A stretch of 20,000 nucleotides of DNA from IMG/VR virus record IMGVR_UViG_3300030106_004658. One strand, written 5' to 3'. The DNA is from an uncultured virus (IMG/VR IMGVR_UViG_3300030106_004658). Lineage: Duplodnaviria > Heunggongvirae > Uroviricota > Caudoviricetes > Crassvirales. Below the pieces are notes generated by a model. The model made no database searches, was not told the DNA's origin, and was given only the letters and a program-made list of their open reading frames with translations. A program made the position numbers and the translations under genes. Every line of letters begins with the position of its first letter. Position 1 is the stretch's first letter. Shown here piece after piece: positions 1 through 20,000 of this stretch.

Positions 1-98
1 TTTGATTCATCTGTTTCATCTGTTAGTATTAGACCACTAACTTTTTTAGGTTCTTCTTTTATTATGTCTATTATAACATAATCATTAACTGCTTGCAT
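1..98 (-). CDS. groES: Co-chaperonin GroES (Cpn10), 5' part only, runs off the window
   Basis: Not in the ORF track. ATG at 98 gives [32 protein letters not shown]..., matching the GroES N-terminus (D-x-V-I-I strand, then mobile loop SGLIL). Overlaps the groEL end by 14 nt. Confidence 0.85.
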   Translation of the reverse strand, partial: MQAVNDYVIIDIIKEEPKKVSGLILTDETDES

Positions 99-1653
99 TT
101 TCTATTCTAATATTTGAAATTACACAATCTGCTGACATAACGGTTAAAGCTACACTTACAGCATTTTTAAGTGCGGACTTAGTTACAAGTACTGGATCAA
201 TAATACCTTCACGAATCATATTAGGAAAAGTTCCATTAACCACATTACACCCATAACCCTCTTTTAAATTACTAGGATTCATAGTTAAACCAGCATTGTT
301 CATTATAGTTTCATATGGAGCAGATAAAGCTTCTAATAATACTTTACCGGCTGGTCCGGTCGAAATTTTTTGAGATGCGTTTAACAACGCTATTCCACCT
401 CCTGGTACTATACCTTCTTGTAATGCGGCTTTAGTAGCGTATATAGCATCTTCAACTCTATCTTTCTTTTCTTTTAATTCAACTTTAGAACCAGCACCCA
501 CCTTAACTATACCAACGCTTCCAGATAATGTTGCTAAACGTTGCTCTAATTTATTTTTAATAAAACCATCTTTTTCTTTAGCTAACTTACTATTTAATTC
601 ATCTATTCTATTTTCAATACCGTCTGTCATTCCTTCTAGTGTTAACACAGTGTGTTTATTATCTGTTACAGCAAGCTCAGCTTCACCTAAATGTTCAGGC
701 TTCATAAGATCTAAATCATCACCTAGTTCTTCATTAAGTACTGTTGCACCTGTTAGTATAGCTAAATCTTCAGTAGCATCTTTTTTAGTAGAACCAAAGC
801 CTGGTAAGTCAACTATATTAACTTTAATATTACCTTTTACTTTATTCATCATTAAAGCAGCTTTAACCTGTTGGGCCACTGGTGCTACTATTAGTAAAGA
901 TCTATTAGATTTTATAACATGTTCTAATATTGATTGTATTTTACGTATATTAGGTATTTCAGATGAACATATAAATACTAAAGGATTATCTAGTTCACAT
1001 ATATGTTTTTCTGTATTAGTAACAAAATGAGGTGAAGTTAACCCGCAGTCTATCTGTACACCGTCTACTACTTCAACGTAAGTATCTTCTGTTGGACTTT
1101 CTTCCATTAATACAACTCCGTTTTTACCTACTTTTTCGTAAGCTTCAGATATTATAGTTCCAAGTTCTTTATCATTGTTACACGATATAGAACTAACAGA
1201 CTCTAACATATCACCTTCAACATCTATAGATATATTATTAAGATACTTAATAACATCTTCTAGTGTTTCATTTACTCCATCTTTAATTTCTCTGATTGTA
1301 AGACCATCTGCGACCGCAGTGTCTATTTGTTTGATTAGTGCTTCTGCTAGCACTGTAGCTGTTGTAGTTCCATCACCAGCTTCTTTAACTGTGTTTCTGG
1401 CAGCTTCTTTTATGAGTGTTGCACCCATATTTTCAACCGGATCATATAAGACTACGCTTTCCGCAACGGTTACACCATCTTTTGTTATGACCGGTTTGCC
1501 TCTCCCATCTTCATAGATGACACATTTTCCAGACGCACCTAATGTAGATTTAACGGCTTGGGCTAATTTATTTACTCCGTTTATTACTTTGTCTTTAGCT
1601 TCACCTCCAAATGCGAGGTCCTTCACCAATTCACTTGGTAAGTTATATTCCAT
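85..1653 (-). CDS. groEL: Group I chaperonin GroEL (Cpn60), phage-encoded
   Basis: 522 aa with [45 protein letters not shown] and GIIDPVLV motifs; no GGM tail. Confidence 0.97.
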
Positions 1654-1689
1654 GGTATTATATTTTATTAAATTAAATTGTCTGTAGGT

Positions 1690-1717
1690 ATTATCACCTA
1701 CTATTGTTTATTTTTAG
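1690..1717 (-). promoter_or_regulatory. Putative class-2 phage promoter upstream of groEL
   Basis: CTAAAAA-N12-GGTGATAAT on the minus strand, same spacing as 4444-4471 and 13421-13448; overlaps the small palindrome GTAGGT-N6-ACCTAC (1684-1701). Confidence 0.45.
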
Positions 1718-1940
1718 CCTTTTGCAATCTTACTAAGGCTGCTTGATTTTCTTGTAAAGCTTTTTTAAATTTATTTTGTATTTCTGTAGAATATTTAGGA
1801 TTATTCATATCCTCTTTTAACCGCTTTATGTCGTGTTTTATTTCCTCGATTTGAGTTCTTCCAGAAACCTCATCTCCATCAGTTGTAGAATTGTCTTGTC
1901 TCTGTGTAAATGCAGAGAACCCCTTCATTTTAAAAGCCAC
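1701..1940 (-). CDS. Small coiled-coil protein with N-terminal MAFKMK motif
   Basis: 79 aa, GTG start, MAFKMKGFSAF; helical C-terminal half. Confidence 0.8.
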   Translation of the reverse strand: MAFKMKGFSAFTQRQDNSTTDGDEVSGRTQIEEIKHDIKRLKEDMNNPKYSTEIQNKFKKALQENQAALVRLQKAKNKQ

Positions 1941-2203
1941 TATACGAAAGAATCTAATTCATCACCAGACATACCAAAATCCTTCATAAGTTTATTAGCT
2001 ATTGATTTACCTCTATTAGAGTTCATTGGATCTTTCATTTTAGAAAGTTGATCTAGTAGTTGCTTTTTAATTTTAGGATCTTTTTTCATAAAACCTGAGC
2101 CTTGTTTTGGCATAACACCTTGTTCTTCCATCATATTTTCATCGGTACCAGTGCCTGCTCCAAAATTCATTCCACCTAGTTTAAAACCACTTCTTTTTTT
2201 CAT
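1940..2203 (-). CDS. Small protein with variant motif (MKKRSGFKLGG)
   Basis: 87 aa, tightly coupled to its neighbours; GFKL variant of the shared N-terminal motif. Confidence 0.75.
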   Translation of the reverse strand: MKKRSGFKLGGMNFGAGTGTDENMMEEQGVMPKQGSGFMKKDPKIKKQLLDQLSKMKDPMNSNRGKSIANKLMKDFGMSGDELDSFV

Positions 2204-2219
2204 TGTATTTTTTTTTGAA

Positions 2220-2594
2220 TTATTTTACTCTTTTTTCAGCTTCTATTGCTTCTGCTTCCCAAGGGTGGTTAGCATGACCTTCTGGCCAACGACCATTTGG
2301 ACCGTCAATAACGTCAACACCATTTTCTGTTTTTCTAGAATATATATTACCTTCCCACATAACCCAGTTATCTCCATAAGCCGCTCTACCTTCTTCCATT
2401 TGTTTTATATGTGCCATTTCATGAGCAATAACTCTTCTACCTAACCTACTATTCATATCTATAGACGGATCTACATCAATAGACCCGTCCATATTAGCTT
2501 GAGCTATAGCACCTTCTCCAGGATCACCTCTTTTAATTAAGACATTGTTGGAGTTTTTTATATTTCTTTTTTCACTTCCTAGTTTAAACGCCAT
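2220..2594 (-). CDS. Putative zincin-like metallopeptidase (HEXXH) with MAFKL N-terminus
   Basis: 124 aa; VIAHEMAHIKQ and a downstream PWEAEA third-ligand-like motif. Confidence 0.7.
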   Translation of the reverse strand: MAFKLGSEKRNIKNSNNVLIKRGDPGEGAIAQANMDGSIDVDPSIDMNSRLGRRVIAHEMAHIKQMEEGRAAYGDNWVMWEGNIYSRKTENGVDVIDGPNGRWPEGHANHPWEAEAIEAEKRVK

Positions 2595-2598
2595 AATA

Positions 2599-2814
2599 CT
2601 ACTCTTCTTCTTCGTCGTCTTTATCTTTATTTATAAAATCAGTTGCAAGATCGGATGCCTCATCACCTATCTTACTATACATGTCTACTTTAGCCTTATC
2701 ACCTATTCCAAAAACAGTTTCAGTTGCTTCTTTTTGACCTCTAATTAAGGCTTCATCTGCTTCTGTTTTCTTAAAAGGAAAACTACTTTTGTTATATTTC
2801 ATTTTAAAGGCCAT
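2599..2814 (-). CDS. Small protein with MAFKMK motif and acidic tail
   Basis: 71 aa, MAFKMKYNKSSFPFKK...DKDDEEEE. Confidence 0.8.
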   Translation of the reverse strand: MAFKMKYNKSSFPFKKTEADEALIRGQKEATETVFGIGDKAKVDMYSKIGDEASDLATDFINKDKDDEEEE

Positions 2815-2816
2815 AA

Positions 2817-3053
2817 TTATCTACTTTGCTTTGCCATGTCTTCACCTTCTTTAGTAACACGATTTGAGTACATGAAGTCTTTACTAGGTTCCATTGATGT
2901 AAATTGATCTTTAACTTTTTTAACAATATTTTTAACTCTTTGTTTAAACTTACTAGTTTTTTTAACGCTTCCTTGCTGTTCTTCTTTTTTAAACGCTCCT
3001 GGAAAATTTTTTTTCATAGGCCCTTCTTTGCCTGCTTTCATTTTAAATGCCAT
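2817..3053 (-). CDS. Small basic protein with MAFKMK motif
   Basis: 78 aa, Lys-rich, MAFKMKAGKEGPMKKNFPGAFKK. Confidence 0.8.
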   Translation of the reverse strand: MAFKMKAGKEGPMKKNFPGAFKKEEQQGSVKKTSKFKQRVKNIVKKVKDQFTSMEPSKDFMYSNRVTKEGEDMAKQSR

Positions 3054-3061
3054 AATTTTGT

Positions 3062-3348
3062 TTATTTAAAAGTTTTGACCACTTTTGGGCCCTTAATATA
3101 GTCTAATTTTTTGCTAAAATGCTCAACACTGCCTTCAATTGCAGCTTCTGCACCCTCTATTGTCTCTCTTCTTGTAACATCTACCCATCTTTCTTCGTTA
3201 TTTATGTCATTTACCTCTGTTTGGTAGTAACCGTTAGGTAGTTGTGTAATTCTCCAGTTCTTTTTAGTAGCTAAATGTTTCCATTCTGCTATTGNNNNNN
3301 NNNNGGTTCTGTAGTACTTGTAGTACTTTTATAGTATAAGTATGTCAT
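3062..3348 (-). CDS. Hypothetical protein interrupted by an assembly gap
   Basis: Not in the ORF track. MTYLYYKSTTSTTE-[N gap 3295-3304]-IAEWKHLATKKNWRITQLPNGYYQTEV...KGPKVVKTFK*; fills the space between neighbouring genes. Confidence 0.7.
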
Positions 3349-3375
3349 TGTTTTTGGTTTTTTTAATTAATTGGT

Positions 3376-3392
3376 ATAAGGATTTTCCTTAT
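3376..3392. terminator. Short intergenic hairpin (possible terminator or processing site)
   Basis: ATAAGGA-TTT-TCCTTAT just after the stop codon of 3399..3917; AT-rich stem and no clear U-tract. Confidence 0.3.
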
Positions 3393-3398
3393 TCTATT

Positions 3399-3917
3399 TT
3401 ATCCTCTGTCAAATCTCCAGTATTCTAGTTTAGGTGTACCAGCACTAGCTTCAACGTATATATCACCTATATAATCAAATGGAAAAAATGCAAATTCTCC
3501 TGGATTTAACGTAAAAGATCTAAGCGATTGATGAGTTGGATTATCTAATGATGTTGTAGTTGTAGCAGAGTCATTAGGAGCAGTAGGTGTTGCACTGTTA
3601 CCAGCGTTAACTATAGCTACTAGTATTTTATTTGTTCCTGATGTTTCAGTGTTTTTCATGTAAATGTGGCAACCTATACTGCCTGGAGTAAATCCAGATG
3701 TCGTCAATCCTGTTATAACACTGCCATCTAATATTTTTGCATTAGAAGTTGAACATGTTATTAGTTGTTGATCTACTAAATCAACTGTTAATCTACCGCT
3801 TGCGTCAGCATTAGGTGTTGTTGATAAGTTTAGCGTCCATGATAATGGTCCAGGATCAACTGTTGCTGAAGCAGCATTAGATGATAAATTGAATGTTGGC
3901 TTTATATAATTAGGCAT
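3399..3917 (-). CDS. Hypothetical, probably virion, protein (paralog 1)
   Basis: 172 aa, T/S/A/G-rich and beta-strand-like; shares IKPT...GPLS and L.PGEFA.FP.D with 3937..4383. Confidence 0.75.
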   Translation of the reverse strand: MPNYIKPTFNLSSNAASATVDPGPLSWTLNLSTTPNADASGRLTVDLVDQQLITCSTSNAKILDGSVITGLTTSGFTPGSIGCHIYMKNTETSGTNKILVAIVNAGNSATPTAPNDSATTTTSLDNPTHQSLRSFTLNPGEFAFFPFDYIGDIYVEASAGTPKLEYWRFDRG

Positions 3918-3936
3918 GTTATATTATTTTTATTTA

Positions 3937-4383
3937 TTATTGAGTTCTAGTAAATACCCATGATTCAAGACCATTTGTTGCTGTAGATGATCCTACAACA
4001 TCTACGAGTATATCAGCTGTAAAATCCCATGGAAACCACGCAAACTCTCCTGGTTTTAAAGTCATTAGCCTTTTAGCTTCTCCAGCGCCTTCAAGTGCGG
4101 CTGCAGCGCCAAAACCAATTATGATATCAATAGTAGCATGCAGGTTACTAATATAAACAAAACCGCCGTCCGTACCAGCTGTTTCTGTGCCATCAGTAAA
4201 ATCAGCATCGTCCCATAGAACTTGGTCATCTGCGTTTGTTGGTGAAATTATCTTAGTTTGTACAGCTGTAACATCTAAAGAATCTGTAGCTGATAGTGCT
4301 AAAGCTATACTTAATGGTCCAGCGTCTGTTGAAGCTGTACTTGCGTTTGCTGTTACTGATATAGTTGGTTTAATTATTCCCAT
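3937..4383 (-). CDS. Hypothetical, probably virion, protein (paralog 2)
   Basis: 148 aa; first gene of the minus-strand block; paralog of 3399..3917. Confidence 0.75.
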   Translation of the reverse strand: MGIIKPTISVTANASTASTDAGPLSIALALSATDSLDVTAVQTKIISPTNADDQVLWDDADFTDGTETAGTDGGFVYISNLHATIDIIIGFGAAAALEGAGEAKRLMTLKPGEFAWFPWDFTADILVDVVGSSTATNGLESWVFTRTQ

Positions 4384-4443
4384 CTTATTTTTATTTTTAA
4401 GCTTATTATTAATACGACACCTTGTCGTTCTTCTACAAAAAAG

Positions 4444-4471
4444 ATAATTACATAGTGTTTGCTATATTTAC
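4444..4471 (-). promoter_or_regulatory. Putative class-2 phage promoter driving the left arm
   Basis: GTAAATA-N12-TGTAATTAT on the minus strand; boxes and spacing identical to 13421-13448. Confidence 0.65.
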
Positions 4472-4502
4472 TCCCGTATTATAAATATTGGAGTAATGTG
4501 TA

Positions 4503-4574
4503 CCCCCTACCCCCTAGAGGCCACCCCCTCCCTGGAAATCCACTTTATTTTCCCCGGCCCCCATATATACCCCC
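4503..4574 (-). other. Cluster of seven C-tracts (G-tracts on minus strand), G-quadruplex-capable
   Basis: C5, C5, C5, C3, C4, C5, C5 at 4503, 4510, 4524, 4530, 4552, 4558 and 4570, in otherwise AT-rich non-coding DNA at the strand switch. Confidence 0.6.
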
Positions 4575-4620
4575 AATATTCGTCATTTCGTTTACCATTT
4601 CCATTTATTTATATTTCACT

Positions 4621-4654
4621 CACACACTTAATACGATACCATTTAGATAATATA
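4621..4654 (+). promoter_or_regulatory. 34-bp class-1 promoter-like repeat, copy 1
   Basis: CACA-CAC-TTAATACGA-TACCATTTA-GATAATATA. Confidence 0.75.
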
Positions 4655-4672
4655 AATATAAGAATAATTAAT

Positions 4673-4690
4673 ATAATAATAATAATAATA
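4673..4690. repeat. (ATA)6 microsatellite within a near-pure A/T tract
   Basis: ataataataataataata between motif copies 1 and 2. Confidence 0.7.
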
Positions 4691-4694
4691 TAAA

Positions 4695-4728
4695 TACAGA
4701 ATAAATACGAAGTAATAAAGATAATATA
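4695..4728 (+). promoter_or_regulatory. 34-bp class-1 promoter-like repeat, copy 2
   Basis: TACA-GAA-TAAATACGA-AGTAATAAA-GATAATATA. Confidence 0.8.
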
Positions 4729-4764
4729 ATAAACGAAGTTAATAACTAATTAAATATAATTGAT

Positions 4765-4983
4765 ATGACATTAAAAAGATTTGTAATAAGAAAGTCCTTA
4801 ATAGGCAAGAACGAAGTAATAACATTCACAAACAAAAAAGGTGAAGTAGTAAAGTATAATCACGACGATGTGTATAACACTCACAAAGAAAGATTCGAAA
4901 GCATGAACTGTTTCGCTAAATACAAGTCGTATACTAATACTAATTGTATGCCAGCTTTCTGCCGAGATATGAAGATTCAGTAG
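4765..4983 (+). CDS. Early hypothetical protein (paralog A)
   Basis: 72 aa; aligns end to end with 5603..5833. Confidence 0.85.
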   Translation: MTLKRFVIRKSLIGKNEVITFTNKKGEVVKYNHDDVYNTHKERFESMNCFAKYKSYTNTNCMPAFCRDMKIQ

Positions 4984-5002
4984 TATCTCGCACAAAATAA
5001 AG

Positions 5003-5053
5003 TGTGACAATTGCCTGTTACTTATACTTTAGTATTAAATAGCTAATGTCACA
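5003..5053. repeat. Inverted-repeat element TGTGACA...TGTCACA, copy 1
   Basis: TGTGACAATTGCCT-(AT-rich)-AGCTAATGTCACA, intergenic; recurs at 11532-11578. Confidence 0.75.
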
Positions 5054-5136
5054 GTTTTTAAAAAGTAATTGTGAGTAAAGAGAAGTGGCGGAGTAACTGT
5101 TACTAATTATAAACAATAAAACGAAACTACTACTTT

Positions 5137-5170
5137 TACAAACTAAATACGAACAAGCAAAGATAATATA
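5137..5170 (+). promoter_or_regulatory. 34-bp class-1 promoter-like repeat, copy 3
   Basis: TACA-AAC-TAAATACGA-ACAAGCAAA-GATAATATA. Confidence 0.8.
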
Positions 5171-5175
5171 GATAT

Positions 5176-5253
5176 ATGGAATTTATAATAATAATAACAA
5201 TGTGGACAATAGTAAAAATCGCTGAGAAATTAGCTAAAATTGAAGAAAAATGA
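5176..5253 (+). CDS. 25-aa hydrophobic micro-peptide
   Basis: MEFIIIITMWTIVKIAEKLAKIEEK; starts 5 nt after motif copy 3; ATGA overlap with the next ORF. Confidence 0.5.
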   Translation: MEFIIIITMWTIVKIAEKLAKIEEK

Positions 5254-5375
5254 TAGATTTAAAAACACTAGACTTACAACAACTAAATTTAGTTCTTCAC
5301 AACATGAAAATATATAATGTAAGTAAAGATAAACAAAATAAAGTAATTGAAGAAATTAATAAACGTAATAAATAA
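5250..5375 (+). CDS. 41-aa hypothetical protein
   Basis: MIDLKTLDLQQLNLVLHNMKIYNVSKDKQNKVIEEINKRNK; translationally coupled to the previous ORF. Confidence 0.55.
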   Translation: MIDLKTLDLQQLNLVLHNMKIYNVSKDKQNKVIEEINKRNK

Positions 5376-5388
5376 AAGAGTGTGAAGT

Positions 5389-5541
5389 ATGATAATAAAC
5401 TGTAAGAAATGTGGAAAAGATATTGGTGACAATGTCACTCAAATGTGGATAAATGAATTAATCTTAAGTGGTAAAACATATATCAACTCTGATGGTACTC
5501 AAGCGAAGTATCAAGAAATAAGCAAATTGTGCGAATGTTAA
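5389..5541 (+). CDS. 50-aa putative zinc-binding protein
   Basis: MIINCKKCGKDIG...SKLCEC; CxxC at the start and CxC at the end; stop codon abuts motif copy 4. Confidence 0.6.
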   Translation: MIINCKKCGKDIGDNVTQMWINELILSGKTYINSDGTQAKYQEISKLCEC

Positions 5542-5575
5542 CACAAAATAAATACGAACAAGTGTAGATAATATA
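5542..5575 (+). promoter_or_regulatory. 34-bp class-1 promoter-like repeat, copy 4
   Basis: CACA-AAA-TAAATACGA-ACAAGTGTA-GATAATATA. Confidence 0.8.
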
Positions 5576-5602
5576 AATGTAAACTAAATAAAATATATAA
5601 TT

Positions 5603-5833
5603 ATGGCAAATGTAATAAATAGTAAGAGATTTGTAGTAAGACAATCTCTAGTCGGTAAAAACACGACTATAAATGTAGAGTTCAAAAATGGTAAAACAGC
5701 AACTTATAATCATGACAAAGTGTTCTCACTAATGAAAGACAAGTTAGAATCAATGGCATGTTGGGCAAAGTACAAGTCGTACACATCAAGCAATAACCTA
5801 CCATTATCGGTAAGAAATGAAGATATTGCCTAA
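5603..5833 (+). CDS. Early hypothetical protein (paralog B)
   Basis: 76 aa; KRFV.R.SL.GKN, YNHD.V and ESM.C.AKYKSYT shared with 4765..4983. Confidence 0.85.
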   Translation: MANVINSKRFVVRQSLVGKNTTINVEFKNGKTATYNHDKVFSLMKDKLESMACWAKYKSYTSSNNLPLSVRNEDIA

Positions 5834-6006
5834 TGCGGAAGTTCGACCACTGGAAGACACTTAAAATAGCGTTTGATATAGTCTACGTAGTGTCTTTCAT
5901 CGCACTAATAAGCTTTGCTTTTAGTGTAGCAAAAGAATCACAAATAGAATATAATATAGTTGAGCAACAACAAATAGATTGTATGAATTGTGACGAAATA
6001 GATTAA
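5833..6006 (+). CDS. 57-aa single-pass membrane protein with C-terminal CxxC
   Basis: MRKFDHWKTLKIAFDIVYVVSFIALISFAFSVAKES...DCMNCDEID; TAATG overlap with the previous gene. Confidence 0.65.
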   Translation: MRKFDHWKTLKIAFDIVYVVSFIALISFAFSVAKESQIEYNIVEQQQIDCMNCDEID

Positions 6007-6145
6007 GTTATATAAACTGTTAGCGAAGTGCTTATTAACTAACAGTAACTTGAGACGTAGTTCCACTTGTTTAGCGTCTTATAAAAAATGCGAATGAGTA
6101 AGGTAATAAAGGTTTAAGTGGGTTCGATTCCCACCATTACCACTA
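6005..6145 (+). ncRNA. Putative structured RNA ending in a 41-nt tRNA-like minihelix
   Basis: Stems ACTGTTAG/CTAACAGT (6016-23/6039-46), GAGACG/CGTCTT (6052-57/6075-80); acceptor-like GGTAAT/ATTACC (6102-07/6136-41) and T-arm GTGGG-TTCGATT-CCCAC (6118-6134). Confidence 0.65.
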
Positions 6146-6158
6146 AAATAATAACGAT

Positions 6159-6419
6159 ATGAAAAAGAAATTTATAATAATTGGACTGGCGATGAGTGGA
6201 TTCGCTTTAAGTCAAAATAATTGCCCAAATGTAGAAGATATTTCTTGGGTTTTAGGTGATGAGAATAAAAAATACGTGGTTTCTTTATTAGATTCTGAGA
6301 TGTATTGCGATGAATTAGACGTTTCGGTAAAACGAGATACGTTTATAGTAAACAAAAACTATCCATTATATCACTTAATTGATGAAACTGAGTGGGAAGA
6401 ATCTTGTAAAGATAAATAG
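6159..6419 (+). CDS. Hypothetical exported protein
   Basis: 86 aa; MKKKFIIIGLAMSGFALS|Q signal peptide with +1 Gln, typical of Bacteroidota. Confidence 0.7.
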   Translation: MKKKFIIIGLAMSGFALSQNNCPNVEDISWVLGDENKKYVVSLLDSEMYCDELDVSVKRDTFIVNKNYPLYHLIDETEWEESCKDK

Positions 6420-6420
6420 T

Positions 6421-6717
6421 ATGAATGTAAATATAGAAATAATAATGAATAACACTTACGGAGTGTTAACAAACCGAATCTCTGTTGAAGAAATACTTGA
6501 ACAATATGTCGATGGTAAGTTAGAAACAATGGGTGATGCTATGTTTTATGGTAATCCTTACGAAATGACTAACGAAGATATTGACGAGGTAATAGAATTT
6601 TTTGAGAATACAGAAGAGTACGAAAAGTGTAGTGAGCTTGTTGAAGCTAAGAAATACATAGATTTTGACAAGTTTCTACACAAATTAGGAGTAATTAACG
6701 GAGTAACTAACATATAA
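6421..6717 (+). CDS. Hypothetical protein with UVR-like motif
   Basis: Likely start is ATG 6421 rather than 6379; acidic; FFENTEEYEKCSELVE. Confidence 0.7.
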   Translation: MNVNIEIIMNNTYGVLTNRISVEEILEQYVDGKLETMGDAMFYGNPYEMTNEDIDEVIEFFENTEEYEKCSELVEAKKYIDFDKFLHKLGVINGVTNI

Positions 6718-6727
6718 ATATAAAATT

Positions 6728-6892
6728 ATGCCTTATTTAAGTAAAAATATAGACGGACTAGTATACTCAGAAGAGTTTGGCGGATGGATAGATGAGCAAG
6801 AAATGCACAATTCTAACGAAGAATATGACCAAGAACAACGAGAGTATTATGAACTAGAAGACTTAGTAGACTACCATATCTACATAAAGTAA
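6728..6892 (+). CDS. 54-aa acidic, Tyr-rich protein
   Basis: MPYLSKNIDGLVYSEEFGGWIDEQEMH...DYHIYIK; fills the gap up to the tRNA. Confidence 0.6.
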   Translation: MPYLSKNIDGLVYSEEFGGWIDEQEMHNSNEEYDQEQREYYELEDLVDYHIYIK

Positions 6893-6893
6893 T

Positions 6894-6967
6894 GGTTGAG
6901 TAGCTTAACTGGATAAAGCAACGCCCTTCTAAGGCGTAGAGTGTGAGTTCGAATCTCACCTCAATCA
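6894..6967 (+). tRNA. tRNA-Arg(UCU), CCA not encoded
   Basis: Acceptor GGTTGAG/CTCAATC, D-arm GCTT/AAGC with TGG loop, anticodon arm ACGCC-CTTCTAA-GGCGT, T-arm GTGAG-TTCGAAT-CTCAC. Confidence 0.95.
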
Positions 6968-6999
6968 CAATATAAATACGAATAGTGTAAGATAATATA
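6966..6999 (+). promoter_or_regulatory. 34-bp class-1 promoter-like repeat, copy 5
   Basis: CACA-ATA-TAAATACGA-ATAGTGTAA-GATAATATA; overlaps the tRNA 3' end. Confidence 0.8.
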
Positions 7000-7002
7000 A
7001 TT

Positions 7003-7128
7003 ATGAAAATACGACGAAAAGATATAACTAGCAGAGATCCTTATTGGAAATTAGCATCATTCAAGCGTGTTCATAAGAGTAAAAAGACTTACACTAGAAA
7101 GAAAAAACATAAAAATGAAAAGAATTAA
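7003..7128 (+). CDS. 41-aa basic peptide resembling ArfA/BrfA ribosome-rescue factors
   Basis: Not in the ORF track. MKIRRKDITSRDPYWKLASFKRVHKSKKTYTRKKKHKNEKN; starts 3 nt after motif copy 5. Confidence 0.6.
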   Translation: MKIRRKDITSRDPYWKLASFKRVHKSKKTYTRKKKHKNEKN

Positions 7129-7300
7129 TTACATAACAGTGTTAGATTTTGAAGTCGGTGAAGTATTTCAATATAAAATAGGTGACGATTGGTTACCTGA
7201 TAACGAAGCTTTCGAAGATTTTATAGTGGAAAAAGGTCACAGTTTAAGCTGTTGTCAATGGATGTGTCATGAAAGTGATAGAATAATAAAAGATAATTAA
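7115..7300 (+). CDS. Hypothetical protein
   Basis: Likely start ATG 7115 (MKRINYITVLDFEVGEV...), 61 aa. Confidence 0.7.
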   Translation: MKRINYITVLDFEVGEVFQYKIGDDWLPDNEAFEDFIVEKGHSLSCCQWMCHESDRIIKDN

Positions 7301-7301
7301 G

Positions 7302-7904
7302 ATGAATAAAGTTAAAACAATGCAAGAAGCATACCGAGTATTTGAATTACTTGGTATCAAAGAGGTCACTAAACCGTGGCAAAAAAGACAAGGTACTGAA
7401 GTGTGGGAATTACCACAAAAAACTATGTACTATAATGGTCACGCAAGTATCAATAGATTCTCAATCTACAGAAGTGGATATGTTAGAAAAATGATAGTTT
7501 GGGGTGAAAACAACGCTAGTAAAAGTTGTTATCAACTAAATAGAACTTGTAAATCTGACGAGTATTTCAAAGATTATGAGTGGAATGATGACTATACTAA
7601 GCAAAAATGGACGGGCAAATATCGTAAAAGCAACAGAACAAAGCGAATTATGATAGATACTCATCAAGAACGAGTGGTATATTTATGTAACTACATACTA
7701 AAAAACTACTATAGAAATAGTAAAATGAACTTAGTTGGTGAATATACTATGAAAAGAGTATCAGAAGTACATGGTGAATGGTGGAGAAATCAAAGAAAAG
7801 ATGACCAACTACCGTTTGTAGATAACGCAGTGAATAGAATATTAGAAAATAACATAGACGATATTCAAGTAATAATCAACGGACACCGTTATAATTTAAG
7901 TTAA
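7302..7904 (+). CDS. Hypothetical protein
   Basis: 200 aa, basic and aromatic; no family recognised. Confidence 0.8.
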   Translation: MNKVKTMQEAYRVFELLGIKEVTKPWQKRQGTEVWELPQKTMYYNGHASINRFSIYRSGYVRKMIVWGENNASKSCYQLNRTCKSDEYFKDYEWNDDYTKQKWTGKYRKSNRTKRIMIDTHQERVVYLCNYILKNYYRNSKMNLVGEYTMKRVSEVHGEWWRNQRKDDQLPFVDNAVNRILENNIDDIQVIINGHRYNLS

Positions 7905-7905
7905 A

Positions 7906-8133
7906 ATGATAGAAAAATTAAAAGATTTAGAACAAGAAGCGATGGATAATCTTGAACCAGAAGCGTATGATGCAATAGTATCTAATGTATTATGCCAAGA
8001 AGATCAAGAAATTTATCAAAGTGGTTACATAGATGGTTTGCAGACCGCTATAAGACTGTTAAGTGAAGATGACTCATCTATGAGTTATACTGTAGAGATA
8101 GAAGATATATATGACGATGAAGAAGATCACTAA
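7906..8133 (+). CDS. Highly acidic small protein
   Basis: 75 aa, about 23 D/E versus 3 K/R by manual count. Confidence 0.75.
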   Translation: MIEKLKDLEQEAMDNLEPEAYDAIVSNVLCQEDQEIYQSGYIDGLQTAIRLLSEDDSSMSYTVEIEDIYDDEEDH

Positions 8134-8338
8134 AAAAGCAGTAATAGTAATACTAGGAGTGTCTCTGTGGCACTCCATTGCTATAAATAATAAGTATAAT
8201 AACGTTTCTAATGAACTAGAAATAGTTATGAAAAGTAATAATAAGTTAAAAATAGACTCATTATTACAAGAAATAATGGATATTGGGTGGAAAAACGACT
8301 CACTAACATTAAAATATGAGTATGGTTGGGAATTTTAA
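8111..8338 (+). CDS. Small membrane-anchored protein
   Basis: Basic N-terminus followed by hydrophobic AVIVILGVSLWHSIAI. Confidence 0.65.
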   Translation: MTMKKITKKAVIVILGVSLWHSIAINNKYNNVSNELEIVMKSNNKLKIDSLLQEIMDIGWKNDSLTLKYEYGWEF

Positions 8339-8339
8339 T

Positions 8340-8373
8340 CACAAATTAAATACGATTACTCACAGATAATATA
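8340..8373 (+). promoter_or_regulatory. 34-bp class-1 promoter-like repeat, copy 6
   Basis: CACA-AAT-TAAATACGA-TTACTCACA-GATAATATA. Confidence 0.8.
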
Positions 8374-8376
8374 AAT

Positions 8377-8586
8377 ATGAAATGTAAATGTAATAAAATA
8401 ATACCAGAAGGCCGCCTGCGATTAGGCTTTAGAGTTTGTGTAGATTGCTCGACTGTTTCGAAATACGGTTGTGCTCCAGTCATAAACCACAAGACGGGTA
8501 ATACTATCCAGATAATGTCTAGTGAAGATGCAGCGAAAGTCGCTAAATTATTCCGCAGGAGAGGCTATGGTACAATGCTAAGATAA
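8377..8586 (+). CDS. DksA/TraR-type C4 zinc-finger protein
   Basis: CKC...IPEGRL...CVDC matches the DksA/TraR finger pattern C..C...IP..RL.......C..C. Confidence 0.65.
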   Translation: MKCKCNKIIPEGRLRLGFRVCVDCSTVSKYGCAPVINHKTGNTIQIMSSEDAAKVAKLFRRRGYGTMLR

Positions 8587-8587
8587 T

Positions 8588-8965
8588 ATGATAAAAGAAG
8601 AATTAACAAGAGAAATAGCTAAAATACAATTAGCTTTAGAATCTCACGAAGAACAAGTGAAAGATCTATCACATGATTTAAAAACTGCTAAGCAGAGATT
8701 AAAAGATGTTGATAAGCCAAAATTAACTAACAAGCAATTTACTCAAATACATGATGCTATTGAGAGTGCAATAGAAAACTTTGATTTTAGCAATTGCAAC
8801 AACTATGAGCCAGAGTTTGAGATGGACTACGATGGAAAAGTTGGATTAGCACACATAACTTTTGATGGTGCTGATGATTTAGCTAACGAAGTAATAGAAA
8901 GTGTTGAGAAGTTATTTGGCGTAACTGATGAAAGTGACGACGACAACGAGTCGCCAAGCGAATAA
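8588..8965 (+). CDS. Hypothetical protein, N-terminal coiled coil and acidic C-terminus
   Basis: 125 aa ORF in operon context. Confidence 0.8.
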   Translation: MIKEELTREIAKIQLALESHEEQVKDLSHDLKTAKQRLKDVDKPKLTNKQFTQIHDAIESAIENFDFSNCNNYEPEFEMDYDGKVGLAHITFDGADDLANEVIESVEKLFGVTDESDDDNESPSE

Positions 8966-9394
8966 TCAGTTATAAATGCGAGTCAAGGGCGCGTGAAAAA
9001 TCGCTGCAGCTCGCTAAAATGCGGAGTAAGTTTCTAGAGCCCTCCGCAGATGTCTCCAGAGATAATAACCTTTACGTGGTTGGAGATATAAGTAAGAAGT
9101 GTTTAGATACAACTGAAACTAATAATTATCAAAACCCTGTATAGGGTGAGTATAAAGCGACAATTCACGAAAATGTGCACAGCTTTATATTCAAAATATG
9201 TGAACTAGGTGGTTCAATGTAGGATAAAGCGATTCGAGGTGATGGGAGCGAAATCTCCACGCTAAACATAAAACTAGAACCTTGATAGTACCACACCTAC
9301 GGTTCACAACAGCTTGAAATGGACAAAACAGGGTGATACGCACCGCGTAATTTGCCTGACGAGGTGGGAGGTTCGATTCCTCCCCGAGCTGCTA
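8966..9394 (+). ncRNA. Putative ~430-nt multi-domain structured RNA with a 3' tRNA-like domain
   Basis: Long gap in a gene-dense region, GC-richer than its flanks, with about ten nested helices (see findings) and a terminal GGAGG-TTCGATT-CCTCC T-arm plus CAGCTTG/CGAGCTG acceptor-like stem. Confidence 0.75.
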
Positions 9395-9395
9395 A

Positions 9396-9429
9396 CACAA
9401 ACTAAATACGAATAAAGTAAGATAATATA
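9396..9429 (+). promoter_or_regulatory. 34-bp class-1 promoter-like repeat, copy 7
   Basis: CACA-AAC-TAAATACGA-ATAAAGTAA-GATAATATA. Confidence 0.8.
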
Positions 9430-9432
9430 TTT

Positions 9433-9666
9433 ATGAAGACAATATATGATAGACTCAACCCAGATATTCTGGCGAGTATAAATGCAGATGAACAACAGTT
9501 TCCTTATACTACAAAAGCTCTTAAAGAAAAGCTTAAAAATAGTATTGGTTGGGAAGAGTTGTCAATAAGTGATGTAAGATCAGTAGTAATACACTCTCAT
9601 ATTAAAATAACTGAAGTAAATGTTATGGATTTTATGTGGGGTGATAGATTTTTAGTAGAATGTTAG
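9433..9666 (+). CDS. Hypothetical protein
   Basis: 77 aa; starts 3 nt after motif copy 7. Confidence 0.8.
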   Translation: MKTIYDRLNPDILASINADEQQFPYTTKALKEKLKNSIGWEELSISDVRSVVIHSHIKITEVNVMDFMWGDRFLVEC

Positions 9667-9746
9667 AAATTCACGCGGTAATAATAGCTTATATAGTGTT
9701 TTATATAATAGCTACAGTAGAAATTAAACAGAAAAAAGATAAGTAA
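9660..9746 (+). CDS. 28-aa membrane micro-peptide
   Basis: MLEIHAVIIAYIVFYIIATVEIKQKKDK; exactly fills the gap between two ORFs. Confidence 0.5.
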   Translation: MLEIHAVIIAYIVFYIIATVEIKQKKDK

Positions 9747-9747
9747 T

Positions 9748-9969
9748 ATGAGTAAAAGATTAAAAGATGGAGTGTATACGGCTTCTTTATCAAACGATAA
9801 AGTAAGGTATTTTGTACACGATGGATTAATAATAATGAGTAGTAAATATGGTAATTATAAAACCACTGAAAACTTTATGTTAGGTTCACAGTACAATGTG
9901 AATCCTGAGCCATTAAATGTTTCACCAGGTGAGTTTTTAAAAGCATATAATAAATTAACATCGTGGTAA
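9748..9969 (+). CDS. Hypothetical protein
   Basis: 73 aa in operon context. Confidence 0.75.
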   Translation: MSKRLKDGVYTASLSNDKVRYFVHDGLIIMSSKYGNYKTTENFMLGSQYNVNPEPLNVSPGEFLKAYNKLTSW

Positions 9970-9970
9970 T

Positions 9971-10390
9971 ATGGCAACAAGAGCAACAGTGAGTATTGCT
10001 AGACGTGAAGAAGGAGTATCGTTTAGCGAAAAACCAAACAAGACAATTGTGGACATCTATCATCACTATGATGGATATCCTGAAGGATTAGGTGTGACAT
10101 TAGCATCTTATCTTGATGACAAGAAGATAACTAATGGACTAGGTAGTAGAGATGACCACGATTACTTCAATGGATTAGGTTGTTTAGCCGCATCGCTTGT
10201 GGCTGAACTAAAAGATGGTCCAGGAAATGTGTATATAGAAGATAAAGATCGACCACATGGCTGGTTAGATTATAAGTATTATGTGTGGGGTGATGACAAT
10301 AAAGATATATGGATTAGTATATTTGATGGTGATGAGTGTATATTTGTTGGTAAACCACGTAAATTATTAAGTAAATATTACACAAACTAA
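9971..10390 (+). CDS. Conserved phage hypothetical protein (YxHxDGYP family)
   Basis: MATRA... and IYHHYDGYPEGLG, a motif recurrent in phage early proteins of unknown function. Confidence 0.8.
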   Translation: MATRATVSIARREEGVSFSEKPNKTIVDIYHHYDGYPEGLGVTLASYLDDKKITNGLGSRDDHDYFNGLGCLAASLVAELKDGPGNVYIEDKDRPHGWLDYKYYVWGDDNKDIWISIFDGDECIFVGKPRKLLSKYYTN

Positions 10391-10414
10391 ATACGATTAC
10401 TTATGGATAATATA
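10381..10414 (+). promoter_or_regulatory. 34-bp class-1 promoter-like repeat, copy 8
   Basis: CACA-AAC-TAAATACGA-TTACTTATG-GATAATATA; overlaps the upstream stop codon and the next ATG. Confidence 0.75.
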
Positions 10415-10681
10415 AAAGACGAAAACTTAAAACGATTAGGTAAGTATATAGCAGAAGCTCTAATAGATCAAGCTCTAATGACAGAACGTGATGACTGGAT
10501 AGAAACCAACATTAAAGACCATGCTATAGGCGAATTAGCACGATGCATGACTCTTCAAAATCTATACTTAGATCGTGAAGAATACGAAAAATGCGCAATA
10601 ATGAAGTTAAGAATACAAGATATAAAATCTATGCTAAAGATGGACGATCTTAACATAAATTTAGAAGATGATGAAATATAA
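10403..10681 (+). CDS. Hypothetical protein with UVR-like motif
   Basis: 92 aa; LDREEYEKCAIMKLRIQDI. Confidence 0.75.
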   Translation: MDNIKDENLKRLGKYIAEALIDQALMTERDDWIETNIKDHAIGELARCMTLQNLYLDREEYEKCAIMKLRIQDIKSMLKMDDLNINLEDDEI

Positions 10682-11422
10682 ACCAATGTTAGCTTACCCA
10701 GTAAGCGCAAAACCAATAGACTATAGTAAACCAGTATTTATACAACCAAAATTAGATGGTGTTAGATGCTTGATACAGTGTGACAATGGCCAGATAACCG
10801 CGTACTCACGTACAGGTAAAGTGTGGAAGAATATCGACCATATACTTTTTAATCTCAAGCCGTTCTTTCACTGCAATCCAAATGTTGTACTCGACGGTGA
10901 GTTGTATAATCATGACTTTAAAGACGATTTCGAACAAATCATATCTATGGTCAGAAAAACAAAACCAACAGACGAGGCACGTCTAGAATCAGCTAAAAAT
11001 GTACAATTTCATTGTTATGATATTGTAAATAAAAAGATGAAGTTTAGCACACGTGACAAATGGTTGTTAGACAACTTAGTAGAAAGCTACTGTATAAAAC
11101 GTGTTGAGACTCAAATAGTATCTTCCGAAAGATCAGCTAAAAATTGCCACGATGCAAATCTTANNNNNNNNNNAACATTGTTGGTTATGAAGAGGGTAAA
11201 GGCAAAAGAACCGGCACGCTAGGTAAGTTTATAATGCAAGATGATGATGGAAATCAATTCGGTTGTCCACCAGGTAAAGGTCATAATTATAAAGATCTTG
11301 CAAGAATGCTTATCGAAATCCATAAATATATGGGTCAGCGTGCTACCTTTACATATTTTGAAAGAACTAAAGCAGGAAGTTATAGGCACCCACTGTTTAA
11401 ATGTATAAGAGATTATGAATAA
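10668..11422 (+). CDS. ATP-dependent DNA ligase (one gene split by an N gap)
   Basis: KPMLA, motif I QPKLDGVRC, YSRTGK, motif III LDGELY, FHCYD; after the gap an OB-fold NIVGYEEGKGKRTGTLG...TFTYFERT...YRHP. Confidence 0.92.
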
Positions 11423-11552
11423 AAGATTAATAATAAGAATAAAAGAATATAATGCTAAACAAAAGGATTATAATTCAGTGTTTAATTTAAATAATTCTAA
11501 AAGAATTATTATAGGAAACCTAAAACCAAACTGTGACAAAAGCCTTAAATAA
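11415..11552 (+). CDS. Possible 45-aa basic peptide
   Basis: MNKRLIIRIKEYNAKQK...CDKSLK; overlaps the ligase end and runs into the inverted-repeat element. Confidence 0.35.
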   Translation: MNKRLIIRIKEYNAKQKDYNSVFNLNNSKRIIIGNLKPNCDKSLK

Positions 11553-11578
11553 CTATATAATAATAAGCTAATGTCACA
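11532..11578. repeat. Inverted-repeat element TGTGACA...TGTCACA, copy 2
   Basis: TGTGACAAAAGCCT-(AT-rich)-AGCTAATGTCACA, ending 11 nt before the HTH gene. Confidence 0.75.
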
Positions 11579-11589
11579 AATTAAACCAT

Positions 11590-12210
11590 ATGGATAGAAG
11601 ATTTAAATATTTATGGGACAGACAAGTTGTCTATAGAAGAGATCCTATAACTGATAAACCTGATGAAGAAACAGATGTATACATGTTTTATAAAGATGGA
11701 ACTTATCAGTGTTATGATTTATTTAGAAGTAAAGCAAAGATCACAACATGGAAATCATTTTATTGGCATATGATGGTACTTTGGCACTTAAATCCAGAGT
11801 GGAAACATGAAGACGCTATGACAGTAGCCACTTATCTAGCCTATAAGCCAAACGGCTTTACTACATTTAATATGAACAAGTGGAATATAGCTAGACTAAT
11901 AAGAGATGTTTCAGCACTAGATTTAGAAGTACCACCACAAAATAAGCTTAGAAAGATTATATTTAAACCTAGTTGTGGATTAGATAAAATAGATAAACTT
12001 AAAATAGTAGGTAAATTAATAGGTAGATTAAGAGGTGTGCAAAAAGAAGATCTTTATGAAACTATGTTATTAATAAACGATAGCGATCAAAAGATAACTA
12101 TATCTAAACTAGCTGATAGCTTAGGTGTAACACCAAGAACAATACATCGCCACATGTGTGATGAGTTAAAACAAGTTAAAGAAGAATTAAATGAAGAGAT
12201 TAATATATGA
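11590..12210 (+). CDS. DNA-binding protein with C-terminal helix-turn-helix
   Basis: 206 aa; ITISKLADSLGVTPRTIHRHM is a canonical HTH. Confidence 0.8.
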   Translation: MDRRFKYLWDRQVVYRRDPITDKPDEETDVYMFYKDGTYQCYDLFRSKAKITTWKSFYWHMMVLWHLNPEWKHEDAMTVATYLAYKPNGFTTFNMNKWNIARLIRDVSALDLEVPPQNKLRKIIFKPSCGLDKIDKLKIVGKLIGRLRGVQKEDLYETMLLINDSDQKITISKLADSLGVTPRTIHRHMCDELKQVKEELNEEINI

Positions 12211-12298
12211 CCTGTATTATGCTGACAAAATAACACAGGATGTGGCTATAAAGCTATTAGATAAATGGAGTGAAAATTATAATAAAAGAAAATATTAA
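12191..12298 (+). CDS. 35-aa hypothetical peptide
   Basis: MKRLIYDLYYADKITQDVAIKLLDKWSENYNKRKY; its stop is 1 nt before the denV ATG. Confidence 0.5.
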   Translation: MKRLIYDLYYADKITQDVAIKLLDKWSENYNKRKY

Positions 12299-12299
12299 T

Positions 12300-12659
12300 A
12301 TGACTAGAATAAACGTAGGAATACCGCCTCATGAGCTAACAGATAAACATTTATTAGCTGAACACAGAGAAATAAAACGTATACCAAATTGTATAGCCAA
12401 AGGTAAATACAATATGGATAATATACCAAAGAGATTTAAATTAGGTAAAGGACATGTTAAGTTCTTTTACGATAAGCTAGAATATCTTTTCACTAGATAC
12501 TGTAAGTTATACCTTGAATGCAAAAGAAGAGGTTTTAATGTACAGAACTATTCTAAAGCATGGGATAACTTACCAGATGAATTGTTAAATTACTATGAAC
12601 CTACTTTAGAAGATAGATTAATAGTACAAGAAAGAATTAATGAAAAATTAAACAAATGA
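12300..12659 (+). CDS. denV: Pyrimidine-dimer DNA glycosylase (T4 endonuclease V family)
   Basis: MTRIN (catalytic N-terminal Thr implies the start is 12300), LTDKHLLAEHREIKRI, FKLGKGHVKFFYDKL. Confidence 0.93.
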   Translation: MTRINVGIPPHELTDKHLLAEHREIKRIPNCIAKGKYNMDNIPKRFKLGKGHVKFFYDKLEYLFTRYCKLYLECKRRGFNVQNYSKAWDNLPDELLNYYEPTLEDRLIVQERINEKLNK

Positions 12660-13411
12660 AAAAATATCACGTACAAAATTATGTAAGATGGAAACACGAT
12701 ATGGCTGACTCTTTAAAAACAGTTCCAAATTTTGATTACCACGAATTAAGTAGAGATCAGTTAATAGTAAAATTTTTACCTTTAGTAGAAAGTTTAGCTA
12801 GAAAATTTTCAACAGCTCAACAGGCTAGTGGAGTTATGAGCATAATGGATATAATCCAAGAAGGTAACTATGGTTTATGTGCAGGAGTAGACAGAATAGA
12901 CTGGGATACCATATTGCAAGCTGAAGATCAAGGCAAAAGATTAAAATCTTTTTTATCAAAAAGAATTAAAGGAGCAATAAGAAGAGGTATTGACTCTAAT
13001 AGAGGTAGTATGAGAATACCGGAGCATAAATTAAATGAAATACGAAAAGACTTTGGTGAAGACCGTAGAGCTGTAGAGTTATTTTTTAATTCGGTGTTTA
13101 CTAGCTTAGACGACGGAACACCTGAGCAGAGAAACGCAGCATATAATATACCTGATATTAAAAGCTATAACAAAGAAATACTTTTAGCTTATTTAAAGAG
13201 CTTAATGATGCAACACTTGAACCACAAAGAGTATCAAGTTTTGAGATTGTCTTATGGACTTGACTGTGAAAAGCATTCAGCAAAACAAATAGCTGAAATA
13301 TTAGGTATAAAAGGTACTAGCTCTTACGTACGAATATCGCAGCTAAAAAAGCAGGCAATTGATAAACTTATTGAGAAAGTTCCACACTCGCAAGTGGTTG
13401 ACTATCTGTAA
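12656..13411 (+). CDS. Phage sigma-70 family RNA polymerase sigma factor
   Basis: Region 2 (LPLVESLARKF...MDIIQEGNYGL), IKGAIRRGID...MRIPEH, region 4 (LNHKEYQVLRLSYGL...SAKQIAEILG...RISQLKKQAIDKL). Confidence 0.9.
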   Translation: MKKYHVQNYVRWKHDMADSLKTVPNFDYHELSRDQLIVKFLPLVESLARKFSTAQQASGVMSIMDIIQEGNYGLCAGVDRIDWDTILQAEDQGKRLKSFLSKRIKGAIRRGIDSNRGSMRIPEHKLNEIRKDFGEDRRAVELFFNSVFTSLDDGTPEQRNAAYNIPDIKSYNKEILLAYLKSLMMQHLNHKEYQVLRLSYGLDCEKHSAKQIAEILGIKGTSSYVRISQLKKQAIDKLIEKVPHSQVVDYL

Positions 13412-13420
13412 GTTACTCGT

Positions 13421-13448
13421 GTAAATAACATAATTAATGTGTAATTAT
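13421..13448 (+). promoter_or_regulatory. Putative class-2 phage promoter driving the replication block
   Basis: GTAAATA-N12-TGTAATTAT, intergenic between the sigma gene and erf. Confidence 0.65.
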
Positions 13449-13473
13449 ATATATAGACCAAAACCAATAAACC

Positions 13474-14049
13474 ATGAAGAATTTAAATAAAAAATTAGCA
13501 GTTATACAAACTGANNNNNNNNNNACTGAATTAAAAGCAAAAAAATCTTCGTATAATTCTTTCGGGAAGTATTATTTCCGAAAGGCCGAAGATATACTCG
13601 AGGCAGTAAAGCCTTTCTTACTTAGAGAAGGTGTGTCGGTAAGAGTCGATGAAGAATTGATTCACGATGCACCACCTACAATTAAATCAACAGCCACCAT
13701 TTCTGATGGCGAAAATTCAATCACAGCTACAGCAATAGTCGGTGTAGACCTTAATCAAAAAGGTATGCAAACGGCTCAACAATTTGGAGCAGCTTCATCT
13801 TACGGGAAAAAGTATGCGTTAGGCAACTTATTTCTAATTGATGATACAGCTGATGCTGACTCGACTAATAGTCATGGGAAAGCTAGCCAAATTGTAAACA
13901 AACATGTTAAAGCTTCTATAATGACTGAAGATCAACTAAAGAAAGCTGTTGAATTTGTAAAAGGAGGAGGAGCTATTACTGCTATCGAGTCTAAATATAC
14001 CGTTACACCTGAACAAATGAAAGCATTAAAAAACGGAGTTAATGGATAA
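13474..14049 (+). CDS. erf: ERF-family single-strand annealing protein
   Basis: LKAKKSSYNSFGKYYFRKAEDILEAVKP and QQFGAASSYGKKYALGNLFLIDDTADAD; the gap is flanked by a duplicated ACTGA, so it is probably an unmerged overlap. Confidence 0.88.
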   Translation: MKNLNKKLAVIQTXXXXTELKAKKSSYNSFGKYYFRKAEDILEAVKPFLLREGVSVRVDEELIHDAPPTIKSTATISDGENSITATAIVGVDLNQKGMQTAQQFGAASSYGKKYALGNLFLIDDTADADSTNSHGKASQIVNKHVKASIMTEDQLKKAVEFVKGGGAITAIESKYTVTPEQMKALKNGVNG

Positions 14050-14773
14050 AAAAATAATTGAAAAATTAAGACAGGACGAACATTACTATGGAGACTATGG
14101 CAAACAGTTCTTAAGTAATTCAGATATATCTATATTACTTAAAAATCCTAGATTATTAAGAGAAGATAAACCGAAGACATCAGCAATGGTGATAGGAGGC
14201 TATTTTCACACTGCAATATTAGAACCTGATAAACTTGAAAGTTTTAAGATTATCAAATCTAGCACTAGGAATACTAAGCAATATAAAGAGATGTCTGGAG
14301 GAGAGATTTGTTTGCTTCAACACGAGGTTGATAAAATAGAATTAATGAGAGAGGCTGTTATGGATAACAAGATATGTAGGGAACTTATAGATGGTCTTGG
14401 TACCGTCGAATATGAGATACCTGGAGTTACTAAAATACATGGGAATATGTGGAAAGGTAAAGCAGATATTGTTAACCATGATGAAAGACTTATAATAGAT
14501 CTTAAAACAACTAGTGATATTGATAGGTTTAGATGGTCTGCTTCTAAGTTTAACTATGATAGTCAAGCTTATATCTATAGCAACCTATTTGGTTATGAGA
14601 TGTTGTTTATGGTAATAGACAAAGAAACACTCCAAATAGGTTTGTTCGACTGTTCTCCAGATTTTTATTCTTCTGGAGAGGACAAAGTGCGTAAAGCTAC
14701 TGACGCGTACGAGCTGTTTTATAAGACAGATGATTTTGACAGTAAGCAATATTTAATAACTAAAACCTTATAA
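14042..14773 (+). CDS. PD-(D/E)XK exonuclease (RecE/exonuclease VIII-like)
   Basis: LSNSDI, GGYFHTAILEP, KGKADIV...IIDLKTT, YDSQAYIY; adjacent to erf. Confidence 0.85.
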   Translation: MDKKIIEKLRQDEHYYGDYGKQFLSNSDISILLKNPRLLREDKPKTSAMVIGGYFHTAILEPDKLESFKIIKSSTRNTKQYKEMSGGEICLLQHEVDKIELMREAVMDNKICRELIDGLGTVEYEIPGVTKIHGNMWKGKADIVNHDERLIIDLKTTSDIDRFRWSASKFNYDSQAYIYSNLFGYEMLFMVIDKETLQIGLFDCSPDFYSSGEDKVRKATDAYELFYKTDDFDSKQYLITKTL

Positions 14774-14776
14774 ACC

Positions 14777-14965
14777 ATGAGATATAAGATGAAAACCTGT
14801 GCAATATCAGGTAAGAGATTTAAAGCAACGAAAGATAATTTTTATTTCAATGCTAGCTCTCCAGATAAATTGCACCCTTATCATAAAAAATATGATAATT
14901 TTAGAAGAGTTACAGGCGCTTCTGTAGATAAAGTAAAAGAATTAGTTAACTTAATAAATGGATAA
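14777..14965 (+). CDS. Small basic hypothetical protein
   Basis: 62 aa in operon context. Confidence 0.7.
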   Translation: MRYKMKTCAISGKRFKATKDNFYFNASSPDKLHPYHKKYDNFRRVTGASVDKVKELVNLING

Positions 14966-14967
14966 AT

Positions 14968-15273
14968 ATGGCAAGTATAATAAAAACTTCTATAAATCTT
15001 TCTGAAATACCGAAAGATAAAATATTCGTAGGTAAGAAAGGTAAGTACCTACCAATAACAATAACGCTGAATGATGAGGTTGATCAGTTTGGTAACCAAG
15101 GACCAGTAGTTGTTGAGCAGACCAAGGAGGAAAGAGAGTCTAAGCAGGCTAAAACTTACTTAGGTAATGCTAAAGTAATTTGGACAAATGGAGAAAATGT
15201 TGCTCCAGCTCCAAGAGATAACCAACCCGCGGCTGAACCAGCAGCTGTTAAACCTGAAGATCTACCATTTTAA
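14968..15273 (+). CDS. Putative single-stranded DNA-binding protein
   Basis: 101 aa beta-rich core, Pro/Ala linker and C-terminal EDLPF SSB-type tail; lies between the recombination genes and the primase. Confidence 0.65.
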   Translation: MASIIKTSINLSEIPKDKIFVGKKGKYLPITITLNDEVDQFGNQGPVVVEQTKEERESKQAKTYLGNAKVIWTNGENVAPAPRDNQPAAEPAAVKPEDLPF

Positions 15274-16994
15274 TGAATATTCAAGATACAGAGATCAATG
15301 GATTCTTGATTGACCAATTCAATCAATACAGTCTAAAACCTGGGAGCACCCAAGGGACTTGTCCCTTGTGCTCTCACACTAGACAACCTAAGAATCAGAA
15401 GTTACAATGTGCTTCTTATGATTGGGAACGTGGTCTCGGGACTTGTCATAACTGTGATACTAGTTTCCAGTTACATACTTACCAGCGTAAGGGTAATGCA
15501 ACTAGAGAATATGTGAAACCAATACCGGTTGAAGTGTTCAAACCAGTTAAAGACAAGGCTGTTAAATGGTTTAAAACTAGAGGTATAACTCAACAAACGT
15601 TAAATGACCTATGCGTTACAACGGGTGAAGAGTTTATGCCTCAAACAGGGCAGAAAGAAAACACTATACAATTTAATTATATTATGGGTGATGAACTTAT
15701 TAATGTAAAGTATAGAGATGGCCGTAAGAATTTTAAACTATACAAAGGTGCTGAAAAGATATTCTATAATATAAATAGTATTGTAGGATATGACTGGTGC
15801 GTTATCACTGAAGGTGAAATGGATGCGTTAGCATTGCACGAAGCTGGAATTAAAAATGTGATATCAGTTCCTAACGGTGCCACGTTAAATAGCAATAATC
15901 TAGATTATCTAGATAATTGTATTGATTATTTTGAAGATAAGAATAAAGTTATATTAGCAGTCGATGCTGATGAGGCTGGTCAAGCTTTAAGATACGAGCT
16001 AATTAGGCGTCTTGGTGCTGAAGTCTGTTATTTAGTAGATTTTAATGGCAATAAAGATGCTAACGACTTTTTAATAGAACACGGAGCAGAAGAACTTAGA
16101 AAAGTTATAACATCTGCAACACAAGTTCCACTAGAAGGTGTTTCAACTCTTAAAGATATAGAGGCTGATTTACTTGACTTTGTACACAATGGTTTCAAAC
16201 CTGGCTATCAGGTTGGTTTAGAGAATTTTGATAGAATATTCTCCACATACACCTCGCAGTTTATAACTGTTACAGGTATACCATCATCTGGTAAATCAGA
16301 CTTTGTAGACCAAATGTGTATAGGTTATAATAGAAATTATGGTTGGAAAACAGCTTATGCGTCTCCTGAAAACAAACCTAATTTTCTACACGCTCACAAA
16401 CTAATACGTAAAACATGGGAAGGTATGCCAACAAAAGATGATGTTGGTAGTGATAAATGGAAACAAATCACTGAACATATTAATGATAATTATTTCTTTA
16501 TTGATATGGACAGGTACACACTTGAAGATGTGTTACGTAAGGGCGCTGAGCTTGTAAAACGTAAAGGTATTAAATGTTTAGTCATTGATCCTTTTAATAA
16601 GATTAGAGATGTTGACTGTAAGACTGAAGATGTTAATCGTTATACTATGGAGTATTTAACTAAGATTGAGACATTTGCTAAAAAGTATGATGTACTAGTT
16701 ATGGTTGTTGCTCACCCTACTAAAATGTACAGAGACAAAGAGGGTAAAATTGAAGAACCCACAATGTATAGTATTAAGGGTGGTGGTGAATGGTATGATG
16801 CTAGTTATCACGGTCTTTTAGTTCATAGAGATTATGAAGCTCAAACGGTTAAAGTTAAAGTTTTAAAAGTTAAGTTTCAAAACTTAGGTGAAAATCAAGC
16901 TGAAGCTCATTTTAATTGGGAGCCAAAATCAGGTAGTTACATACCGTTAGTAACTGACACAGCTGAAGTTGGAGCGTTACCATGGGAAAGTTAA
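15273..16994 (+). CDS. Primase-helicase (T7 gp4/Twinkle-like)
   Basis: Zn finger CPLC...CHNC, TOPRIM ITEGEMDAL and DADEAG, KDANDFL, Walker A GIPSSGKS, LVIDPFN, VAHPTK. Confidence 0.95.
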   Translation: MNIQDTEINGFLIDQFNQYSLKPGSTQGTCPLCSHTRQPKNQKLQCASYDWERGLGTCHNCDTSFQLHTYQRKGNATREYVKPIPVEVFKPVKDKAVKWFKTRGITQQTLNDLCVTTGEEFMPQTGQKENTIQFNYIMGDELINVKYRDGRKNFKLYKGAEKIFYNINSIVGYDWCVITEGEMDALALHEAGIKNVISVPNGATLNSNNLDYLDNCIDYFEDKNKVILAVDADEAGQALRYELIRRLGAEVCYLVDFNGNKDANDFLIEHGAEELRKVITSATQVPLEGVSTLKDIEADLLDFVHNGFKPGYQVGLENFDRIFSTYTSQFITVTGIPSSGKSDFVDQMCIGYNRNYGWKTAYASPENKPNFLHAHKLIRKTWEGMPTKDDVGSDKWKQITEHINDNYFFIDMDRYTLEDVLRKGAELVKRKGIKCLVIDPFNKIRDVDCKTEDVNRYTMEYLTKIETFAKKYDVLVMVVAHPTKMYRDKEGKIEEPTMYSIKGGGEWYDASYHGLLVHRDYEAQTVKVKVLKVKFQNLGENQAEAHFNWEPKSGSYIPLVTDTAEVGALPWES

Positions 16995-17251
16995 AAGTAG
17001 CACACGGAACATACCCAGGTCACACCAGGATAGATGATGAATTAAAATCATATAGGTGGTGTCTTAGTAACAAAATAGTTATAGGACCTGTTCCGCTGTG
17101 GAATGAAAACTATGGTAAATGGACAGTAGAAATAAGAATGAACGGTAAAGTTAATACTGATCCAGCGAAATATGAAAGAGAGAGTATAATGCACAAGGTG
17201 TACGAATACTGTGATTACTATTATAATAAATATAAAAAAGATGGAGAATAG
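16982..17251 (+). CDS. Hypothetical protein
   Basis: 89 aa overlapping both neighbours. Confidence 0.7.
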   Translation: MGKLKVAHGTYPGHTRIDDELKSYRWCLSNKIVIGPVPLWNENYGKWTVEIRMNGKVNTDPAKYERESIMHKVYEYCDYYYNKYKKDGE

Positions 17252-17891
17252 ATTTAAAAACGCAAACGAAGCTTTTAAGTATTTTAAATGGCAAATACCA
17301 GAATATGGTATTGAATTTGATGACACACAAGCTTTATTTAATGTGGGTTTCTACTTAGAAAACCCAATGGACAATTTAATTAAAGATCAAGATCGTAATT
17401 GGAAATGGGATTATGCTGAAGCTGAATGGCAATGGTATTTATCTGGTCAAAACAACATAAGTATACTAGGTGAATTATATGGTAAAGTTCCCGAAATATG
17501 GAAACACATGGCTGATAGAGAGGGTTATGTTAATTCTAATTATGGTTGGCAATGGAAACGAGGTAATCAATTAGATGAGGTTATAGGTTTGTTAAAAGAA
17601 AACCCAAGAACTAGACAGGCCGCAATATCTATATATGATCGTAAAGAAGGGTACATGTACGATAATGATACACCGTGTACTTATGCTATTCAATTTACAA
17701 TTGTAGCTCAACATCTTAATATGTGTGTTACGATGCGTTCTAATGACCTCTGGTACGGTTTCTGCAACGATCAGTACTGTTTCTCTAAGTTACAGGAATT
17801 AGTTGCTACAGAGACAGGTTTGTTAATAGGTAGTTATTACCACTTTGCACACAATCTACATCTTTATGATAATATAATTGAAAAGCTATGA
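17241..17891 (+). CDS. Thymidylate synthase-family enzyme, dCMP hydroxymethylase (T4 gp42)-like
   Basis: Likely start MENRF at 17241; VNSNYGWQW, catalytic DTPCT, MRSNDLWYGFCND, NLHLY. Confidence 0.8.
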   Translation: MENRFKNANEAFKYFKWQIPEYGIEFDDTQALFNVGFYLENPMDNLIKDQDRNWKWDYAEAEWQWYLSGQNNISILGELYGKVPEIWKHMADREGYVNSNYGWQWKRGNQLDEVIGLLKENPRTRQAAISIYDRKEGYMYDNDTPCTYAIQFTIVAQHLNMCVTMRSNDLWYGFCNDQYCFSKLQELVATETGLLIGSYYHFAHNLHLYDNIIEKL

Positions 17892-18703
17892 TAGATAATA
17901 AATATATAATATACCACATACCAGGAAAAAAGATCGGTGTTACGAATGACTTGTATAATAGAGTTGAATGTCAACAAGGTTATGAGGTAGGTGAGTATGA
18001 AATTCTAGAGTCTTCTGAAGATATAAAATACATATCTAAACGTGAAATAGAATTACAAAAGGAATACGGTTATAAAGTTGATCTTATTCCATATAATGAA
18101 CTGAGTGTTAACCAAAAATTAAATAATATGAATATAAACGTTACGGAACAAACTACTACGTTTCCGTGTCCATTAAATAAACTTAAAGGTAGGTTAATGG
18201 ATAATCTTGAAATGCGCTGGGACACAGAGCACGGTCAAGTTTACTTAGATGACGATCTAGCTAAATGGATAATTAAAAACGCAAAAACATCTATGTTTAA
18301 TAACGAAAGGTGTTATGTTTATAATAAAGCTATGGCTAGATATCTAGACAATAGAAAAGACCAACTACCATTTCCAGAACAAAATGGACATTACAAACAT
18401 GAAAACGACGTGGTTTTTTACTTTGACATGATTAGAGACTGGGCTGAAGAGCGCGGTATATATGCAAATGGAGATCCTAAAACTCAATCACTAAAATTAG
18501 TTGAAGAGGTTGGCGAGACTTGTCGAGCTATACTAAAACAAAACAAAGATGATGCTATGGATGGTATCGGTGACTGCGTTGTTGTGTTAACTAATTTAGC
18601 TGAGTTATTAGATACGTCAATTGAAGAGTGTGTTGAAAGAGCTTACGCTGAGATTAGCAATAGAACTGGTAAAATGAAAAATGGAACATTTGTAAAAGAT
18701 TAA
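17888..18703 (+). CDS. Multi-domain protein with C-terminal MazG-like nucleotide pyrophosphohydrolase
   Basis: C-terminal IRDWAEERGI...KLVEEVGE...DGIGDCVVVLTNLA...AYAEISNRTGKMKNGTFVKD; the N-terminus YIIYHIPGKKIGVTNDLYNR is GIY-YIG-like. Confidence 0.8.
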   Translation: MIDNKYIIYHIPGKKIGVTNDLYNRVECQQGYEVGEYEILESSEDIKYISKREIELQKEYGYKVDLIPYNELSVNQKLNNMNINVTEQTTTFPCPLNKLKGRLMDNLEMRWDTEHGQVYLDDDLAKWIIKNAKTSMFNNERCYVYNKAMARYLDNRKDQLPFPEQNGHYKHENDVVFYFDMIRDWAEERGIYANGDPKTQSLKLVEEVGETCRAILKQNKDDAMDGIGDCVVVLTNLAELLDTSIEECVERAYAEISNRTGKMKNGTFVKD

Positions 18704-18706
18704 TAT

Positions 18707-18991
18707 ATGAGTGATAGAGAAATAATGAATGCTAAGGGTTTTGCGGTCATGGATAATGATGAACGTATATTTAGAGATCCTGTTGTAAAACGTGTTGTAG
18801 ATAAATTTAGAGAGCGATCAGACGCTGGTTATGAAAAATATGGCACGACTCTTCATGAAGAGAGAACAACGAAGATAAAAGGTCTTATGAAGTATTTAAT
18901 TGATATTCAAGAAGAACTTATGGACGCGGTATTATACATACAAACCGCACAAGAAGAACTTAAAGATATGTTAAATGAGAAAGAGACGTAA
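18707..18991 (+). CDS. Small all-alpha NTP-pyrophosphatase (MazG-fold)-like protein
   Basis: RSDAGYEKYGTTL...IQEELMDAVLYI with an EExxD metal-binding pattern. Confidence 0.6.
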   Translation: MSDREIMNAKGFAVMDNDERIFRDPVVKRVVDKFRERSDAGYEKYGTTLHEERTTKIKGLMKYLIDIQEELMDAVLYIQTAQEELKDMLNEKET

Positions 18992-19415
18992 AAAGAAAGG
19001 ACCTGTTAGGTCTAAGAAGGTTGTGTTTGACGGCATAACCTTCGCCTCTGGTCTAGAAAGGTATATGTATCAAGCTTTAAAGAAAGCTAAAATAAAAGCT
19101 GAATATGAAGGTGAGACATTTACTTTGATAAACGGATTTAATTTTGAAATTGATAGTTATGAAAGACAATCTAATGGAAAAGGAGAATTTAAAAACAGAG
19201 GAGATAAAAAAGTATTACCAATTAAATACACACCAGATTTTGTAAATGAGAACTTTATAATAGAGTGTAAAGGTCGAGCGAACGAAAGTTTCCCAATGAG
19301 ATGGAAACTGTTTAAGAGAATGATTAATATTTCAAGACCTTATGTAACTTTATATAAGCCTCAAAACCAAAAAGAGTGTGATCAGGTAATAGAGTTAATA
19401 ACTAAAAACAAATAA
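18975..19415 (+). CDS. T7 endonuclease I-like nuclease/Holliday junction resolvase
   Basis: FASGLE, YTPDF, IIECKGR. Confidence 0.8.
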   Translation: MRKRRKKKGPVRSKKVVFDGITFASGLERYMYQALKKAKIKAEYEGETFTLINGFNFEIDSYERQSNGKGEFKNRGDKKVLPIKYTPDFVNENFIIECKGRANESFPMRWKLFKRMINISRPYVTLYKPQNQKECDQVIELITKNK

Positions 19416-19416
19416 T

Positions 19417-19560
19417 ATGAATTGGGAATTTAGTGTAGGATTTTATCCTGGTATACTTTTTGGAATGAGGACGTATACCGAACGAAACAAACAAAACCAT
19501 GTAATATATCTACCGCTTGTAGATTTTTGTTTAACAATATTTAAAAGAAAAGGAAAATAA
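19417..19560 (+). CDS. 47-aa hypothetical protein
   Basis: MNWEFSVGFYPGILFGMRTY...FKRKGK; TAATG overlap with the reductase gene. Confidence 0.6.
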   Translation: MNWEFSVGFYPGILFGMRTYTERNKQNHVIYLPLVDFCLTIFKRKGK

Positions 19561-20000
19561 TGAAAGAGATTAATAGTAACATTTTATCTGATATCACTGT
19601 TCATATGAAATATGCTAAATATAATCCTGAGTTAAAACGTAGAGAAACTTGGGAGGAATTAGTANNNNNNNNNNGATGCGTTCAACGAGATAATGTTTCT
19701 ATTGTTATCAGGATGTGGAGTTGGATATTCAGTTCAACAGCACCATATAAAACAATTGCCATTTTTAATGAAACCTTTTAGAAATAGAACTAGAAGATTT
19801 GTTATAGGTGATTCAATTGAGGGTTGGTCTGATGCTGTTAAGGTATTAATTAGATCTTATCTTGGAGAGAAAAGAGCTTCAAGAATAATATTTGATTATA
19901 CTGACATCAGACCTAAAGGTGCTAGGCTAGTGACATCAGGTGGTAAAGCACCTGGTCCACAGCCTTTGAAAGAATGTTTAATAAAAGTTGAAGGTATTTT
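19560..20000 (+). CDS. nrdJ: Ribonucleotide reductase, class II (NrdJ/RTPR-like), partial and gapped
   Basis: KYAKY...RRETWEELV-[gap]-DAFNEIMFLLLSGCGVGYSVQ...IGDSIEGW...FDYTDIRPKGARLVTSGGKAPGPQPL; runs off the window. Confidence 0.8.

What the first reader, a model, noticed from the sequence alone, without database searches (positions are those of the whole stretch)
8966..9394. Large (~430 nt) multi-domain non-coding RNA with a tRNA-like 3' domain
Seen, by manual pairing. Domain 1 is closed by TCAGTT/AACTGA (8966-71/9111-16) and encloses three hairpins: GCGAGT/GCTCGC (8978/9009), TGCGGAG/CTCCGCA (9020/9042) and ATGTCTCCA/TGGAGATAT (9050/9081). Next come ACCCT-GTAT-AGGGT (9134-47) and the 11-bp GAGTATAAAGC/GCTTTATATTC (9148/9182). 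Domain 3 is closed by TGTGAAC-TAGGTG/CACCTA-cg-GTTCACA (9199-9211/9294-9308), with inner GGTTC/GAACC, AGCG/CGCT and a GGAG/CTCC hairpin. The tRNA-like end has CAGCTTG/CGAGCTG (9310/9385), a stemless AATGGA D-loop-like segment, a CAGG..TACGC-ACC-GCGTA..CCTG arm instead of an anticodon arm, and T-arm GGAGG-TTCGATT-CCTCC. G-U pairs fit the plus-strand RNA. I recognise no known family. Inference: a new large phage ncRNA (or a tandem set of RNAs) matured by tRNA-processing enzymes.
Basis: partly seen in the sequence, partly recalled or inferred. Interest (0 to 1): 0.85.

Follow-up and report, generated by a model that had tools for sequence, protein, structure and literature searches.

The report
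Shuffled RNA modules on tRNA-like scaffolds
This stretch of an ocean virus genome is a mix-and-match string of small folded RNA parts ending in a tRNA-shaped holder with a swappable insert, belonging to an RNA family found in no library searched and possibly serving as a kit of decoys against the host.

Summary
The structure is real, but it is not one fixed 430-nt RNA. Window 8963-9392, in a marine phage with flavobacterial-phage affinities, is one version of a combinatorial array of folded modules ending in a tRNA-like domain. About 115 related loci were found. The 43 distinct complete arrays run 197-815 nt. The tRNA-like frame covaries at 12 of 16 pairs and carries 64 different inserts where the anticodon arm belongs. 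The pseudoknotted core is also compensated. Its two slots show no linkage (p 0.52), and array content is unrelated to flanking-gene identity. Modules nest inside each other. A second small array lies at 6012-6145. Five Rfam scans found no family. Transcription is not shown (RNA-library contigs only). Best guess (0.4): an early transcript's tail, cut out by host tRNA-processing enzymes into stable small RNAs that act as a recombination-shuffled decoy library. The scan noted comparable swappable RNA-module arrays in other phages before; none matched this sequence.

The parts
8347..8371 (+). Promoter-like repeat heading the unit that ends in the array (one of 7 copies in the window, all on +)
   Evidence: promoter role is inferred
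8377..8586 (+). 69-aa cysteine-rich ORF, no Pfam or PHROG family; used as the synteny anchor
8588..8965 (+). 125-aa ORF directly upstream; replaced by other ORFs in some relatives (L018, L277, L296)
8963..8976 (+). Conserved A/U-rich 5' leader overlapping the stop codon; marks the array start in 51 loci
8978..9014 (+). Module J: closed hairpin with internal loop; also found nested inside the tRNA-like insert of L287 and L396
9020..9048 (+). Module L: hairpin (z -4.0)
9052..9130 (+). Module M: outer stem; inner stem 9067-70/9078-81 (compensated in 9 of 35 copies); bulged-G-type motif flanking swappable slot 9095-9114 (22 fillings); possible long-range pair 9061-66/9125-30 (no double change seen)
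   Evidence: the motif name is recalled
9135..9192 (+). Module N: two hairpins (5 bp and 11 bp)
9200..9307 (+). Core C: P1 9200-06/9301-07, P2 9209-13/9290-94, pseudoknot 9219-23/9296-9300, slot 1 9214-18, slot 2 9230-89; minimal form about 56 nt
9310..9392 (+). tRNA-like scaffold T: acceptor 9310-16/9385-91, stemless D-like loop 9317-22, swappable insert 9323-54, 3-bp variable-arm-like hairpin 9355-64, 6-bp T arm 9366-84, unpaired C at 9392
9403..9427 (+). Next promoter-like repeat, the downstream boundary
6012..6145 (+). Second, smaller array: hairpins plus an acceptor/T-arm minihelix (6102-6145) with its own swappable slot; shares a module with first arrays of other phages
   Evidence: read by eye
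6894..6968 (+). True tRNA-Arg gene in the same kind of position (after an ORF, before a promoter-like repeat)
13474..14049 (+). ERF-family single-strand annealing protein; candidate engine of shuffling
   Evidence: E 1e-26 (scanned from 13522, past an N run)
14042..14773 (+). DUF3799 PD-(D/E)XK-like protein beside ERF
   Evidence: E 9.6e-22

Best explanation
SHOWN: a locus at the 3' end of an ORF cassette holding a variable string of independently folded RNA modules. Modules contain slots that take other hairpins or whole modules, and the string usually ends in a tRNA-like scaffold whose anticodon-arm position holds a swappable cargo. Frames are kept by compensatory change while the cargo reassorts. 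INFERRED: (a) it is transcribed from the promoter-like repeat at 8347 as the tail of an early mRNA; (b) host tRNA-processing enzymes read the acceptor/T-arm stack and elbow, cut before 9310 and trim after 9392, and A-rich linkers are cut, giving stable small RNAs; (c) ERF-type recombination between co-infecting phages swaps cargo through the short conserved frames; (d) the modules are decoys or aptamers for host RNA-binding proteins, most likely anti-phage RNases and tRNA-attacking enzymes, so different host strains select different kits. My odds: acts as RNA 0.85; tRNA-type processing 0.6; decoy role 0.4.
For: T frame: 97.9% of cells paired, 12 of 16 pairs changed on both sides, 0 of 500 shuffles as high, slid controls at most 49% (model-independent alignment). 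64 distinct inserts in 30 families among 98 parsed loci. Pseudoknot 100% paired with 3 of 5 pairs compensated. 51 family combinations among 62 distinct core+T units; linkage p 0.52, 0.20 and 0.026; four-gamete quartets in all three slot pairs. Array content is independent of flank identity, rho 0.016 over 780 pairs. Nested modules in L277, L287, L302 and L311. All 34 model hits are on the gene-sense strand. Array lengths fall evenly in the three frames, 14/12/17. The arrays sit in the same kind of position as the tRNA gene. ERF and DUF3799 are in the window. An engineered tRNA scaffold works the same way (PMC3753655, passages). Phage RNA mimics and tRNAs counter defences elsewhere (PMC3475682 and 10.1101/2023.03.15.532788, search listings only).
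Against: No transcription, ends or strand shown: the four RNA runs are assembled contigs of relatives and may hold DNA. No module matches a known antitoxin, CRISPR repeat, riboswitch or rRNA family in Rfam, so no decoy target is named. The neighbouring small ORFs are also swapped, so mosaicism is region-wide and need not mean selection on the RNAs. The core's compensations come from only two subtype switches, and P2 hardly varies. In 2 of 10 sampled arrays z was above -2. One slot pair shows weak linkage (p 0.026). The host is inferred only from primase hits.
Confidence: 0.4

Rival explanations
1. A cis-acting 3' shield and processing signal: stacked hairpins and a tRNA-like end stabilise or terminate the early mRNA; which hairpins are present is neutral.
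For: The array lies at the end of an ORF unit before the next promoter-like repeat. No intrinsic terminator is predicted there (0 found). Any module can be missing.
Against: A pseudoknot, recurrent internal-loop motifs and nested slots are kept beyond what a nuclease block needs. Further modules and scaffolds follow T in several loci. The second array sits between two ORFs with no promoter-like repeat after it.
Confidence: 0.2
2. One large RNA that folds or multimerises as a unit, like GOLLD or ROOL, with optional peripheral domains.
For: Module order is largely kept, and core then T is the usual 3' end. [quoted passage not shown]
Against: No helix joining different modules survived comparison. 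Length varies 197-815 nt. The core is absent, duplicated or placed after T in some loci. No GOLLD or ROOL hit in five Rfam scans.
Confidence: 0.12
3. T is a working tRNA or tmRNA mimic that acts at the ribosome (charged, or trapping SmpB or a synthetase); the other modules are passengers.
For: A stemless D-like loop and acceptor/T stack resemble the tmRNA tRNA-like domain. Weak tmRNA matches fall on the T arm and on the minihelix. T is the most constant part.
Against: The third acceptor pair is never the alanine wobble pair (G-C in 73 of 73; G-C or A-U). There is no tag frame and no encoded 3' tail. Acceptor sequences vary freely, which fixed amino-acid identity would not allow.
Confidence: 0.1
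4. A set of unknown ribozymes or small-molecule-binding RNAs (for example sponges for defence signals), with T only as a handle.
For: The core is a compact pseudoknotted fold with invariant unpaired bases. Its helix order resembles the P1/P2/P4 order of RNase P RNA (recalled).
Against: No ribozyme or riboswitch family hit in Rfam. Many modules are simple hairpins.
Confidence: 0.1
5. Selfish or neutral DNA hairpins or recombination sites (REP- or attC-like) that pile up in an intergenic gap.
For: Duplicated modules (L017, L293) and region-wide cassette swapping.
Against: Strict gene-sense orientation (34 of 34 hits), tRNA T- and D-loop signatures, and a pseudoknot. In 5 near-complete genomes the T-loop motif occurs only 2-4 times each. 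No transposase or integrase family among the 20 window proteins scanned.
Confidence: 0.08

Closest known systems
Engineered tRNA scaffold (PMC3753655; passages read)
   Same: Acceptor and T arm kept, foreign RNA inserted in place of the anticodon stem-loop; used to obtain precise processing and stability.
   Different: Natural, phage-borne, lacks a D stem, has a 6-bp T stem and a variable-arm-like hairpin, and carries at least 30 insert families.
GOLLD and ROOL RNAs (PMC12286853; passages read)
   Same: Phage-encoded ornate RNAs near tRNA genes, function unknown; GOLLD has a conserved 3' and a variable 5' part and sometimes holds tRNAs.
   Different: No Rfam match, no fixed overall fold, 197-815 nt, every module optional, slots reassort freely.
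Phage T4 RNAC and RNAD (PMC9697503; passages read)
   Same: Small phage RNAs of unknown function; their place in the tRNA cluster is recalled.
   Different: Those are two fixed RNAs classed as late; here dozens of interchangeable, nested modules lie in an apparently early region.
tRNA-like domain of tmRNA (Rfam RF00023, RF04321)
   Same: Acceptor/T stack with a stemless D-like loop.
   Different: No tag frame, no alanine wobble pair, no encoded 3' tail; scores far below the family threshold.
Pseudo-ToxI repeats of phage phiTE (PMC3475682; search listing and start of abstract only; details recalled)
   Same: Phage non-coding RNA that would act as a decoy against a host defence.
   Different: Those are tandem near-copies of one antitoxin unit; here the units are unrelated to each other and no target is known.

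Membership tests
tmRNA | Acceptor/T stack with stemless D loop | tested here: met
tmRNA | Alanine identity wobble at the third acceptor pair | tested here: not met
   G-C in 73 of 73; G-C 10, A-U 2
tmRNA | mRNA-like domain with tag frame and pseudoknots between D loop and T arm | tested here: not met
   insert is 11-82 nt and unconserved; ARAGORN calls no tmRNA
tmRNA | Rfam gathering score 47 | tested here: not met
   best 18.2 bits, on the minihelix; 9.9 on T
tRNA (class II, long variable arm) | 7-bp acceptor, T arm with canonical loop, variable-arm hairpin | tested here: met
   the T stem is 6 bp in most copies
tRNA (class II, long variable arm) | D stem and a conserved anticodon stem-loop | tested here: not met
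   64 inserts in 30 families; not called by ARAGORN or RF00005
tRNA (class II, long variable arm) | Processing, tail addition and charging | not testable with these tools
   needs bench work
RNase P RNA | P1/P2/P4-type helix order with a pseudoknot next to P1 | tested here: inconclusive
   the core has this order; the reference topology is recalled
RNase P RNA | Conserved catalytic-core sequence and Rfam match | tested here: not met
   no hit; minimal core is 56 nt
GOLLD / ROOL | Match to the family covariance models | tested here: not met
GOLLD / ROOL | One conserved overall fold that forms RNA cages | tested here: inconclusive
   a conserved overall fold is not met; cage formation cannot be tested here
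Type III antitoxin mimic (pseudo-ToxI) | Tandem near-identical pseudoknot repeats | tested here: not met
   modules are unrelated; tandem duplicates are rare
Type III antitoxin mimic (pseudo-ToxI) | Neutralises a host toxin | not testable with these tools
   host not cultured or named
Bacterial Y RNA (YrlA) | Rfam match, and a Ro60-like gene nearby | tested here: not met
   no Rfam hit; no such family among the 20 window proteins scanned; whole genomes not scanned for it

The most novel reading that the evidence does not exclude
A natural combinatorial aptamer library. Marine phages keep tRNA-like and pseudoknot scaffolds with nested expansion slots, shuffle the cargo by recombination, and release the products through host tRNA processing as RNA inhibitors tuned to each host's defence and RNA-binding proteins. 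It would be an RNA-only counterpart of an anti-defence gene island.
Probability: 0.3. Interest if true: 0.93.

Novelty: categorically new. Interest (0 to 1): 0.8.

Why it matters
Known phage RNAs of this size (GOLLD, ROOL, T4 RNAC/RNAD) are fixed molecules. Here the conserved thing is a grammar of scaffolds and slots, with a natural version of the laboratory tRNA scaffold. It supplies dozens of new structured RNAs with built-in controls: the same frame with different cargo, and the same cargo in different frames. That makes the open question of what phage tRNA-region RNAs do directly testable. If the modules are decoys, RNA-based counter-defence would be far broader than the few known cases. 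'Categorically new' refers to the architecture. Single modules may be among the candidates of PMC10690425, whose alignment files could not be read.

Tried and rejected
Rfam: nothing at threshold on any array in the window or 45 loci; only true tRNAs and sub-threshold tmRNA fragments. Isolate phages: no match for the array, a divergent array or the anchor protein. GTDB genomes: 0 matches to the T pattern; the anchor protein gave 2 MAG contigs of unrelated phyla, probably mis-binned and not used for host assignment. No whole genome is held. Short 14-15-base scans were mostly chance: 5 of 80 and 7 of 80 examined were real, all on contigs already found; 1 of 3. Of 25 matches, 17 were dropped as unrelated; L309 was dropped. 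Sigma-70 promoter and terminator scans were at chance level. RNA runs: all shares were 0.17 or less; depth was not used to rank expression, and uncovered bins were not read as absence. Hammerhead, twister, pistol, HDV-like and c-di-GMP resemblances were considered from recall and dropped for lack of the core motifs and of Rfam hits. One search timed out and was redone. Literature: searches returned no paper; searches returned none whose listing describes this element; PMC12191101 passages held nothing relevant. PMC10690425: 3 of 6 supplementary files searched without a hit; 2 were unreadable, 1 was not searched and 3 more are too large. Most subscription journals and bioRxiv supplements are not covered.

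Full report
Setting. The window is phage DNA. It holds groEL, a sigma factor and a primase/helicase; a ligase, thymidylate synthase, an ERF annealing protein and DUF3799; and one tRNA-Arg. The primase's best isolate matches are mostly phages of Cellulophaga, Tenacibaculum and Flavobacterium at 32-43% identity, so a flavobacterial host is inferred, not shown. The finding lies in a run of small unknown ORFs headed by seven copies of a promoter-like repeat. It fills the gap between the ORF ending at 8965 and the repeat at 9403.

Observation. All 15 named helices pair. The fold beats 100 of 100 shuffles, z -4.1. A coding control reached z -3.9 on its minus strand, so I relied on homologs. No plus-strand ORF of 50 aa or more overlaps the element, and Rfam and ARAGORN see nothing there.

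Homologs. A pattern for the 3' end gave 25 IMG/VR matches, 8 of them real, and 98 metagenome matches, 97 kept (18 have short flanks; many come from overlapping marine sample sets, so they are not independent). The upstream 69-aa gene fetched 51 syntenic loci. A covariance model of the 3' domain hit 18 of these at E of 0.001 or less, 10 of them on new contigs, and all 34 hits up to E 1 were on the gene-sense strand. Many of the other loci end before the array position. There was no match in isolate phages or GTDB.

Anatomy. Annotating 106 loci with 24 hand-made module patterns (some misses) shows strings such as J-L-M-N-C-T here, K-N-O-C-T in L024 and P-M-I-O-C-T in L274. L024's contig has a 100% identical 69-aa protein (L371), yet it shares only N and the C and T frames with this window. 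Of 51 arrays with the 5' leader, 43 are distinct and run 197-815 nt (the longest may be overestimated). Order is mostly kept, but the core is absent in L270 and L321, follows T in L399 and is doubled in L385.

The tRNA-like domain (9310-9392) parsed in 98 of 107 loci; the 9 misses are 8 cut records and one chimera. All 16 pairs are standard in 73 of 73 distinct copies. The anticodon-arm position holds 64 different inserts of 11-82 nt in 30 families, most folding as hairpins. Among close copies only 1 pair shows a double change. In a model-independent alignment of 12 of the 19 strong hits (5 near-identical and 2 out-of-register hits left out), 97.9% of cells pair and 12 of 16 pairs change on both sides. 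No shuffle of 500 reaches this, and slid controls pair at most 49%. The model-fitted alignment gives 15 of 16 but includes weak hits and one true tRNA. The layout is a 7-bp acceptor, a stemless D-like loop, the cargo, a 3-bp hairpin, a 6-bp T arm and an unpaired C, with no encoded 3' tail.

The core (9200-9307) parsed in 84 of 106 loci, with 29 fillings of slot 1 (some mis-cut) and 59 of slot 2. In 15 cores chosen for short inserts, the pseudoknot is 100% paired with 3 of 5 pairs compensated. These changes come from only two subtype switches. P2 is nearly invariant and so uninformative, and P1 is 88% paired because one subtype is out of register. Module M parsed in 35 loci with 22 slot fillings and one compensated inner pair; its long-range pairing is intact in 32, wobbled in 2 and broken in 1, so it is unproven. 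Modules also appear inside other modules' slots: H in M (L277), part of O in M (L302), J in T (L287, L396) and part of the core in T (L311).

Shuffling. Among 62 distinct core+T units there are 51 family combinations. Slot 1 versus slot 2 gives p 0.52, slot 2 versus the T insert p 0.20, and slot 1 versus the T insert p 0.026. All four gametes occur for each pair, although some slots are only about 10-35 nt apart. Across 40 arrays, shared array content is unrelated to identity of the 300 nt upstream (rho 0.016, p 0.66). At 80-90% flank identity a median of 32% of the array aligns, against 89% in the 4 pairs above 90%. Neighbouring ORF cassettes are swapped too, so recombination is region-wide. 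ERF and DUF3799 are the likely engine (inference).

Expression. Fifteen of 24 listed runs are RNA on record, all with small shares. In 4 of 4 runs laid, from 4 studies, contigs of relatives cover parts of the array, and several loose ends are other known modules. These are contigs and may include DNA. Transcription, strand and ends are not shown.

How it most likely works. See Best explanation: an early-mRNA tail, matured through tRNA mimicry into small stable RNAs that serve as a shuffled decoy kit (0.4). Rivals are a cis 3' shield (0.2), one large RNA (0.12), a ribosome-level mimic (0.1), ribozymes or ligand sponges (0.1) and DNA-level hairpins (0.08).

Comparison. It works like an engineered tRNA scaffold (PMC3753655, passages) and sits like GOLLD, ROOL or T4's RNAC/RNAD (PMC12286853 and PMC9697503, passages). 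It fails membership of tmRNA, tRNA, RNase P RNA, GOLLD/ROOL, Y RNA and type III antitoxin arrays on tested features. Ten library searches found no description. The library lacks most subscription journals, and the alignment files of PMC10690425 could not be read, so single modules may already be catalogued. Unchecked notes of this scan describe comparable swappable RNA-module arrays in other phages. None shared sequence with this array, and the one look-alike window concerned the promoter repeat. I had formed the modular reading before seeing them; they also pointed to T4 RNAC/RNAD and to an integron-like rival.

Verdict. This is a real, strongly covarying family, undescribed in the sources searched, with an unusual nested, freely reassorting architecture. 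Its function is unproven. Interest 0.8.

Noticed in passing
window 6012-6145; L353, L356, L357, L359, L361, L362, L366, L001: A second array with one or two acceptor/T-arm minihelices, each with a swappable slot; one cargo also occurs as a free module in the first array of L307.
   Followed up: partly
   Followed up: partly
L298, L317, L321, L328, L342, downstream of T: A second scaffold paralog follows the first, with a different acceptor and the same layout.
   Followed up: partly
L290, L294, downstream of T: An ordinary tRNA gene (glycine-like by eye, not run through ARAGORN) occupies the position after T.
   Followed up: no
L273, T domain: Apparent recombinant: the 5' acceptor strand of the second scaffold type with the 3' strand of the first; 6 of 7 pairs still form (by eye).
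   Followed up: no
L385 4945-5780: A long array with two tandem cores, a scaffold, more modules and a further T-arm-like element.
   Followed up: partly
L402, L404, L407, L408, L410 (just before the 69-aa gene); L400, L401, L405, L409: Two more divergent scaffold types at other positions of the early region, found only weakly by the model (E 2e-4 to 0.84).
   Followed up: partly
L022 ~1370-1540; L010 ~445-510; L021; L019 ~1430-1540: Unrelated phages with tRNA-like frames that share the variable-arm hairpin; L022 holds a large insert with a second T arm.
   Followed up: no
window 4765-4983 and 5603-5833: Two paralogous ORFs of about 75 aa, each behind a promoter-like repeat.
   Followed up: no
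window 1701-3053, minus strand: Four short ORFs beginning with nearly the same five residues, upstream of groEL.
   Followed up: no
window ~11165, ~13510, ~19665: Short runs of N interrupt the ligase, ERF and last ORF, so the ligase split is an assembly gap.
   Followed up: no
loci downstream of T: Small ORF cassettes of about 35-70 aa are also present or absent between T and the next promoter-like repeat.
   Followed up: no
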